From Sulfurimonas sp. (GTDB lineage Bacteria > Campylobacterota > Campylobacteria > Campylobacterales > Sulfurimonadaceae), in contig JALSLQ010000009.1 in the NCBI GenBank assembly GCA_026988235.1, positions 5,992-69,991 on the forward strand: a stretch of DNA of 64,000 nt, read 5' to 3'. The notes beneath the pieces were generated by a model. The model was not told the origin of the DNA. It worked only from the letters and a program-made list of their open reading frames with translations, and ran no database searches. The position numbers and the translations under genes are program-made. This document shows, one piece after another, positions 1 through 64,000 of this stretch (positions are counted from its first letter, which is position 1; the number at the start of each line of letters is the position of its first letter).

Positions 1-277
1 GAATATTATGGGGCTTTTTGGAGCACCTACATGGCTACGCTCAGCAGTGTTGTTTAGGCTTTCAATTGTTGATGCTTTCATAGCATTTGGTATTTCTTTT
101 GTAGTATTTTCTTATTTTTCATCGAGCATATGGATTGCAGAACAATTTGAAAATATAGGAATATCTGTCGTTGTGTTTGACAAAATTTATGATTCACTGT
201 TGATGCTTGGCGTTTCTATTGTGGTCTCTATTTTACTTGCGAGTTTTATAGTTTTAGGGCATAAAGAAGAGGTTTAA
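1..277 (+). CDS. C-terminal fragment of a polytopic membrane protein, FtsX-like permease (5' end lies outside the window)
   Basis: The reading frame is open from the window edge (same frame as track ORF 8..277). The tail is hydrophobic and TM-rich. Its stop overlaps the next start (TAATG at 275-279), and the next gene is an EnvC-like M23 peptidase, the usual ftsX-envC arrangement. Confidence 0.4.
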   Translation, partial: NIMGLFGAPTWLRSAVLFRLSIVDAFIAFGISFVVFSYFSSSIWIAEQFENIGISVVVFDKIYDSLLMLGVSIVVSILLASFIVLGHKEEV

Positions 278-1503
278 TGAGAGCTATAATAATTATTTTA
301 CTCTTTACATGTACAACTATTTTATTTGCAACAACAGATATAGATAAAAAAATACATAAAACAAGTTCTAAATTACATTCATACTCCAAAAATTATTCTA
401 AACTCAATGCTAAAATGGCTAAAACTGCTAAAGCTATTATACGACAAAAAGCAGCGTTAGGAAAAAAAATAATCTATCTCAAAAAGTTAGAAAAAGAACT
501 CTCTTTAAAAGAGGGAAAGCATAGTGATAACATAAAGCAACTCAAACTTTTAAAAATTTCTCAAGCCCAGTTAAAGAAAAAGCAACAAAATCTTGAAGAA
601 TCATTAATTTTTGTCATCGCACAAACTGTCTCTTTGTCTGTTGTGCTAGAAGAAAAATATCCACAAAATGAGCAAGCAATTATGGAATTTGAAGTCTTAA
701 AAGCAATGTTAAAAACTTCAAAAGAAAAAGCGAAACTCTTAAGTAAAAAGTTTTTTGAAAATGAAAAAAATATAAATTTTATTAGCTTACATGTAAGCTC
801 TTTAGAAGTTGCTATAGCTAATATAGATCAAAAAAGAAAAGAACTGATTAAAACAAAAAATGAAAACAAAAAAGCATTAAAAAAATTGACATTGGCAAAA
901 GCATCGTATAAAAAAGAGTTAAAAAAGCTTTTAAAGAGACAAAATGCTTTAAAGAAAACACTTTCAAGATTAAATATTGTAAAAATAGATGAAATAAAAA
1001 AAGAAAAAGAAGAAAAGCTGAGAAAACTTGCCTTTGAAAAACAAAAGATACAGCTGAACAAAAATTTACCTAAAGTAATAAAACATGGGAGTAGCTATCA
1101 AGCGATTAAAACGATTAGATACAGAGGGAGAAAAACTATTGCACCGTTGAATTCATATACAATTACAAAAAAATATGGGACATACACAGACCCGATTTAT
1201 GGTATAAAAATCTTTAATGAATCTATATCTCTGAAACCAAAACAACCCAATGCAAAAGTAAAAACTGTTTTTAATGGAAAGGTTATTTATGCTGCAAATA
1301 CGGCAGTACTAGATAATATAGTTATTGTAGAACACAAAAATGGACTCCATACGATTTATGCAAATCTTTCACAAATAGCGCCAAATATAAAAAAAGGTAA
1401 AAAGATTGCCAAAGGTGCAACGATTGGGCGTGTTAAAGATGAACTTATTTTTGAAGTGACGCAAAAAACAAAGCATATCAATCCAATACGCTTATTTCAA
1501 TAG
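277..1503 (+). CDS. Coiled-coil plus M23 (LytM) peptidase-domain protein, EnvC-like murein hydrolase activator
   Basis: Signal-like N-terminus, a long Lys/Glu-rich coiled coil, and a C-terminal M23-type region (VIVEHKNGLHTIYANL...KGATIGRV). Confidence 0.8.
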   Translation: MRAIIIILLFTCTTILFATTDIDKKIHKTSSKLHSYSKNYSKLNAKMAKTAKAIIRQKAALGKKIIYLKKLEKELSLKEGKHSDNIKQLKLLKISQAQLKKKQQNLEESLIFVIAQTVSLSVVLEEKYPQNEQAIMEFEVLKAMLKTSKEKAKLLSKKFFENEKNINFISLHVSSLEVAIANIDQKRKELIKTKNENKKALKKLTLAKASYKKELKKLLKRQNALKKTLSRLNIVKIDEIKKEKEEKLRKLAFEKQKIQLNKNLPKVIKHGSSYQAIKTIRYRGRKTIAPLNSYTITKKYGTYTDPIYGIKIFNESISLKPKQPNAKVKTVFNGKVIYAANTAVLDNIVIVEHKNGLHTIYANLSQIAPNIKKGKKIAKGATIGRVKDELIFEVTQKTKHINPIRLFQ

Positions 1504-1546
1504 ATTTTGTTATAATTTCAAAAATAAAAAAAAATAGAGAAAAAAT

Positions 1547-3019
1547 ATGAACTTTATTCAAACACGCGGCATAGATGAAAATAGACCGCAAACTGTTAGT
1601 TTTTCCCAGGCAATACTTAGTCCAATAGCATCTTTTGGTGGTCTTTATGTTCCCGAGATGCTCCCTGAGTTAGGAGAAGAGTTTTTACAAAAACATATAC
1701 ACTCTTCATATAAAGAGTTGGCATCTGATATGTTAAAGCGTTTTGCAATTGATATAGATACAGAAGTTATAGATGAAGCTTTATCTTTGTATGATAAGTT
1801 TGATGATGCATCAAACCCTGTTCCTGTTGTTAGAGTGAAAGAAAACCTTTATATCAGTGAACTCTATCATGGTCCTACACGGGCATTTAAAGATATGGCA
1901 TTACAGCCTTTTGGCGTGGTGCTCTCTTCTATTGCACAAAGGTTAAATGAAAATTATTTAATTTTAGCGGCAACGAGTGGTGATACCGGTCCGGCAGCAC
2001 TTGAGACATTTAAAAATCGTGCAAATGTTAAAGTAGTATGTTTGTATCCTAATGGTGGAACAAGTGATGTGCAGCGTTTGCAAATGGTAACAGAAGATGC
2101 ACAAAATTTAAAAGTTATAGGTATTCATGGGGTGTTTGATGATGCACAAAATGCACTCAAACATTTATTAGCTTCACAAAGTTTTAAAGAAGCACTACAA
2201 AAAAAAGATACAAAACTCTCAGCAGCGAATTCTGTTAATTTTGGTCGTATCATTTTTCAAATTATTTATCATATACATTCTTACTTGGAACTTGTTCGTC
2301 AAAATGCAATTAGTATGGGAGAAAAGGTGTACCTTAATGTACCAAGCGGAAACTTTGGAAATGCTCTTGGTGGATATTATGCTTGGAAAATGGGGCTTCC
2401 TGTGGAAAAAATCATAATTTCATCCAATGAAAATAATGTGCTTACGCGTTTGATTTGTGAGGGAAAGTATGACTTGAGAGATTGTGCCGTCGTAAGTACG
2501 ACATCCCCTGCCATGGATATCTTAAAATCATCAAATGTCGAACGGATTTTATTTGATTTGTTTGGTGCAGTGAGAACAAAAGAGTTAATGCAGGATTTAG
2601 AAGAGAAAAACTTTTATGAATTAACTGCCGGCGAACTTACAAAACTTCGTGAATGTTTTGATGCAGACTTTTGTAGCGGTGAAGAAGGTAAAAAATATAT
2701 AAAAGAGATTTTTGAAAAATATAATTATTTAATGGATCCACATACGGCTACATGTATGAAGTCTTATGAAACATGTTCAAATTCTGAGATTAAAACAATT
2801 GCATATTCAACAGCTGAGTGGACAAAATTTTCTCCTGTGATTGCAAATGCATTAACGGCAGAAGTTGACATTAAAGATATTGATGCTTTAGAATCTATAT
2901 CCAAAGTAGCAAATCTTGACATTCCTCAGACGATAAAAGGTCTGTTTTCTAAACCAATAGCACAAAAAGCAGTGATAGAAAAAGAAAATATAGAAGAAGA
3001 GATACTAAAGTTTTTGTAA
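1547..3019 (+). CDS. thrC: Threonine synthase (long form)
   Basis: PLP-lysine region TRAFKDMALQPFG, SGDTGPAA and SGNFGN motifs, about 490 aa. Confidence 0.9.
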   Translation: MNFIQTRGIDENRPQTVSFSQAILSPIASFGGLYVPEMLPELGEEFLQKHIHSSYKELASDMLKRFAIDIDTEVIDEALSLYDKFDDASNPVPVVRVKENLYISELYHGPTRAFKDMALQPFGVVLSSIAQRLNENYLILAATSGDTGPAALETFKNRANVKVVCLYPNGGTSDVQRLQMVTEDAQNLKVIGIHGVFDDAQNALKHLLASQSFKEALQKKDTKLSAANSVNFGRIIFQIIYHIHSYLELVRQNAISMGEKVYLNVPSGNFGNALGGYYAWKMGLPVEKIIISSNENNVLTRLICEGKYDLRDCAVVSTTSPAMDILKSSNVERILFDLFGAVRTKELMQDLEEKNFYELTAGELTKLRECFDADFCSGEEGKKYIKEIFEKYNYLMDPHTATCMKSYETCSNSEIKTIAYSTAEWTKFSPVIANALTAEVDIKDIDALESISKVANLDIPQTIKGLFSKPIAQKAVIEKENIEEEILKFL

Positions 3020-3110
3020 ACGAATTCAAAAAGTCTTAAATAATAAAAAATAACACTTTAAGTTAGTGTTAACTATTAAAAATGTAAAATTACATTAATA
3101 GGATAAGATT

Positions 3111-3521
3111 ATGAATGAGACTACTGAAGATGAATTAAATCAAAAGCGAGATATGCTTTATTATAATCAATTGATTATGAATGAAAGGCGTGCAAAATCT
3201 GTTCATGAAAAATATGTGAAAGTTACAAAAAAAAGAACAAATTTTGGTACTCAGAAAGTTGACTTTAAAGATTATCTATTTGTTCCTGATAATTGGGAAT
3301 TTATTGCTTATCCACTTTACTTCGTAGGAATTCCTTATATTGTTGGGGCATTCTTTTTGTTTTTGTTTGTAGCAGGTGGAAGTTGGGATAATTTTCAACT
3401 TTTAAATCTAAATGCATTTCCTGTTGTCTGGCTAATAGGATATGAAATAGTAGCAATTTGTTTGTTAATATGGATTATGATTTTGTACCTGACATATGAT
3501 TCTCAAGAAGATGAATTTTAA
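3111..3521 (+). CDS. Hypothetical membrane protein (charged N-terminus, about 3 TM helices)
   Basis: Track ORF in its own intergenic gap. AGGA lies upstream of the ATG. Hydrophobic C-terminal half. No recognisable family. Confidence 0.5.
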   Translation: MNETTEDELNQKRDMLYYNQLIMNERRAKSVHEKYVKVTKKRTNFGTQKVDFKDYLFVPDNWEFIAYPLYFVGIPYIVGAFFLFLFVAGGSWDNFQLLNLNAFPVVWLIGYEIVAICLLIWIMILYLTYDSQEDEF

Positions 3522-3536
3522 TAAAAGCAGTTGATT

Positions 3537-4295
3537 TTAAAGTTCAACTGCTTTCTTATAAGCTTTTTCTATAGCCTCAATACATGCACTACGGACATTT
3601 CCCTGCTCCAATGCAGAATAACCGGCTGCAGTTGTTCCTCCTGGGCTCATTACACCGTCTTTTAGCAGTGCAGGGTGAATTTCTTGTATTAGCGTCCCAA
3701 AACCATTAAATAGCCCTCTCATAATTGCCATGGCATCCTCTCGTTTGAGTCCTTGTTTTACTGCGCCATCTGTGAAAGCTTCTGCTATAAGGGCAAGATA
3801 AGCAGGGCCACTGCCTGCTAGGGCTGTTGCAATGTTTATTTCTTTTTCACTACCAAGCCATCTTATCGTACCGATAGAAGAAAAAAGTGCTAGTGCTTCT
3901 TCTTTATAAGCTATATCACCTGTTAGTGTTGTCATAGATTTGCCAACACTAGCCGCAAGGTTTGGCATCGCTCTTACTACTGCGGATGCATTAAAATTAC
4001 TTTTTAGTTTTTCTATACTTGTTCCGGCTAAAACCGAATAAAGCACTTGGGCATTACCTTGTAGTTTTGCCGATACTTCTTCTACATTTGCCGGTTTAAC
4101 ACAGAGTACAATACTTTTTTTATCAATGCTAAAATTATTAAGAAGAGATTTCTTTACATGTAAGCCAAGTTTTTGCTCAAATGCATCTAACTTTTTACTA
4201 TCTCTACCAACAACTTCTATTTTATAGTTCTCTTTTAAACCTTCGGCAATACTGAATGCCATATTGCCATTTCCGATAAATGTTATAGTTTTCAT
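3537..4295 (-). CDS. proC: Pyrroline-5-carboxylate reductase
   Basis: The protein starts MKTITFIGNGNMAFSIAEGL (Rossmann GxGxxA/G) at the ATG at 4295. The C-terminus has the SPGGTT motif. The 5' part of track ORF 3537..4709 is a low-complexity read-through that overlaps proA on the other strand. Confidence 0.9.
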   Translation of the reverse strand: MKTITFIGNGNMAFSIAEGLKENYKIEVVGRDSKKLDAFEQKLGLHVKKSLLNNFSIDKKSIVLCVKPANVEEVSAKLQGNAQVLYSVLAGTSIEKLKSNFNASAVVRAMPNLAASVGKSMTTLTGDIAYKEEALALFSSIGTIRWLGSEKEINIATALAGSGPAYLALIAEAFTDGAVKQGLKREDAMAIMRGLFNGFGTLIQEIHPALLKDGVMSPGGTTAAGYSALEQGNVRSACIEAIEKAYKKAVEL

Positions 4296-4350
4296 AAAAG
4301 TCCTAAATGTTTTATGGTAGTATAGCATTATTAGAATTAAGATAAAAAGA

Positions 4351-5595
4351 ATGGGTAGAGATATGGAACAATTTTTAAAAGAAGCAAAATCTGCGAGTAG
4401 AGTTTTAAATACGCTTAGCGGACGAGATAAAAACAAGATTTTACATGTAATGGCAAATGCCTTGCGAGCAAATACTATGGATTTGATAGAAGCCAATGCT
4501 ATAGATATGATTGAAGGGGAAAAGAATAAACTCTCTTCGGCTTTAATGGACAGACTCTTTTTAGATGAAGAGAGGGTGGAGTCTATGGCAAAAGCTGTGG
4601 AAGAAATAGCCGCACTTAAGGAACCGGTTGGACGCATACTTGAAGGATGGATAACTGAGGACGGACTAAAAATAGAAAAAGTGAGTATTCCTATCGGTGT
4701 TATCGGCATTATTTATGAATCTCGTCCCAATGTTACCAGTGATACGGCAGCACTTTGTTTTAAAAGCTCAAATGTTTGTGTGCTTAAAGGAGGAAAAGAA
4801 GCAGAGCGTTCAAACAAAGCAATAGCTCAAGTTTTAAAAGCGGTTTTAGAAAGTCATGATTTACCAACATCATTGATATCTTTGATTCCTGATAGTTCAC
4901 GAGAGGGTGTTGCAAAGCTTATAAAAATGGATAAATATGTAGATTTAATTATTCCAAGAGGTGGAGCAGGACTTATAAAATATGTCAGTGAAAATGCAAC
5001 GGTGAGTGTCGTAAAACATGACAAAGGGCAATGCCATACTTACATTGATAAAGATGCAAAGATTGAGGATGCACTAAAAATTGCAATTAATGCAAAAGTA
5101 CAAAGACCGGGTGTATGCAATGCCATGGAAACATTGCTTGTAGATAAAGTTATAGCAAAAGAGACACTTCCTCTTCTTAAAGAGGCTTTTGATGCAGTCG
5201 ATACTAATCTCAAAGGTTGCGTGGCAACACAGGAAATAATTCCTGTTACAAGGGCTAGTGATGAAGATTATGACACAGAATATTTGGCAAATATCTTAAA
5301 TATAAAAGTTGTTGATGGCGTAGAAGGAGCGATAGAACATATTGTCCGTTTTGGTTCGGGACATTCAGAAGCTATTATTACACAAAATATTACAACTGCA
5401 GAAGAATTTTTAAATAATATTGACGCGGCAGCCGTGTATGTAAATGCTTCTACCCGTTTTACAGATGGAGGGGCTTTTGGTTTTGGTGCAGAAGTGGGTA
5501 TAAGTACCAATAAACTTCATGCTAGGGGTCCTATGGGAATTGAAGGATTAACAACCTATAAATATAAAGTTTATGGAAATGGGCAGATACGATAA
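4351..5595 (+). CDS. proA: Gamma-glutamyl phosphate reductase
   Basis: Aldehyde-dehydrogenase fold typical of ProA (IYESRPNVT, catalytic Cys in PGVCNAMETLLV), about 410 aa. An alternative start is the ATG at 4363. Confidence 0.9.
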   Translation: MGRDMEQFLKEAKSASRVLNTLSGRDKNKILHVMANALRANTMDLIEANAIDMIEGEKNKLSSALMDRLFLDEERVESMAKAVEEIAALKEPVGRILEGWITEDGLKIEKVSIPIGVIGIIYESRPNVTSDTAALCFKSSNVCVLKGGKEAERSNKAIAQVLKAVLESHDLPTSLISLIPDSSREGVAKLIKMDKYVDLIIPRGGAGLIKYVSENATVSVVKHDKGQCHTYIDKDAKIEDALKIAINAKVQRPGVCNAMETLLVDKVIAKETLPLLKEAFDAVDTNLKGCVATQEIIPVTRASDEDYDTEYLANILNIKVVDGVEGAIEHIVRFGSGHSEAIITQNITTAEEFLNNIDAAAVYVNASTRFTDGGAFGFGAEVGISTNKLHARGPMGIEGLTTYKYKVYGNGQIR

Positions 5596-6239
5596 TGTTA
5601 AGTATAAATGAACTAAAATGTATAATTTTTTTCGAACATTTAGATGAAAGAGAGTTGAAATTATTACTTTCAATTTCAAGAAAAAGAACTTTTTCTCAGG
5701 GTGAAATTCTTTTTTATGAAAAAGAAAAAGCGCAGCATTTAACGATGGTACTCGAAGGTGTGGTGAAAATTTATAAGATTGATCCAAAAAACAATGAAAT
5801 TGTATTGCATAGATTTCGACCGAAAAGTTTGGTTGCAGAGATGGCTGTATTTGAAGGAGTTCCTTATCCTGCTTCTGCTGCATTTGAGAGTGATGGAAGT
5901 GTTTTAGAAATAGATTTTGATAAATTTAGAGAGTACTTTTTTGCGAATGCAGATGTTGCCTGTGCCCTTTTTAAATCTTTGACACAAAAGATTAAGTATC
6001 TTGATAATGTAATAGCATTAAATGTCGTCTTGGACTCTACGGCGCGAGTTGCCAAGTATATATGTGAAAATGATGATGCATTAAAGATGAAAAACAATCA
6101 ACTTGCACAGTATTTACATATGACACCGGAGACACTTTCTCGCATACTCAAAAAATTTACGAAATTAGGCTTTGTAGAAAAAGAAGACAGTGCTTATAAA
6201 ATTATCAATGAAGAGGCGTTAACAATACTTTTTGAATGA
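5595..6239 (+). CDS. Crp/Fnr-family transcriptional regulator without an N-terminal Cys cluster (Dnr/NnrR/NssR-like)
   Basis: cNMP-binding beta-barrel followed by a C-terminal HTH with recognition helix PETLSRILKKF (the E--SR motif used by FNR-class proteins to read TTGAT). There is no FNR-type Cys cluster. The start overlaps the proA stop (TAATG). Confidence 0.85.
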   Translation: MLSINELKCIIFFEHLDERELKLLLSISRKRTFSQGEILFYEKEKAQHLTMVLEGVVKIYKIDPKNNEIVLHRFRPKSLVAEMAVFEGVPYPASAAFESDGSVLEIDFDKFREYFFANADVACALFKSLTQKIKYLDNVIALNVVLDSTARVAKYICENDDALKMKNNQLAQYLHMTPETLSRILKKFTKLGFVEKEDSAYKIINEEALTILFE

Positions 6240-6254
6240 TATTTGTTATCTTTA

Positions 6255-6268
6255 TTGATATAAATCAA
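6255..6268. promoter_or_regulatory. Perfect FNR/Dnr-type box TTGATataaATCAA
   Basis: Exact TTGAT-N4-ATCAA palindrome. TACAAT at 6291-6296 places the box centre about 41.5 bp upstream of the inferred start site. It lies 16 bp after the regulator gene and upstream of the DUF2249 operon. Confidence 0.6.
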
Positions 6269-6325
6269 CTCCTCTGTTATCTTTCTTGATTACAATCACA
6301 AAATATTATTGTAAAAGGATTGATA

Positions 6326-6673
6326 ATGTTACATATTCCGAGTGAAGCGCAAAAAATAGTTGTTGACGGTGCTACCGTTGATTTTTACAAACTAGCAAAA
6401 GAAGGACAGAGTACATACTACTTCGATACATCAAAAGAAGGTCCACCACATCCTATGGTAAATGCAATGTCAGGTTTAGGATTGATTAAAGGAACAAATG
6501 ATACTTTGGTTATGATAAATCATAAAGCACCGGGTGGGCTTTTTGCAAAACTTGGAGATGATGTAAAGTATGCTATTGAAGATTTAGATGGTGGTTTAGT
6601 AAAAGTTGTTTTTTCTTATGATAAAGATGCTATATCAGAATCTGATTTAACGCAAACAAGTTGTGGTGCTTGA
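6326..6673 (+). CDS. DUF2249-like small protein (TusA-like fold family found in NO/oxidative-stress clusters)
   Basis: Pattern FDTSKEGPPHPMVNAM...LVMINHKAPGGLFAKL resembles the DUF2249 signature (PPxP ... H..P..L). I prefer the ATG at 6326 (AAGGA lies 7 nt upstream) over the TTG at 6320 in the track. Confidence 0.6.
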   Translation: MLHIPSEAQKIVVDGATVDFYKLAKEGQSTYYFDTSKEGPPHPMVNAMSGLGLIKGTNDTLVMINHKAPGGLFAKLGDDVKYAIEDLDGGLVKVVFSYDKDAISESDLTQTSCGA

Positions 6674-6681
6674 GCTAAATA

Positions 6682-7920
6682 ATGGGTAAAATATCGCAAG
6701 ATTTTGCACCGCCGTTTAAATTAATAGCACCCTTTTTTATTCTAGGGAGTATTTTTTATCTTTTGTCATCATTGTACCTGTTCACTTTTACATCAGATGA
6801 TTTATCGTTTACAAATCCGCAAGTTATAAGTTTTACGCACTTATTTTTACTTGGTTTTGTAATGATGACTATATTTGGTGCAATGGCTCAACTAGTTCCT
6901 GTTGTTTTAGAAGTAGGACATTTTGGCGTAGAACTTTTTTATGCTATTTGGCCACTTCTGCTTATTGGAACTTTATTGATGGTATTTGGATTTTTATATT
7001 CAAGTGCCTTATTGCCTTATGGTGGGATTGTAGTTTTAATTTCAATGATGATATTTGTTGGTGAAATTTTTTTAACTATCTTTAAAGTAAAAAAATTAAC
7101 CCTAGTCATGAGCAGTGTTTTAATATCAAATACATTCTTATTTTTTGGAATAATATTTGGTCTTTTAATGGCACTTTCATATGCCGGTACAATATCAGTA
7201 GATATATCATCACTCTTAAAAGCACATATATATTCAGTATTAGGTGGTTATATTTCTATTACTATTATGGGGCTTTCTGTTGTTTTAATACCAATGTTTA
7301 CGCTGTCACATAGCTTTTCTATGAGACCTTTAGAGATTTCTATAAGTACCATGACTATAGCTGTTGTTTTAGCAATATTGGCATCACTTTTACATTTGGA
7401 AGTATTAAGTTATATTGCGGATATTTTAGCTCTTGGTGCAATGTTAGTATATGCGTATTTAATATATATTATTTATAAAATTAGACCTCGAAAAGAGAAT
7501 GATGTGTATGCCATATCTTTAATGTTTTCATACTCTTCTTTGGTGGCTTCTATATTGATGCTTGTTGTCTATTTTTTTATGGAAAAAGAGACTTATTTAC
7601 TTGCTTCTATGTGGCTTCTATTTTTTGGTTTTTTTGGTTTTTTAATTACTGGGCATATTTATAAAATAATTCCATTCCTTGTATGGTTTGAAAAATTTTC
7701 TCCTCTTGTTGGAAAACAGAAAATTCCAATGCTTGCAGATATGGTACCGTATAAAAGTTCTCAAGCACAGTTTATATTTTGTGCAGTCGGTGTTATTATT
7801 GTAACTATTGCAATAATTTCTCAAAGTAATATTCTTATAGGGGCAGGGGCATCATTTTTAGTGATGGGTGCTATTGCGTTTATAAGAAGTGTATTGTATA
7901 TGATAAATTTTAAAGGATAA
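6682..7920 (+). CDS. Polytopic (about 12 TM) membrane protein, possibly NnrS-like
   Basis: 412 aa and almost entirely TM helices. A His-containing helix motif occurs twice (THLFLLGFVMMTIFG and AHIYSVLGGYISITIMG), reminiscent of NnrS-type proteins. The NO-regulon context fits. The family call is tentative. Confidence 0.45.
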   Translation: MGKISQDFAPPFKLIAPFFILGSIFYLLSSLYLFTFTSDDLSFTNPQVISFTHLFLLGFVMMTIFGAMAQLVPVVLEVGHFGVELFYAIWPLLLIGTLLMVFGFLYSSALLPYGGIVVLISMMIFVGEIFLTIFKVKKLTLVMSSVLISNTFLFFGIIFGLLMALSYAGTISVDISSLLKAHIYSVLGGYISITIMGLSVVLIPMFTLSHSFSMRPLEISISTMTIAVVLAILASLLHLEVLSYIADILALGAMLVYAYLIYIIYKIRPRKENDVYAISLMFSYSSLVASILMLVVYFFMEKETYLLASMWLLFFGFFGFLITGHIYKIIPFLVWFEKFSPLVGKQKIPMLADMVPYKSSQAQFIFCAVGVIIVTIAIISQSNILIGAGASFLVMGAIAFIRSVLYMINFKG

Positions 7921-7923
7921 TAA

Positions 7924-8229
7924 ATGGCAATGTATACTAAAGATGAAATTTTTCAGGCTATATCTACAGTTATAGACCCTGAGGTCGGTTTTAACCTTGT
8001 AGAAATGGGGCTTATTTATGATGCCTCATGTGATAAAGAAGGCAATGTAAAAGTGACTATGACACTCTCCACAAAAGCGTGCCCACTGCATCAAATGATT
8101 TTACAATGGGTTAAAGAAGCCGTAGAAAAACTACCGAATGTTCAAAGTGTTGATGTTGAGGTGGTTTGGGAGCCGGAGTGGAATATAACCATGGCGGACA
8201 ATAATGTAAAAAAGGCATTAGGTGCCTAA
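7924..8229 (+). CDS. DUF59 / MIP18-family Fe-S assembly protein (SufT/PaaD-like)
   Basis: Typical DUF59 N-terminus (IFQAISTVIDPEVGFNLVEMGLIY) and a conserved Cys (STKACPL), about 100 aa. Confidence 0.8.
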   Translation: MAMYTKDEIFQAISTVIDPEVGFNLVEMGLIYDASCDKEGNVKVTMTLSTKACPLHQMILQWVKEAVEKLPNVQSVDVEVVWEPEWNITMADNNVKKALGA

Positions 8230-8236
8230 GAATTGG

Positions 8237-8259
8237 ATGAGCCTACTCTTTAGGCTCAT
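8237..8259. terminator. Hairpin between convergent genes (8-bp stem ATGAGCCT/AGGCTCAT, 7-nt loop)
   Basis: Inverted repeat read directly from the sequence. It lies right after the DUF59 stop and overlaps the last codons of the minus-strand 97-aa ORF. The flanking T/A runs are weak. Confidence 0.35.
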
Positions 8260-8536
8260 GTCTTAAAAAACTATTTTTTATTAGTATCATTTCATATACT
8301 GAAACTTTTGGGAGTGATTCATTTATGATTTTATCTGTCTGTGGATACTTACCCTTCATTTGTTTGATCTCATCATAAGCTTTTGGTTTTACTTCGCTTG
8401 TTGCAACAGAAATAGCACCTGCCCATATAAGAATTATGGCAACCCAAACTATTTTTTTGGCACCTGCATACACACCTATAAAATGAAAGATAACAGTAAT
8501 AATTATACCTATAGATAGTAAAAGTGTTAAACTCAT
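8243..8536 (-). CDS. Small membrane protein (2 TM), unknown function
   Basis: Track ORF. Last gene of a tightly overlapped minus-strand string downstream of the nirDL-like gene. Confidence 0.5.
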   Translation of the reverse strand: MSLTLLLSIGIIITVIFHFIGVYAGAKKIVWVAIILIWAGAISVATSEVKPKAYDEIKQMKGKYPQTDKIINESLPKVSVYEMILIKNSFLRHEPKE

Positions 8537-8694
8537 AGATTTATCCTTTCTCCTTTTGGTGTAATAGTGATATTCGCGTCTTTAAACATTTGATCTCCAA
8601 AATCTTTTACTCCTAAAGTAGCTAGTAGCATTAAACCTATCACAATAAGTAAAAAAACTATAGCAATGGCATATCTTTTGAGCCTATTTATCAT
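8533..8694 (-). CDS. Very small single-TM protein, unknown function
   Basis: Track ORF 8533..8727. The internal ATG at 8694 (MINRLKRYAIAIVFLL...) reduces the overlap with the upstream ORF. The stop overlaps the next start. Confidence 0.4.
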   Translation of the reverse strand: MINRLKRYAIAIVFLLIVIGLMLLATLGVKDFGDQMFKDANITITPKGERINL

Positions 8695-9088
8695 TTTGAC
8701 CACTATTTTTCGGTGCCATTGGTGCATAATCTACACATCTTGCCGTATGAAAATCTCTTATAAAGTCTGGATTTTTAAAGTAATCTCCGTCAAGTGACCA
8801 TCCCCGTTTTTTAGAAATTAAAACAGACTGAGAAATTGTTCTTCTCATTTTATTTTCACATATGATAGTTTTACCTTCATTGAAAATTTTTTTAACACCG
8901 TCCATTCTTTTTGTTGTTATATAATAATGAATACTTATCATAATCGCAAAAACAGCGAATACTCCACTCATCCCTTTTTTAAAGGCACCTTTGGGCATAA
9001 AATCCTTAGTTGTTACAAACGCTGTAATAGCTAAGAAAAATATACCTATAACAATATATGCAATTTCTAATTCAAAAAACTTTTCCAT
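8684..9088 (-). CDS. Membrane protein (2 TM plus a soluble C-terminal domain with 2 Cys), unknown function
   Basis: Track ORF. It starts 15 bp after the nirDL-like stop, with GGAAG upstream. Confidence 0.55.
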   Translation of the reverse strand: MEKFFELEIAYIVIGIFFLAITAFVTTKDFMPKGAFKKGMSGVFAVFAIMISIHYYITTKRMDGVKKIFNEGKTIICENKMRRTISQSVLISKKRGWSLDGDYFKNPDFIRDFHTARCVDYAPMAPKNSGQNDK

Positions 9089-9102
9089 AATTTAACTTCC
9101 TT

Positions 9103-10119
9103 TTATACGACTGTTTTATATTTTTCTTCCCACTCAGTAAATTCGGGTGTGAAGTATTCAATGCGAACTTTTTTAAATTCTTTTGATGAATAGAGAGGCA
9201 TATGTGATTTGGACTCTATTTCTTCAGACATTTCTTGTATCATTGCATTTGTTTCCTCTGTTGTTTTTCCATGAACCATAGTAAAAAGGTTATAAGGCCA
9301 ATTCTCATATTTTGGACGCAGATAGCAGTGACTAACAGCAGAAAATTCCGCTGCTTTTTTACCTATTTCCTCACCTATTTCCTCACCTATTTCTTCATCT
9401 ACATCCCAAACAACCATGGCGTTTGCATTAAAACCTGCTTTTCTATGATTTAAAATGGATGCAAATCTTCTCATGACACCTGCTTCTTGCAACTCTTGTA
9501 AAATATTGAAAAAGGTTTCATAATTTATATTGAGATTTTTAATAATTTTTGCAAAAGGTTCACTGATGAAGTCAATATCATACTGTGCATTTTGAATGAT
9601 TTCATGATGCAGAGGCGTGAGTTTTATATCAGTATGAACAACTTTTATTAGCTTTTCTTTTTTTGCATCTTTACCAGTTGTATCAAGTTTGACATTTATT
9701 TTAAAAAGTTTTAATGTCGGCAGTACAATATAGTCATCTGCCTCTGTGAGTTTTGCAAGGAGTTCTATGGTTTTGTCTAAACCAAAAAGAGAGTCAGGAG
9801 CAACAGCCATAGTAAACCAGATGTTGAAATCATGGTTTCTTTCATAGTTATGAGATACACCGGGGTGTGAATTAATGATTTTTACAGCTGTGGCGATATT
9901 TTCTTTAGGAATTTTAAAAGCGACTAGAGATGACTTGTAGCCTAATCGTTTTGTATCAAAGATGGCAGAAGTTTGTCGTATGATATTTGCTTTTTTTTCT
10001 GCTTGCAATATTTCTAAAACTTCTTCTTCGCTCATACCTAATTCATTTGCAATCACCTCAAAAGGTTTTTGCACTAATGGAAACTTTTTTTGTATTCTTG
10101 AAAGTATCTCTTGTTTCAT
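9103..10119 (-). CDS. Two-domain Lrp/AsnC-like siroheme decarboxylase, NirD/NirL-type fusion (heme d1 biosynthesis, AhbA/B-like)
   Basis: Two tandem NirD/L/G/H-like modules. The N-terminus MKQEILSRIQKKFPLVQKPFEVIANELGMSEEEVLEIL is characteristic of the family. Heme d1 gene context. Confidence 0.75.
   Translation of the reverse strand: MKQEILSRIQKKFPLVQKPFEVIANELGMSEEEVLEILQAEKKANIIRQTSAIFDTKRLGYKSSLVAFKIPKENIATAVKIINSHPGVSHNYERNHDFNIWFTMAVAPDSLFGLDKTIELLAKLTEADDYIVLPTLKLFKINVKLDTTGKDAKKEKLIKVVHTDIKLTPLHHEIIQNAQYDIDFISEPFAKIIKNLNINYETFFNILQELQEAGVMRRFASILNHRKAGFNANAMVVWDVDEEIGEEIGEEIGKKAAEFSAVSHCYLRPKYENWPYNLFTMVHGKTTEETNAMIQEMSEEIESKSHMPLYSSKEFKKVRIEYFTPEFTEWEEKYKTVV
9361..9396 (-). repeat. 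In-frame tandem repeat, 3 x 12 bp (ACCTATTTCCTC x2, ACCTATTTCTTC), encoding EEIG-EEIG-EEIG
   Basis: Read directly from the sequence. It lies inside the nirDL-like CDS (protein ...DEEIGEEIGEEIGKK...). Confidence 0.9.
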
Positions 10120-10181
10120 TTGTATTACTTTATTTTAATTTTTTGGCATAATGATTGTACCTATGTTTATCTAAATTTAAA

Positions 10182-10195
10182 TTGATATTTGTCAA
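10182..10195. promoter_or_regulatory. Near-consensus FNR/Dnr-type box TTGATatttGTCAA in a divergent promoter region
   Basis: 13 of 14 symmetric positions match TTGAT-N4-ATCAA. TATGAT (10217-10222, plus strand) and TACAAT (minus strand, 10159-10154) each put the box centre about 41-41.5 bp from an inferred start site. The box centre is about 69 bp from each start codon. Confidence 0.55.
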
Positions 10196-10256
10196 TAACT
10201 TTATGGGCATATATGCTATGATTACATTACAAAAACTTAAGTAAGGGTATTTGGAT

Positions 10257-10823
10257 ATGGCTTATTTTCCGGCATTTTTAAAACTAGATGACAAAAAAAT
10301 TCTCATAGTAGGTGGTGGAAATGTTGCTTATGAAAAGTTGGAACACCTGCTTGATTTTACAAAAGATATACATGTAATAGCAACAGAATACTCTGTCGCA
10401 ATGAAAAGACGAATAGAAAAGGAAAATCTTGAGTATAAGCAGCGTGCTTATGAAGAGGGTGATATAAAAGACTTCACAATGGTTATAGTCGCAGTGGACA
10501 CTATAGCATTGCAAGCAGAAATATTTCAAGAATCAAAAAAATATAACTGTCTTTGTAACGCTGTCGATTCTGTCGATTATTGCGATTTTATTTTTCCGTC
10601 TTATGTGAAAAAAGATGATTTGACTATTGCAATATCAACTTCTGGCACTTCGCCTGCAATGGCAAAACATTTAAGACGCTACTTACAAAAGATGATTCCA
10701 GATGGAATTTCAGAATTTTTACAAGAGATGAAGGCATTGCGTAAAAGCTTGCCTAAAGGAAAAGAGAGAATGAGAATGCTTGATGAAAAAGCAAAAAACT
10801 ATATTGAAAATTGGAGTAAGTAA
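10257..10823 (+). CDS. Precorrin-2 dehydrogenase / sirohydrochlorin ferrochelatase (SirC/Met8/CysG N-terminal-type)
   Basis: MAYFPAFLKLDDKKILIVGGGNVAYEKL is the typical NAD-binding start of the siroheme synthase N-terminal domain. I prefer the ATG at 10257 over the TTG at 10251. Confidence 0.8.
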   Translation: MAYFPAFLKLDDKKILIVGGGNVAYEKLEHLLDFTKDIHVIATEYSVAMKRRIEKENLEYKQRAYEEGDIKDFTMVIVAVDTIALQAEIFQESKKYNCLCNAVDSVDYCDFIFPSYVKKDDLTIAISTSGTSPAMAKHLRRYLQKMIPDGISEFLQEMKALRKSLPKGKERMRMLDEKAKNYIENWSK

Positions 10824-11200
10824 TGAAGGCTAAACAAGGATTATTTTTAGGAGTGTTGTTCGCATTTTTTGTACTAGGGTTTATAGCTATACAAAAGGCT
10901 ACACCGGACGCAAAACCACATAGAATGTATAAAGAAATTAAAATATATAGTCCATATAAATTTGAAAAAACTATTGGAGGTCTGGCAATAATTGATACCA
11001 GAACAGGAACAAAAGAAAAACCTGATGCGGCAGATGCTCTGTACCGTATGGATGAACTTGACCAAAAATGGGGAAAAAATCATCTTAAAATAGTTGAGAA
11101 TGAGCTCGTCGTTTTAGGTGATTATAATCAGACAGTAAGCAAAATATATATTCAAACAAAAAAAGAGAAAAGTTGGCTAAAAAAGTTTTTTGGGATTTAG
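10823..11200 (+). CDS. Hypothetical exported or anchored protein (N-terminal TM/signal)
   Basis: Track ORF. The start overlaps the sirC-like stop (TAATG). No recognisable family. Confidence 0.5.
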   Translation: MKAKQGLFLGVLFAFFVLGFIAIQKATPDAKPHRMYKEIKIYSPYKFEKTIGGLAIIDTRTGTKEKPDAADALYRMDELDQKWGKNHLKIVENELVVLGDYNQTVSKIYIQTKKEKSWLKKFFGI

Positions 11201-11221
11201 TAATATAAAGGGGAGTACATT

Positions 11222-12424
11222 ATGCTACGATTAAGTCTGTTGGCAATAGTTATCATTGTTGTCTGGATAGAGATACTTCCTTATTTAATACCTAAAAAAC
11301 CAAAAAATTTTTATAGTGATGATGATTTACGCGAGATTGCACTCAGTAGAGGCATGCATCCTATTCCCAAAGATTATGCTAAGTTTTTACAGCTTCTTGA
11401 TTCTAAAGAGAATCCTATTACAAAAGAAAAAGTTGCTTTGGGCAAACAACTATTTTTTGATACACTGCTTTCAAAAGACAATACAATTAGCTGTGCATCT
11501 TGTCATATGTTGGGTAAAAATCCGCATAATAAAAACCAATTTTTAGATGATATAAGTCATCCACAGGAAAAAACAAGCTGTATGATCTGTCATATAAAAG
11601 ATGAAAGTGGTACAGATAGGCTCTCAACAGCCATAGGAGTAGAAGGTGCAATTGCTCCAAATCATTTAAATACACCTACAATTTTAAATTCTGCTTTGGC
11701 AAAATACAGAATGTGGGATGGCTCAGCTAAAACTTCTATGGATGTTATTGCTCCAATGATACATGATAAATACAAGATGAATTTATCATCCAAAGAGCTT
11801 CAAGAGAAATTAAAAAAGAATATTTATTATGTGCAAGAGTTTAAAAAAGTTTTTGCTGACGGCATTACATTTAAAAATGTAGAAAAAGCAATAGATACTT
11901 ATCAAAAAACACTGTTAACGAGAAGTGCTTATGATAGATTTTTAGAAGGCGATAACTCTGCAATGAGTGCAGAAGCAAAAAGAGGTTTTAAAGACTTTAT
12001 ACAACTTGGTTGTAAAGGTTGTCATACCGGCATAACAGTTGGAGGACAAACAATACAAAAATTTCCTGTACGAAATTATAATCATATCATTGATGTAACG
12101 GGAATCTTTAGTCGAGAATATATTGGTAGAGATGTGGCTGCATTTAATTTTAATTTTAAACAATACCGCAGATACCCGTTTGAAAATAAAGGTGGATATT
12201 TAGGGAAAGATAATAAACAACTTTTTCGTGTGCCTATTTTACGAAATGTAACAAAAACATCGCCATATTTTCATAATGGTGCTGTATTTGATCTGCGTGA
12301 GGCTATTCACATTATGGGAAAATATCAGTTAAGTATGGAATTAACAGAGATACAAATAGATGAAATTGTCGCCTTTTTAAAATCACTTGAAGGCAATGTA
12401 GTCGAGTATAAGGAGTTAAAGTGA
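11222..12424 (+). CDS. Cytochrome c peroxidase / MauG-family protein with N-terminal TM anchor and three CXXCH motifs
   Basis: CASCH, CMICH and CKGCH. CCP-like blocks are present (TPTILNSA, MWDG, FRVPILRNV, SPYFHNGA). Confidence 0.85.
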   Translation: MLRLSLLAIVIIVVWIEILPYLIPKKPKNFYSDDDLREIALSRGMHPIPKDYAKFLQLLDSKENPITKEKVALGKQLFFDTLLSKDNTISCASCHMLGKNPHNKNQFLDDISHPQEKTSCMICHIKDESGTDRLSTAIGVEGAIAPNHLNTPTILNSALAKYRMWDGSAKTSMDVIAPMIHDKYKMNLSSKELQEKLKKNIYYVQEFKKVFADGITFKNVEKAIDTYQKTLLTRSAYDRFLEGDNSAMSAEAKRGFKDFIQLGCKGCHTGITVGGQTIQKFPVRNYNHIIDVTGIFSREYIGRDVAAFNFNFKQYRRYPFENKGGYLGKDNKQLFRVPILRNVTKTSPYFHNGAVFDLREAIHIMGKYQLSMELTEIQIDEIVAFLKSLEGNVVEYKELK

Positions 12425-14226
12425 AAATATTTTTTATTAATCTCGATATATTTTTTATGTTTATAAGCGGCATTTTATTAATGAATTACTTTGCTATACC
12501 ATGGTCATATTTCAGGACTATAGAATTTTTACATATATTTGGATCTATAGCCATAATGATTTTGTTTATATTGCCTTTTTTATATACACATATGTATGAA
12601 AGTATGCTAAGAATGAAACATCAAAGTGCAAGTGGACTTTTATTTGGATTGATTTTACTATTGATTCTTATAAGTGGAACATACTTATTTTTAGTTGGTA
12701 ACAGAGGCGGTGATATTTTTGGTGTTCTTTCATATTATATCCACCTTTATGGCTCTTTTGCCCTTGTTTTACTTTTAGGTATTCATTTGAAAAAACATTT
12801 TTTTTCAAGGTTTGCTGTTGTGACGATATCTTTATTTATTTTATTTTTGCCAAGTAATTCTTATGCGAAACAAGAAAAACTTGTAAATATTGCTTTTACC
12901 GATGGTGCAAAATATCATCATAGTGTTGATTGGACAAACTCTGTTACATGTAAAGCGTGTCATCCGAAAATATTTAAACAATGGGCAGATTCAAATCATA
13001 GACATCTTGCAGATTCAAATCCTTACTATATGGTGTTGGAAAATTTAGCGGGAATGGACAAGGGTAAAGAGTTTCGACAATGGTGTATGGGTTGCCATAA
13101 CCCGAGTGCCGTAAGTATGCATCAAGAAAGAACAACACATTTTATGCAAGATAATATTATGCCAGAACCACTTTTTACTAAAGGTTCACAAAATCTCATC
13201 AATGAGTATAAGAAAAATCCAAATAGACTTGAGCAGGGTGTTTCTTGCATTGCATGTCATCGTATAGTAAAAGCAAAACCGATTGGAAATAGTTCTTATA
13301 CCTTAAACCTTAGCAAAAGAAAAAAATATTTTTATGAAGATTCACATACAGATATGAAAGTGTGGATAAGTCAAAAGCTAATTAATGCAAATCCACAGGT
13401 ACATAAAAATGAGTATATGCAGCCTTTATATAAGAAGAGCGAATATTGTGCTTCTTGTCATAATGAATTTTTACCGCATTCGGGTAAAAAAGTAGTTTCA
13501 ACTTATGAACAGTGGAAAAAATCTCCTTACAATGACCCGAAGCATCCTAATGAGCATAAAGATTGTATTGATTGTCATATGACTAACTTGAGAAATGGTA
13601 AATTTTCTCCGCTTCAAGGGCATTCTACACTTGGCGGTAAAAATAAAAAAGATATAAAAGTACACTATTTTGCAGGAGGGAACTATTTTCTTTCTGGCTT
13701 AAAAAATACAGAGAATGAATCACAGTCTTTACAACTTTTGAAAACATCTGCAAAATTAGATGTAACGATTGATAAAAATATATTATATGTTGGTGTTAAA
13801 AATGTCGGAGCAGGGCATAAACTTCCTACCGGAGCGGCAGATTTTCGTGAATTATGGCTTGATATAACAGTCAAAGATAGCAATGAAAAAATTGTTTTTA
13901 GTAGTGGAAAATTAAATAAAGGAGGAGACATACAAAAGAACTCTGTTATTTTCAACAAGGTATTTGGTGATAAAGATGGGAAACCCGTAGGATTGTTTTT
14001 TTGGCGATATGTAAAATTACTCAAAGATACAAGAATACCGGCAGGTAAAAGAGTTGTAGAAAAAATTCCATTACAAAAAGATGTGCAGTATCCTTTACAT
14101 GTAAACATTAAGCTTAATTTTAGAATTTATCCGCAATGGGTAACGAATATTGTAAAAGTTGCATATCCACAATTACCGAATCCTCCTGTCATAACAATAG
14201 AACATTTGGAAAAATCTTTTGAGTAA
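12421..14226 (+). CDS. Fusion protein: N-terminal 4-TM His-rich domain (cytochrome b-like?) plus periplasmic pentaheme cytochrome c
   Basis: Five CXXCH motifs (CKACH, CMGCH, CIACH, CASCH, CIDCH). The N-terminal 130 aa form about 4 TM helices with His in or next to them (FLHIFGS, YTHMY, YYIHLYG, LGIHLKKH). The GTG start overlaps the peroxidase stop. Confidence 0.75.
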   Translation: MKIFFINLDIFFMFISGILLMNYFAIPWSYFRTIEFLHIFGSIAIMILFILPFLYTHMYESMLRMKHQSASGLLFGLILLLILISGTYLFLVGNRGGDIFGVLSYYIHLYGSFALVLLLGIHLKKHFFSRFAVVTISLFILFLPSNSYAKQEKLVNIAFTDGAKYHHSVDWTNSVTCKACHPKIFKQWADSNHRHLADSNPYYMVLENLAGMDKGKEFRQWCMGCHNPSAVSMHQERTTHFMQDNIMPEPLFTKGSQNLINEYKKNPNRLEQGVSCIACHRIVKAKPIGNSSYTLNLSKRKKYFYEDSHTDMKVWISQKLINANPQVHKNEYMQPLYKKSEYCASCHNEFLPHSGKKVVSTYEQWKKSPYNDPKHPNEHKDCIDCHMTNLRNGKFSPLQGHSTLGGKNKKDIKVHYFAGGNYFLSGLKNTENESQSLQLLKTSAKLDVTIDKNILYVGVKNVGAGHKLPTGAADFRELWLDITVKDSNEKIVFSSGKLNKGGDIQKNSVIFNKVFGDKDGKPVGLFFWRYVKLLKDTRIPAGKRVVEKIPLQKDVQYPLHVNIKLNFRIYPQWVTNIVKVAYPQLPNPPVITIEHLEKSFE

Positions 14227-14614
14227 AATAGTGTTGTTAGTGCTTCTTATATTTTGTGAGGCACAGGGGTTTATGATTGAAAGTAATTATGAAGTCGCAC
14301 AACAAAAAGCTTTGAAATCAAATAAAATACTTCTTGTGTTTTTGACAAAAAAAGAGTGCACTTACTGCAATAAAGAGCTTAGAAAAATTTTGAACAGTAA
14401 AAATATAACTTCACTTATTGAAAAAAAAGCAATTTTTCTTTTAGTGTATAAAGCGCAATACGAAAGTTTTCCTAGAGAATTGCTCTATGCGACACATTAC
14501 CCAACACTATTTTTTCTTGATAAGTATGAACTTTTTTCTTGCAGAGCATTACGAGAAAATATAAATATAAAAGATATAATAACTTGCTTAACGCCAAAAA
14601 AAATTAGCCAATAG
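14219..14614 (+). CDS. Thioredoxin-fold protein with CxxC (CTYC), exported
   Basis: Signal-like N-terminus. KILLVFLTKKECTYCNKEL resembles thioredoxin_7/DUF255-type proteins. The start is uncertain (TTG at 14219 or GTG at 14231). It overlaps the upstream stop. Confidence 0.55.
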   Translation: MSKIVLLVLLIFCEAQGFMIESNYEVAQQKALKSNKILLVFLTKKECTYCNKELRKILNSKNITSLIEKKAIFLLVYKAQYESFPRELLYATHYPTLFFLDKYELFSCRALRENINIKDIITCLTPKKISQ

Positions 14615-15500
14615 CATCAAAAGCATCTTCAATTGTTTTATACTTTTGTGCTATAAAAAGATAAACTGCTGCATTGAGTTTTGCTAATTTTAAATAGGCA
14701 TCAGAGGGGTTATTGAGCTGTTCGAGTGAATCTGCAAGTGTTATGGTATCCCATGATTTTTTATAGTTTATGCCATAATATTGTGGGTCTATAATTATCT
14801 CTTTTATATCATCTCCTTCTTCAGTAATCCATAATCGACCTTTACTAAAGAGTTCAGGAGTTCCCTCATTCCCTTGAATGAGAGCGAACTTTTTATACCT
14901 ATCTGCAAAAATTTCTACATATTTTTTTACATAGGGTTTATGAAATACTCCTGTAATTGCATAATTGCTGTTTGCAACATTTGGAAGTTTTTCTATGGTG
15001 TTAAAGCCGCTTCTAAGCCCTAGTTTATTTCGTATATCAGTAAGCATGTGCAATTTGTTGAGATAGTTTTTTCTGTTAAAATATTTAATATTTTGACTCA
15101 AAATTATATTGTCACATATATTTTTGATTGTGATACCATCTTTTGCAGGCTGTTTTTCATCACCCATTATAACTAGATTAAGATCTGTTTTTTGCAGTAT
15201 TTTTGCAACAAGTGGAAAAATATAAGGATTTTTTGCTTTGCCGTCAAACGGATAACCAAGTTCTATGGAATTTGGTATATTTTCTTTTTGTGTATATGTA
15301 TCACACGCAGTAAGTGCCCCACGGAACTCCTCTGTTGTCTCAGGTTTGAGTCTCCACCCAAGTAAAAATGCAGCAATCTGTTCACTCGGAACACTTTGGT
15401 CTAAAACCTGCTGCATCATATCTTTACTCTCCTCAAAACTTAAATCTCTATTACCTTTGGGACCGGTTCCAACTGCATGTATATATTTAAAAAAATCCAT
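14604..15500 (-). CDS. TrpD-like (glycosyl transferase family 3 / anthranilate phosphoribosyltransferase-like) protein
   Basis: The N-terminal helical domain pattern (GNRDLSFEESKDMMQQVL...QIAAFLLGWRLKPET) is typical of TrpD/TrpD2. It is about 40 aa shorter than canonical TrpD and has no trp gene context. Confidence 0.6.
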   Translation of the reverse strand: MDFFKYIHAVGTGPKGNRDLSFEESKDMMQQVLDQSVPSEQIAAFLLGWRLKPETTEEFRGALTACDTYTQKENIPNSIELGYPFDGKAKNPYIFPLVAKILQKTDLNLVIMGDEKQPAKDGITIKNICDNIILSQNIKYFNRKNYLNKLHMLTDIRNKLGLRSGFNTIEKLPNVANSNYAITGVFHKPYVKKYVEIFADRYKKFALIQGNEGTPELFSKGRLWITEEGDDIKEIIIDPQYYGINYKKSWDTITLADSLEQLNNPSDAYLKLAKLNAAVYLFIAQKYKTIEDAFDAIG

Positions 15501-15513
15501 TGAATACCTTTTC

Positions 15514-15852
15514 TTATTTATCTAACTCGTTTTCAATTGCCTCTTGCAAATTACTGTCTTTTGGTGAAATGTCAAAATACTCTTTTGTAAAAGTAATAGT
15601 TACAGCTTTCATGGCATTATTTTCTTCTTTTTCAGCAATAAGTTCATTTTCTTTAAATTCAGTTATCCTCCAACCATTTTTTTCACCGGCTTGACGAATC
15701 AGCTTATGAAACTTCTTTAAAGGTATCTCGTGTTTTAAGTGCGTGAAAGAAACAGTTTTTACATCTCCTGTTGTCATAGATGTTGTTGAGCAGGCATTAA
15801 AAAGCATACTGCTTAAAACTATTGTAATGGTAGAAATTATAATTTTTCTCAT
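15514..15852 (-). CDS. Lipoprotein, unknown function
   Basis: Lipobox SSMLFNAC after a signal peptide. Track ORF. Confidence 0.6.
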   Translation of the reverse strand: MRKIIISTITIVLSSMLFNACSTTSMTTGDVKTVSFTHLKHEIPLKKFHKLIRQAGEKNGWRITEFKENELIAEKEENNAMKAVTITFTKEYFDISPKDSNLQEAIENELDK

Positions 15853-15917
15853 GGTAACCCCTTTATTATATGATATAATAATAATTCTAAAGAAAGATTT
15901 AATTTATAGGAATTTGA

Positions 15918-16112
15918 ATGACAATGCATGATATTATGATTATTTTAGTAATGACTTTCCCAATGTTTATTTTTACAATTTATCCAGGTATCTGGCTAGG
16001 TGATTATTTAGAAAAGCATCATAATATAAAAGAGTCACAAAAACGCTCTGTGATGATAATTATAACATTTTTAGGTGCATTACTCCTTTCTTCATTATTG
16101 TACTATGTGTAA
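15918..16112 (+). CDS. Small 2-TM protein, unknown function
   Basis: Track ORF only. It lies immediately upstream of the Sel1-repeat gene. Confidence 0.35.
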   Translation: MTMHDIMIILVMTFPMFIFTIYPGIWLGDYLEKHHNIKESQKRSVMIIITFLGALLLSSLLYYV

Positions 16113-16129
16113 CTAAAAGGGGGATTATT

Positions 16130-16612
16130 GTGAAAAAATTACTTTTTATTATATTACTTGCATCAATGCTTTATTCATCTTCGGATACTGCTTTGGATGC
16201 ATTAAATAAAGGGGATTATAAAAAAGCTTTTAGTATATTGGACAGTAGATTCAAGCATGGGAATATAAATGCAACATATAATTTATCATTGATGTATTAT
16301 AAGGGGTATGGAGTAGACCAAAATATTTCTAAGGCAGCCCAACTTTTAGAAATTGCTGCAAAATCCGGACACAAAAAAGCTGTGCAAAATGTAGGTCGAA
16401 TATATATGCAAATAATGAATTTTGATAAAGCAGCAAAATGGTTACAAATAAATGCAAAGATGGGTGATACGGGTGCTTATTATCTTCTTGCAGAAATTTA
16501 TGTAGAGCAAGAAAAATTTAAAAAAGCGAAAAAATGGGCAAAAAAAGCTATGGACGCCGGCAACAAAGAAGCTTCAGTATTATGGCAGCAGTATGATTTA
16601 CAAAATTATTAA
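16130..16612 (+). CDS. Sel1-like repeat (TPR-family) secreted protein, Hcp-like
   Basis: Signal peptide plus repeated Sel1 signatures (NLSLMYYKGYGVDQNISKAAQLLEIAAKSGHKKA..., GDTGAYYLLAEIY...KAKKWAKKA). Confidence 0.8.
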   Translation: MKKLLFIILLASMLYSSSDTALDALNKGDYKKAFSILDSRFKHGNINATYNLSLMYYKGYGVDQNISKAAQLLEIAAKSGHKKAVQNVGRIYMQIMNFDKAAKWLQINAKMGDTGAYYLLAEIYVEQEKFKKAKKWAKKAMDAGNKEASVLWQQYDLQNY

Positions 16613-16619
16613 TTATTAA

Positions 16620-17354
16620 TTATTTGTTAAACCAATTTAGTTGATCTCTGAGTTCAACGACTTTGCCGACTATAATGAGAGCGGGGGTGGGTACTCCTTT
16701 TGCTTTTTGCACAATATCGCTAAGTGTTCCGACAACGACACTTTGGTCTTTTGTAGTTCCGCGTGAAATCACAGCACAAGGATAATCTTTTGATTTGCCT
16801 ACTTCTATAAGTTTTGATGCAATTTTAGGAAGATTGTGTAAGCCCATTAAAAATATGATTGTATCATCTGTTTTAAAATTTTCCCATGCAATTTGAGACT
16901 CTTTTTTATTTGGAGATTCATGCCCCGTTACGACTCTGAAACTTACAGCTACCCCACGATGTGTTACTGGAATACCGGCATATGCAGGTACACTTATAGC
17001 AGAGGTTATTCCTGGAATTATCTCAAATTTTATATCTCTTTGTGCAAGGTATGTACCTTCTTCCCCTCCACGCCCAAAAACGAAAGGATCGCCCCCTTTT
17101 AATCGTACTACTACATTATATTTAAGAGCATTTTGATAAATGACTTCATTTATTTCATCCTGTGGTAGTGTATGCTTCCCATCTTCTTTTCCTACATAAA
17201 CAAACTCGCAACCGTCTTTTGTCATCTCTAAAATCTCAGGATTTGCTAAGCGATCATAAATGATAACATCAGCTTCACTGATAACTCTGTGAGCTTTCAT
17301 TGTTAAGAGTTCAATGTCTCCGGGACCGGCACCAGTTAAATACACTCTGCTCAT
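16620..17354 (-). CDS. cobA: Uroporphyrinogen-III C-methyltransferase (SUMT; NirE/CobA role)
   Basis: VYLTGAGPGDIELLT start, GGDPFVFGRGGEE and IPGITS motifs. Confidence 0.9.
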   Translation of the reverse strand: MSRVYLTGAGPGDIELLTMKAHRVISEADVIIYDRLANPEILEMTKDGCEFVYVGKEDGKHTLPQDEINEVIYQNALKYNVVVRLKGGDPFVFGRGGEEGTYLAQRDIKFEIIPGITSAISVPAYAGIPVTHRGVAVSFRVVTGHESPNKKESQIAWENFKTDDTIIFLMGLHNLPKIASKLIEVGKSKDYPCAVISRGTTKDQSVVVGTLSDIVQKAKGVPTPALIIVGKVVELRDQLNWFNK

Positions 17355-18454
17355 TATTTTTTGTCCTCATAAAGAAATATTCCAGATGGTTTTTTGATAG
17401 TAAATATTTCTCTTTTAATCCACCATCCTTTTGTATTAATCACAACGACTTTGTTCGCATCATTAACTGAAACAAAAAGTTCAGGTCTGATGTTGGACCA
17501 TCTTACATGTAACACTTTTCCATTAAATTGGAATCTTTTAATGATTTTTAATGTTTTTGTATCAATGATTTGAATAACCGGAAATTTTTTACCGCTGAAT
17601 GTCACTGCCAAATATTTTTTATCTGGAGATAAGGCTGTAAAAACAGGCATGCCTTCTGTTTTGATGGATTTAATAAATTTAAATTTTGGCGTAAATACAA
17701 AAACTTTATTGTCGCCAACAGCAGGAATGAAAACTTTAGAATGACTTACCGACCAAAAACCAAAATGAGGTACTTTTAAAACAGGCTCTCTTTCTCCTAA
17801 TTTTAAAGGTATTTTTTTAAATTTCATGGTGTCTAAGTTAACTTCTCCTAACCAAGGACTTTTAAAAAAACCATTTATATACTTATTTCCATCGATTAGG
17901 GCATCAAAAGGCATTATTCCAACATTCTTAAACTCTTTATAGAGTATAAAATGAGGTTTTTCTTTATTGACATTTACATTTTTATAAACAGCAATAGTGT
18001 CATTATCCATTTCTGAAAAAACAAGATAATTTTTATATATTTTAATACCGACATTGCGTGAACCAGTCTTTAGTTTTTCTATAGGTTTTAAATTGCGTGA
18101 GAGAATATCGACACTCTTGTCATCATAGTTGGCAACAGCAACATAGTTTTTGTTGATAACAAAACCAATGGCACTTTTACTCGTTTTATACTCAGCTATT
18201 TTTTTTTCGGTCACAGGGTTAAATCTCATAATATAACCATCGCGACTTATAAGGTACCCATCTTTACCGTAAAACTTCATAACTCCATGATTCATATTAT
18301 GCATATGCTCCATATGATTTCTAGGCAGTCCATCTTCTATGACTGCGACAGAGCTACTTTCACGCTCAACAACAAATACTTTTTCATGTGCACTTGCATT
18401 TACATGTAACGACAAGGCTATAATTATAACTGCCAAAAAGTTTTTTATTTTCAT
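17354..18454 (-). CDS. nirF: NirF-like cd1-type beta-propeller protein without heme c (heme d1 biosynthesis)
   Basis: Signal peptide, beta-propeller-like repeats, and no CXXCH. It sits between nirJ and the SUMT gene, with 1-nt overlaps at both ends. Confidence 0.75.
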   Translation of the reverse strand: MKIKNFLAVIIIALSLHVNASAHEKVFVVERESSSVAVIEDGLPRNHMEHMHNMNHGVMKFYGKDGYLISRDGYIMRFNPVTEKKIAEYKTSKSAIGFVINKNYVAVANYDDKSVDILSRNLKPIEKLKTGSRNVGIKIYKNYLVFSEMDNDTIAVYKNVNVNKEKPHFILYKEFKNVGIMPFDALIDGNKYINGFFKSPWLGEVNLDTMKFKKIPLKLGEREPVLKVPHFGFWSVSHSKVFIPAVGDNKVFVFTPKFKFIKSIKTEGMPVFTALSPDKKYLAVTFSGKKFPVIQIIDTKTLKIIKRFQFNGKVLHVRWSNIRPELFVSVNDANKVVVINTKGWWIKREIFTIKKPSGIFLYEDKK

Positions 18455-19575
18455 TATACTGTCTCTCTTTCTTCTTTAGTTAAGTAACATGATGGATCTT
18501 CACTCCATAGGTCACCTGTTATTGCATAAGCTCGTGCTCGACTGCCACCATTACATATGTCTATTTGTTTACATGTACTGCAAATACCGCTTATTTGTGT
18601 TCGCGGATGTATGCGAAGTTTTTCTAAAAGTTCTCCGTTTTGCCATATGTCACCAAAATCTTGATGGATGATATTACCGACAATTAGAGGGAAAAAGGGG
18701 TCAGGTCGCACATCTCCTTCACTGTTTATATTGAGTAGTTTGCGTCCTGCAGAATTACCTCCCCATTTGACGAGTCTCTCTCTCATTTTTTCTTTAAATT
18801 GAGGATACTTTTGTGTAAATTTATTTAAAAATGCAATAGCATCCATTTCCATATTTCCAGTGACGATTTCGATATCTCGCCCTGTTTCATAATACTCAAA
18901 TGCTTTGTTAAGTATAAAATCAACAGCTTTTTTTCTTTGTTCCTTGCTTAAATCCATTTTCAAATTGTCTAATCCTCGTCCGGAATAAACTAAATGAGAA
19001 ATATATATCTTTGGAATATTATGTTTTTCTACCAAATCAAAAATATATTCTAATGAGCCAATAGTATCTTTTGTCATGGTAAAACGAATACCAACTTTTG
19101 CACCTGTTTCGTTCGCTAAAAGAACAGATTTGAGTGTTTCCTTAAATGCGCCTTTAAGCCCACGAAAATAATCATGTGTTTTTTCATTTCCATCTATACT
19201 TACCCCAACATAATTAAAAGTATCAGTAATTCTTTTTATATTAGCTTTTGTAAAATAAAGACCGTTACTAGAAAGGTAAGTGATAATGCCATTTTCTTTA
19301 CAAAAATCGGCTATTTCAAACAAGTCTTTTCTTGTAAGTGGCTCTCCTCCTGAGAAAATGATAAATTTCACACCGTTTTCTTTCATTTGTAAAATAGTTT
19401 TTTTAATCTGCTCAGTCGTTAAGGTATCTACTTCATCTAAAGTTGATTTTGAATAGCAGTGCAGACAAGAAAGATTACAACGATTTGTAAAATTCCAAAT
19501 AGCGATGCTACCATCTAAAATTCTCTCTTTTTTATCTTCAACAACTGAAGCAATGAGATTTGATAATCGAAACAT
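18454..19575 (-). CDS. nirJ: Radical SAM heme d1 biosynthesis protein NirJ
   Basis: CNLSCLHCY radical-SAM cluster motif and a C-terminal SPASM-like Cys cluster (CSTCKQIDICNGG). Confidence 0.85.
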   Translation of the reverse strand: MFRLSNLIASVVEDKKERILDGSIAIWNFTNRCNLSCLHCYSKSTLDEVDTLTTEQIKKTILQMKENGVKFIIFSGGEPLTRKDLFEIADFCKENGIITYLSSNGLYFTKANIKRITDTFNYVGVSIDGNEKTHDYFRGLKGAFKETLKSVLLANETGAKVGIRFTMTKDTIGSLEYIFDLVEKHNIPKIYISHLVYSGRGLDNLKMDLSKEQRKKAVDFILNKAFEYYETGRDIEIVTGNMEMDAIAFLNKFTQKYPQFKEKMRERLVKWGGNSAGRKLLNINSEGDVRPDPFFPLIVGNIIHQDFGDIWQNGELLEKLRIHPRTQISGICSTCKQIDICNGGSRARAYAITGDLWSEDPSCYLTKEERETV

Positions 19576-19883
19576 TATTGTTTTCCTTTGTATGAGAGGA
19601 TGTAATCACTAATAATGTCTAATTCTTTTGCGTTAAGATGCAATTGTGTCATGACTGTTCGTTTGTATCCAAAAGCTTTATACATTGATTTTGGGGAGTT
19701 TATATAAGCCTCTATTTCTGCTTTTGTTCTTGTGTCCGCTATTTGACTAAAAGGAGGACCAAAAGCCATGGCTGTTTGATGATGACAACCCCAACAATAA
19801 GTCTCAAAAACTTTTTTTCCAGTAAGTGTATCACTAAAAAGTAAAACAGAAAATAATAATAATAGAATTGCAATTTTATTCAT
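19575..19883 (-). CDS. Small monoheme cytochrome c (NirC/NirM-like)
   Basis: Signal peptide and a single CWGCHH motif, about 100 aa. First gene of the overlapped cyt c-nirJ-nirF-cobA string. Confidence 0.75.
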   Translation of the reverse strand: MNKIAILLLLFSVLLFSDTLTGKKVFETYCWGCHHQTAMAFGPPFSQIADTRTKAEIEAYINSPKSMYKAFGYKRTVMTQLHLNAKELDIISDYILSYKGKQ

Positions 19884-20035
19884 CTTGTTTCTTTCCTTAA
19901 AATAACTATTATTCTAGCAAAAGTAAGCTTGAAATATGCCTTAAATAGGCTATAAAATAAGAATTTTTTCATTTATGAGTATTTGGTAGTATTATTAAAA
20001 AAAATTATAAAAAATGTTCTAAATAGTAAGTAAGA

Positions 20036-20053
20036 TTCTCCCCAAGGGGAGAA
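20036..20053 (-). terminator. GC-rich palindrome TTCTCCCCaaGGGGAGAA 9 bp after the nirS stop
   Basis: Inverted repeat read directly. On the minus strand the T-run comes before the stem rather than after it, so terminator function is uncertain. Confidence 0.3.
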
Positions 20054-20061
20054 AAAGGTGT

Positions 20062-21699
20062 CTATGCACCTGGAATATTTTGTCTATGCTCGATAGAGTA
20101 AGTAAATGTTGGGGTTGTTAAACCTTTAATATATTTAACAAATTTACCAGTTTTTGCTTCATAAATACCGATACGACCAGCATTCCACTCCGAAATCATA
20201 GTCCAATGACCATGGTTTGCAGGTTCAGCATGTAAAATTCTAGGAATTATAACTTTACCTTTTTTATTTTTTACAGTTGGAACTTTCCAGCTATAAAGTA
20301 TTTTGTGTGTTACCGGATCTGTAACAGTACCTCTTTTTGTACCAACAGTAATAATTCTGTCTGTTTCAAGTGTTTGTTTGTTAATGAGGTACATTTTGTT
20401 CCATGCAGATGGTCCACCGATTACATTATCTGACCAAAGGAATGGTGTATGTTCACTTGTTCCGACAAAAAGACCACCACCGGCAGTTCTTACGCGTGCA
20501 ACAACATCCCAGTTACTATCCCAAATAATACATTCACCGACATTCATACTGTTTGTAGCATAAAGTTGTCCATATCTGTCATTATACCAAGATGAACCTT
20601 GACCTGGGTGAGGCTTAGTACCAGGACCAGTATAAACTTTAGCAACTAAAGATTTTGTTTTAAAGTCAACAACACCCATAACATCACTTCCTTGAGAAGC
20701 TTGCATTAAGTAGCGTCCAATCTCTTTACCTTCATTTTCAAAACCATCATGTAAGATTTTACCAATGTTTGGAATATCACCAACAATCGGGAATCCTGGT
20801 TTAGAGTAATCAACAATATATACATGACCTGCATCTTTAAGAGCAAATGCGATGTATGGACCATATGGAGTATCATAAACACCGGCTACACGAGATGAAC
20901 CGATATTTCCATCCATATCAATTACACTTGATGTCGGATAAACTTTCAATGGTTTTAATGTCATTGCATCCATTAAAATAGCACCACCTGGTACATAATT
21001 TCCTGCCATTAAGTATTTTCCATCTGGAGAAACTGCAAGACCACGAGATGATGTACCTACTTGTACCTGTGCAATTTTTTGTTGACCCGGTGTATTTAAA
21101 TCAAACATTGTCACTAAACCTGAACGAGAGATTGAGTATGCATAGCGGGGTAGACGCTTGTTTGTTACTGTTACATGTACTGCAAATCCTGCAGGGTGGC
21201 GAGAAAGGATTTTACCAGTTGTGCCATCCATAAAGTCAACACGAGAAGCATCACGCTCTGTAATAAAACAAATGTTTGCAACTTTTTTCACATCCACAGG
21301 GTGTGGATATTTTTTTAGAAATTTCATTCTATCATTCAGTGGTTTCCAACCTGCAGTTACTGCTTTAAGGGTTAAAATTTTAATTTTATGACCTTTAAAA
21401 TGTTGTAAATAATCAACCATTTTATCAGCATCTGCTTTATTAAATGTATTGTCCCAAGCAGGCATTGCAGTACCAGGAACACCATTTAGAATTTTTTCTG
21501 CCAAAGTGTAAGAATTCATTTTGGCAATTTTTGCAGGGCGTAAATCCGCTCCAACACCACCTTCATGATTTGGACCATGGCATCCTTGACACTCTTTTTT
21601 AAACACTTTAGCAACATTCATATGTGAAGTGCCGGCAAATAGACTTGAACCTACAACCGCTAATGCCGCGACTGATATAACTAATTTATTGAATCTCAT
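20062..21699 (-). CDS. nirS: Cytochrome cd1 nitrite reductase
   Basis: Signal peptide MRFNKLVISVAALAVVG from the ATG at 21699 (GGAG lies 8 nt upstream), heme c motif CQGCH, and a long d1 beta-propeller. The first 14 codons of the track ORF are rejected. Confidence 0.95.
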   Translation of the reverse strand: MRFNKLVISVAALAVVGSSLFAGTSHMNVAKVFKKECQGCHGPNHEGGVGADLRPAKIAKMNSYTLAEKILNGVPGTAMPAWDNTFNKADADKMVDYLQHFKGHKIKILTLKAVTAGWKPLNDRMKFLKKYPHPVDVKKVANICFITERDASRVDFMDGTTGKILSRHPAGFAVHVTVTNKRLPRYAYSISRSGLVTMFDLNTPGQQKIAQVQVGTSSRGLAVSPDGKYLMAGNYVPGGAILMDAMTLKPLKVYPTSSVIDMDGNIGSSRVAGVYDTPYGPYIAFALKDAGHVYIVDYSKPGFPIVGDIPNIGKILHDGFENEGKEIGRYLMQASQGSDVMGVVDFKTKSLVAKVYTGPGTKPHPGQGSSWYNDRYGQLYATNSMNVGECIIWDSNWDVVARVRTAGGGLFVGTSEHTPFLWSDNVIGGPSAWNKMYLINKQTLETDRIITVGTKRGTVTDPVTHKILYSWKVPTVKNKKGKVIIPRILHAEPANHGHWTMISEWNAGRIGIYEAKTGKFVKYIKGLTTPTFTYSIEHRQNIPGA

Positions 21700-21756
21700 T
21701 TTATTTCTCCTTCTAAAATTGAAGATTAGACATGACCCCATGGGGATCAGTCTGAC

Positions 21757-21909
21757 TTAGTTCTCGTTTTCCAAACGCTTTTTCTCTTGATAATAAATCC
21801 AAATCATTGGAAGTATTATTACAGTGTGCAGAAAAATCGTTAAAGTCATAGGACCTTGATTAAGCCAACCAAAAAAGCTTGGATTAACATCTGTAAATGC
21901 TTCAAACAT
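21757..21909 (-). CDS. Unlisted 50-aa single-TM ORF between norB and nirS
   Basis: Own translation: MFEAFTDVNPSFFGWLNQGPMTLTIFLHTVIILPMIWIYYQEKKRLENEN. The start ATG is preceded by AAGGAG (7-nt spacing) and lies 10 bp after the norB stop. The ORF is below the track length cut-off. Confidence 0.5.
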   Translation of the reverse strand: MFEAFTDVNPSFFGWLNQGPMTLTIFLHTVIILPMIWIYYQEKKRLENEN

Positions 21910-21918
21910 TTTATCTCC

Positions 21919-23367
21919 TTATCTTTTGTGTACTGGATTTTTTCCAGTAGTTAATAAATCTATAGCAAGTAAAATGAAGCCTGTAAAGACTACAACACCT
22001 GCAATAAGTCTCCAGTCCATTGCTTGAGCGAACCAGACACCGCTTTGACCATCAAAGTATCCTGCCCATGTTGCACCCATTTGTGCACGAGAAACAAGAA
22101 CTTGAACATACCCGGCAATAGTCAATGCAACAGTCATAACTAGCATACCACCAGTGATTAAACTAGTAGACCAAATAGACAGCTTGGTTGATTTTAATAC
22201 TTTTATGCCATTCGTTCCTTGAACAGCTATATAAAACATACCTACAAGAATTGTTGCATAAGCACCAAAAAATGCCAAGTGACCATGTGCTGCAGTAAAT
22301 TGTGTACCGTGAGTATAAAGATTTACTTGTGGCAAGGTATGGAAAAATCCCCAAACACCAGCACCTAAGAAGTTACCAAAGGCATTCAGTACAAACCATG
22401 TAAATGCAGGTTTATTGGTAATAACAGATTTTGCTTGATACTCATCTGTATGCTCTTTCGCCATCTCTGCACCCTGTGTTTTGCCCCAGTCATAAAGTAC
22501 ATGAACAAACATTGCAACTAGTGGTAATGGTTCTAGCGCACTAAATAATGCACCAATTTCCCACCAGTACTCAGGTGTACCAATCCAGAAATAGTGGTGA
22601 CCTAAACCTAGGATACCTGAACCAAAGAGCATAGCAACTTCAATCCATAACCACATTTCAACGACTTGACGATGTGCCCCAATCATTTTAATAAGACCAT
22701 AAGCAGCAATCGCACCAACGAAAACTTCCCATGTAGCCTCAACCCATAAGTGGATTACCCACCACCACCAATACTGATCAACTGAGATATTGTCAGTAAA
22801 GAACATACCAGCTAAATAAAGACCGGCAAATGCAATCATATCAGCCATTAAAACTGTTACGATTCCTGTTTGTTTTCCTTTCATACCTGTTAAGAAAAGA
22901 TTTCCAACAAATCCAAGAGCAACAACTACGATTCCCCAGTCAGCCCAACGCGGTGCTTCAATATATTCACGACCTTCTGTAATAAACCAGATTGTGGTAT
23001 CACTAGCAGGACCAACTTGAATAAATAGAAACACTAAAACAACTATTACAATTGCAAGTGCAAATATCCAAAAAAGGAGTTTACCAATTTTAATACCTAC
23101 TGTTTCAATTCCTGTTTCATCTGGCAATAACCAATAAACAGAACCAAACATTGCAAATACCATCCATACAACGAGTGCATTAATGTGTATAATTCTTGCG
23201 ATTGAAAAGTCTAGAATTCCATAAAGAAAACCAGGCATTACATATTGAATAGCCGCTACCAAACCAAAAAGTAATTGAGCACCAAACAAAATCGCTGCAA
23301 AAGTAAAATACCATGTAGCTAATTGTTTTGATTCGCTGCCAATACCTGTTAAGTGATTACTTGCCAT
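21919..23367 (-). CDS. norB: Nitric oxide reductase large subunit (cNOR NorB)
   Basis: 12-TM heme-copper oxidase-like protein with conserved His-containing helices (HLWVE, GHHYFW, HGHLAFFG). Confidence 0.95.
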   Translation of the reverse strand: MASNHLTGIGSESKQLATWYFTFAAILFGAQLLFGLVAAIQYVMPGFLYGILDFSIARIIHINALVVWMVFAMFGSVYWLLPDETGIETVGIKIGKLLFWIFALAIVIVVLVFLFIQVGPASDTTIWFITEGREYIEAPRWADWGIVVVALGFVGNLFLTGMKGKQTGIVTVLMADMIAFAGLYLAGMFFTDNISVDQYWWWWVIHLWVEATWEVFVGAIAAYGLIKMIGAHRQVVEMWLWIEVAMLFGSGILGLGHHYFWIGTPEYWWEIGALFSALEPLPLVAMFVHVLYDWGKTQGAEMAKEHTDEYQAKSVITNKPAFTWFVLNAFGNFLGAGVWGFFHTLPQVNLYTHGTQFTAAHGHLAFFGAYATILVGMFYIAVQGTNGIKVLKSTKLSIWSTSLITGGMLVMTVALTIAGYVQVLVSRAQMGATWAGYFDGQSGVWFAQAMDWRLIAGVVVFTGFILLAIDLLTTGKNPVHKR

Positions 23368-24043
23368 TTACTGCTCCTTTTATTTTTCCAAAATTTCTTG
23401 GAAAACCATTTGTGTCAATAGAAGACATTTGTTTTAAGAATGCAACCAAACCTTTTGCCTCTTTTGCAGTAATACCAAGATTTGGCATCATACGAGCATG
23501 TGTAGGGTATTGACCTGGATGTTGTAAAAATTCAGCCATGGCTTCTTCTCTTGTATTTTTTCCAGTTAAAGCTTGCATTGCACCATTTGGTCCCCATGCA
23601 GGATCTAACCATGCTTTTGTTAAATCAGGTGCATAGTAAGCGCCATTTCCTAAAAGTGTATGACAATCCATACAATTTTTTGCTTGCTCACCTAGCTTTC
23701 CTAAATGTAGTAAAGCTCTCGCTTCGTCTTCTGAATAGTCATCACGACCAAAAAACTTTTCTTTTACTTGAAATAATGAATTTCCTTTCCCGTCATTTCC
23801 ACCAATGATAGGTACTTCGAGACCACGCTTAGCGCTCATTTCATAAGTAATCTTGTAATTAATAACAGTAGGTCCTGGAACCCTTTTTGTCACCTTGTTT
23901 TGTAAATCTTGATCATTTCCCATTGCAATTTGTGCTGACGTATCAAATGTCAACCAAATTAAAAGAACTGATGCAAAACCTGTAACCCACGTTGCTGTTC
24001 TTTGCCAGAAACGATTGTCACTCCATACAGATTTATTAGCCAC
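23357..24043 (-). CDS. norC: Nitric oxide reductase cytochrome c subunit, longer than the about 150 aa I recall for proteobacterial NorC
   Basis: N-terminal TM anchor and CMDCHTLLGNGAYYAPDL. It overlaps the norB start by 11 nt. An extra stretch of roughly 70 aa lies between the anchor and the heme motif. Confidence 0.85.
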   Translation of the reverse strand: MANKSVWSDNRFWQRTATWVTGFASVLLIWLTFDTSAQIAMGNDQDLQNKVTKRVPGPTVINYKITYEMSAKRGLEVPIIGGNDGKGNSLFQVKEKFFGRDDYSEDEARALLHLGKLGEQAKNCMDCHTLLGNGAYYAPDLTKAWLDPAWGPNGAMQALTGKNTREEAMAEFLQHPGQYPTHARMMPNLGITAKEAKGLVAFLKQMSSIDTNGFPRNFGKIKGAVNGK

Positions 24044-24085
24044 TGTATCCTCCTATAAAATTATTGTCGAAATATATATTGTGCA

Positions 24086-24412
24086 TCAATGTTCATTTTC
24101 TTCATGAACTTGATTTTGCATATAATAAACTGCGAATGGAAGTAAAAACAATCCAATTGCAGCGACAACTAAAGCTTTTGCAGTAAATTCCCCGACATGC
24201 ATTAAACTTCCCATTAAATACAAACAATAGGCAGTCAATACCCAAAACATGTATGCAAACAGCATAGTCCATGGTTTTAGTAGTTTTACCTTTACTGCAG
24301 TATATATACCAACATAAAATCCTCCAAAAACTAACACAAGCGCTGAAGAAACAAAGATAGTTAGAAAGTCATTCAATGCAATCCCCGGTCTTATCATAGA
24401 TGGATCTATCAT
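24086..24412 (-). CDS. 3-TM membrane protein, unknown function, first gene of the nor/nir transcription unit
   Basis: Track ORF. AAGGAG precedes the ATG. It lies 42 bp upstream of norC and downstream of the FNR-type box. Confidence 0.6.
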   Translation of the reverse strand: MIDPSMIRPGIALNDFLTIFVSSALVLVFGGFYVGIYTAVKVKLLKPWTMLFAYMFWVLTAYCLYLMGSLMHVGEFTAKALVVAAIGLFLLPFAVYYMQNQVHEENEH

Positions 24413-24482
24413 TTTGTTCTCCTTAAACTCTGTTAATATTTTAGAATCATTTGTATTCTAGTCTTTTCTAAAACTAATAAAG

Positions 24483-24496
24483 TTGATTTAAATCAA
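24483..24496. promoter_or_regulatory. Perfect FNR/Dnr-type box TTGATttaaATCAA
   Basis: Exact palindrome. A minus-strand TAGAAT (24460-24455) puts the box centre about 41.5 bp upstream of the inferred start site. The box centre is about 77 bp upstream of the ATG at 24412. Confidence 0.65.
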
Positions 24497-24626
24497 TTTC
24501 ACGAGTTAACATAGATATTTTAGCTTAATTTTATAATGAGTGTAACATTATGTTAGAGGAATTTGTATTTTAGTTAATAAATTATTAATATGTGTAGAAC
24601 TGTAATAGTATTTTCTTATATGTACT

Positions 24627-25595
24627 CTAGTTACATGTAAGAAAATAGTTATTAATATTTTGAATTAACTCTTGAAGATTTTTACTATAAGTAGTAAGCT
24701 TTACTTGTTCATTTTTACTTATACTATTTTTTATATCATTGGCAGAAGATGTGAGTGCATCAGCACCGATATTTGCAGAAACGCCTACGATATCTAGGAG
24801 TAATTGATCTGCTTGTGCTGTTTTATTATCTTTGAGTAAGATTTCTAATTCTTCTGCTGAATTACTATAAGTGGATAAAAATTCTTTTAAAATGTCATGA
24901 TAAAAATCTACATCATTACCAGCGATTTGTAAGCCTCTTTGAATAGCTAAAACTTCTAAATCTGAAGGAGGATTTGTTAGTTTTGATTTATGTGAGTATT
25001 GATATAAAATGTCATATAAGGCATCTATCTTTAATGGTTTTTCAAGATGTTCTTTCATGCCCGCATCTTTCATTTTTTTAATATCATCACTTGCTACATC
25101 TCCACTCAGTGCAACAATTGCTATATGGTTATATTGAGGGTTTTGTTTAATAATTTTTGTTGCCTCAAAGCCATCAATCCGTGGCATATGTGCATCCATT
25201 AATATAATCATGAAATCTTTGTCTTTTTGCAGTATATCCAGTGCTTCTTGCCCGTCATTGGCTACAATTACTTCTATGCCACTGTTCCCTAAAACCCCTA
25301 AAATAACTTTTTGATTAATAAGATTGTCTTCAGCCAAGAGTATTCTTTCTCCTGAAAAAAGTTTAAAATCTTCTTTAGTGATTTTTCCATGATTTGGAAC
25401 AGTTTGTTTATTCACAGGCTTACTGACAGATTCTACCTCTATTTCATTATGTATATTTTTAGTGTTTTCTTCAGTAATTTCAGTAAATGTATCTTTCTGT
25501 GAAGAAGCTGGTTTTCTTTTTAAATAGAGATAAATAAATAAAAGTATAAAAATTATTGCTAAAGCGAGTAGCTCATTTTGGTATTGTAAAATCAT
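24627..25595 (-). CDS. Membrane-anchored response-regulator receiver domain plus C-terminal HPt-like helical domain
   Basis: N-terminal TM, then a REC domain (RILLAEDNLINQ...IILMDAHMPRIDGFE...ALSGD...KP). The C-terminal region resembles an HPt four-helix bundle (DFYHDILKEFL...LLLDIVGVSANIGADAL). Confidence 0.8.
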   Translation of the reverse strand: MILQYQNELLALAIIFILLFIYLYLKRKPASSQKDTFTEITEENTKNIHNEIEVESVSKPVNKQTVPNHGKITKEDFKLFSGERILLAEDNLINQKVILGVLGNSGIEVIVANDGQEALDILQKDKDFMIILMDAHMPRIDGFEATKIIKQNPQYNHIAIVALSGDVASDDIKKMKDAGMKEHLEKPLKIDALYDILYQYSHKSKLTNPPSDLEVLAIQRGLQIAGNDVDFYHDILKEFLSTYSNSAEELEILLKDNKTAQADQLLLDIVGVSANIGADALTSSANDIKNSISKNEQVKLTTYSKNLQELIQNINNYFLTCN

Positions 25596-25702
25596 AAAAA
25601 GACCCCTTTTTTGTTTTAACCTTAATCATACAGTATAAAAAATTAAACCTAAATCAAAATTTCTGTATAATAACTAATAAATTTATATTAATAGGGTGTT
25701 GT

Positions 25703-26629
25703 TTGCAAAATATTCCACATATTCCAGTTTTGTATAAAGAAGTTACAGAAGCTTTTAAGGATTTGAAAGAAGGGATTGTTATAGACTGTACTATGGGTTA
25801 TGGTGGTCATACTTCTATGATACTTGAAGCAAATCCAAATATAAAAGTGATTGCAATTGACCAAGACCAGACTGCCATTGATTTTTCTTCAAAGCGTCTT
25901 TTTAAATATGAAGAGAGGGTGAGCATACGCAAGGGTCGTTTTTCTACTGTCATGAAAGAGATTCTTCAAGAAGTGAACCCTGAGGAAATAAAAGGGATAC
26001 TTGCAGATATAGGTGTTTCTTCTCTACAATTGGACCAAAGAGAGAGAGGATTTTCTTATGAAAGTGATACACTTGATATGCGTATGGACAAAGATGCACC
26101 TTTGAGTGCTTCAAATGTTGTTAACGAGTACACACAAGTTGATTTGCAAAGAATACTGCTAGAATATGGTGAATTAAGAAATTATAAAAAAATAGCAGAT
26201 GTAATTGTGCAAAATCGTCCGTTTAGCTCGGCAAAAGCATTAAGTGAGGTAGTAAAATTACATATGCCAAGGGGCAAAAAGATTCACCCAGCAACACTGC
26301 TTATGCAAGCGATTCGCATAGAAGTCAATGATGAACTCGGCGAATTAAAATCTTTGCTTAAAAGTATAGAAGATGCAAAACTTCCAGAAGCAAAAATAGC
26401 CATTATCTCTTTTCATTCTCTTGAAGACAGAATTGTTAAAAAAGAGTTTGCAAAATGGGCCAAATCATGTATCTGCCCTCCTGAAGCTTTTCGTTGTACT
26501 TGTGGAAACAACCACCGTTTAGGAAAAATTTTAACTAAAAAACCTATTATGGCACAGGCAGATGAACTCAAAGAGAATGTTAGAAGCCGTAGTGCAAAAA
26601 TGCGTTTATTTCAAATGGAACTGCAATGA
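25703..26629 (+). CDS. rsmH: 16S rRNA (cytosine1402-N4)-methyltransferase
   Basis: HIPVL...DCTMGYGGHT...DQD...GILADIGVSS motifs typical of MraW/RsmH. TTG start. Confidence 0.9.
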   Translation: MQNIPHIPVLYKEVTEAFKDLKEGIVIDCTMGYGGHTSMILEANPNIKVIAIDQDQTAIDFSSKRLFKYEERVSIRKGRFSTVMKEILQEVNPEEIKGILADIGVSSLQLDQRERGFSYESDTLDMRMDKDAPLSASNVVNEYTQVDLQRILLEYGELRNYKKIADVIVQNRPFSSAKALSEVVKLHMPRGKKIHPATLLMQAIRIEVNDELGELKSLLKSIEDAKLPEAKIAIISFHSLEDRIVKKEFAKWAKSCICPPEAFRCTCGNNHRLGKILTKKPIMAQADELKENVRSRSAKMRLFQMELQ

Positions 26630-26904
26630 GTGAAAAAAATGAACTCTTAGATGAAATTGATACCTTAGTCAAATCAAAACAGAAATTAGGACTTAACTAT
26701 TTTTTGTATATGCTATTGGTGCTGACATTTATAGCTATGTTTGCCTTTCCTAAAATATATATTACAGAGCAGATTTACTTCAAAAGCAGAGATATTGCAA
26801 AATTAAAAGTAGAGTATGATACGCTCAAAGAAGAAAATAAACTCATCAGTGCTTCTGTTGAGTCGATAAAATTTAAAAATCAAATACTCGATACACTTTT
26901 TTAA
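26626..26904 (+). CDS. FtsL-like small bitopic protein (TM plus coiled coil)
   Basis: Its position is directly after rsmH, with a 4-nt overlap. Single TM followed by a heptad-like region. Assigned by context only. Confidence 0.45.
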   Translation: MSEKNELLDEIDTLVKSKQKLGLNYFLYMLLVLTFIAMFAFPKIYITEQIYFKSRDIAKLKVEYDTLKEENKLISASVESIKFKNQILDTLF

Positions 26905-26918
26905 AATAAGGAACGCCA

Positions 26919-29900
26919 GTGATTCGTAAGTTTATAGAATTTGCTATAGAGAAACCACTTTTAAATCATATACTATTACTATTTATTTTTATGCTTTCCA
27001 TTTTTGCATATATTAATATTCCAAAAGAAATTTTTCCGCCTATGAATATGGATAAAATTACTATAAAAGGCGGTTATGCAGGAACATCGGCTGATATCCT
27101 TGATAAAATGGTTGTGCAAACTATTGAAGATGATTTACAAAATATTGATACGCTTCAGGATATAAAAAGTAGCATAAAAAATGGCTCATTTATTGTGACT
27201 GCAGAGATTAAAAATGGTTCAAATAATATTAGAGTTTTAAATGATGTTAAAGATGCAATTAGCAGTGTAAAAAAAGATTTGCCTGCAGATATGAATGAAC
27301 CTATTGCAAAAATTAAAACACACGCTTTTCCTCTTGTTCTGATAGCACTCTCAGGAGATGTTTCAAAAGAGATTTTATTAAAACGCGCGGATGAACTTAA
27401 AACAGAGTTGAGTAAGTTTAAAGATTTGAGCGATATAACGATTCGTGGCGATGCAAAAGAAGAACTGGATATACGGCTTAATCCTCAAAAAATTAGGGCG
27501 TATGGACTCTCCTCGACATTAGTTATAGCACAACTCTCTAAAATAAGTTCAATTTTTCCTATTGGAACGATTAAACAAAAAGCAAACCATCTTTATATTT
27601 CGACATATAATGGAGAAAAAACTAAAAAAGGCGTTGAAAATACACTCATAGATGTAGGTGGAAAAAAAATCAAAATTGGTGATATTGCAGAAGTCGCTTT
27701 TAAACTAAGTGATGCAGCAGAACTTTCTCATTATAATGGGGTGCGAAATGTTTCCATTAATGTGACAAAAAGTAAAAATGGAAATGCCATAGCCTTGGTC
27801 AAACAGATAAGAAAACTTTTAAAAGAACAAAAATTAAAACACTCCGAATTGGACTATAATATATATACAGATACTTCCGTCTGGATTAAAAACCGTCTTA
27901 ATACAGTTTTTTCTAATATAATATTTGGCTTGATGCTTGTATTTTTAGCAATGCTTGTTTTTATAAATAGAGGGATTGCTTTTGTCGTAGCACTAGGAAT
28001 TCCTGTAAGTTTTATGATAGGGCTTATAGTGACCGAGATACTCGGTGACAGTTTAAATATGCTTTCTCTTTTGGGAGCTTTAATCGCACTGGGTATGCTT
28101 GTCGATGAAGCGATAGTTGTTGCTGAAAATATTTACAGGCACCTTGAAGAGGGAATGGAGCGAAAAGAAGCAGTTATAAACGGTGCAGCCGAAATGTTTC
28201 CTGCCGTACTAACTGCGACATTGACAACTGTATTTGCATTTTTGCCTATGCTTTTAATGACGGGTGAGATGGGCATGTTTATTAAAATAATTCCTATTAT
28301 GATAACAGTCCTTTTACTCTCTTCGCTGTTTGAAGCATTTTACTTTTTGCCATTACATGCACATGATTTTTTAAAAGTATCTAAAAAAGAAAGTTTTACA
28401 AAACGATTGTGGCAAAAAATGTATGTGTGGTATAGCAGAGTACTTCATTTCTTTTTTAGAAGAAAATTTATTTCTCTTGCTTTTATTGTTTTGAGTATTC
28501 TTTCTCTTGAATTTATTATGATTAAAAATGCTAAGTTTCAACTTTTTCCAGATTTTGACAATACTCAAATCTATGTTTATGGAAAAGTAGGTATAAATAA
28601 TGAACTCAAAGATACTGAAAAAATTGTTACAAAACTTGAAAATATCATACTCAAAAATAGTAATGATAAAGATGTGTCTTCCGTTACCTCTGTTATAGGT
28701 TTTAAAATGGATGCAAAAAATAGAGCAGAACTGGGTGAAAATATGTTTCATATCTTTATTGATTTACACGAGAGAGCACCAGAGAATTTTTTCGATAAAT
28801 ACATAAGTCCTTATCTCTCAATAGAATATAACCCAAGCGTACAAACACGCACGAAAGATGCAAAAGAGATTGCTAAAAAGATTAAGAAATTGTTAGTAAA
28901 TCAAAAAAAGAACTTTGAAGAATTGGTTGTAAAAGTTCCTGGTGCTGGTGTTATAGCACATGATGTTGAAATTGGACTAAGTGCGAAAGATGGCACAAAT
29001 ATTGTACCATATTTGAAAACATTAGAAAAAGAATTATCTGATATAAAAGGTGTTTACAATATAGCTGATGATGCAATCTTGGGTGAAAAAGAGTTAAAGT
29101 TACATGTAAACAGATACGGGCAGGAATTGGGTTTTAATGAACAGGATATTTCTAATGAACTTAGAGCTTATTATCTTAAGGGAGAATATGGCAAACTTTT
29201 TAATGATAAAGGTTTGGTTCGAATACGCCTTGAAAGTAATGTTGATAAAGATATTAATTCGATAAATACGATAGAACTACAGGTCCCTACATCAGACAAA
29301 TATGTAGCAGTAAAAGAAATATGTGATTTTGAATATATACAAAGCTTTGTTACCTTGAAAAAAGAAGATGGGAAAAGAGTGCGTAGCCTCTATGCTTCTA
29401 CTGATAAAAAAATTATTACATCTTCTGAACTTATGCAAAAAATTGAACCTTTACTGGATAAATTTAAAAAAGAGGGTATTGTTGTAGATATAAAAGGGGA
29501 AGAAAAAGAAAACAATAAAAATAAAAGAGAATTAATGCAATCAGGACTTATAGCTATTTTTCTGATTTTCATTACCTTAGTGTGGCTCTTTGATTCTATA
29601 AAGAAATCTTTGATTGTTATTAGTACTATTCCTCTTGTGTTACTTGGCGTATATGTGGGACATTGGCTTATGGGTCTCAACCTTACGATGCCGGGACTCA
29701 TAGGCATTGTAGGACTTGCGGGAGTAGTTGTTAATGACGGGCTTATCATGGTTGACTTTATTAAAAATGCTAAAGATACAGAAGAATTGATGAAGCGGGC
29801 ACAAACAAGACTTAGACCGATTTTATTGACATCATTGACAACAGTTCTTGGACTTTTAACATTAATATTTTTTGCATCAGGTCAAGCAAAAATACTGCAG

Positions 29901-30044
29901 CCTATGGCAGTATCTCTAGGTTATGGTATCGCATGGGCAACGGTACTTAACCTCGTTTATGTGCCATTGCTATATGCCGTAATATATAAAATCAAAACAC
30001 CCCAACAACAACAAATAAAGGATAAAAATGAATTTAGAAATTAG
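26919..30044 (+). CDS. RND-family efflux transporter (AcrB/AcrD/AcrF type)
   Basis: 1041 aa with 12 TM and two large periplasmic loops. Typical N-terminus (FIEFAIEKPLLNHILLLFIF) and conserved TM4 region (GALIALGMLVDEAIVVAENI). GTG start. Confidence 0.9.
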   Translation: MIRKFIEFAIEKPLLNHILLLFIFMLSIFAYINIPKEIFPPMNMDKITIKGGYAGTSADILDKMVVQTIEDDLQNIDTLQDIKSSIKNGSFIVTAEIKNGSNNIRVLNDVKDAISSVKKDLPADMNEPIAKIKTHAFPLVLIALSGDVSKEILLKRADELKTELSKFKDLSDITIRGDAKEELDIRLNPQKIRAYGLSSTLVIAQLSKISSIFPIGTIKQKANHLYISTYNGEKTKKGVENTLIDVGGKKIKIGDIAEVAFKLSDAAELSHYNGVRNVSINVTKSKNGNAIALVKQIRKLLKEQKLKHSELDYNIYTDTSVWIKNRLNTVFSNIIFGLMLVFLAMLVFINRGIAFVVALGIPVSFMIGLIVTEILGDSLNMLSLLGALIALGMLVDEAIVVAENIYRHLEEGMERKEAVINGAAEMFPAVLTATLTTVFAFLPMLLMTGEMGMFIKIIPIMITVLLLSSLFEAFYFLPLHAHDFLKVSKKESFTKRLWQKMYVWYSRVLHFFFRRKFISLAFIVLSILSLEFIMIKNAKFQLFPDFDNTQIYVYGKVGINNELKDTEKIVTKLENIILKNSNDKDVSSVTSVIGFKMDAKNRAELGENMFHIFIDLHERAPENFFDKYISPYLSIEYNPSVQTRTKDAKEIAKKIKKLLVNQKKNFEELVVKVPGAGVIAHDVEIGLSAKDGTNIVPYLKTLEKELSDIKGVYNIADDAILGEKELKLHVNRYGQELGFNEQDISNELRAYYLKGEYGKLFNDKGLVRIRLESNVDKDINSINTIELQVPTSDKYVAVKEICDFEYIQSFVTLKKEDGKRVRSLYASTDKKIITSSELMQKIEPLLDKFKKEGIVVDIKGEEKENNKNKRELMQSGLIAIFLIFITLVWLFDSIKKSLIVISTIPLVLLGVYVGHWLMGLNLTMPGLIGIVGLAGVVVNDGLIMVDFIKNAKDTEELMKRAQTRLRPILLTSLTTVLGLLTLIFFASGQAKILQPMAVSLGYGIAWATVLNLVYVPLLYAVIYKIKTPQQQQIKDKNEFRN

Positions 30045-30465
30045 TCAGGCACAGTTTGGTGTGAGACCGCCAGTTACAAAGCCGATACCGGAGTTTTTAC
30101 TTGAAGTCGGTGAAAAAGGCTTAAGAGAGTTGATATCAAAACATTATGATTTAATCAAACAAAGTGATATTTATCATCTTTTTCCTCAAGATGATGCAGA
30201 ATTTGAGCAGGCAAAAATCAATTCAGCAGATTTTTTTATACAGATATGTGGAGGACCTAAGTATTTTAACACAAACAGAGGAGCACCTCAAATGGTCGGT
30301 CGTCATGCACCATTTAGAATTGATGCAAAAGCTCGTCAAACATGGTTAGAACTCTATAAACCTCTTTTAGAAGAGTTGAAAGAGCAGGGAGTTACCGAGA
30401 CATCATTATATTCGTTTTGGGGTTATTTAGATATATTTTCTATTTGGATGATAAATACACAGTAA
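30028..30465 (+). CDS. Truncated hemoglobin-like (2-on-2 globin, group II/III-like) protein
   Basis: The pattern ...FFIQICGGPKYF...GAPQMVGRHAPFRIDAKARQTWLELY resembles the trHb core (proximal His in the H-x-x-F-x-I region). It overlaps the RND gene end by 17 nt. Confidence 0.65.
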   Translation: MNLEISQAQFGVRPPVTKPIPEFLLEVGEKGLRELISKHYDLIKQSDIYHLFPQDDAEFEQAKINSADFFIQICGGPKYFNTNRGAPQMVGRHAPFRIDAKARQTWLELYKPLLEELKEQGVTETSLYSFWGYLDIFSIWMINTQ

Positions 30466-30518
30466 TAAGCATTATATAAGGAAGCTCCTTGTATAATTCC
30501 GACCTACCAACAAAAAGT

Positions 30519-30595
30519 GGGTTCTTAGCTCAGTTGGTTAGAGCTCTCGGCTCATAACCGAGCGGTCGAGTGTTCGAGTCACTCAGAACCCACCA
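30519..30595 (+). tRNA. tRNA with CAU anticodon (elongator Met or lysidine-modified Ile2), encoded CCA end
   Basis: I folded the cloverleaf by hand. Acceptor GGGTTCT/AGAACCC, D-arm TAGCTCAGTTGGTTAGAGC, anticodon stem CTCGG/CCGAG with loop CTCATAA, T-arm GAGTGTTCGAGTCACTC. The G1-C72 pair argues against an initiator tRNA. Confidence 0.9.
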
Positions 30596-30643
30596 CTTTT
30601 AAATTTCCTCAAAAATAATCAAATTTTTTAGTATAATTCTTTT

Positions 30644-31792
30644 ATGAAAAAGCTTGTAACAATTTTATTTATTTCATTTCTTATGCTTGGTTGTACAGGC
30701 AGTGATTATAGCTCTATTATGAGAGCAGGTATGTCAAAAAATCCAACTTTAGCATTGAAAAGTTTTGCGCGTAATAAATCTACATACTATATAAGTCATC
30801 CTAAACAATTAGCGTATGATATAAAATTTTTAGCTCATTTTAAAACGAATATATCGAAGTTTTGGGGTAAAAATAATGTCCTAATTCCTCAGAAAAAAGA
30901 GTATGTAAAATATCTACAAAATTATAAGAGCAGGGCATTAGTTGATTTTACAAAGGGCACTGTAAGAGTTGAAACCTTGGGTAATAAAAAGAGTTTAAAG
31001 CAGAGTATTGTTACGACGCTGTTGTTACCGGATGACCCACGAAGTGTAGATTTGTTCGGTGCAAAAAATGTTAAGCTTGGAGGGAAACCTTATCTTTTTG
31101 GTGAAGTAAAAGATGATATGGGTAAAAACATCCGTTACCAATGGCGCGCAAACAGATATGCAGATATTTTACTGAAAAAAAATTATAAAATGACAACTAT
31201 TAAGCGTAATGGCAAATCTGTAAAAATGAGCTATGTAGTATTTCCTATGGTGCGTGACCATGCAAATATACGAATTGCAAAATTCAAGCCATTGGTAAAA
31301 AAATATGCTAAAAAGTACAATATAAGTGAAAATTTAGTATATGCAATTATAAAAACTGAAAGTGATTTCAATCAATTTGCCGTGAGTGGTTCGGGTGCTT
31401 ACGGGCTTATGCAAATTATGCCAAAAACCGCGGGACGCGATGCCTATTTACATGTAAAGGGTCAAAAACATACACCCTCAAAAACATACCTTTTTAATGC
31501 ACAAAATAATATTGAGTTAGGGGTAGCATATTTAAATATCTTAGACAAAAAATATTTGGCAGGAATTTATAATCCTGTATCAAGAGAGTATTGTGTGATT
31601 AGTGCTTATAATACCGGTAGTGGAAATGTATTAAAGACATTTAGTAGTGATAGAAACAGAGCAAAAAGAACTATAAATAAACTAGCTCCAAATACTGTTT
31701 ATACAAAACTACGCCATAATCTTCCTTATCCAGAAACGCGTAATTATTTAAAAAAAGTTGTTACTGCAAAAAAAGAGTTTATACATATTTAA
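30644..31792 (+). CDS. Membrane-bound lytic murein transglycosylase, MltC-like lipoprotein
   Basis: Lipobox FLMLGCTG. SLT domain with catalytic region AIIKTESDFNQFAVSGSGAYGLMQIMPKTA and AYNTGSGNV. Confidence 0.8.
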   Translation: MKKLVTILFISFLMLGCTGSDYSSIMRAGMSKNPTLALKSFARNKSTYYISHPKQLAYDIKFLAHFKTNISKFWGKNNVLIPQKKEYVKYLQNYKSRALVDFTKGTVRVETLGNKKSLKQSIVTTLLLPDDPRSVDLFGAKNVKLGGKPYLFGEVKDDMGKNIRYQWRANRYADILLKKNYKMTTIKRNGKSVKMSYVVFPMVRDHANIRIAKFKPLVKKYAKKYNISENLVYAIIKTESDFNQFAVSGSGAYGLMQIMPKTAGRDAYLHVKGQKHTPSKTYLFNAQNNIELGVAYLNILDKKYLAGIYNPVSREYCVISAYNTGSGNVLKTFSSDRNRAKRTINKLAPNTVYTKLRHNLPYPETRNYLKKVVTAKKEFIHI

Positions 31793-32463
31793 TCCGCTTT
31801 CGGTAATCCAAACTTTTGAGTAACAAGTTCTCCTTCCTCATTAAAAAAGAGATAATAAAGCATATCTTTTTTTAGACTCAAATTTGCTAAATAGCGTAAA
31901 GCAAGATTTGCTTGCAAGGATGCTATATGCATGACTATCGGTGCCGTAATACCTGCCGGTGTTTTTTGAACTATTTTAAAAGCATCGTTAAATGATGATT
32001 TGTCAATAAAACAAACTTGTCCGTGAAAAGCTTCTACACTGCCGTAAATCCATGGAGTATGTACCTTTTTAGCATAAGTGTTAATGTCTCCTCGTGTCGG
32101 AAGATTATCTGTTGCATCAATGATGAGGTCTATGGAAATATTTTTTTTAGTCCATTCTTCAAAATTACATTCATGAGCAACGGCTTTTGTAAAAGGACAT
32201 CTCTGCTCAATAATTTGGGCATTAATCGTAGCTTTATTTTTCCCCTCATCGCCCATTTTAAATGCAATTTGTCTATGAATATTATGCAAACTTACTTCAT
32301 CAAAATCTATCATGTGTATTTCGCCGATTCCCGTAGCCCCTAAAGCAAAAGCAAGAGAAGAACCCAATCCTCCCGCACCTATAATTGCTATTTTTTTAGT
32401 TTGAAGATTCTTTTGGGTTTCTTCTCCCCAAAGCTGTACCTGTCTGTGAAAATATTGCATCAT
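31789..32463 (-). CDS. ThiF/MoeB/HesA-family adenylyltransferase (E1-like)
   Basis: IAIIGAGGLGSSLAFALGATGIGEIHMIDFDEVSLHNIHRQ is the classic E1-like nucleotide-binding block. The convergent stops overlap (31789-31792). Confidence 0.8.
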   Translation of the reverse strand: MMQYFHRQVQLWGEETQKNLQTKKIAIIGAGGLGSSLAFALGATGIGEIHMIDFDEVSLHNIHRQIAFKMGDEGKNKATINAQIIEQRCPFTKAVAHECNFEEWTKKNISIDLIIDATDNLPTRGDINTYAKKVHTPWIYGSVEAFHGQVCFIDKSSFNDAFKIVQKTPAGITAPIVMHIASLQANLALRYLANLSLKKDMLYYLFFNEEGELVTQKFGLPKAD

Positions 32464-32466
32464 GAT

Positions 32467-33273
32467 TTATCCTTTTTTTTCATTAGTTCTTTTACTGAAA
32501 GCCTCTTTAAATCCCCATGTTCGTCTAGCACGGACAACATCAGTATGACTCATATCCACTATCATAAGTTCTTCTGTGTTACCTAAATGGTTGAGCAGTT
32601 GGGCATTTGGAGATGCTAAAATAGAGTCACCATAGAACTTCCATACAAATTCTTTATCTGTATACTCACCGATCCTATTGGCTCTGAGTATATATATATT
32701 ATGTGTAAAAGCTCTTGTAAGTATTAATGCTTTCCATCTTTCATACGATTCAAAAGTGGAAACACTAGGAACCAAGAGGCAGTCGATATTTTTATTACTA
32801 AGTTTAGCAAAAAATTCATCAAAATGAAGTTCAAATCCATTCATTATTGCAAATTTAAAGCCGTCAATCTTAAAAACCATAGGTGCTTGCAATGATGCAG
32901 TCTCATTTGCAAAAAATTTTTCTTCATTCCAATGTGCATAATTAATAAGAATTTGTTGATTGTAATAAGAAGTAGAAGAGGGAGCAAACTTTGCAATACA
33001 TTTATATACTTTGCCTTTTTTGACAAGGACAAGTGGTGCAATTATAACCATACTATAGGTTAAAGAAAGCTCCTTTAAAACTTTTATTTGGTGAAGTGCC
33101 TGCTCTTTTATCATAGAAACAGACATCTGTTCTAGGTCTTTAAAAAAAGGGTTTAAAACATATTCGCCTAAGAGTAATACTTTAACATCTTTTTTACTTG
33201 CAATTCTTATATAATTATAAAGTTTTGTAGAGCTCATACCTTGCGCATTAAGCTGTAAAACTGCGGCTCTCAT
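32467..33273 (-). CDS. Carbon-nitrogen hydrolase (nitrilase-superfamily) fold protein
   Basis: The start MRAAVLQL, the LLLGEY (Glu motif) and the overall length fit the family. The catalytic Cys position is unclear (see findings). Confidence 0.65.
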   Translation of the reverse strand: MRAAVLQLNAQGMSSTKLYNYIRIASKKDVKVLLLGEYVLNPFFKDLEQMSVSMIKEQALHQIKVLKELSLTYSMVIIAPLVLVKKGKVYKCIAKFAPSSTSYYNQQILINYAHWNEEKFFANETASLQAPMVFKIDGFKFAIMNGFELHFDEFFAKLSNKNIDCLLVPSVSTFESYERWKALILTRAFTHNIYILRANRIGEYTDKEFVWKFYGDSILASPNAQLLNHLGNTEELMIVDMSHTDVVRARRTWGFKEAFSKRTNEKKG

Positions 33274-33467
33274 TGCTCAGTTTTTAGATTTTGAATTTTA
33301 ATTTGTGCATCTTCAAGCATTTTTTGTGCTTCGCTTAACTCTTTCATTCCTTTTTCATATGCTTTTACACTTGCTTCAAGTGTAATTTCCGGATTCATAA
33401 GTGTGTCTAAAATTTCTTTAGCACTTTGCAGTTTTGTTTCAAATTTTTCTTTAGCCATTGAGTGCAT
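33270..33467 (-). CDS. xseB: Exodeoxyribonuclease VII small subunit
   Basis: 65-aa helical protein with the FE..L..L..I...L......LE.S...YE.G pattern. Confidence 0.8.
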   Translation of the reverse strand: MHSMAKEKFETKLQSAKEILDTLMNPEITLEASVKAYEKGMKELSEAQKMLEDAQIKIQNLKTEQ

Positions 33468-34557
33468 CCTTTATATGTTTTTCAAATTTATCAAGTTCTA
33501 CCAAAAAAGCGTCATGACCATAATCGCTTGGTATATCTATATAGGTATGATTTTTATTACCGATATTTTCAAGTTCATTGGCTATTTCTTTCATCTCAAA
33601 GTTTTTAAATAAGAGGTCATTTTTAAAGCTCACTAAATACAGAGCGGAGGTTACTCGTTTGAGCGCTTCAGCTAAAGAATCAAATCCACGGGATAAGTCG
33701 TATATATTGATAGCTTTTGTAATGTAAAGATAAGCTAAAGGGTCAAACCATTTTGTAAAATTATAGCCATTGTATTCCAAATAAGACTCTACTTGAAACT
33801 TTCCAAAAAGTTCATACAAACCATCTGTGAGTTTGTAGTCTCTACCAAATTTTTCTCGCATAGATTCATGGGATAAAAAACTGATATGCCCTGCCATCCG
33901 TCCAACTGCCATACCTGAAAGCCCTTGTTCTTTGAGAAGTTCTGGGTCATAATAGCCTTGTTTAAAATCAGGGTCATTGAGAATGGATTCCTGTGCAACT
34001 TTGTTAAAGGCAATTGCCCAAGGTTGTGTTGCATGTGTTGTGGCAAGTGCTATGATTTTATTTGCAAAATTCGGGTAATGAATAGCAAAATGAAGTGCCT
34101 GCATTCCACCCATAGACCCACCGACAATTGCATGAACTCGGTGAATATCAAGTCTATCAAAAAGAATCCGTTGTGCTTTGACCATATCTTTTATGCTAAC
34201 AACAGGAAATTTATAACGGTATGGTTCTTGATGAGGATACTGCATACTCATAGGTCCTGTTGAACCAAAGCAGCTACCTAAAACATTGGAACAAATTACA
34301 AAATATTTATCGGTATTAATAGCTTTGTCTGAACCGATAAAACCGTCCCACCAACCGGGTTTTGTTTCTCCTTCATACAAGCCTGCAGCATGATGAGAAC
34401 CTGTAAGTGCATGGCAAACAATGACTACATTACTTTTGTCATCATTGAGTGTTCCATATGTTTCATAGGTAATATCATACGGTTCTAAAATACGCCCGCT
34501 TTCAAGATAAAGTGGATTAGTAAAATGTTCTGTATGCGTTTGCAGGTTTAAAGACAA
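33451..34557 (-). CDS. metX: Homoserine O-acetyltransferase
   Basis: Alpha/beta hydrolase with the nucleophile elbow GGSMGGMQAL. Typical MetX N-terminus (LESGRILEPYDITYETYG...VIVCHALTGS). Confidence 0.9.
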   Translation of the reverse strand: MSLNLQTHTEHFTNPLYLESGRILEPYDITYETYGTLNDDKSNVVIVCHALTGSHHAAGLYEGETKPGWWDGFIGSDKAINTDKYFVICSNVLGSCFGSTGPMSMQYPHQEPYRYKFPVVSIKDMVKAQRILFDRLDIHRVHAIVGGSMGGMQALHFAIHYPNFANKIIALATTHATQPWAIAFNKVAQESILNDPDFKQGYYDPELLKEQGLSGMAVGRMAGHISFLSHESMREKFGRDYKLTDGLYELFGKFQVESYLEYNGYNFTKWFDPLAYLYITKAINIYDLSRGFDSLAEALKRVTSALYLVSFKNDLLFKNFEMKEIANELENIGNKNHTYIDIPSDYGHDAFLVELDKFEKHIKDALNG

Positions 34558-34608
34558 GGTGATAATTCTCCGAAAATTAGTAATAGTATTTTAGCAAAAG
34601 AGTCTTAA

Positions 34609-35874
34609 TTATGCTTCAAGTGCCTGTTGTAAATCTTGTATCAAATCCTTGGCACTCTCTAAACCACATGAAATCCTTATAAGTCCTTCCGGTACACCAC
34701 AGGCAATCAACTCATCATGTGAGAGTTGTTGGTGTGTTGTCGAAGCGGGATGTGTAATAATGGACTTGGAATCACCAATGTTTACGACAAGAGAATAAAG
34801 TTTTGTTGCATTAACAATTTTCGTAGCTTCTTCAAGATTTTTTACTTCAAAACTAAGTAATCCACTACATAATCCATCTTCAAAATATTTTTGAGCATTT
34901 TTGTAGTTAGGATTACTTTGTAAACCGGGGTAGTTGACTTTTTGTACTTTTGGATGTGATTCTAAAAATTCAGCGAGCATAAGAGCATTTTTTGAATGTT
35001 CCCTCATTCGTAAAGCTAAAGTTTCTATGCCTTGTATAAAGAGCCAGGAGTTAAATGGTGAAACCACTGCACCTAAATCACGAAGCAGTGACAGACGGGC
35101 ACGAAGTGTATATGGTGGAAGTCCGACTTCTGTATAAATAAGTCCATGATATGAAGCATCTGGTTCATTAAAATGAATATATTTTGGATTATTTTTCAGT
35201 TTTTCTACCAATCCCTTTCGTTCAACTAAAATACCACCTATTGCTAATCCTTGACCTGTTGTGTATTTGCTAGCACTGTGTACGGTAATATCAGCGCCAA
35301 ATTCAAAAGGACGGCATAAAATAGGTGTGGCTACAGTATTGTCCACAATTGTTAAGATATTATGCTTGTTTGCAATAGTAGTTATAGCTTCTATGTCGGC
35401 AACATCAATACTTGGATTTGTTAATGATTCAAAAAATATTGCTTTTGTTTTATCATCTATGAGTGCTTCTATTTGCTGTGGTTTATGTACATCAAAAAAT
35501 CTTGCTTCTATACCAAATCGTTTTAAGGTATGTGTGCACAGTGTTAAGCTCCCACCATAGAGTTGCTTGGCACAGATGATGTTGTCTCCGACTTCTGCCA
35601 CATTGATGAGTGCAAAAAATATAGCACTCATACCACTTGCCACCGCAAGAGCCGCCTCACCATCTTCAAGTTCTGCAAAACGTTTTTCAAAAACATCTGT
35701 TGTGGGGTTATTTAGGCGTGTATATATATTACCTAACTCTTTTAACGCAAAAAGATTGGCGGCATGCTCAACATCACGAAACTCATACGCGGTTGTTTGA
35801 TAAATTGGCACTGCCATTGTTCTGTGAGAATCTTTTTCATATCCGGCATGGAGTGCTAGTGTTTGTAAGTCCAT
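34609..35874 (-). CDS. metY: O-acetylhomoserine sulfhydrylase (aminocarboxypropyltransferase)
   Basis: Cys/Met-metabolism PLP family. The PLP-Lys region is HSASKYTTGQG. About 420 aa and adjacent to metX. Confidence 0.9.
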   Translation of the reverse strand: MDLQTLALHAGYEKDSHRTMAVPIYQTTAYEFRDVEHAANLFALKELGNIYTRLNNPTTDVFEKRFAELEDGEAALAVASGMSAIFFALINVAEVGDNIICAKQLYGGSLTLCTHTLKRFGIEARFFDVHKPQQIEALIDDKTKAIFFESLTNPSIDVADIEAITTIANKHNILTIVDNTVATPILCRPFEFGADITVHSASKYTTGQGLAIGGILVERKGLVEKLKNNPKYIHFNEPDASYHGLIYTEVGLPPYTLRARLSLLRDLGAVVSPFNSWLFIQGIETLALRMREHSKNALMLAEFLESHPKVQKVNYPGLQSNPNYKNAQKYFEDGLCSGLLSFEVKNLEEATKIVNATKLYSLVVNIGDSKSIITHPASTTHQQLSHDELIACGVPEGLIRISCGLESAKDLIQDLQQALEA

Positions 35875-35876
35875 AA

Positions 35877-36320
35877 TTACCCTTTAAGTGTTTCATCTTT
35901 AATTTTTTGTAAAAATTCTAAAATATTTTCTTGATATGCCAAGGTGTCATTATCATAAGTTAATTTTAGAAATTTTTTGAGTGTATTAATATCTATTTTT
36001 TTTGCATAACGAGGAACTATCTTTAATTCTTTTTGTATGTTTAATACTAATGAATCAATATCAAGACCATTGTTTTCTTTTACTTTTTTGACAAGTTCTT
36101 TGGATGAAAGCATTAACAGGTTTGCCCTATCTGTATCATCTTTATACAACTCAAGAGCAATATTTTTAATAAGAACATAGTTTTCTACAGCTGCATCTTC
36201 ATTTGCCGCAATTAAGAGCGCAAAAATTTTTGCACGAAATTCTAAAGAACCATGATGATGTACAAATAATTCGCGAAATGCACTAAAAAAATGATGTTTT
36301 AATCTAAAACTAAATCTCAT
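35877..36320 (-). CDS. Hypothetical helical protein
   Basis: Track ORF 35877..36347. I prefer the ATG at 36320 (AGGAAG upstream). No recognisable family. Confidence 0.5.
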   Translation of the reverse strand: MRFSFRLKHHFFSAFRELFVHHHGSLEFRAKIFALLIAANEDAAVENYVLIKNIALELYKDDTDRANLLMLSSKELVKKVKENNGLDIDSLVLNIQKELKIVPRYAKKIDINTLKKFLKLTYDNDTLAYQENILEFLQKIKDETLKG

Positions 36321-36392
36321 TAATCTTCCTTGTCTCGTATTATACATTGAAATGGTATAATTTCAAAAATAATTAGTAGAAGGAATTTTTTT

Positions 36393-37103
36393 ATGGGTAG
36401 AGCGTTTGAATATAGAAAAGCATCAAAGTTAAAAAGATGGGGAGCAATGTCTAAGTTGTTTCCAAAACTTGGAAAAGTCATCACTATGGCAGCAAAAGAA
36501 GGCGGCGGTGACCCAGATATGAATGCAAAACTTAGAACTGCAATTTTAAATGCAAAAGCTGAAAATATGCCAAAAGATAACATAGATGCAGCTATAAAAA
36601 GAGCGACCGCTAAAGATAGTGCCGATATGAAAGAGGTAAATTTTGAAGGTAAAGCCCCTCACGGCGTCCTTCTATTTATAGAGTGTGCCACTGATAATAA
36701 CACAAGAACAGTTGCCAATGTCAAAAGTACACTCAATAAAAATGGCGGAGAAATGCTTACAAATGGCTCTTTAGAATTTATGTTTTCCCGTAAAGCACTT
36801 TTTGAATTTCCTATGTCTGATAATATGGATATAGAAGAGTTAGAATTAGAACTGATAGATGCAGGACTTGAAGAAATCGAAGCAGAAGAGGGCGTTGTCT
36901 TGGTGACGACAGATTATACAAGCTTTGGTACGATGCATGAAGCTTTAGAAAAAATGAGTGTGGAAATTACAAAAGCAACACTGGAACGAATTGCTAATAC
37001 ACCGATAGAAATCACTGAAGAAGAACATGCTGATGTAGATAAAATACTAGAAAGACTTGAAGATGATGAGGATGTGCAAAAAGTTTATACAAATTTAGCA
37101 TAA
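36393..37103 (+). CDS. yebC: YebC/PmpR-family transcriptional regulator
   Basis: [23 protein letters not shown]...GGGDPDMN is the highly conserved family N-terminus. Confidence 0.9.
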
Positions 37104-37125
37104 AATCTATGTATTATATAAAATA

Positions 37126-37149
37126 AGAAGAGTATATAAATACTCCTCT
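37126..37149. terminator. Hairpin between convergent yebC and the T2SS-F gene (10-bp stem AGAAGAGTAT/ATACTCCTCT with 1 mismatch, 4-nt loop)
   Basis: Inverted repeat read directly. Only short T-runs follow it. Confidence 0.4.
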
Positions 37150-37177
37150 TTATAAACTTAAGCACAAATGCCTAGAA

Positions 37178-38425
37178 TCATCCTGCACCTTGAACAGCAT
37201 TCCCAAGATTCCACATAGGTAAGAATATACCAAGTGCCAATAAAATAACCATGGATGCTATGATAAGTAACATAATAGGCTCAATTGCTTCACTCAATCC
37301 GTCGATAATCGCATCAAATCTCATTTTATAATATTCAGCGACTTTTTTAATCATAGTATCTAATGTACCACTGTCTTCACCAGCACGTACCATTTGTATA
37401 ATCATATTTTCAAAAAGATGTGTCTCTTCAAGACCTTTATTAAGAGTCCCCCCTTTTTTAACGGTGTTTATTACTGATTGCAATTTTCTTTTAAGAGGTA
37501 GATTGTCTACCATTGATGTTGATGTATCTAAGGCTTCAGCTATAGGAATGCCGGCACGAATAAGTTCAGAAAATACTAAGGTAAATCTACTTAAAGTTGC
37601 GAATTTAATAATGTTCTTAATTAGGTACACTTTGAGTAAAAATTTATGCCAACCATATCGTATATGTTCGTAGTTGTTGATTAAATATTTAAATATTATA
37701 AAAGCGATGGCTAATCCAGCTAATACATATGGGCCATAATTGTTAAAAATATATTCAAGTTTCATTAGAATTATTGTAGGTAAAGGCAACTCTGCATGAA
37801 GTTGTTCAAAAATACTTTTAAACTTTGGAACAACATAAGATATTAAAATAGTAAATGCTACAGCCATAGCAATCATAACATTCCTAGGGTATGCCATTGC
37901 TTTTTTAAATTTAATAACATTGGCTCGTATTTCTTCAAGCATATTTGCTAAAGAATATAAAGCTTCATCTAAATTACCAGTTTTTTCTCCAAGTTCGACC
38001 ATTGCAATAGCTAAGTTACCAAGTTCATAACGAAAGTTTTGCATTGCAGATGAAATTGAGTGTCCTGCATTAATATCTTCTGCAACTTTTGAGAAGACAA
38101 ATTTTAATGCTTCATCCGTTGTGGCACTTGCAATTTCACTGAGTGAATCATGTATAGAAATACCTGCGTTTGTCATAACCGCCAATTGTCTAATTGCTGC
38201 AATAAGTGCGTCAGGTTTTATTTTTCGTTTTTTGATATTCGATAAAAAAGTTGTTTTAAACCTCTTTAGTTGTACCTCAAGAGGTTCTTGAGCTTCTGCA
38301 ACTTTAATAATAATACCGGAAAATTTTAATTTAGCATAACTATTCGCTTCTTTTCTGTTCTCAGCATAAAGCCCAATTTCTTCTTTTTTTCCTTTTGTTA
38401 GAACAGTTGCTACAAAATATTTCAT
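37178..38425 (-). CDS. ctsF: Type II secretion / type IV pilus platform protein F (CtsF-like)
   Basis: Two GspF/PilC repeats and 3 TM segments, directly downstream of the GspE ATPase gene. The gene order matches the Campylobacter jejuni cts locus. Confidence 0.75.
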   Translation of the reverse strand: MKYFVATVLTKGKKEEIGLYAENRKEANSYAKLKFSGIIIKVAEAQEPLEVQLKRFKTTFLSNIKKRKIKPDALIAAIRQLAVMTNAGISIHDSLSEIASATTDEALKFVFSKVAEDINAGHSISSAMQNFRYELGNLAIAMVELGEKTGNLDEALYSLANMLEEIRANVIKFKKAMAYPRNVMIAMAVAFTILISYVVPKFKSIFEQLHAELPLPTIILMKLEYIFNNYGPYVLAGLAIAFIIFKYLINNYEHIRYGWHKFLLKVYLIKNIIKFATLSRFTLVFSELIRAGIPIAEALDTSTSMVDNLPLKRKLQSVINTVKKGGTLNKGLEETHLFENMIIQMVRAGEDSGTLDTMIKKVAEYYKMRFDAIIDGLSEAIEPIMLLIIASMVILLALGIFLPMWNLGNAVQGAG

Positions 38426-40173
38426 CCTTTTGCCACCTTTAATATTTCTTCTATACTAGTTATTCCATCAATAGCTTTTTGAATACCATTTTGAAAAAGT
38501 CCTATAAACCCTTCTTTTGTTGCTTGATCTAGTATCTGCTCTTTTGATGCTCCTTTTGCAATCAGTGAAGAGAGTTCTTCTGAAATATTGAGCACTTCAC
38601 ATATCATCTCTCTTCCCATATAGCCTGTATCCGCACACTCTTTACAGCCTTTTCCTTTATAAAAAATTGTACCTTCTGGAATAACACCGTCTATCTCTTC
38701 TAAAACAGATGCAGAGAGTACATCTTCTGCTTTGCAGTGGGTACATATTTTTCGAACGAGTCTTTGTGCTTGAATTGCTACAAGAGCACCACTGATTAGA
38801 TAATGCTCTATTCCCATATCGACCATACGAGGTATTGCACTAATGGCATCATTTGTATGCAGTGTTGAAATAACCATATGTCCTGTGAGCGCTGCTTTAA
38901 TAGCTATCTCAAGGGTTTCTTGATCACGAATCTCGCCAATCATAATCTTGTCTGGATCTTGCCTTAGAATTGATCGGAGTGCATCAGCAAAACTAAGACC
39001 GATTTTTGCATTAACCTGTACCTGCTGAATAAGGTTCATTCTATATTCAACAGGATCTTCAACTGTAATTACTTTGTCTTCTACATTTCTTAACTCATTT
39101 AATGCACCATATAAAGTAGTTGTTTTACCACTTCCTGTCGGTCCGGTAACTAAAATAATTCCATAGGGTGTTTGGAGACCTTTGAGCAGTTTTTGGTAAC
39201 TAATGGAGTCCATTCCTGCATCTTCTAGTCGTACAAGTGCTTTTTGTTTATCTAAAACACGCATAACAATTGATTCACCGTAAAGTATGGGAAGTGTGGA
39301 TATACGAAAGTCATATTCTTTTGCCGCAACTGAAGTGGAGAATCGACCGTCTTGTGGTTTTCTTTTCTCTGCGATATCTAAGTTGGCAAGAAGTTTAAGC
39401 CTAGAAGCCAAAGGTGGATAAATATCTTTTTCAAAAATAAACATTTCTGTGAGTTTCCCATCTACACGACCTCTTACTACGCAGTTTTTTTCAGTAGGTT
39501 CAATATGAACATCACTTGATCTGGCATTAATACATGTTTTTAGAACAACATCAATAAGGAGTAAAATGGAGGATGCCTCTTGTTGTTCTTCTATAGAACT
39601 GATAGAGTTGAGTTCATCGCGTATCTTTTTAACCAAATCTTTAATACTGTCTTTGAGACCAATCTTATAAAGATAAGAAAGTATTTGTTTTTTTGTAGCT
39701 AGTGCAATCTTAAGAAGTTTTCTTGGGAAGAGTCTTTGAATCGCTTCTTGTGCATCCATATCTAAGGGATCATCAAAGGCAACAGTGACACTCATGTCAT
39801 CTTGAGATATTGGAATTGCATTATGTTTTTCAAGCTGAGTAAGGGGCACCCTTTCTATAAGGTTATAATCCATATCAATGGAATCAAGATCTAAAAAAAT
39901 GAGTTCGAGTTCTTGTGCTAGTTTTTCAAGAACTGCTTTTTCTTGTATATAGTCATAATTGTCAATTATAGAAAGATTATATGTACCTTCTCTAATTTGC
40001 TGCACAATAAACCTGATAAGCCGTTCCATAGTCATGAAGCCAGAGAGAGTAATATCTCTTAGTATCAGATTTTCATTAATACCTTTTGATAAAAGTCTCT
40101 CTACCTGTCCCTTCATTATAGAACCGTTAGCAAGTAAGTCTGTTGTTATTCTATCCACAATAACTCCTACCAA
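38422..40173 (-). CDS. ctsE: GspE/PilB-family secretion ATPase (CtsE-like)
   Basis: Walker A GPTGSGKTTT, Asp box, Walker B (IMIGEIRD), His box (LSTLHTN), and a tetracysteine motif (CTHCK...CKEC). Confidence 0.9.
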   Translation of the reverse strand: MVGVIVDRITTDLLANGSIMKGQVERLLSKGINENLILRDITLSGFMTMERLIRFIVQQIREGTYNLSIIDNYDYIQEKAVLEKLAQELELIFLDLDSIDMDYNLIERVPLTQLEKHNAIPISQDDMSVTVAFDDPLDMDAQEAIQRLFPRKLLKIALATKKQILSYLYKIGLKDSIKDLVKKIRDELNSISSIEEQQEASSILLLIDVVLKTCINARSSDVHIEPTEKNCVVRGRVDGKLTEMFIFEKDIYPPLASRLKLLANLDIAEKRKPQDGRFSTSVAAKEYDFRISTLPILYGESIVMRVLDKQKALVRLEDAGMDSISYQKLLKGLQTPYGIILVTGPTGSGKTTTLYGALNELRNVEDKVITVEDPVEYRMNLIQQVQVNAKIGLSFADALRSILRQDPDKIMIGEIRDQETLEIAIKAALTGHMVISTLHTNDAISAIPRMVDMGIEHYLISGALVAIQAQRLVRKICTHCKAEDVLSASVLEEIDGVIPEGTIFYKGKGCKECADTGYMGREMICEVLNISEELSSLIAKGASKEQILDQATKEGFIGLFQNGIQKAIDGITSIEEILKVAKG

Positions 40174-40712
40174 TATACATGTCGTTTTAAAATTATTGTA
40201 TCATAATACTCTTCAATAACCATTTTACTAATTTTATAATCTTTGGAAATATAAAGCTTATAGCTAAGCTTCGGATCTTTTGAATCTTCAAACAGATAAA
40301 AAGCTCTTGGCTCATGTTTGCCGAGCTTTGTGTATAAATCAAAAACTTTAGATAAAACATAATCAGTTGAAGGTAAAATATATTGAGATAAATCATATCC
40401 ATCAATAAGTGCATGGTATAAAAGCTTTTTTTGCATTAGAATAACTGCAAAATAAGCTGAATTTGCACGAGATTCTTTTGAAAATCTGAGTGTTACTATC
40501 GGAATTGCTAACCTATCTACATAGTCTGCATTGAGACATCCAAATGCATATAAATTAACAAATTCTTCATCTTTCTTGTACTTTTGAAAATTTCTAAAAC
40601 CTATACTGCAGACTTTTTCATATTTTTTATTTTGATATAAAGTAAATAAATTTTGTTTGATGTCATAGGCATAAAGGTTATAAGCAAGTATAAAAAGTAT
40701 AATTAATTTCAT
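40167..40712 (-). CDS. Hypothetical secreted protein inside the cts-like cluster
   Basis: Signal peptide. Overlapped starts and stops with both neighbours. No recognisable family. Confidence 0.5.
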   Translation of the reverse strand: MKLIILFILAYNLYAYDIKQNLFTLYQNKKYEKVCSIGFRNFQKYKKDEEFVNLYAFGCLNADYVDRLAIPIVTLRFSKESRANSAYFAVILMQKKLLYHALIDGYDLSQYILPSTDYVLSKVFDLYTKLGKHEPRAFYLFEDSKDPKLSYKLYISKDYKISKMVIEEYYDTIILKRHVYW

Positions 40713-41518
40713 TTAAATCTTCCTGATGTGATTTCATTTAAAAGTATTTCAGCATTACTTGAGTGCGAAACCTTTATGTACTCTTTTAGTGTCTGAATTG
40801 CTTTATCTTTTTTATGAAGTTTTACGAGTGATTTTGCGAAGACAATCCAACTAGCTTCTATATTAGAATTAATTTGATTGGTAATTAAAGCATAATTATA
40901 CGATTGTCCATAATTTCCAAGTTCATAATATTTTTTCGCAACAAACAGGCTCAGTGCAGGATTATTGTTATTTTTAAAACGCTTAATAATTTCGTAAATA
41001 TCATTTTTTGTCTCTTTTCTCTCAATTGTAATAACAACTTTAGGTTCTTTTTTTGTGGGAGTAACTTCAGGTGTAATATCTTGAATGACTTCTTGTATTA
41101 TTTTTGGTTTTACTTTTTTGCGTATTTTTTTTGCAGTTGGTCGTTTTTTTGGATTCTGTTGTTTGATATATTGTGGTTGTGCAGATGTATGTTGAATATT
41201 TTGCATAAAGTCCATTGATGGTTGCAGTGTTTGAATTTCTTTGTTTAGAGGAACCTTTTGTATTATCAGAGATTTTTTTGTTGTTATATTTTTTATGGCT
41301 GGTATAGTCTTATTTTCTTCTTTAGTAACTGCTATCGGTGGTAAATTTTTCTTTTGAATTATTGATTTATGTAGTAGAACATTAGCATTGTCGTTTGTGT
41401 AAAAAATATATACTATAGGAATACTTATGAATAAAATCATTGTTATAATGAAATAAGGTAAAAATGATTTTATTTTATAACTTTTCCAACGCTTTTCTAA
41501 ATCATGAACATTAAGCAT
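40709..41518 (-). CDS. Bitopic membrane protein with Lys/Pro-rich linker and TPR-like C-terminus (positional equivalent of CtsX)
   Basis: One TM near residue 25, a basic low-complexity linker, and a helical-repeat C-terminus. Assigned by position only. Confidence 0.4.
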   Translation of the reverse strand: MLNVHDLEKRWKSYKIKSFLPYFIITMILFISIPIVYIFYTNDNANVLLHKSIIQKKNLPPIAVTKEENKTIPAIKNITTKKSLIIQKVPLNKEIQTLQPSMDFMQNIQHTSAQPQYIKQQNPKKRPTAKKIRKKVKPKIIQEVIQDITPEVTPTKKEPKVVITIERKETKNDIYEIIKRFKNNNNPALSLFVAKKYYELGNYGQSYNYALITNQINSNIEASWIVFAKSLVKLHKKDKAIQTLKEYIKVSHSSNAEILLNEITSGRFK

Positions 41519-42320
41519 TGATAAGTCCTGTATGAATTGCAGCCATTTCTACAAATTTATTTGGTATGTGGGTCGTGTTAAATGGATATATATGGCTACT
41601 CTGCTCATATGTAATATAAATATCAAATAAGGTATATAGGAGCTTATTTGTGTCCCTATAGTTTCCCTTTGTAAGTTTATATATTTTATTTACAGTTTTT
41701 GTGCTAAACATATTTGCAGTATCAAAACAGTTTGCTTTCATAAGTTTTTTTTGTATATAAATTTTTAATTCTGAATTTGAAGCATTTACAAGTTCAATAG
41801 TTTCCCAAATTCTAGTTTTGAAATGCTCTTTAGCTATCAAATCTTCTTTTTCCGTCTTGTGCAGAGTAATAATAAATTTAATACTTCTAGTATCAGATAA
41901 AAGTCTTATTTTTTCCATTAAAGCTTCAGAATAAAGTTGTGCTTCATCTAGTAAAATAATGGGAGTTTGTTTTGTTTTTTTATCTTTTACAATTTTCATA
42001 AATTGTGTAAAGTTTAATTCATCATTGTATTTTATATTAAATATATCTTGCGCAAGTGTCTTATAAAATTCATTTTCATCTAAAATAGGCGTTTGATAGA
42101 GATAAATATTGTTTTCTTCAGACAAATCGCTATAAAGTTTTGTCAAAAACATACTTTTTCCTGTTCCGGGTTTTCCATACAAGAGTATCATTTTCAGAGG
42201 TTTTTTTATTGAATCTTTTAAAGATTGATATATAGTAGATACTCTATCCAACTGTATATAATCTTTTACATTCACTGTATCTAAGAAAACATTTTTTGAA
42301 TTTACAAAGATACTATCCAT
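41511..42320 (-). CDS. ctsP: AAA-type NTPase, ExeA/CtsP-like
   Basis: Walker A GKPGTGKS and Walker B ILLDEAQ. Positioned between the secretin and the membrane partner, as in the C. jejuni cts locus. Confidence 0.65.
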   Translation of the reverse strand: MDSIFVNSKNVFLDTVNVKDYIQLDRVSTIYQSLKDSIKKPLKMILLYGKPGTGKSMFLTKLYSDLSEENNIYLYQTPILDENEFYKTLAQDIFNIKYNDELNFTQFMKIVKDKKTKQTPIILLDEAQLYSEALMEKIRLLSDTRSIKFIITLHKTEKEDLIAKEHFKTRIWETIELVNASNSELKIYIQKKLMKANCFDTANMFSTKTVNKIYKLTKGNYRDTNKLLYTLFDIYITYEQSSHIYPFNTTHIPNKFVEMAAIHTGLINA

Positions 42321-42323
42321 ATG

Positions 42324-43958
42324 CTATTTACCTTCTTCCTTTTTATCGCCTTGATTTAATTTGATTTCTTTTTTCTTTTTTGAAGTGGGTTTTAGTGTGA
42401 GTAAGTCATCACTAAGACCTTCATATCCTAAATCGCTCAAAGAGATTGAATTTTTCTCTTTATGAATAATATGAGGTTCCATTATAATCACAAGTTCCTC
42501 AACAGTTTTTACTGTTTCTTCGTGCTTAAACAAATACCCAAGAATAGGAATACTACCTAAGATTGGCACTTGGCTAGTATCACTAGTGTTTTTGGAAGTA
42601 ATTAAACCACCAAGTATAATTCTATTTCCGTCTTTTACTGTAACCACCGAAGATAACTGGCGACGATTTAAATCTGGTGGCATATCTCTTCCCGCATTGG
42701 AAGTTTTGGAAATATCTGTTGTAGTTTCGGATAAAGAAGGATTGATTTTAAGGGTAATTGTCTTATCGTCAGAAATTTCAGGAGTAATTGTTAAAAGAAC
42801 ACCAGCGAATACAGATTGAACAGAGTCATTCTGTGTTGTTGCCGCTACTCCACCACCTGTGCCCTGCTGATTTGTCGATGAAAGAATCTTATAAAAATAT
42901 TCAGTTCCTGATGTGATTAATGCAGGTTGATTATTTAAAGTTAAAACTTTAGGATTAGATATAGATTTTACATCGCCTTGTGTTTTTAAAAACTTGATAA
43001 CTTCACTAAGTTGTCCACTAGCACTCATTGTTAATAACTTTGATGCTCCTAGACCTGTTGCTGCTGTATCTGTAATAATTCCGTCTGCAGGTATAGTGGT
43101 ACTTATATTGTTATAGTTTGCCGTACTTGCGGAGAGTTTTATATTTTGCAGAGCATAAAGTTGTTTCCAGTCTATACCTGTAGATTTCCCTTTACTCATT
43201 GTTACTGATAAAAGTTGCACATCTATAAGTACTTGAAGCTTTACTTTGTCTTGAAGCTTTTTCAAATAGCTTGCAAAGCGCGTTAATTGTTTATCTGTGG
43301 CTGTGACAGTGATGAGTCCTGCATTCTTGTTTATAATTGGAGCAGGAGCCTTATATAAATCATGTGGGCGGTTTAAAATACTTTGAAATTCAGTATCGAG
43401 CTGTTCCCAAAATTTGACTTCATCAGAACTTTCAATTTTTATACCTGTGTCTGATGTAGAGTTACCTCCTTTTGCAGATCCTGCACCAGCTCCTTGAGAA
43501 GTTGCAGATCCTCCTGCCCCTCCTGCATTAGCTACTCCACCTTGTTGCGTGTTAGAAGATGAATTGAGTGTAACATCCGTGCTACCGGTACTTTTTCTTT
43601 GTGAAAGTATATAATCGATATTGAATACTTTCGTTTTTATATAAGAGATTTTTAGTAGATTATTTTCAAGTGTATATGAAAGATTATGCTCCGTCAAAAT
43701 AATATTTAACACTTCATTTATAGTCAAATTTTTTAAGTTTGTTTTGTTTAACTTAGTTTTTAAAAATTTTTCGGCATTAGGGTCAGTAACTATAACACTA
43801 AATCCACATTCATCACTAAGTTGATCTATGAAATCAACTATTTTAGTGTTTTTTGCAGAACTGATATTAAAAAGTTCATAAGAACAGTCGGCAAAACTAC
43901 TTGTTGAAAGTATAACGGTAAGTATAGCCGTGTAAAGTGATGTTTTTATAAATTTCAT
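42324..43958 (-). CDS. ctsD: Secretin (GspD/PilQ family; CtsD-like)
   Basis: Signal peptide, a Gly/Ser/Ala-rich linker, and a C-terminal secretin domain (VTVKDGNRIILGGLI...VPILGSIPILGYLFK). Confidence 0.85.
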   Translation of the reverse strand: MKFIKTSLYTAILTVILSTSSFADCSYELFNISSAKNTKIVDFIDQLSDECGFSVIVTDPNAEKFLKTKLNKTNLKNLTINEVLNIILTEHNLSYTLENNLLKISYIKTKVFNIDYILSQRKSTGSTDVTLNSSSNTQQGGVANAGGAGGSATSQGAGAGSAKGGNSTSDTGIKIESSDEVKFWEQLDTEFQSILNRPHDLYKAPAPIINKNAGLITVTATDKQLTRFASYLKKLQDKVKLQVLIDVQLLSVTMSKGKSTGIDWKQLYALQNIKLSASTANYNNISTTIPADGIITDTAATGLGASKLLTMSASGQLSEVIKFLKTQGDVKSISNPKVLTLNNQPALITSGTEYFYKILSSTNQQGTGGGVAATTQNDSVQSVFAGVLLTITPEISDDKTITLKINPSLSETTTDISKTSNAGRDMPPDLNRRQLSSVVTVKDGNRIILGGLITSKNTSDTSQVPILGSIPILGYLFKHEETVKTVEELVIIMEPHIIHKEKNSISLSDLGYEGLSDDLLTLKPTSKKKKEIKLNQGDKKEEGK

Positions 43959-43967
43959 TTGAGATCC

Positions 43968-44414
43968 CTACTTATTGTTGATTTTTATTTTTTTACTTCT
44001 ACTGACTGTGGAAAGAAGAAGTTTTTTGTTTTTTCGAATTAACAGAACAGATTTTCTGTCAACCTTAACTAATTTATAGCCATACATGTAACTACCCTGC
44101 TTGTACCATTTCCCATTAATCATTGCTGATTTATTCAAAATTGCATCAAGGCTAAAGTGAATAGTTCTTCGTTTAATAGTCTTTTTATATCTCGAATAGG
44201 AAACAGGAGATATTCCTTTTTTTGCCCCTGATAATTTTGAATTATCATTTTTATGTAAGAAAATAAAAGGATTTTTAATTTTAGAAATTTCTTGTAATGA
44301 AACTCCAATTCTTGCCGGTTTAATTGCTTCAACTTGCTCATCAACCCATGTCAACTCATTTGAGAATAGCTGTGTGGCTATGAGGAGTATTAAAAGTGAG
44401 TATAAATTTTTCAT
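43968..44414 (-). CDS. Hypothetical exported protein upstream of the secretin (PilP-position)
   Basis: Signal peptide from the ATG at 44414, which overlaps the upstream stop (TAATG). Basic C-terminus. Assigned by position only. Confidence 0.4.
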   Translation of the reverse strand: MKNLYSLLILLIATQLFSNELTWVDEQVEAIKPARIGVSLQEISKIKNPFIFLHKNDNSKLSGAKKGISPVSYSRYKKTIKRRTIHFSLDAILNKSAMINGKWYKQGSYMYGYKLVKVDRKSVLLIRKNKKLLLSTVSRSKKIKINNK

Positions 44415-45046
44415 TAGTATGTAATCCCCCATACTGAGATATTTAAATCAGAATCAAGACCTTGCTCTGCTTTAATATCAAAGTCATGTATATCTACTAC
44501 CAATTCACTTTGTTCGAGTGAGTTAATAAACTTTAAAGTATTTTTATAATCTGCCACTGATTTGATAGTAATATCTAAAATATGTCCAAATGAACTTTCT
44601 GTTTGTGCATATTTATTAGTTAAAGTAATCAATTTAACATCATATTTTTGAGCATTTTTGGTGATAGAATCTAGGTATTCACCCCATGCGCGTTCATCAT
44701 ATATTAAAGATGAAATTGTCTCAATTTTACTTTTTATATATGCATTTGTATCTTTTAATGCAATAATTTCATTATTTACCTTCTTGATTTCTCTTTCAAG
44801 TTGTACAATTTTGGCTTTTGGGTTGCGCTGTAAAAATGCTTGATCCATAGTTATTTTAGTCTGAAGGCTATTTACACTTGCCCTTGTTTGTTCAAACTTT
44901 TCAAATGAACTGTTCCAAAAAAGAAGATAAGCAAATGCAAAAATAACACCTACAACCATAATATAAGTCAGATATGTATCTTTTTGACTTTTATCTTTAA
45001 AAGCTACATCTATTCTATGGAGATAATCTTCAATATTTATTTTCAT
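44414..45046 (-). CDS. Bitopic coiled-coil protein (PilO-like architecture)
   Basis: One TM, a coiled coil and a small C-terminal domain. Overlapped with both neighbours. Confidence 0.4.
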   Translation of the reverse strand: MKINIEDYLHRIDVAFKDKSQKDTYLTYIMVVGVIFAFAYLLFWNSSFEKFEQTRASVNSLQTKITMDQAFLQRNPKAKIVQLEREIKKVNNEIIALKDTNAYIKSKIETISSLIYDERAWGEYLDSITKNAQKYDVKLITLTNKYAQTESSFGHILDITIKSVADYKNTLKFINSLEQSELVVDIHDFDIKAEQGLDSDLNISVWGITY

Positions 45047-46578
45047 AATATTTTCACCTTTAACTCACTAAAGTACTTGTTTGTTTTTGCATCAAAAGTG
45101 ATTTCTTCTAATGTAAACTTATATTTTCCTTCATGAATTTTAGTTACATACTCAACAAGTTGAGTAATTTTTCTATCCTTATCTGAAACTAAATAAAGTG
45201 TTAGTGTTTTTTCTTTATTTTGCTGATCATACTTGGTTTCTTCAACATGCACACCATATTTATTTAAATCTTTTGTGAACATTGTTAAAAGTTTTGCTTT
45301 CATTGGATAGTCAACTTTAACCTCATGAATTTTTACAAGTGTATTTTTTTTGTCTGTGTATTCTTTTTTTTCTGTGGCAAGAAGTTTTAGAACCTTTTGC
45401 TTATCTGCTTGTCTATTTTTTATTGTGGCTTCTCTAGTGATTTTATTATTATGAAGTTCTTGATACTTCTGCTGGAGTAAATCTTCTTGTAAAGCTTGAG
45501 CATAAGTTAATACCCAATAGGTAATAGGGTATGCAAAAGCAAGTGAAAATGAAGCAAGCATTAAAATTATGAGTTTACCACTTGCTCGTTTTATGAATTT
45601 AGGGGGGCGTTTGTACTCAGTAAAATTACATTCATATTTTTCATCTCGTGACAATGTTGTATAAAGATGCATAAGTGCATGTAATTGATCGATATATATA
45701 TTGTCAGTTTCAAATCCGTAATCGAATTCAAATTCACTTGATTTTATATTTAACTCAACTTCTAACATCTCATAAAGTTTAGTTACTGTTGGAAGTTGTG
45801 CTCCAATGTAGACCTGTTCAAATTTTTCAATTTCAAAAGCTCTTTTTGCATAGGTAAGAATATCATTGATGTTTGCAAAAAATTCTTTGTAAAGACGAAT
45901 GAAAAATTCTTTATATTCACTGGTAGTTTCTTTTAAATTTTCTTGAGAGAAAAAATGTATAAACTCTTCATACTCGATTCTCTCACCATGCAGTTCGCAA
46001 AAGCGTTCATGCATTTCTAAAAGTGAATATTTTAATGATTTTGTGTAAATAAATTCTTTATTTCCATAAATAGTCAAAAAAGCATCATTTTCTTGAATAT
46101 ATATGAAACAATGCACTCCATTGCTATCAATTAATTCTTTTGAATAGAGTGACTTTATTAACAAAGGAGAAGGAATGATGACATCTACATATTTTATTTC
46201 TTCGACTATTTTTAAAAAAGTATTTGTTATGTCTAAAGGGTCTACAATGAAAACATGAAAATATCTGTTTTCTTCATCAAGGGTATTAAATGTTTCTATA
46301 TATTGAATTTTATATTCAACTGCTTGGTCAAGTGCTAATTCATCATATGCTTTGTTATTAATAGCATCAAATAAGTCTTCTTGAGGAATATTTTTGCTGA
46401 TTTCAATCTGAGCATTTATAAATTCTTTTGTGCTTATATATGAAATAACAAACTGGTCTTTTGAAAATTTTGGTGTTGTTGTTTCACTTATGAAACTTGA
46501 TATACCACTAAAGTATGTCTCTTTGTATGGGTTAACAGACAATACGCTTGAGAAAGAGTGTTGTGTTGATGTGCTCAT
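45043..46578 (-). CDS. Large cytoplasmic domain plus TM plus periplasmic domain protein (PilM/PilN-like architecture)
   Basis: 511 aa with a single TM near residue 340. First gene of the assembly-platform-like trio. No motif-level support. Confidence 0.4.
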   Translation of the reverse strand: MSTSTQHSFSSVLSVNPYKETYFSGISSFISETTTPKFSKDQFVISYISTKEFINAQIEISKNIPQEDLFDAINNKAYDELALDQAVEYKIQYIETFNTLDEENRYFHVFIVDPLDITNTFLKIVEEIKYVDVIIPSPLLIKSLYSKELIDSNGVHCFIYIQENDAFLTIYGNKEFIYTKSLKYSLLEMHERFCELHGERIEYEEFIHFFSQENLKETTSEYKEFFIRLYKEFFANINDILTYAKRAFEIEKFEQVYIGAQLPTVTKLYEMLEVELNIKSSEFEFDYGFETDNIYIDQLHALMHLYTTLSRDEKYECNFTEYKRPPKFIKRASGKLIILMLASFSLAFAYPITYWVLTYAQALQEDLLQQKYQELHNNKITREATIKNRQADKQKVLKLLATEKKEYTDKKNTLVKIHEVKVDYPMKAKLLTMFTKDLNKYGVHVEETKYDQQNKEKTLTLYLVSDKDRKITQLVEYVTKIHEGKYKFTLEEITFDAKTNKYFSELKVKIL

Positions 46579-46589
46579 TGACTATAATC

Positions 46590-47882
46590 CTATTTGAAAT
46601 GAACCAATAACATGGAACAAAATTCATCATTTTCGTAAAATTCTACTCTGTAAGTTTTATGACTATTATCAGCTGAATATTTTTTATTCAAACTTTTTAA
46701 AGTTATATCAGTCTGACTCTCGTCTGATTTCCCTTTTTTATAATAACCTATCACATTTACTCGGTAGTTTTTACCTTTAATAACTTTAAAATCGTCATTT
46801 ACATAAAATTCTGAAGCTTTTGGTAAAGAAACTTTTTTACCATCTACAACAAAATCATATTTATCTTGACAATTTCTTGACAATTTAAAGTACTGAGGCT
46901 TCAATATGGTCACTAATCTGTTACCAATATATACTAAATACTTACCTCTTCTTTTTTTCACTTCACCTAATGGATTGGAAAAATAAAACTCATTACTTTT
47001 TGATTTTATCGGAATATAGCTTAAAGATTTTTTTATATTGTTCAAATTTAATAAAAAATTGTGATTTATTACTAAAGTTCCATAATTTTTTATTATTTTA
47101 CTAATTTCTCTTTCATTGAGAGCAAAGTCTCTGTGAAAGGTAATCCCCATTACTTTCATATACTCTTCTATAGCAAGTAACTGATAAAAAACTTTTTGAG
47201 ATAGTGTGGAAAGGTTTTTGCTCGTTTCTATTGCAAAAGCCGGTTTGGAATGTTTTATAGCAAAATAAGTCAAAGACTGTTGCATGGCTTCATTGCCATC
47301 TTTTGTATTTGTATTTTTTACATTAAAACTATGATGCTTTTTTAATAATTTTTTATTAATATTATTTTTTACGGTAAATGCTATATTGTCTAAATCGCCA
47401 AAAGGTTGTGCTCTTAATAATTTGCATTGATCAATAACGCAGGTTTGTCCCCAGGCATCCGGATTGTAAATATTTCCTTCACTTTTTTGACGATAAAATC
47501 CATGCCCATCATGTAGATTTAAAATAAGAGAAATATTTGGTAATACAATAATTTTTTTAATTGCATCAATAATTTTTTTGTCTTTATCATTTTTATTGAT
47601 ATGCAAAAACTTTCGGTTCATATCCCCGTGTATGCCACGCTTGTTGGCAATAATACTTGCTTCATTTAAATTTGGAATTATCCATAAATTTTTTGATGTT
47701 ATTGTATAGTGTGTAGTTAGAATTTCAGGTGCAAAGTACCCACCTGGCTCATTCCCGTGAATACCGCCAATGACTAATAGTGTTGTATTTGAATCACTGT
47801 TTTCTTTTTTGATTAAATCAATATTTGCACTAAGCATAGATGAAAGAATAAGTACTATATATATGTTTAAAAAAAAAGACAT
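46590..47882 (-). CDS. Secreted M14/AstE-AspA-like zinc carboxypeptidase, Pgp1/Csd4-like peptidoglycan peptidase
   Basis: Signal peptide, LLVIGGIHGNEPGG (HxxE zinc motif) and NLHDGHG, about 430 aa. Adjacent to a Csd6/Pgp2-like gene. Confidence 0.55.
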   Translation of the reverse strand: MSFFLNIYIVLILSSMLSANIDLIKKENSDSNTTLLVIGGIHGNEPGGYFAPEILTTHYTITSKNLWIIPNLNEASIIANKRGIHGDMNRKFLHINKNDKDKKIIDAIKKIIVLPNISLILNLHDGHGFYRQKSEGNIYNPDAWGQTCVIDQCKLLRAQPFGDLDNIAFTVKNNINKKLLKKHHSFNVKNTNTKDGNEAMQQSLTYFAIKHSKPAFAIETSKNLSTLSQKVFYQLLAIEEYMKVMGITFHRDFALNEREISKIIKNYGTLVINHNFLLNLNNIKKSLSYIPIKSKSNEFYFSNPLGEVKKRRGKYLVYIGNRLVTILKPQYFKLSRNCQDKYDFVVDGKKVSLPKASEFYVNDDFKVIKGKNYRVNVIGYYKKGKSDESQTDITLKSLNKKYSADNSHKTYRVEFYENDEFCSMLLVHFK

Positions 47883-48881
47883 CTATTTCTCTGTGATTAT
47901 ATTAAGTTCATTATCTTGCAGTTTCACAATTAAGATTTTTCGTCCCTTAAACGAAAAGCTTTTCGATTTATAATCTTCATTAAAGGTTACTCTATATACA
48001 TTTTTTATATTTGGATAACTTACAATGTTGATATTGCGAAATATAATACTTTTAGTTTCATGCTTGTTAAAAACTCTTGTTTTATATTTCTTAAATCTTC
48101 TAAGATTCATTCCATCATATCGTTTAAATTTCGGTGCATAAAAATTAAGATATTTGTCAGTTTCATTGTAAATCCAAGCATAACGCCAAGCATAAAGCTC
48201 AGAAAGAAGCTTTGCAAGTGTCTCTTTTGAAGGGTTTGTATCATCATTTGAATTTTCTCGAATAATCAGTACTGTTTTTTTAATATCTATATTTCTATTC
48301 ATACACTCTATACTTTTATTTTTGATTGCTATACAGCCTTTTGTAAAAGCATCTCTTTCTTGATTTGTTGGAAGTCCATGAATCCATATACCTTGTCCTG
48401 TTTTGCCTTCGTATTTATCATAGAGATTTGGATAGGAAGTAACAAAAGCCATTGGACCGTAAAAGGAATCAACTTTAGATATTTTTTTTACAATATCGTA
48501 AACACCTATAGGTGTTTTGAGATCGCCTTCTCTTTTTTTGTCCCCTTTTAGCTTTCCGGTAAAGGCACTGTACTCTTTTCTAAGCTGATAGGTATTATTT
48601 GCATCTTTTGAATAAATTAAAAGTTCTGATTTTGATTTATCGCATAGTAAAATATTTGTATATGATTCTATATATCCAAATTTTGTGTCTTTATCTTTTA
48701 GGTATTCTTTCCAATAAGCTGTGTCTGTAAGACTTTTATCTAATGTATTTTCAATATTTTTAATACCATGAAGTCTATAGTTGGTTAATATTTCATTGTT
48801 AGAAGCAAAAAGAGTAGTAGAAAGAAAAAAGAGACATAAGCTTGTAATAGCTATGGAATAAAATTTATTTTCCATGATCAT
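47883..48881 (-). CDS. L,D-transpeptidase-fold (YkuD) protein with C-terminal NTF2-like domain, Pgp2/Csd6-like L,D-carboxypeptidase
   Basis: YkuD catalytic block GIWIHGLPTNQERDAFTKGCIAI. Size and domain order resemble Helicobacter Csd6. Confidence 0.7.
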   Translation of the reverse strand: MIMENKFYSIAITSLCLFFLSTTLFASNNEILTNYRLHGIKNIENTLDKSLTDTAYWKEYLKDKDTKFGYIESYTNILLCDKSKSELLIYSKDANNTYQLRKEYSAFTGKLKGDKKREGDLKTPIGVYDIVKKISKVDSFYGPMAFVTSYPNLYDKYEGKTGQGIWIHGLPTNQERDAFTKGCIAIKNKSIECMNRNIDIKKTVLIIRENSNDDTNPSKETLAKLLSELYAWRYAWIYNETDKYLNFYAPKFKRYDGMNLRRFKKYKTRVFNKHETKSIIFRNINIVSYPNIKNVYRVTFNEDYKSKSFSFKGRKILIVKLQDNELNIITEK

Positions 48882-49749
48882 ATCCTATCTCTTTTAAGAA
48901 ATTTTTATCTTTTGTCCAACCTTTTTTGACCGTTACTTGCAGGTTTAAATAAGCTTTTTTTCCGCTGAGTCTTTCTATTTTTTCTCGAGCAGATTTTCCT
49001 ATACGCTTGACTGTTTCACCACCTTTACCAATAATAATGCCCTTTTGCGACTCTTTTTCTATAATAATGGTTGCATAAATTTTGTCTATGTGATTTTCTT
49101 CTTCAATAGAATCAATAATGACATCAGATTCATAAGGGACTTCATCACTAATATTTTCAAAAATAGCTTCGCGAATAAATCCTGCATAAATATCACGCAC
49201 AAGTTCACTTGTTAAATCCTCTGGATCATACAAATAAGGAGAGGGCGGTAAATTTTTTGCAATAGTATCAAGCAAGTCTTTATGACCTACTTTTTTAGCA
49301 ATAGCAACAGGAATAAGTGCTTCAAAATGATTAGCGTATTTATTATATGAGTCAATTCTTTTAAAAAGTTTTTCTTGAGAAACTTGGTCAATTTTACTCA
49401 AAACTATAATATGCTTGACTCTGCCATTATTTATTTTTAAAAATTTTTCATAATGTTGTGTAGCATCAGTAACTGGTGCTAAATAAACAATTAAATCGCA
49501 ATCACCCATTGCTTTGAGTGCTTCATCAAGCATAAACTGATTCAACATTTTCTCTTTTTCATGCAGACCAGGAGTATCTACAAAAATAATTTGTGTATTA
49601 TCATGCATTACAATTGCATTTGATCGTTTTCTTGTTGCATTTGCTTTTTGGCTTACCATCGCAATTTTTTCACCCAAAAGGGAATTCATCAGGGTACTTT
49701 TACCCGCATTTGGGCGTCCAATCAAGGAAACGAAACCAGCTTTAGTCAT
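48865..49749 (-). CDS. era: GTPase Era
   Basis: G1 GRPNAGKST, G3 DTPG, G4 SKID, and a C-terminal KH domain (IIGKGG). Confidence 0.9.
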   Translation of the reverse strand: MTKAGFVSLIGRPNAGKSTLMNSLLGEKIAMVSQKANATRKRSNAIVMHDNTQIIFVDTPGLHEKEKMLNQFMLDEALKAMGDCDLIVYLAPVTDATQHYEKFLKINNGRVKHIIVLSKIDQVSQEKLFKRIDSYNKYANHFEALIPVAIAKKVGHKDLLDTIAKNLPPSPYLYDPEDLTSELVRDIYAGFIREAIFENISDEVPYESDVIIDSIEEENHIDKIYATIIIEKESQKGIIIGKGGETVKRIGKSAREKIERLSGKKAYLNLQVTVKKGWTKDKNFLKEIGYDHGK

Positions 49750-49797
49750 CTACAAACCTTCTTTAATTTATACAGACATAAGTGTCTGCCTTTAGTG

Positions 49798-51126
49798 TTA
49801 TAATATATATCTTGATAAATCTTCATCTTCTACAGCATCATCCAATCGCTCATGTACAAGTTCGGCCGTAATGATGAATTCCTTGCCATTATATTCATCA
49901 GCATTAAAGCTAATATCTTCAAGTATTCTCTCAAGTATAGTATGTAAACGCCTTGCACCTATATCTTCAGCAGTTTCATTGGCTCTGTGTGAAAGTTTTG
50001 CAATAGCTCTTACTGCATCATCTTCAAAGATTAATGTCAAACCCTCAACAGCCAAAAGCGCTTGATATTGTTTGAGTAGAGAGTTTTGTGTTTGCGTTAA
50101 AATCAGATAAAGAGTCTCTTCTGTGAGTGCTTCTAATTCTACGCGAAGAGGAAATCTTCCTTGTAATTCGGGAATTAAATCACTTGGTTTACTAACATGA
50201 AAAGCGCCTGCTGCGATGAAAAGTATATGGTCAGTATTTATTGTGCCATATTTTGTTGAAACACTGCTTCCTTCTACAATAGGAAGTAAATCTCTTTGCA
50301 CTCCCTCTTTTGAAGGATCATTTCTGCCCTGACTTTTTTCACTCAGCGCAATTTTATCTATTTCATCGAGAAAAATAATTCCACCGTTTTCGGCTCGTCT
50401 GAGAGCTTCGGCATTGACTCTTGTCATATCCAACAGTTTATTGCTTGCTTCTTGACGAAGTAGCATTTTGGCATCTTTTACTGTTACTTCTTTTTTGTTG
50501 TCTTCTTTGTTGATAGTAGCAAATACTTTGGAAAAACTCTCTTGCACTTTTGCCATTTCTGGAGGCAGATTCGTATCATTGAACTCTATATTGAGTTTTT
50601 CAATTTCAAGTTCAATGATTTTGTCATCCATTTCTCCTGACGCTAGGCGTTTTTCCATAGCTTCAAGCAGTCTTTGGTAATCATCTTTTTTACTCTCACT
50701 TGCACCTTTAGGAAGAGGAGGTAGTAATTTTTCCGTAATTTTATTGATGATGTAGTTTTGGATTTTTTCTTTATTTGCTTCTTCTTGTTCTGCCTTTACA
50801 ATGCTGATGGAATTGACTACTAAATCACGAATCATAGACTCGACATCACGACCGACAAAACCTACTTCCGTATATTTACTTGCTTCTACTTTTACAAAAG
50901 GCACTTTCATCATTTTTGCCAGACGACGGGAAATTTCAGTTTTTCCGACACCTGTTGAACCAATCATTAAAATATTTTTAGGTGTAATTTCACTTTTAAG
51001 TTCATCGTTAAGTTGCAAACGCCTGTAACGCGTGCGAAGTGCTAATGCAATTGTTTTCTTTGCATCTTTTTGGGCAATGACATATTTATCTAAATATTCT
51101 ACAATTTCTTTAGGTGTTAAATTCAC
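49798..51126 (-). CDS. hslU: ATP-dependent protease ATPase subunit HslU
   Basis: TPKEIV...YVIAQ..AK start, Walker A GSTGVGKTEI, Walker B IIFLDEIDK. GTG start overlapping the hslV stop. Confidence 0.95.
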   Translation of the reverse strand: MNLTPKEIVEYLDKYVIAQKDAKKTIALALRTRYRRLQLNDELKSEITPKNILMIGSTGVGKTEISRRLAKMMKVPFVKVEASKYTEVGFVGRDVESMIRDLVVNSISIVKAEQEEANKEKIQNYIINKITEKLLPPLPKGASESKKDDYQRLLEAMEKRLASGEMDDKIIELEIEKLNIEFNDTNLPPEMAKVQESFSKVFATINKEDNKKEVTVKDAKMLLRQEASNKLLDMTRVNAEALRRAENGGIIFLDEIDKIALSEKSQGRNDPSKEGVQRDLLPIVEGSSVSTKYGTINTDHILFIAAGAFHVSKPSDLIPELQGRFPLRVELEALTEETLYLILTQTQNSLLKQYQALLAVEGLTLIFEDDAVRAIAKLSHRANETAEDIGARRLHTILERILEDISFNADEYNGKEFIITAELVHERLDDAVEDEDLSRYIL

Positions 51127-51668
51127 TATTTATCTCCATCTAACATAAGCGTTTTTATATTATGATTTGTATATATACATAAATCGGCAGCAATATGTAA
51201 AGATTCTTTTATAAGTTCTTCTTCATCAAGAGAGGCATGCTTTTTCAATGCGCGTGCAGCCGAAATAGCAAAATTTCCTCCACTTCCTATAGCGGCAATC
51301 TCTCCATCTTCGGGCTCAACAACATCACCGTTTCCAGTAAGTATAAAAATATGTTCTTGATTTAAAACAATCATCATAGCTTCAAGACGGCGTAGGACTT
51401 TGTCTTTTCGCCAAGCCTTAGAAAACTCAACAACGGACTTGAGTAAATCCCCTTTTTTGTTTTCTAAGAACTCTTCAAACATATCAAAGAGGTTAAAAGC
51501 ATCAGCAGTGCTTCCTGCAAAACCGGCTAAGATTTTACCGTGATGCAGTCTGCGAATTTTTGTTGCATTGCCCTTTAGAACACTGTCTCCGAAGGTGACT
51601 TGCCCGTCACCGCCGATAACAGCTTTGTTTTGACCTTTGTAAGCCAGTATAGTAGTAGCATCAAACAT
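51126..51668 (-). CDS. hslV: ATP-dependent protease subunit HslV
   Basis: N-terminal MFDATTIL (Thr nucleophile after processing) and GSGGNFA. Confidence 0.95.
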
Positions 51669-51674
51669 TAATTC

Positions 51675-52121
51675 TTATTCTCCCTGAACATCTACATGGA
51701 GTTTTGCATGGATACCGTGACCGAGTTTTAAATCTAAATCATGTTCACCGATTGTTTTAATGACAGCTTTGTCGGTAATAGCTTTTTTGTCTATTTCAAT
51801 ATTATGTTGTTCTTTGAGTGCGAGGGCTACCTCTTCTTTTGTAATAGCACCAAAAAGATGACCATTGTTTCCCACTTTTTTTGTAATGATAACTTCAAGT
51901 TTATCCAGTTTTTGTGCTATCTCTTTCAGTCTTGCAATCTCTGCTGCTTCTTCGGCTTTTAATCTTTCTTGTTCAGCTTTATGCTCAGCCAAAATCTCAG
52001 GTGTTGCATGTTTCGCAAAGCCTTTGCCTATTAAAAAGTTTTTTCCATATCCGTCTTTGACTTCTTTTACTTCACCGGCTTTACCTAAACTTTTTACATC
52101 TTTTATTAATAATACTTTCAT
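51675..52121 (-). CDS. rplI: 50S ribosomal protein L9
   Basis: MKVLLIKDVKSLGKAGEVKEVKDGYGKNFL is the canonical L9 N-terminus. I prefer the ATG at 52121 over the TTG at 52124. Confidence 0.9.
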   Translation of the reverse strand: MKVLLIKDVKSLGKAGEVKEVKDGYGKNFLIGKGFAKHATPEILAEHKAEQERLKAEEAAEIARLKEIAQKLDKLEVIITKKVGNNGHLFGAITKEEVALALKEQHNIEIDKKAITDKAVIKTIGEHDLDLKLGHGIHAKLHVDVQGE

Positions 52122-52142
52122 CAATATTTCCTATTTTTTATA

Positions 52143-52880
52143 TTATCTTTCTATTTCACTTGGATAGGCGACGATACCATTTGTTAAGTTGCCTATTTTG
52201 CTATATCCGTTGTCTGTAAGGATTCTTGCTACATGTGCCGAACGACTTCCTACATGACAATATAAGATGATATTTTCATCTTTTGCATAATTTGTTTCTT
52301 CCCATGTCTGAAAAAAAGAGCTTGTTGGGACAAGCTTATCAGCACCTTTAATGTGACCCATTTGCCATTCCATATATTCGCGTACATCGACAAGTTTAAA
52401 GTTGACCATGCCAAGTTCTCTTGCTTCAAGGAGAGAAACCAATTCATCACCGTCTAATTCGTCTTTGTTGACAAGCATTTCACATTCTTCTTTGGTAAGT
52501 CCTCTAGAATGCGTGTGTGCTGCTTCTTCCATACCTAACTCAATACGCTTTTTTTCTGCAAACTCTGGAGTACAGAAAATTCCACAGTGACAGACACCGC
52601 CTTCAGGAATTTCTTTCTCAATAGCCGGTTTACAAGGACAAATTCTGTCATCAACTGATTTTGGTTTTCCATCAACTTCTTCAACCATAAAACAAGGGCA
52701 AAATCTTTTTTTGTACATCATTTTGTTACGGGCAAGACCCATTTGTACACCTTCGTTTACATCTTCTTGCGGATTATAAACCCAACCGAACTGTGCATTT
52801 ACCTTATCTGTAAATTTTATTGTTTTTTCTAATTCTGCCTGAAATTCTGGTGAATTCATGTCAATTTTAATCATACTCAT
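52143..52880 (-). CDS. Fusion of a ferredoxin:thioredoxin reductase catalytic-subunit-like domain with a rhodanese domain
   Basis: CPC...CPC...CHC cysteine pattern (CPCFMVEE...ICPCKPAIEKEIPEGGVCHCGIFC) followed by a rhodanese active-site loop (LYCHVGSRS). Confidence 0.7.
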   Translation of the reverse strand: MSMIKIDMNSPEFQAELEKTIKFTDKVNAQFGWVYNPQEDVNEGVQMGLARNKMMYKKRFCPCFMVEEVDGKPKSVDDRICPCKPAIEKEIPEGGVCHCGIFCTPEFAEKKRIELGMEEAAHTHSRGLTKEECEMLVNKDELDGDELVSLLEARELGMVNFKLVDVREYMEWQMGHIKGADKLVPTSSFFQTWEETNYAKDENIILYCHVGSRSAHVARILTDNGYSKIGNLTNGIVAYPSEIER

Positions 52881-52889
52881 ATCTCTTTC

Positions 52890-54116
52890 CTATTTATTTT
52901 TGAATTTGTTTCTTGCTTTACCTTCAATGATAAAACGCAATGCATTAAGTTTTATAAAACCTTCTGCATCTTTTTGATTATAGACTTCATCTTCTTCAAA
53001 AGTTGAATATTCAGGATTGAAAAGTGACACATCAGAGCTTCTTCCAACTACCGTAACATTTCCTTTATAAAGTTTTAATCGTACAGTCCCTTCGACCCAT
53101 TTTTGTGTTTGGTCTATGGCTGCTTGTAACATTTCTCGTTCAGGTGCAAACCAAAAACCATTGTAAATAAGTTTTGCATAACGAGGCATCATTTCATCTT
53201 TTAAATGTGCTGCTTCGCGGTCAAGCGTAATTGATTCTATTGCACGATGTGCTTTGAGCATAATCGTTCCACCCGGCGTTTCATAACATCCACGGGCTTT
53301 CATACCGACAAAACGGTTTTCAACGATGTCAACACGACCAATTCCATGTTTATTACCATATTCATTTAATGTTTTTAGCATAGTAGCAGGTGAAAGGTTT
53401 TCTCCGTTAATCGCAATCGGGTCACCATTTTTGTACTCAATTTCTATATATTCTGGAGTGTCGGGTGCTTTCTCAGGTGCAGTTGTCCATAGCCACATAG
53501 ACTCTTCTGGTTCAGCAGAGGGGTCTTCTAAAATACCGCCTTCATAAGAGATATGAAGCAGATTTGCATCCATTGAATAAGGAGATTTTTTCCCTTTTTT
53601 CTCAATTTGAATACCATGCTCAGCAGCATAGGCTAAAAGTTTTTCACGAGAGTTTAAATTCCATTCACGCCATGGTGCAATGATTGTAAGTGTAGAATCT
53701 TGTCCGAGGTAGCCCATTTCAAAACGCACTTGGTCATTCCCTTTACCTGTTGCACCATGAGATACACCGTCAGCACCGGTAATTTTTGCAATTTCTGCTT
53801 GTCGTTTTGCAATCAAAGGACGGGCAATAGAAGTTCCAAGAAGATACTCGCCTTCATAAATTGCATTCGCTCGAAACATTGGGAAAACAAAATCTTTTAC
53901 AAATTCCTCGCGCAAATCATCAATAAAAATATTTTCAGGTTTAATGCCAAGTTCAAGTGCTTTTATGCGTGCGGGTTCAAGCTCCTCGCCTTGTCCTAAA
54001 TCTGCCGTAAATGTAACAACTTCGCATTTGTATTCATCTTGTAGCCATTTTAATATAACGCTGGTATCAAGTCCGCCAGAGTATGCCAAAACAACTTTTT
54101 TAACACTTTTCTTCAT
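52890..54116 (-). CDS. argG: Argininosuccinate synthase
   Basis: [12 protein letters not shown]-loop, [14 protein letters not shown], about 408 aa. Confidence 0.95.
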
Positions 54117-54247
54117 GTAAAAAACCTTTGATAATAAAATAATTACCGCGATTATAGCTAAAAATAGGTGAGAAGTTTCTTATGAGTTTTGCATTTGTTT
54201 TTTTTAGTAAAGATTACTAAAGATATGGTTACATGTAAAGAACAATC

Positions 54248-54649
54248 TTACCCTTTGGAATCAAATAAAATTCCGCTAACCTCTTGCATTTTTGGTAAAA
54301 ATTCATGTGCTTGCTCAGCCGGAAACCTGCGAATCATTTTGTCTGTTTTTGTGTCAATTGCAGCTACATAAAATATATCATTCTTATCCACGCCGAATTT
54401 TATATTTGTATTGAGTGGTGCAAGTGCGTCATTGAGTTGTTTTACCAAATCTTCAACACTCTCTTTTGAATCCATTTTTTTTGCACTGTTTATTGCAGAA
54501 TTTTGCATCTCTTTACTTGCATCAGACTGTTTTGTACTTGTCTGTGTACTGTTTTGAACTTGCTGTGATTGATTTTGTGTTCTTCCTTGAACCTCTGCAG
54601 AAGCTACCTGTGATTGTTGTTGTCTTGCAACATTTGCAATGCCATCCAT
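54248..54649 (-). CDS. flaG: Flagellar protein FlaG
   Basis: Gln/Ser-rich N-terminus and a FlaG-type C-terminus (LNDALAPLNTNIKFGVDKNDIFYVAAIDTKTDKMIRRFP). GAGGAG RBS. Confidence 0.75.
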   Translation of the reverse strand: MDGIANVARQQQSQVASAEVQGRTQNQSQQVQNSTQTSTKQSDASKEMQNSAINSAKKMDSKESVEDLVKQLNDALAPLNTNIKFGVDKNDIFYVAAIDTKTDKMIRRFPAEQAHEFLPKMQEVSGILFDSKG

Positions 54650-54685
54650 GACATACTCCTCTTAAAAGTATAATTATTAATGATA

Positions 54686-54712
54686 AAATCGACAAATAAT
54701 TTAATAACTTTA
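54686..54712 (-). promoter_or_regulatory. Candidate sigma-28 (FliA) promoter TAAAGTTA-N11-GTCGATTT
   Basis: The minus strand reads cTAAAGTTAttaaattatttGTCGATTTta. Compare the enterobacterial consensus TAAAGTTT-N11-GCCGATAA. The -10 element ends 36 nt before the flaG ATG. Confidence 0.5.
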
Positions 54713-54767
54713 GAAAAATATTTGATTTTTTTGTTTATCCTAAAAATTTTATGATAATCTTGCGCTT

Positions 54768-55973
54768 ATGAAAGAATATATAACACTTTTAAAAGAAGAA
54801 AAAGTACTCAGACAACTCTCTGTCATTCAGCTTATTTCTTATTTTGGCGCTTGGTTTTCTAATGTTGCTATTTACACTTTGTTGATTCAAATGAATGTTG
54901 CAGCTTCTGTGGTTGCTTTTGTTGCGATGCTGAATTTTTTGGCAGGTGTAATTCAAGCACCATTTTCAGGTCCTGTTATAGATAGAGTGAGCCCGAAAAA
55001 ATTGATGTTAACGCTCATTGTGGTTGAAATTTTGGCTACAGTATCTTTAGTGTTTATCACTCAGCTCTCGGATCTAGTATTCTTATATGTGCTGATATTT
55101 TTCAAAATGGCAGCCGCTTCGTTTTATTTTACGACAGAGATGTCACTTTTACCAAAAATTCTTCATGGTGATAAATTACGGCGTTCTAATGAATTACACT
55201 CCATTATTTGGTCATTATCTTATACATTAGGGATGGCAGTGAGTGGTTTTGTTGTGTATTGGTTTGGCATAAAAACAGCATTTTTATTTGATAGTTTTAT
55301 GTTTATAGTAGCTTTTGTTTTACTTTATGGTACTGAGATAAGAATTGAAATACTTCATATTGAAGAAAATATTTTTGCTATGATACAAGAAACTTTTGTG
55401 TATTTAAAAGGGAATCCTAAAGCCTTGCATTTGATGGTTCTTCATTCCTTTGTCGGCTTAACGGCATTTGATGCTTTGGTGGCGCTGATGGTAGATGAAT
55501 ATTATGCTTCCATCATAGCAACATCACTCGCACTTGGATTATTACACTCAGCACGGGCAATAGGACTTGTCATAGGTCCTATATTTATCGGAAAGTGGAT
55601 AAATAATAAAAGACTCATTTATATATTTATAGCACAGGGTTTGGCTGTTTGGCTATGGGCTTTTGTAATGCATAATTTTTACCTTTCTCTAGCAGCAAGT
55701 GTCGTTGTAGGCTTTTTTACGACGACCTTGTGGTCTTACAGCTATACGCTTTTGCAAAAAAATATAGAAAAAAAATATTATGGGCGTATAGTTGCTTACA
55801 ATGATATGTTGTTCTTGTCTTCAGCTGCTTTTACATCCTATATGATAGGCTTTTTTGCAACACATTCATTTTCTTTAGAGGCAATTACGGTTATAATGGG
55901 CAGTGGTTTTTTTATAGGTGCGATTTACTATAAATATGTAATACAAAGTCAAAATATAAAAGAGATTTCATGA
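54768..55973 (+). CDS. MFS transporter (12 TM)
   Basis: 401 aa with 12 predicted TM helices. Loop motif GPVIDRVSPKKLM between TM2 and TM3. Confidence 0.8.
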   Translation: MKEYITLLKEEKVLRQLSVIQLISYFGAWFSNVAIYTLLIQMNVAASVVAFVAMLNFLAGVIQAPFSGPVIDRVSPKKLMLTLIVVEILATVSLVFITQLSDLVFLYVLIFFKMAAASFYFTTEMSLLPKILHGDKLRRSNELHSIIWSLSYTLGMAVSGFVVYWFGIKTAFLFDSFMFIVAFVLLYGTEIRIEILHIEENIFAMIQETFVYLKGNPKALHLMVLHSFVGLTAFDALVALMVDEYYASIIATSLALGLLHSARAIGLVIGPIFIGKWINNKRLIYIFIAQGLAVWLWAFVMHNFYLSLAASVVVGFFTTTLWSYSYTLLQKNIEKKYYGRIVAYNDMLFLSSAAFTSYMIGFFATHSFSLEAITVIMGSGFFIGAIYYKYVIQSQNIKEIS

Positions 55974-56218
55974 TGAGTTTTGCAATTTTCGGTGGGTTAC
56001 TGTTAAATATCGGTGCGTATCTTACTTATAAGGGGAAGATTTATCAGGCAGTTATTGTTTATCTTTTTGCGGATATTTGCTGGATTGTGATGGCAGTGCA
56101 AAAAGATGATCTGATTGGTGCAGGTTTTATTGTAGTAGGCACGATATTTGGCTTTTTGGCATATTTGAAGATGAAAGAGGGTGCGATGAGCAAAAATTTA
56201 CAAGAGGTAGACGAATGA
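55970..56218 (+). CDS. Small 3-TM membrane protein
   Basis: Track ORF. 4-nt overlaps with both neighbours suggest cotranslation with the MFS gene. Confidence 0.5.
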   Translation: MMSFAIFGGLLLNIGAYLTYKGKIYQAVIVYLFADICWIVMAVQKDDLIGAGFIVVGTIFGFLAYLKMKEGAMSKNLQEVDE

Positions 56219-56487
56219 TTTACAAATCAAAAGAGGGTGACATCAGTTTAGAAAATTTAACACGCTTGTACGGTGCAGTCGTGATAGATATGCAAGGTGA
56301 AATTGCCGAAATGAGTTTGGAGTGGTTTGATTTGTACGGTGAGAAAGTAAAGTTGATACATTATGTGCTTGTATTTGATTATACGCCACCGGGAGAAAGA
56401 CAAAGAGATAAAAAAGTCTTGGAATTTGCAACAAAAGAGGCACTGATAGAGACGATGCAAGAGGTAGCACAATTTTTTCAAAAATAA
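56215..56487 (+). CDS. Hypothetical soluble 90-aa protein
   Basis: Track ORF with an overlapped start. No recognisable family. Confidence 0.45.
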   Translation: MIYKSKEGDISLENLTRLYGAVVIDMQGEIAEMSLEWFDLYGEKVKLIHYVLVFDYTPPGERQRDKKVLEFATKEALIETMQEVAQFFQK

Positions 56488-56561
56488 TTTCACAAGATAC
56501 TAAAAAAGTCCTCTCCCTTGCCTTTCCTGCAGCACTCAAACATCTTGTAGATATTTTACAG

Positions 56562-57800
56562 GTGCTTATAGATATGCTGATGGTAGGAACTGTCAATGTT
56601 GCGGCACTTGCAGCTGTTGGTATGAGTATGCAGTTTATGATGATTGTCAATGTATTAATGACTTTGTATGTCATAGGCGGTAATGCGCTCATTTCTCGTT
56701 TTATCGGGCAGGGTAGAAAAAACAGAGCCTCGGCACTTCTGTTTTCACTTGTTATTCTGGCAGTGATTTTAGCTTTTTTCGTAACAATAGGCGGTTATTT
56801 TGGGAGTACACATTTTTATGCTTGGATGGGAGCAACACCTGCTGTTATAGAGCAGGGAAGTATTTACTTTAAAATTCTTTCACTCGGCATTGTCGTTATA
56901 TTTTTAGATAATTTGCTTTACAATGCTCTGAGCGCTGCAGGCGATACGAAAAGTTCTTTTTATATTAAACTCTCTTCGGCAGGGATGAATGCTTTTATGA
57001 ATTATGTATTGATATTTGGGCATTTTGGATTTGAAGCAAGGGGTATAGAAGGTGCTGCCATTGCTACGGTAATCTCATATATATTTAATGTGATTGCCTA
57101 CTATATACTTATAAAAAAGATGAATTCTAGTCTTGATTTTATACCGATTATACGCGCCAAAGATGTTAAAAGAGTTTTGCAAGTTGGTTGGAGTGCAGCC
57201 CTTGACCGTGGCATATCAAGTATGAGCTTTTTGGTTTTTGTCTCCATCATCACTGCTTATGGAACGGCAGAACTTGCAGGCTATCAGGTAGGACTTCGCG
57301 TTGAGGGGATTGCTTTTATGCCCGGCTTTGGTTTTGCCATTGCCGCTATGGCTTTAGTGGGGCAAAATATAGGGAAAAAAGAGTTTGAAAGAGCTTATAA
57401 TATGGGTATTATTTCCGGACGAATTGCTTATAGTTTTATGGGAAGTGTCGGGCTTGTTATGATACTGTTTCCGGAGTTTCTTGTGAGCTTTTTTACCAAA
57501 GATGCGTTGACCATTGCGGTTGCTTCAGAGTATTTGATACTTGTCGGACTTGCACAGATTCCGTTGGCAATTATGTTTGTGTATTCTGCTGCACTTCGTG
57601 GTGCTGGAGCTACAAAAACAACGCTTAAAGTGAATGTGACATCTTTATGGCTTTTTCGTGTGATACCTTCTTATATAGCCTATAAAATGGGTTTTGGGGT
57701 TTTTGTGATTTTTGCAATAATGAATATAGAGACTTTAATAAAAGGTATTATTTACTCGTATTTATACTCTAAAAAAGAGTGGTTATATACCAAAGTTTAA
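56562..57800 (+). CDS. MATE-family efflux transporter. Coordinates start at the first canonical start (GTG), but the conserved N-terminus continues upstream.
   Basis: MATE repeat architecture. In-frame upstream codons (56490-56561) encode SQDTKKVLSLAFPAALKHLVDILQ, the usual MATE TM1 (LA-P motif). No ATG, GTG or TTG occurs between the in-frame stop at 56409 and 56562. Confidence 0.8.
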   Translation: MLIDMLMVGTVNVAALAAVGMSMQFMMIVNVLMTLYVIGGNALISRFIGQGRKNRASALLFSLVILAVILAFFVTIGGYFGSTHFYAWMGATPAVIEQGSIYFKILSLGIVVIFLDNLLYNALSAAGDTKSSFYIKLSSAGMNAFMNYVLIFGHFGFEARGIEGAAIATVISYIFNVIAYYILIKKMNSSLDFIPIIRAKDVKRVLQVGWSAALDRGISSMSFLVFVSIITAYGTAELAGYQVGLRVEGIAFMPGFGFAIAAMALVGQNIGKKEFERAYNMGIISGRIAYSFMGSVGLVMILFPEFLVSFFTKDALTIAVASEYLILVGLAQIPLAIMFVYSAALRGAGATKTTLKVNVTSLWLFRVIPSYIAYKMGFGVFVIFAIMNIETLIKGIIYSYLYSKKEWLYTKV

Positions 57801-57828
57801 TTTTTTTGTTATCATTTTATTAAAATTC

Positions 57829-57852
57829 AAACAATGCATTGTTTAGTTTTTT
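57829..57852 (+). terminator. Candidate rho-independent terminator after the MATE gene
   Basis: 16-bp perfect palindrome AAACAATGCATTGTTT followed by AG and TTTTTT, 29 nt after the stop. The stem is AT-rich. Confidence 0.4.
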
Positions 57853-57895
57853 GAACGGTCTCGTTTATGCCAACTCTCCAAGTCCTTGTTTAGAT

Positions 57896-59167
57896 TTATT
57901 TTGTATTTTCTATATCGAATTTTGCTTTCATTGTAGGGTTTCCATGGATTAATTTTTTAATGGTTAAATCATCAGCTTTATTATTGGCTAAGCGTAAATT
58001 ATTTTCTGATGACAACAAAGCATCTTTTGTTTTTTGAAGATGACTGATTGTCTTGTCAATTTCATCAATAGCTGTTTTAAATTTACGACTAGCTAAATCG
58101 TAATTTTTTGCAAATCCTGTTTTAAATGTATTTATTTTATCTTCAAAATTAGTTATATCTATGTTTTGATTTTTCATCATATTTAATTCTGCTTTATACT
58201 TCATTGAATTCATGGCAGCATTTCTAAGCAGTGTGATTATTGGAATGAAAAATTGAGGACGAACTACATACATTTTTTCAAACTTATATGAAACATCAAC
58301 GATGCCTGTATTATAAAATTCATTATCTGATTCTAAAAGAGAAACTAAAACAGCATATTCACAATTTTTATCTTTACGATCTTTATCTAATTTTGCAAAA
58401 AAGTCTTCATTTCTTTTTTTACTAGCAGTTTCATCATTCTCATTTTTCATTTCAAACATAATTGAAATAACTTCATTGTTCTGTCCATCATTTTCTTTAT
58501 AAATATAATCACCTTTATTACCTCCACGGGCATCATTGTCCTTCTCAAAATAAGCACTTTGGAAACCTGTTGCTCTAAGCTTATTGAATTCAATCTCACA
58601 ATGTTGCTCTAAAGTTTCACCAACCATTTTTGTTGAAAGCTTCTGTTTAAAGTCTTTGAGACGATTAATTTCATCATCTTTCATTCTGATAACTTCATCT
58701 TTTATGACAAGTTGATTTGTAAACTGTTCTTTAATGGATTTCTCAAGTAATTCTTTTTCATTCTCTTTTATTTTTAATTCATGGGTAAGCTCATCACATT
58801 CTTTTTCTATTTTTTTAGTAGCCTCTAAAACCTCAAGCTTTTTTGCACTTTGTGCATTTATGGCTTTAGATTTTATTTCCGAGATTTCTAATTCTTTTTC
58901 TGCTAATTTTTTAATCAGTTCGGACTCACTATTAGCTTTTAATTCAGTAAGTTGCTTATCTTTTTCTGCTAGTTCTTTTTGTAAAGAGTTTTTAATATTC
59001 GCTTCTGCAAGTTTAATCGCACTATCTTTTTCTCTATCTGCTAGGGCAAGTCGATTTTCTAATTCTTCCTCAAACTGACTATCACGAACTTGTTTAAGTA
59101 TATTTTCAAATCCTGACTCATCTATCTTGAAAGCCTTTTTACAATTTGGACAAATGATTTCATTCAT
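57896..59167 (-). CDS. DUF2130-like protein: N-terminal zinc ribbon, long coiled coil, C-terminal nuclease-like domain
   Basis: [20 protein letters not shown] start, then about 180 aa of Glu/Lys heptads, then GDYIY...[10 protein letters not shown] (a D...ExK pattern). Confidence 0.65.
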
Positions 59168-59328
59168 ACTTTTAATTCCTTTATATTCTTACTGTTTTTT
59201 AATTAAGTCATTTACTACAACATTATTAACAAGCATTATATGTAAAAGAATTATTCTTGTCAAATTAAATAACACAAATATCGTTCATTTAATTGTTAAA
59301 AATATGACAAATTAAACTGAAACTTAAT

Positions 59329-60387
59329 CTATCGGAAAAAAACTGTATTTTTATGGTTTTTAACAGTATTTTGAATTGTGTTTCCGCTTGCCTGCATACT
59401 GAGTGCCTGAGGGTATTTTTTGTAATATGTTCGCACAACTTGAGCTAATTTTTCTTTTGCCTGTGTGTCAATTATTTCATTGTCGTTTATAGCATCTGCA
59501 ATGTTTTGTACCAGTTCATCTTGAGGCTTTGGTACTTTTCCTTTCCATGAAAGCAGGAGTTTTTTGTTTACATGTAAAGGCAAAGAACCCATAATACCGA
59601 CATCATTTTGATTGTGAATTAAGAGCCCTGAGGTTGTTCCTCTGTCAAGGGTCAGTACCTGAAAAAGATAGAGTGTGTGGTAATCAAGCTGTTTTTGCAT
59701 ATCTTCTTTTGAAATTTTTGTTCTGTTTTGAAAAGCATTTTGAATAATGTCAATGTATGTGTCAATGATGCCTTCTCCAAAACTTTTTGCAAAGTCTGCA
59801 TCAGCCTCTTTATGTTCTGTTTTATAGTTTTCAAGATAAAAATGGGAGATGCCTCGTGTTCTTTGCAAAGCAGGAATCGTGAAGTATTTATCTCCCTGTG
59901 TTTTGCCTGTTTCATAGTTTTCTCCTCCAAGTTTTTTCAGAGCATCATCAAAAGTTTTTTTATCTTCTTCATTAGCAATAGCAGGATTCAAATCAGCCAT
60001 AATCCGCCAGTACGAAGGCGCATTACGCAACTCTGTCAGACTGATGTGAATATGTACAGAGGGAACATGTGGATTGTCGGGATGGATAATGGTTGAAACG
60101 GCTGTGGCACTTTGAAGATTTTTATCTGGATTGTCATCATAATGCACCTGTGAAACATTGACACTTGCTGTATTGAAAAGCTCTTTGTCTTGTGCTTCAA
60201 ATCTGTTTCCGCCTCCGTGTTGCCCTTCATCTCTGAGCCATGTAACTTCTTTGAACTTTTTATTGGCTCCAAAGTTTTGTGAAAGGGCATCGAGTTTGTC
60301 AACAAATCTTTTTTGTAAAGCACTTACGAGAGTGTATGCCTCTTGTGCTTTTTTTGAATTTGCCATTATCATTGCCATTGTTTTCAT
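59329..60387 (-). CDS. Oxygen-dependent coproporphyrinogen III oxidase-like protein (HemF family)
   Basis: Blocks resembling HemF: WLRDEGQHGGGNRF, ASVNVSQVHY, STIIHPDNPHVPSVHIHIS, WRIMADLNP. The start is ambiguous among several Met codons. Confidence 0.6.
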   Translation of the reverse strand: MKTMAMIMANSKKAQEAYTLVSALQKRFVDKLDALSQNFGANKKFKEVTWLRDEGQHGGGNRFEAQDKELFNTASVNVSQVHYDDNPDKNLQSATAVSTIIHPDNPHVPSVHIHISLTELRNAPSYWRIMADLNPAIANEEDKKTFDDALKKLGGENYETGKTQGDKYFTIPALQRTRGISHFYLENYKTEHKEADADFAKSFGEGIIDTYIDIIQNAFQNRTKISKEDMQKQLDYHTLYLFQVLTLDRGTTSGLLIHNQNDVGIMGSLPLHVNKKLLLSWKGKVPKPQDELVQNIADAINDNEIIDTQAKEKLAQVVRTYYKKYPQALSMQASGNTIQNTVKNHKNTVFFR

Positions 60388-60437
60388 CCTCTTTATTTGT
60401 CAGACAGTAATTTAAATTTTTGTTCAATTTTTGAAAC

Positions 60438-60461
60438 AGCCGGCACTGAAGTACCGGTTCC
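60438..60461 (-). repeat. 24-nt hairpin unit (minus-strand reading GGAACCGGTACTTCAGTGCCGGCT)
   Basis: Read directly. 7-bp stem CCGGTAC/GTGCCGG with one T-G wobble. Confidence 0.8.
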
Positions 60462-60490
60462 AAGAGTGCTGTTAAGTATGCATCTTTTTT

Positions 60491-60514
60491 GGAACCCGTA
60501 CTTTAGTGCGGGCT
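60491..60514 (+). repeat. 24-nt hairpin unit GGAACCCGTACTTTAGTGCGGGCT
   Basis: Read directly. Stem CCCGTAC/GTGCGGG. Relative to the other units, a G-to-C change is compensated by a C-to-G change on the other side of the stem. Confidence 0.8.
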
Positions 60515-60615
60515 TTGTGTCTTTAAAGACTAAAACCTTGGTTCCGAGAAAGCATCAAACTAAATTTTGAATTATCATATATTTATTTTTCATAATTTTA
60601 GCAAGTTTAAGCTAA

Positions 60616-62574
<1,959 letters not shown>

Positions 62575-62586
62575 AAGAGTAATAAT

Positions 62587-62811
62587 TTAGTTATATGTAT
62601 TTATTCTTTTCAAAATATAAAGCCCTGCCACAGAAGATATGACAATATTGATAACAATATAGGTGATATCTGAATCCGTTGGCATGACAAGCAGGTTTTT
62701 GCCTAATTGTGATGAACTATAAAGATGCAAAAATGTAAAAATATAATCTATAATGCTATAAAGAACATAAACTATAACATTGTAATAAACAAAATTTACA
62801 AATTTACTCAT
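62587..62811 (-). CDS. Possible small 2-TM protein
   Basis: Track ORF only. Very AT-rich with no clear RBS. Confidence 0.25.
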   Translation of the reverse strand: MSKFVNFVYYNVIVYVLYSIIDYIFTFLHLYSSSQLGKNLLVMPTDSDITYIVINIVISSVAGLYILKRINTYN

Positions 62812-62829
62812 ATTTATTTGTATGCTTTT

Positions 62830-63144
62830 TTAATCAATTGTTTCGTAAACTTCTACTTCAGGTCTGCCTGCAAACCAATCACGCGGAGGCATATTTTCGT
62901 GCGATTTTTTAAAGGCATCACTTTGTGTATATGCCATAAAACTTTTCATATCTTCCCAAATGGTTTCAATGATAAACATATTGTTTTCACTCATATGAGG
63001 AACAGATTGCGGTGCGAGTAGTTTCATATCTACAAATCCTGCTTGTTTGTCCATTTCATGTTTGACAACGGCTTCTTTTAAATGTGTTGTATACTCTTTG
63101 AAAAACTCTTCTTTGATTGGAAATTTTGTAAAAACTGTAACCAT
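62830..63144 (-). CDS. ABM-domain (antibiotic biosynthesis monooxygenase / heme-degrading monooxygenase-like) protein
   Basis: 104-aa ferredoxin-like fold pattern (MVTVFTKF...IIETIWEDMKSFMAYTQSDAFKKSH). ATG at 63144 with AAGGA upstream. The longer track ORF start at 63240 would run into the MITE terminal repeat. Confidence 0.65.
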   Translation of the reverse strand: MVTVFTKFPIKEEFFKEYTTHLKEAVVKHEMDKQAGFVDMKLLAPQSVPHMSENNMFIIETIWEDMKSFMAYTQSDAFKKSHENMPPRDWFAGRPEVEVYETID

Positions 63145-63292
63145 AATTAAATCCTTGTATTTTAAAATATTTGTTTCAGTAAAAGTGTAGCACTCGTTCG
63201 TAAAGGAATGGTAAAGCGTTGAAAAAACACGGTAATTCAAAACCCAGCTATTTTTATATTTTGAATCTAGGTTTTCAAGTTAATGTATTTTT

Positions 63293-63316
63293 GGAACCGG
63301 TACTTTAGTGCCGGCT
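63293..63316 (+). repeat. 24-nt hairpin unit GGAACCGGTACTTTAGTGCCGGCT
   Basis: Read directly, inside the MITE-like element. Confidence 0.8.
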
Positions 63317-63339
63317 ATTGCAACTTTCTTGCCACTCTC

Positions 63340-63363
63340 AGCCCGGACTAAAGTCCGCGTTCC
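63340..63363 (-). repeat. 24-nt hairpin unit (minus-strand reading GGAACGCGGACTTTAGTCCGGGCT)
   Basis: Read directly. The wobble position of the other units is converted here to a G-C pair (T-to-G paired with G-to-C). One stem mismatch remains. Confidence 0.75.
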
Positions 63364-63454
63364 AAAAATCAACAATTTTTTAATATATAACTGAGTTTTG
63401 AATTACCGTGTGAAAAAAAGATTTAAATCAGGGAAGATTGAATATGATGTCGCT

Positions 63455-64000
63455 ATGAAAAGATTAGATAGTTACCTTGTGAAAAATGATTTTGTCGAAA
63501 GTAGGAATAAAGCACAGACTCTTGTGAAAGAGGGGTTTGTTTATGTTAATGATAAAGTCATAAAAAAATCCTCTTTTGGAGTAGATGAGTATGATGAGGT
63601 GGTCGTGGCACAACATAAAGCGTATGTCTCTCGCGCTGCTTTGAAACTTGAGCATTTTTTAGAAGAAACTGGCTTACATGTAAAGGGTAAAATAGCCTTG
63701 GATATTGGCTCTTCTACGGGTGGTTTTACTCAGGTGTTGCTTGAGCGTGATGTAAAAGCGGTTAGTTGTGTGGATGTGGGACGAGAACAGTTGCATCACT
63801 CCTTGCGTGAAGATAATCGTGTAAATGTTTATGAAGGGTGTGATATTCGTAAGTTTGAGTCGAATGAGCCATTTGAGCTTATTGTTAGTGATGTTGCCTT
63901 CATCTCTTTGCTTTATATTTTGGATGATGTTGACAGACTTGCATCGGGTGACATTGTTTTACTTTTTAAACCGCAGTTTGAGGTGGGGCGTGAGGCAAAG
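63455..64000 (+). CDS. tlyA: TlyA-family rRNA 2'-O-methyltransferase (hemolysin A-like), 3' end outside the window
   Basis: Own translation from the ATG at 63455: MKRLDSYLVKNDFVESRNKAQTLVKEGFVYVNDKVIKKSSF (S4 domain) ...ALDIGSSTGGFTQVLLERD (SAM motif). The frame is open to the window end. It is not in the ORF track because no stop lies within the window. Confidence 0.85.
   Translation, partial: MKRLDSYLVKNDFVESRNKAQTLVKEGFVYVNDKVIKKSSFGVDEYDEVVVAQHKAYVSRAALKLEHFLEETGLHVKGKIALDIGSSTGGFTQVLLERDVKAVSCVDVGREQLHHSLREDNRVNVYEGCDIRKFESNEPFELIVSDVAFISLLYILDDVDRLASGDIVLLFKPQFEVGREAK

Follow-up and report, generated by a model that had tools for sequence, protein, structure and literature searches.

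In the window (the whole 64,000-nt stretch of Sulfurimonas sp. contig JALSLQ010000009.1 that was analysed), reading of ORFs across 10257–14614 identified five genes on the + strand: sirC, p125, ccp400, mhc601 and trx131 (Table 1). Direct reading of the junctions showed a TAATG overlap between sirC and p125 (10821–10825), which translationally couples p125 to sirC, a gap of 21 nt between p125 and ccp400, with a AAGGGGAG ribosome-binding site ahead of the latter, a GTGA overlap between ccp400 and mhc601 (12421–12424; AAGGAG just upstream) and an 8-nt overlap between mhc601 and trx131 (14219–14226). A convergent gene (14604–15500, - strand) overlaps trx131 by 11 nt. No promoter-like or terminator-like sites above chance were found inside the five-gene block. 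This layout agrees with the earlier note, which had described five same-strand genes with these junctions behind an FNR-type box, three CxxCH motifs in a 400-aa CCP-family protein, five more plus a membrane domain in a 601-aa protein, and an exported CxxC thioredoxin-like protein (here CTYC, with a Thioredoxin_7 match). Its four TM helices in the 601-aa protein are likewise present, carrying four invariant His, and a fifth, signal-like hydrophobic segment has to be added to them.

Table 1 Features of the sirC-p125-ccp400-mhc601-trx131 region (positions in the window).
Feature	Position	Strand	Remarks
FNR/Dnr-type box TTGATATTTGTCAA	10182-10195	.	divergent nirDLGH / sirC intergenic region
sirC alternative TTG start	10251	+	
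sirC-like precorrin-2 dehydrogenase / sirohydrochlorin ferrochelatase, CysG N-terminal type	10257-10823	+	NAD_binding_7, Sirohm_synth_M, TIGR01470
p125, orphan, N-terminal TM helix + predicted periplasmic domain	10823-11200	+	
ccp400, membrane-anchored three-haem bacterial cytochrome c peroxidase family member	11222-12424	+	
ccp400 CxxCH 1, CASCH, residues 91-95	11492-11506	+	canonical P-haem sequence context; invariant in 62/62 orthologues
ccp400 CxxCH 2, CMICH, residues 120-124	11579-11593	+	putative extra haem site; invariant in 62/62 orthologues
ccp400 Lys185	11774-11776	+	position of NgBCCP catalytic Glu118 (profile alignment)
ccp400 CxxCH 3, CKGCH, residues 264-268, E haem	12011-12025	+	H268 invariant
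ccp400 M365, Met ligand of E haem	12314-12316	+	invariant
mhc601, whole gene	12421-14226	+	
mhc601 N-terminal 4-TM domain	12421-12795	+	invariant H38, H57, H108, H122; GNRGGD loop
mhc601 fifth hydrophobic segment, ending in S-Y-A	12808-12870	+	
mhc601 periplasmic pentahaem domain + C-terminal beta-sandwich	12889-14226	+	PHC / ExtKL / T. tepidum c552 fold
mhc601 five CxxCH	12949, 13084, 13246, 13447, 13564	+	residues 177, 222, 276, 343, 382
trx131, exported thioredoxin-like protein	14219-14614	+	Thioredoxin_7
trx131 CTYC, residues 47-50	14357-14368	+	

The sirC product has the NAD-binding and central domains of siroheme synthase N-terminal regions (CysG-N/SirC/Met8p type), matching NAD_binding_7 (PF13241, 1.7e-28) and Sirohm_synth_M (PF14824) in Pfam and, in NCBIfam, TIGR01470 (siroheme synthase N-terminal domain) at 127.3 bits (curated cut-off 62.3). 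It is surrounded by nirDLGH, nirE, nirF, nirJ, nirS, norCB and a gene for a Crp/Fnr regulator, and in related loci it always adjoins nirDLGH. p125 has no match in Pfam or NCBIfam; all source-named proteins among its 106 homologues are Sulfurimonas or epsilonproteobacterial hypothetical proteins, the rest being unnamed metagenome proteins, and in 15 of the 16 loci holding sirC it follows that gene. Three FNR-type sites are present in the window (five strand matches vs 1.1 expected, a number reached in 0 of 100 shuffles), and a box is found at the equivalent nirDLGH/sirC promoter position in 13 of 14 related loci, with or without ccp400-mhc601 behind it. sirC and p125 represent the haem d1 part of an island of nirS/norCB denitrification genes, and would share the divergent FNR/Dnr-box promoter region with nirDLGH. 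A siroheme-branch enzyme is found in the block because haem d1 has to be made for NirS, SirC presumably supplying siroheme as the precursor. This corresponds to described haem d1 clusters (nirE, nirDLGH, nirJ and nirF plus siroheme synthesis), where sirC likewise does the dehydrogenase/ferrochelatase step towards siroheme, except that those clusters have no counterpart of p125 and that the window lacks nirN. For annotation, sirC in such islands belongs to haem d1 synthesis.

Comparison of 80 related loci separated the five genes into two groups. sirC and the 125-aa gene remain linked to nirDLGH, with the conserved FNR box in front, while the complete five-gene block is kept in the closest Sulfurimonas relatives only (loci L001, L002 and L059). 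In seven loci (L011, L013, L025, L027, L040, L057 and L065) p125 and ccp400 are separated by a TrpD-like gene on the opposite strand, and SDR/AraC genes intervene in many of these and in others. ccp400 is directly upstream of mhc601 in all 63 loci with room for it, with a 4-nt overlap in 54 of 61, and trx131 is downstream of mhc601 in about half (29/61). In the 33 ‘well-flanked’ loci, used for nir/nor linkage, 22 ccp400-mhc601 pairs (including those of Arcobacter and Aliarcobacter) are away from any nir/nor gene and sit among housekeeping genes, and 11 are inside nir/nor islands, where the pair stays through rearrangements. The earlier note had read the region as a single five-gene operon and had named lack of conservation as grounds for abandoning it; because of the intervening opposite-strand or SDR/AraC genes, and with two thirds of pairs away from nir/nor, the block as a whole is not conserved across related loci, while its ccp400/mhc601/trx131 core is. 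The five genes are thus two juxtaposed units, a sirC-p125 haem d1 pair and a separate ccp400-mhc601(-trx131) module conserved in Campylobacterota. In this genome the module appears to have landed directly behind sirC-p125, where the FNR-box promoter probably drives its transcription together with theirs, in a clade-specific arrangement.

ccp400 is built on the scaffold common to the superfamily of bacterial cytochrome c peroxidases (bCCPs): the CCP_MauG fold (Pfam, 1.3e-42), a His/Met E haem, an inter-haem Trp and a Ca2+ site. Its best solved relatives are YhjA and the classical di-haem bCCPs (N. gonorrhoeae 6fu3/6qkn and P. aeruginosa 1eb7, best in both sequence and fold; 6qkn at 1.8e-50, or 5.5e-64 with a family profile), MauG matching much more weakly (1e-14). 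The equivalents of bCCP His204/Met280 (H268, M365), Trp98 (W165) and Asn83/Thr261/Pro263 (N150, T346, P348) are invariant in 62 orthologues. To this core are added a TM anchor (helix at residues 2–22 in the model, with no cleavage motif), a putative extra haem site, CMICH, within a 25–30-residue insertion absent from classical bCCPs (the alignment breaks at residues 98–129), and an enlarged loop (~25 residues) in which the motif PFENKGG is conserved. The structure models of ccp400 and mhc601 (pLDDT 68 and 74) are haem-free and of medium quality, with low confidence at the haem insertion (residues 111–137) and enlarged loop (277–356) of ccp400 and at residues 126–154 of mhc601.

The canonical distal pocket of the P haem (Glu118, Gln108, Phe97, Pro112) is not retained in the 62 members of the ccp400 family. 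The Glu118 column contains Lys (46), Gln (10), Thr (4) or Arg (2), never Glu or Asp; the Gln108 equivalent is Val in the window protein and Gln in 45/62 orthologues; Phe97 is replaced by Thr or Met and Pro112 by Ser or Met, and distal His75 is also lost. Lys185, Tyr/His184 and family-specific His145/148 take the place of the Glu/Gln pair. The function of the canonical pocket residues in bCCPs has been described, Glu and Gln variants being inactive (PMC10094543). With the catalytic Glu replaced in every orthologue, the alignment makes a canonical peroxidase mechanism doubtful for ccp400, and calling this subfamily ‘cytochrome c peroxidase’ probably claims too much.

In overall design ccp400 resembles the membrane-anchored three-haem quinol peroxidases, an established class (PMC10301912). 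Like E. coli YhjA, A. actinomycetemcomitans QPO and Z. mobilis PerC, it has an N-terminal TM helix, three c haems (three invariant CxxCH) and a bCCP core with His/Met E haem, Trp and Ca2+ site (PMC10301912); a P haem without distal His is a further likeness. YhjA (9qdt) is among its best structural matches, and yhjA is FNR-regulated (PMC10301912); here, ccp400 has an FNR-type box upstream of it. However, the third haem of YhjA occupies a separate N-terminal globular (NT) domain, whereas in ccp400 it would be provided by the insertion, with CxxCH 25 residues past that assigned to the P haem; no separate NT haem domain was found in ccp400, to which YhjA aligns only from residue 129 on. The catalytic Glu is also replaced in ccp400 when compared with YhjA, and while YhjA is thought to draw on quinol unaided, ccp400 is always adjoined by a gene for a dedicated, putatively b/c-type membrane cytochrome.

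The periplasmic part of that cytochrome, mhc601, matches Cytochrome_C554 and C7 in Pfam and NCBIfam ExtKL at 7e-14. The ExtKL score of 51 bits misses the equivalog cut-off of 250, so the pentahaem domain is a relative of ExtKL rather than an orthologue. Foldseek with the whole model gave 5ZE8 as the sole significant match (E 1.7e-12, target TM-score 0.63), covering the c-haem domain only. With its five CxxCH, c552-like fold, C-terminal beta-sandwich and GHxLPTG motif, the domain shares the features of the PHC family (T. tepidum c552 5ZE8, Geobacter ExtKL and GSU2801, cable-bacteria PHCs; PMC11976967), and its five CxxCH are invariant among orthologues, as are all eight CxxCH of ccp400 and mhc601 together. 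Known PHCs are soluble or lipoprotein cytochromes without assigned function, whereas in mhc601 it follows a His-rich 4-TM domain in one polypeptide and has a CCP-like enzyme as its partner. Sulfurimonas proteins 75–80% identical to mhc601 are on record.

The 4-TM domain is rare, with 46 representatives among 1.84 billion proteins. H38, H57, H108 and H122, on TM2 and TM4, are invariant in 32 diverse representatives, and the topology obeys the positive-inside rule, placing the c-haem domain in the periplasm. Matches to DUF4405 and cytochrome b561 are weak and below threshold (Pfam, E 0.006–0.5, for the domain alone and with ten distant members). There is no PDB match, a profile search of PDB sequences giving spurious TM matches only. 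Homology to HydC/FdnI-type cytochrome b was looked for in the membrane domain and none was detectable. From the pattern of its His residues, it is probably a di-haem b domain, and the fifth hydrophobic segment behind it would serve as a TM linker or else as an internal signal peptide. A 1122-aa paralogue fuses an equivalent 4-TM domain, a CCP-like mono-haem piece and a pentahaem domain. Geobacter CbcL, an inner-membrane quinol:cytochrome oxidoreductase, joins a di-haem b domain to a multihaem c domain. mhc601 would be similarly built and, by analogy with CbcL, may link the menaquinol pool to redox partners in the periplasm, but its c domain has a different fold and its partner is a fixed enzyme, not a carrier pool.

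trx131 is thioredoxin-like by its fold match (Thioredoxin_7, PF13899; 31 bits, cut-off 27), CxxC motif and hydrophobic, export-type N-terminus. No significant solved relative was found, and the CxxC is missing in 4 of 27 orthologues. It is probably a helper in maturation or thiol redox.

For the module as a whole, we favour a menaquinol-linked chain that reduces a periplasmic oxidant, and put this reading, together with the two-unit composition, at roughly 0.45. The 4-TM domain would hold two b haems by His pairs, H38/H108 near the periplasmic and H57/H122 near the cytoplasmic face, and exchange electrons with menaquinol as the likely donor. Electrons would then run through the five periplasmic c haems of mhc601 to membrane-anchored, three-haem ccp400, to be used at its P haem. 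Homology points to hydrogen peroxide as the most likely substrate, handled in a remodelled distal pocket, and peroxide remains the leading, if unproven, candidate. A quinol-linked chain of this kind, for a peroxidase or for N-oxide/NO detoxification, had been proposed in the earlier note; the order quinol, membrane domain, five c haems, CCP-like enzyme still appears to be the best model, while canonical peroxidase chemistry is put in doubt by the replaced Glu. No described system with the composition of ccp400 plus mhc601 was found in the literature. Sulfurimonas and Arcobacter relatives are dominant at sulfidic redox interfaces, and only part of what they use for periplasmic electron transfer is understood. 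With its strict conservation and ten predicted haem sites, the gene pair would bring a new branch into the quinol-linked respiration of these bacteria, uniting a His-rich membrane domain of no known class, a pentahaem domain from a family without assigned function, and a peroxidase homologue that lacks a residue regarded as essential to peroxidase chemistry. The PHC family (ExtKL, T. tepidum c552) would also gain a first fixed enzyme partner, making PHC function experimentally approachable.

A second reading keeps this chain but gives the remodelled CCP site a nitrogen oxide (NO, nitrite or hydroxylamine) to reduce or detoxify, in support of denitrification. It is unlikely, although several features are consistent with it: the persistence of 11/33 pairs inside nir/nor islands, the FNR-type box upstream in this genome, and the Lys, Tyr/His and His residues that have replaced Glu/Gln. 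Hydrazine synthase gamma is a CCP-fold subunit thought to act on NO, and the C-terminal half of ccp400 matches it in NCBIfam, but weakly (2.3e-10) and far below the family cut-off. The location of two thirds of well-flanked pairs among housekeeping genes also argues against this role, as may the inconsistent occurrence of FNR-like boxes upstream of ccp400 elsewhere (17/66 loci in a scan of AT-rich DNA that tolerated one mismatch). Equally speculative is its extension, that a re-tooled peroxidase scaffold (Glu to Lys, added haem next to the P haem, new His) serves as catalytic subunit in a new terminal reductase, dependent on menaquinol and acting on a non-peroxide substrate such as NO, nitrite or hydroxylamine, fed by the unclassified, putative di-haem b domain; if so, denitrifying Campylobacterota would have a new enzyme of respiration or detoxification.

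A two-haem transmembrane bundle would be equally suited to flow from the periplasm to the quinone pool. The layout of the four His, with a pair close to either face of the membrane, is one typically seen where electrons cross it, and a widespread paralogous system couples an equivalent membrane domain to a beta-propeller protein, so that a periplasmic reductant might be oxidised at the c-haem proteins and menaquinone reduced on the cytoplasmic side, across the two b haems, in a redox loop of the formate dehydrogenase type. The chance of this seems slim: a CCP scaffold in which a His/Met E haem feeds the P haem is made for reducing an oxidant, no candidate substrate is known, and T. tepidum c552 is called a low-potential cytochrome in a title cited in PMC11976967.

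Two other roles rank low. MauG/MbnH-type enzymes are encoded next to their own protein substrates, and both the strict ccp400-mhc601 pairing and the best NCBIfam match by name (MbnH family, 2.1e-44) would fit a role in maturation, with peroxide or O2 used to alter a residue in mhc601 or trx131, instead of one as a terminal reductase. This is improbable, as ccp400 is far below the relevant cut-offs (TIGR04039, 152 vs 363 bits; TIGR03791, 129 vs 444 bits), classical bCCPs match far better (1e-50 to 1e-64 vs 1e-14 to 1e-27), an invariant Met ligates the electron-transfer haem, as it does in peroxidases, where MauG has Tyr, and ccp400 lacks the Glu on which MauG, too, depends. A part in maturing haem d1 in the periplasm, such as replacement of NirN, would suit the position of the module here, between nirDLGH/sirC and nirE-F-J in a window where no second cytochrome c plus d1-propeller gene besides nirS was found, but is very improbable given that 22/33 well-flanked pairs are far from nir genes and that neither protein has NirN homology. 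As a separate observation on its surroundings, SDR/AraC genes recur upstream of the module.

The five plus-strand ORFs are flanked by nirDLGH and a convergent TrpD-like gene and lie within a denitrification island (5.6–24.5 kb of the window), in AT-rich DNA (~32% G+C) encoding proteins with 75–80% identity to those of deep-sea Sulfurimonas species. The island carries nirS, nirF, nirJ, nirE and nirDLGH, while a nirN-like gene (second cytochrome c plus d1-propeller) is absent within the 64 kb. An earlier note had treated the five genes as a single periplasmic redox operon; the junctions on which it relied are present (TAATG, 10821–10825; GTGA, 12421–12424; 8-nt overlap, 14219–14226), the haem and thiol motifs were borne out by a motif check and the FNR-type box was located. 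ccp400 and mhc601 are each preceded by a good Shine-Dalgarno sequence, and no promoter- or terminator-like signals above chance were detected inside the block. The overlap between the end of trx131 and the TrpD2/YbiB-like gene leaves no space for a terminator between them.

Features of the five-gene block and the surrounding denitrification island (window coordinates)
Feature	Position	Strand	Remarks
Crp/Fnr regulator	5595–6239		
FNR-type box TTGATATAAATCAA	6255–6268		Perfect palindrome; 5′ of three genes (region 6255–8229): 117-aa ORF, 412-aa polytopic membrane protein, FeS_assembly_P protein
nirDLGH	9103–10119	minus	Fused siroheme decarboxylase
FNR-type box TTGATATTTGTCAA	10182–10195		nirDLGH/sirC intergenic region
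sirC	10257–10823	plus	
p125	10823–11200	plus	
ccp400	11222–12424	plus	Membrane-anchored three-haem CCP-family protein
mhc601	12421–14226	plus	4-TM domain plus pentahaem domain
trx131	14219–14614	plus	Thioredoxin-like
TrpD2/YbiB-like gene	14604–15500	minus	Glycosyltransferase family 3; 11-nt tail-to-tail overlap with trx131 end
Small lipoprotein-like ORF	15514–15852	minus	112 aa
nirE	16620–17354		
nirF	17354–18454		
nirJ	18454–19575		
nirS	20062–21741		Preceded by small cytochrome c, followed by norB and norC
FNR-type box TTGATTTAAATCAA	24483–24496		5′ of 108-aa ORF and norC-norB (minus strand)

Mapping of the window proteins onto 80 related loci (one genome per species) revealed that the block is composite. 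On every contig that is long enough, ccp400 lies directly 5′ of mhc601 (61 loci by ORF count, with two more missed solely through start-codon choice), with an identical 4-nt overlap in 54 of the 61, and a thioredoxin-like gene follows mhc601 in 29. sirC and p125 always adjoin nirDLGH, and are separated from ccp400 by an opposite-strand TrpD-like gene in loci L011, L013, L025, L027, L040, L057 and L065; SDR-AraC-SDR genes also intervene before ccp400 in many of these and in others. The proposed five-gene operon should be reduced to a three-gene core of ccp400, mhc601 and trx131. The SDR-AraC-SDR genes are found directly 5′ of ccp in L027 (6032–8645), L044 (8022–8834) and ~30 other loci, and the stop codon of the SDR gene, encoding a cytoplasmic dehydrogenase, abuts the ccp start (gap 0–15 nt) in at least 12.

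The proposed link to denitrification should be treated as clade-specific: a nir, nor or sirC gene is nearby in only 11 of the 33 loci with ≥6 kb on both sides, the remainder having unrelated neighbours (argJ, trkA, polyphosphate kinase, DHH phosphoesterase, DUF3817/DUF420). The window contains three FNR-type sites (1.1 matches expected by chance), each 5′ of denitrification-related genes. The box between nirDLGH and sirC is kept at the same position in 13/14 loci, including those lacking ccp-mhc downstream, which assigns both the box and sirC to the haem d1 unit. Siroheme, made by SirC-type enzymes, is the precursor of haem d1, which explains the siroheme-branch enzyme without any tie to the cytochromes. 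The trio behind the palindromic box, which accompanies nir islands or ccp-mhc-trx elsewhere (L001, L024, L026, L028, L059), might be NnrS-like, judged from size and regulation; its 412-aa membrane protein has no match in Pfam or NCBIfam.

The closest solved relatives of ccp400 are the classical bacterial peroxidases and E. coli YhjA (1.8e-50 to the N. gonorrhoeae peroxidase; 5.5e-64 using the family profile), with MauG and MbnH far weaker. The E-haem ligands (H268, M365), W165 and Ca2+ ligands (N150, T346, P348) are invariant in 62 orthologues, and the peroxidase scaffold is intact. The family stands out by four features: an N-terminal TM anchor, a third, invariant CxxCH within a 25–30-residue insertion directly after the P-haem CxxCH, a two-residue insertion, with His at 145 or 148 in 59/62 sequences, and a remodelled distal pocket. 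ccp400 differs in architecture from the three characterised three-haem peroxidases, whose additional haem is housed in an N-terminal domain of its own (PMC10301912). In the pocket, Lys185 stands where the gonococcal enzyme has its catalytic Glu118, a column with K, Q, T or R but no acidic residue in any family member; the Gln108 position is Val in the window protein, and Phe97, Pro112 and the distal His75 (gonococcal numbering) are not retained. In classical peroxidases, single-residue variants of the catalytic Glu and Gln are inactive (PMC10094543).

Residues 1–125 of mhc601 are predicted to form four helices, in which 30 orthologues without exception keep H38, H57, H108, H122 and a GNRGGD loop; the four His and G93 of the loop remain invariant, and N94 and G97 nearly so, in 32 representatives of 20–46% identity. 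By Lys/Arg counts, the N-terminus and loops 2 and 4 are cytoplasmic, and thus H38/H108 lie near the periplasmic and H57/H122 near the cytoplasmic face, from which we infer the pattern of a transmembrane bundle holding two b haems. This domain is rare (46 representatives in 1.84 billion proteins), has no Pfam assignment beyond weak hints to DUF4405 and cytochrome b561, and found no relative in a sequence search of solved structures. As a fifth hydrophobic segment (residues 130–150; window 12808–12870) ends in a signal-peptidase-like S-Y-A (S-Y-A/S in most orthologues), cleavage may release a soluble pentahaem cytochrome from a b-type membrane subunit. All five CxxCH of the periplasmic part are invariant; its sole significant structural match is Thermochromatium tepidum pentahaem cytochrome c552 (5ZE8, E 1.7e-12), with Geobacter ExtKL a weaker NCBIfam match. 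These cytochromes fall within a ‘PHC family’ that was outlined recently, without assigned function (PMC11976967).

Two lines of evidence suggest that ccp400 and mhc601 cooperate: their strict adjacency with translational coupling, and a fused paralogue in the same bacteria. The latter (L070–L080) is a single 1122-aa protein in which the same His-bearing 4-TM domain is joined to a beta-propeller, a mono-haem CCP-like piece and the pentahaem domain. The system to which it belongs (e.g. L075, 3924–11335) also includes a PMT_2-like membrane protein and a protein of 672 aa for which Pfam gives no match. In other phyla the 4-TM and propeller parts are separate adjoining genes; on metagenome contigs from other lineages (cf. 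L081–L084), the unfused versions place a 164–191-aa 4-TM protein ahead of one with a beta-propeller. From this, the membrane and pentahaem domains appear to be an electron-delivery module for different periplasmic catalytic partners.

Of the models considered, a menaquinol-linked chain has the best support; in it, electrons would pass from two b haems through five c haems to three c haems, where a periplasmic oxidant would be reduced. Peroxide is the first candidate substrate, as suggested by homology and by the analogous quinol peroxidases of the YhjA type; that a Tyr/His184-Lys185 pair stands in for the Glu/Gln pair is speculation. The substrate may instead be an N-oxide, given the altered distal pocket of ccp400 and the location of the pair in nir/nor islands in one third of species. 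Ranked lower are a reverse chain that feeds electrons to the quinone pool, a maturation function of ccp400 like that of MauG, and a haem d1 role for the module. Both quinol-linked peroxidases and b/c fusion quinol dehydrogenases have precedents, and all domains except the membrane domain are assignable by homology to known superfamilies; what is new here is the combination, the third-haem position and the missing catalytic Glu. A literature search found no paper describing the combination.

trx131 is thioredoxin-like and exported. CxxC is missing in 4/27 orthologues (L010–L013), which keep the SYPIEMLYT..YP.LFF core; this loss makes a solely redox function uncertain. The TrpD2/YbiB-like gene and 112-aa ORF beyond it are linked to nir islands or the ccp-mhc pair in ~20 loci. 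p125 is an orphan whose N-terminus is a TM helix, with a conserved domain behind it; among its 106 homologues, all with a named source are Sulfurimonas/epsilonproteobacterial hypothetical proteins, and the rest are metagenome proteins.
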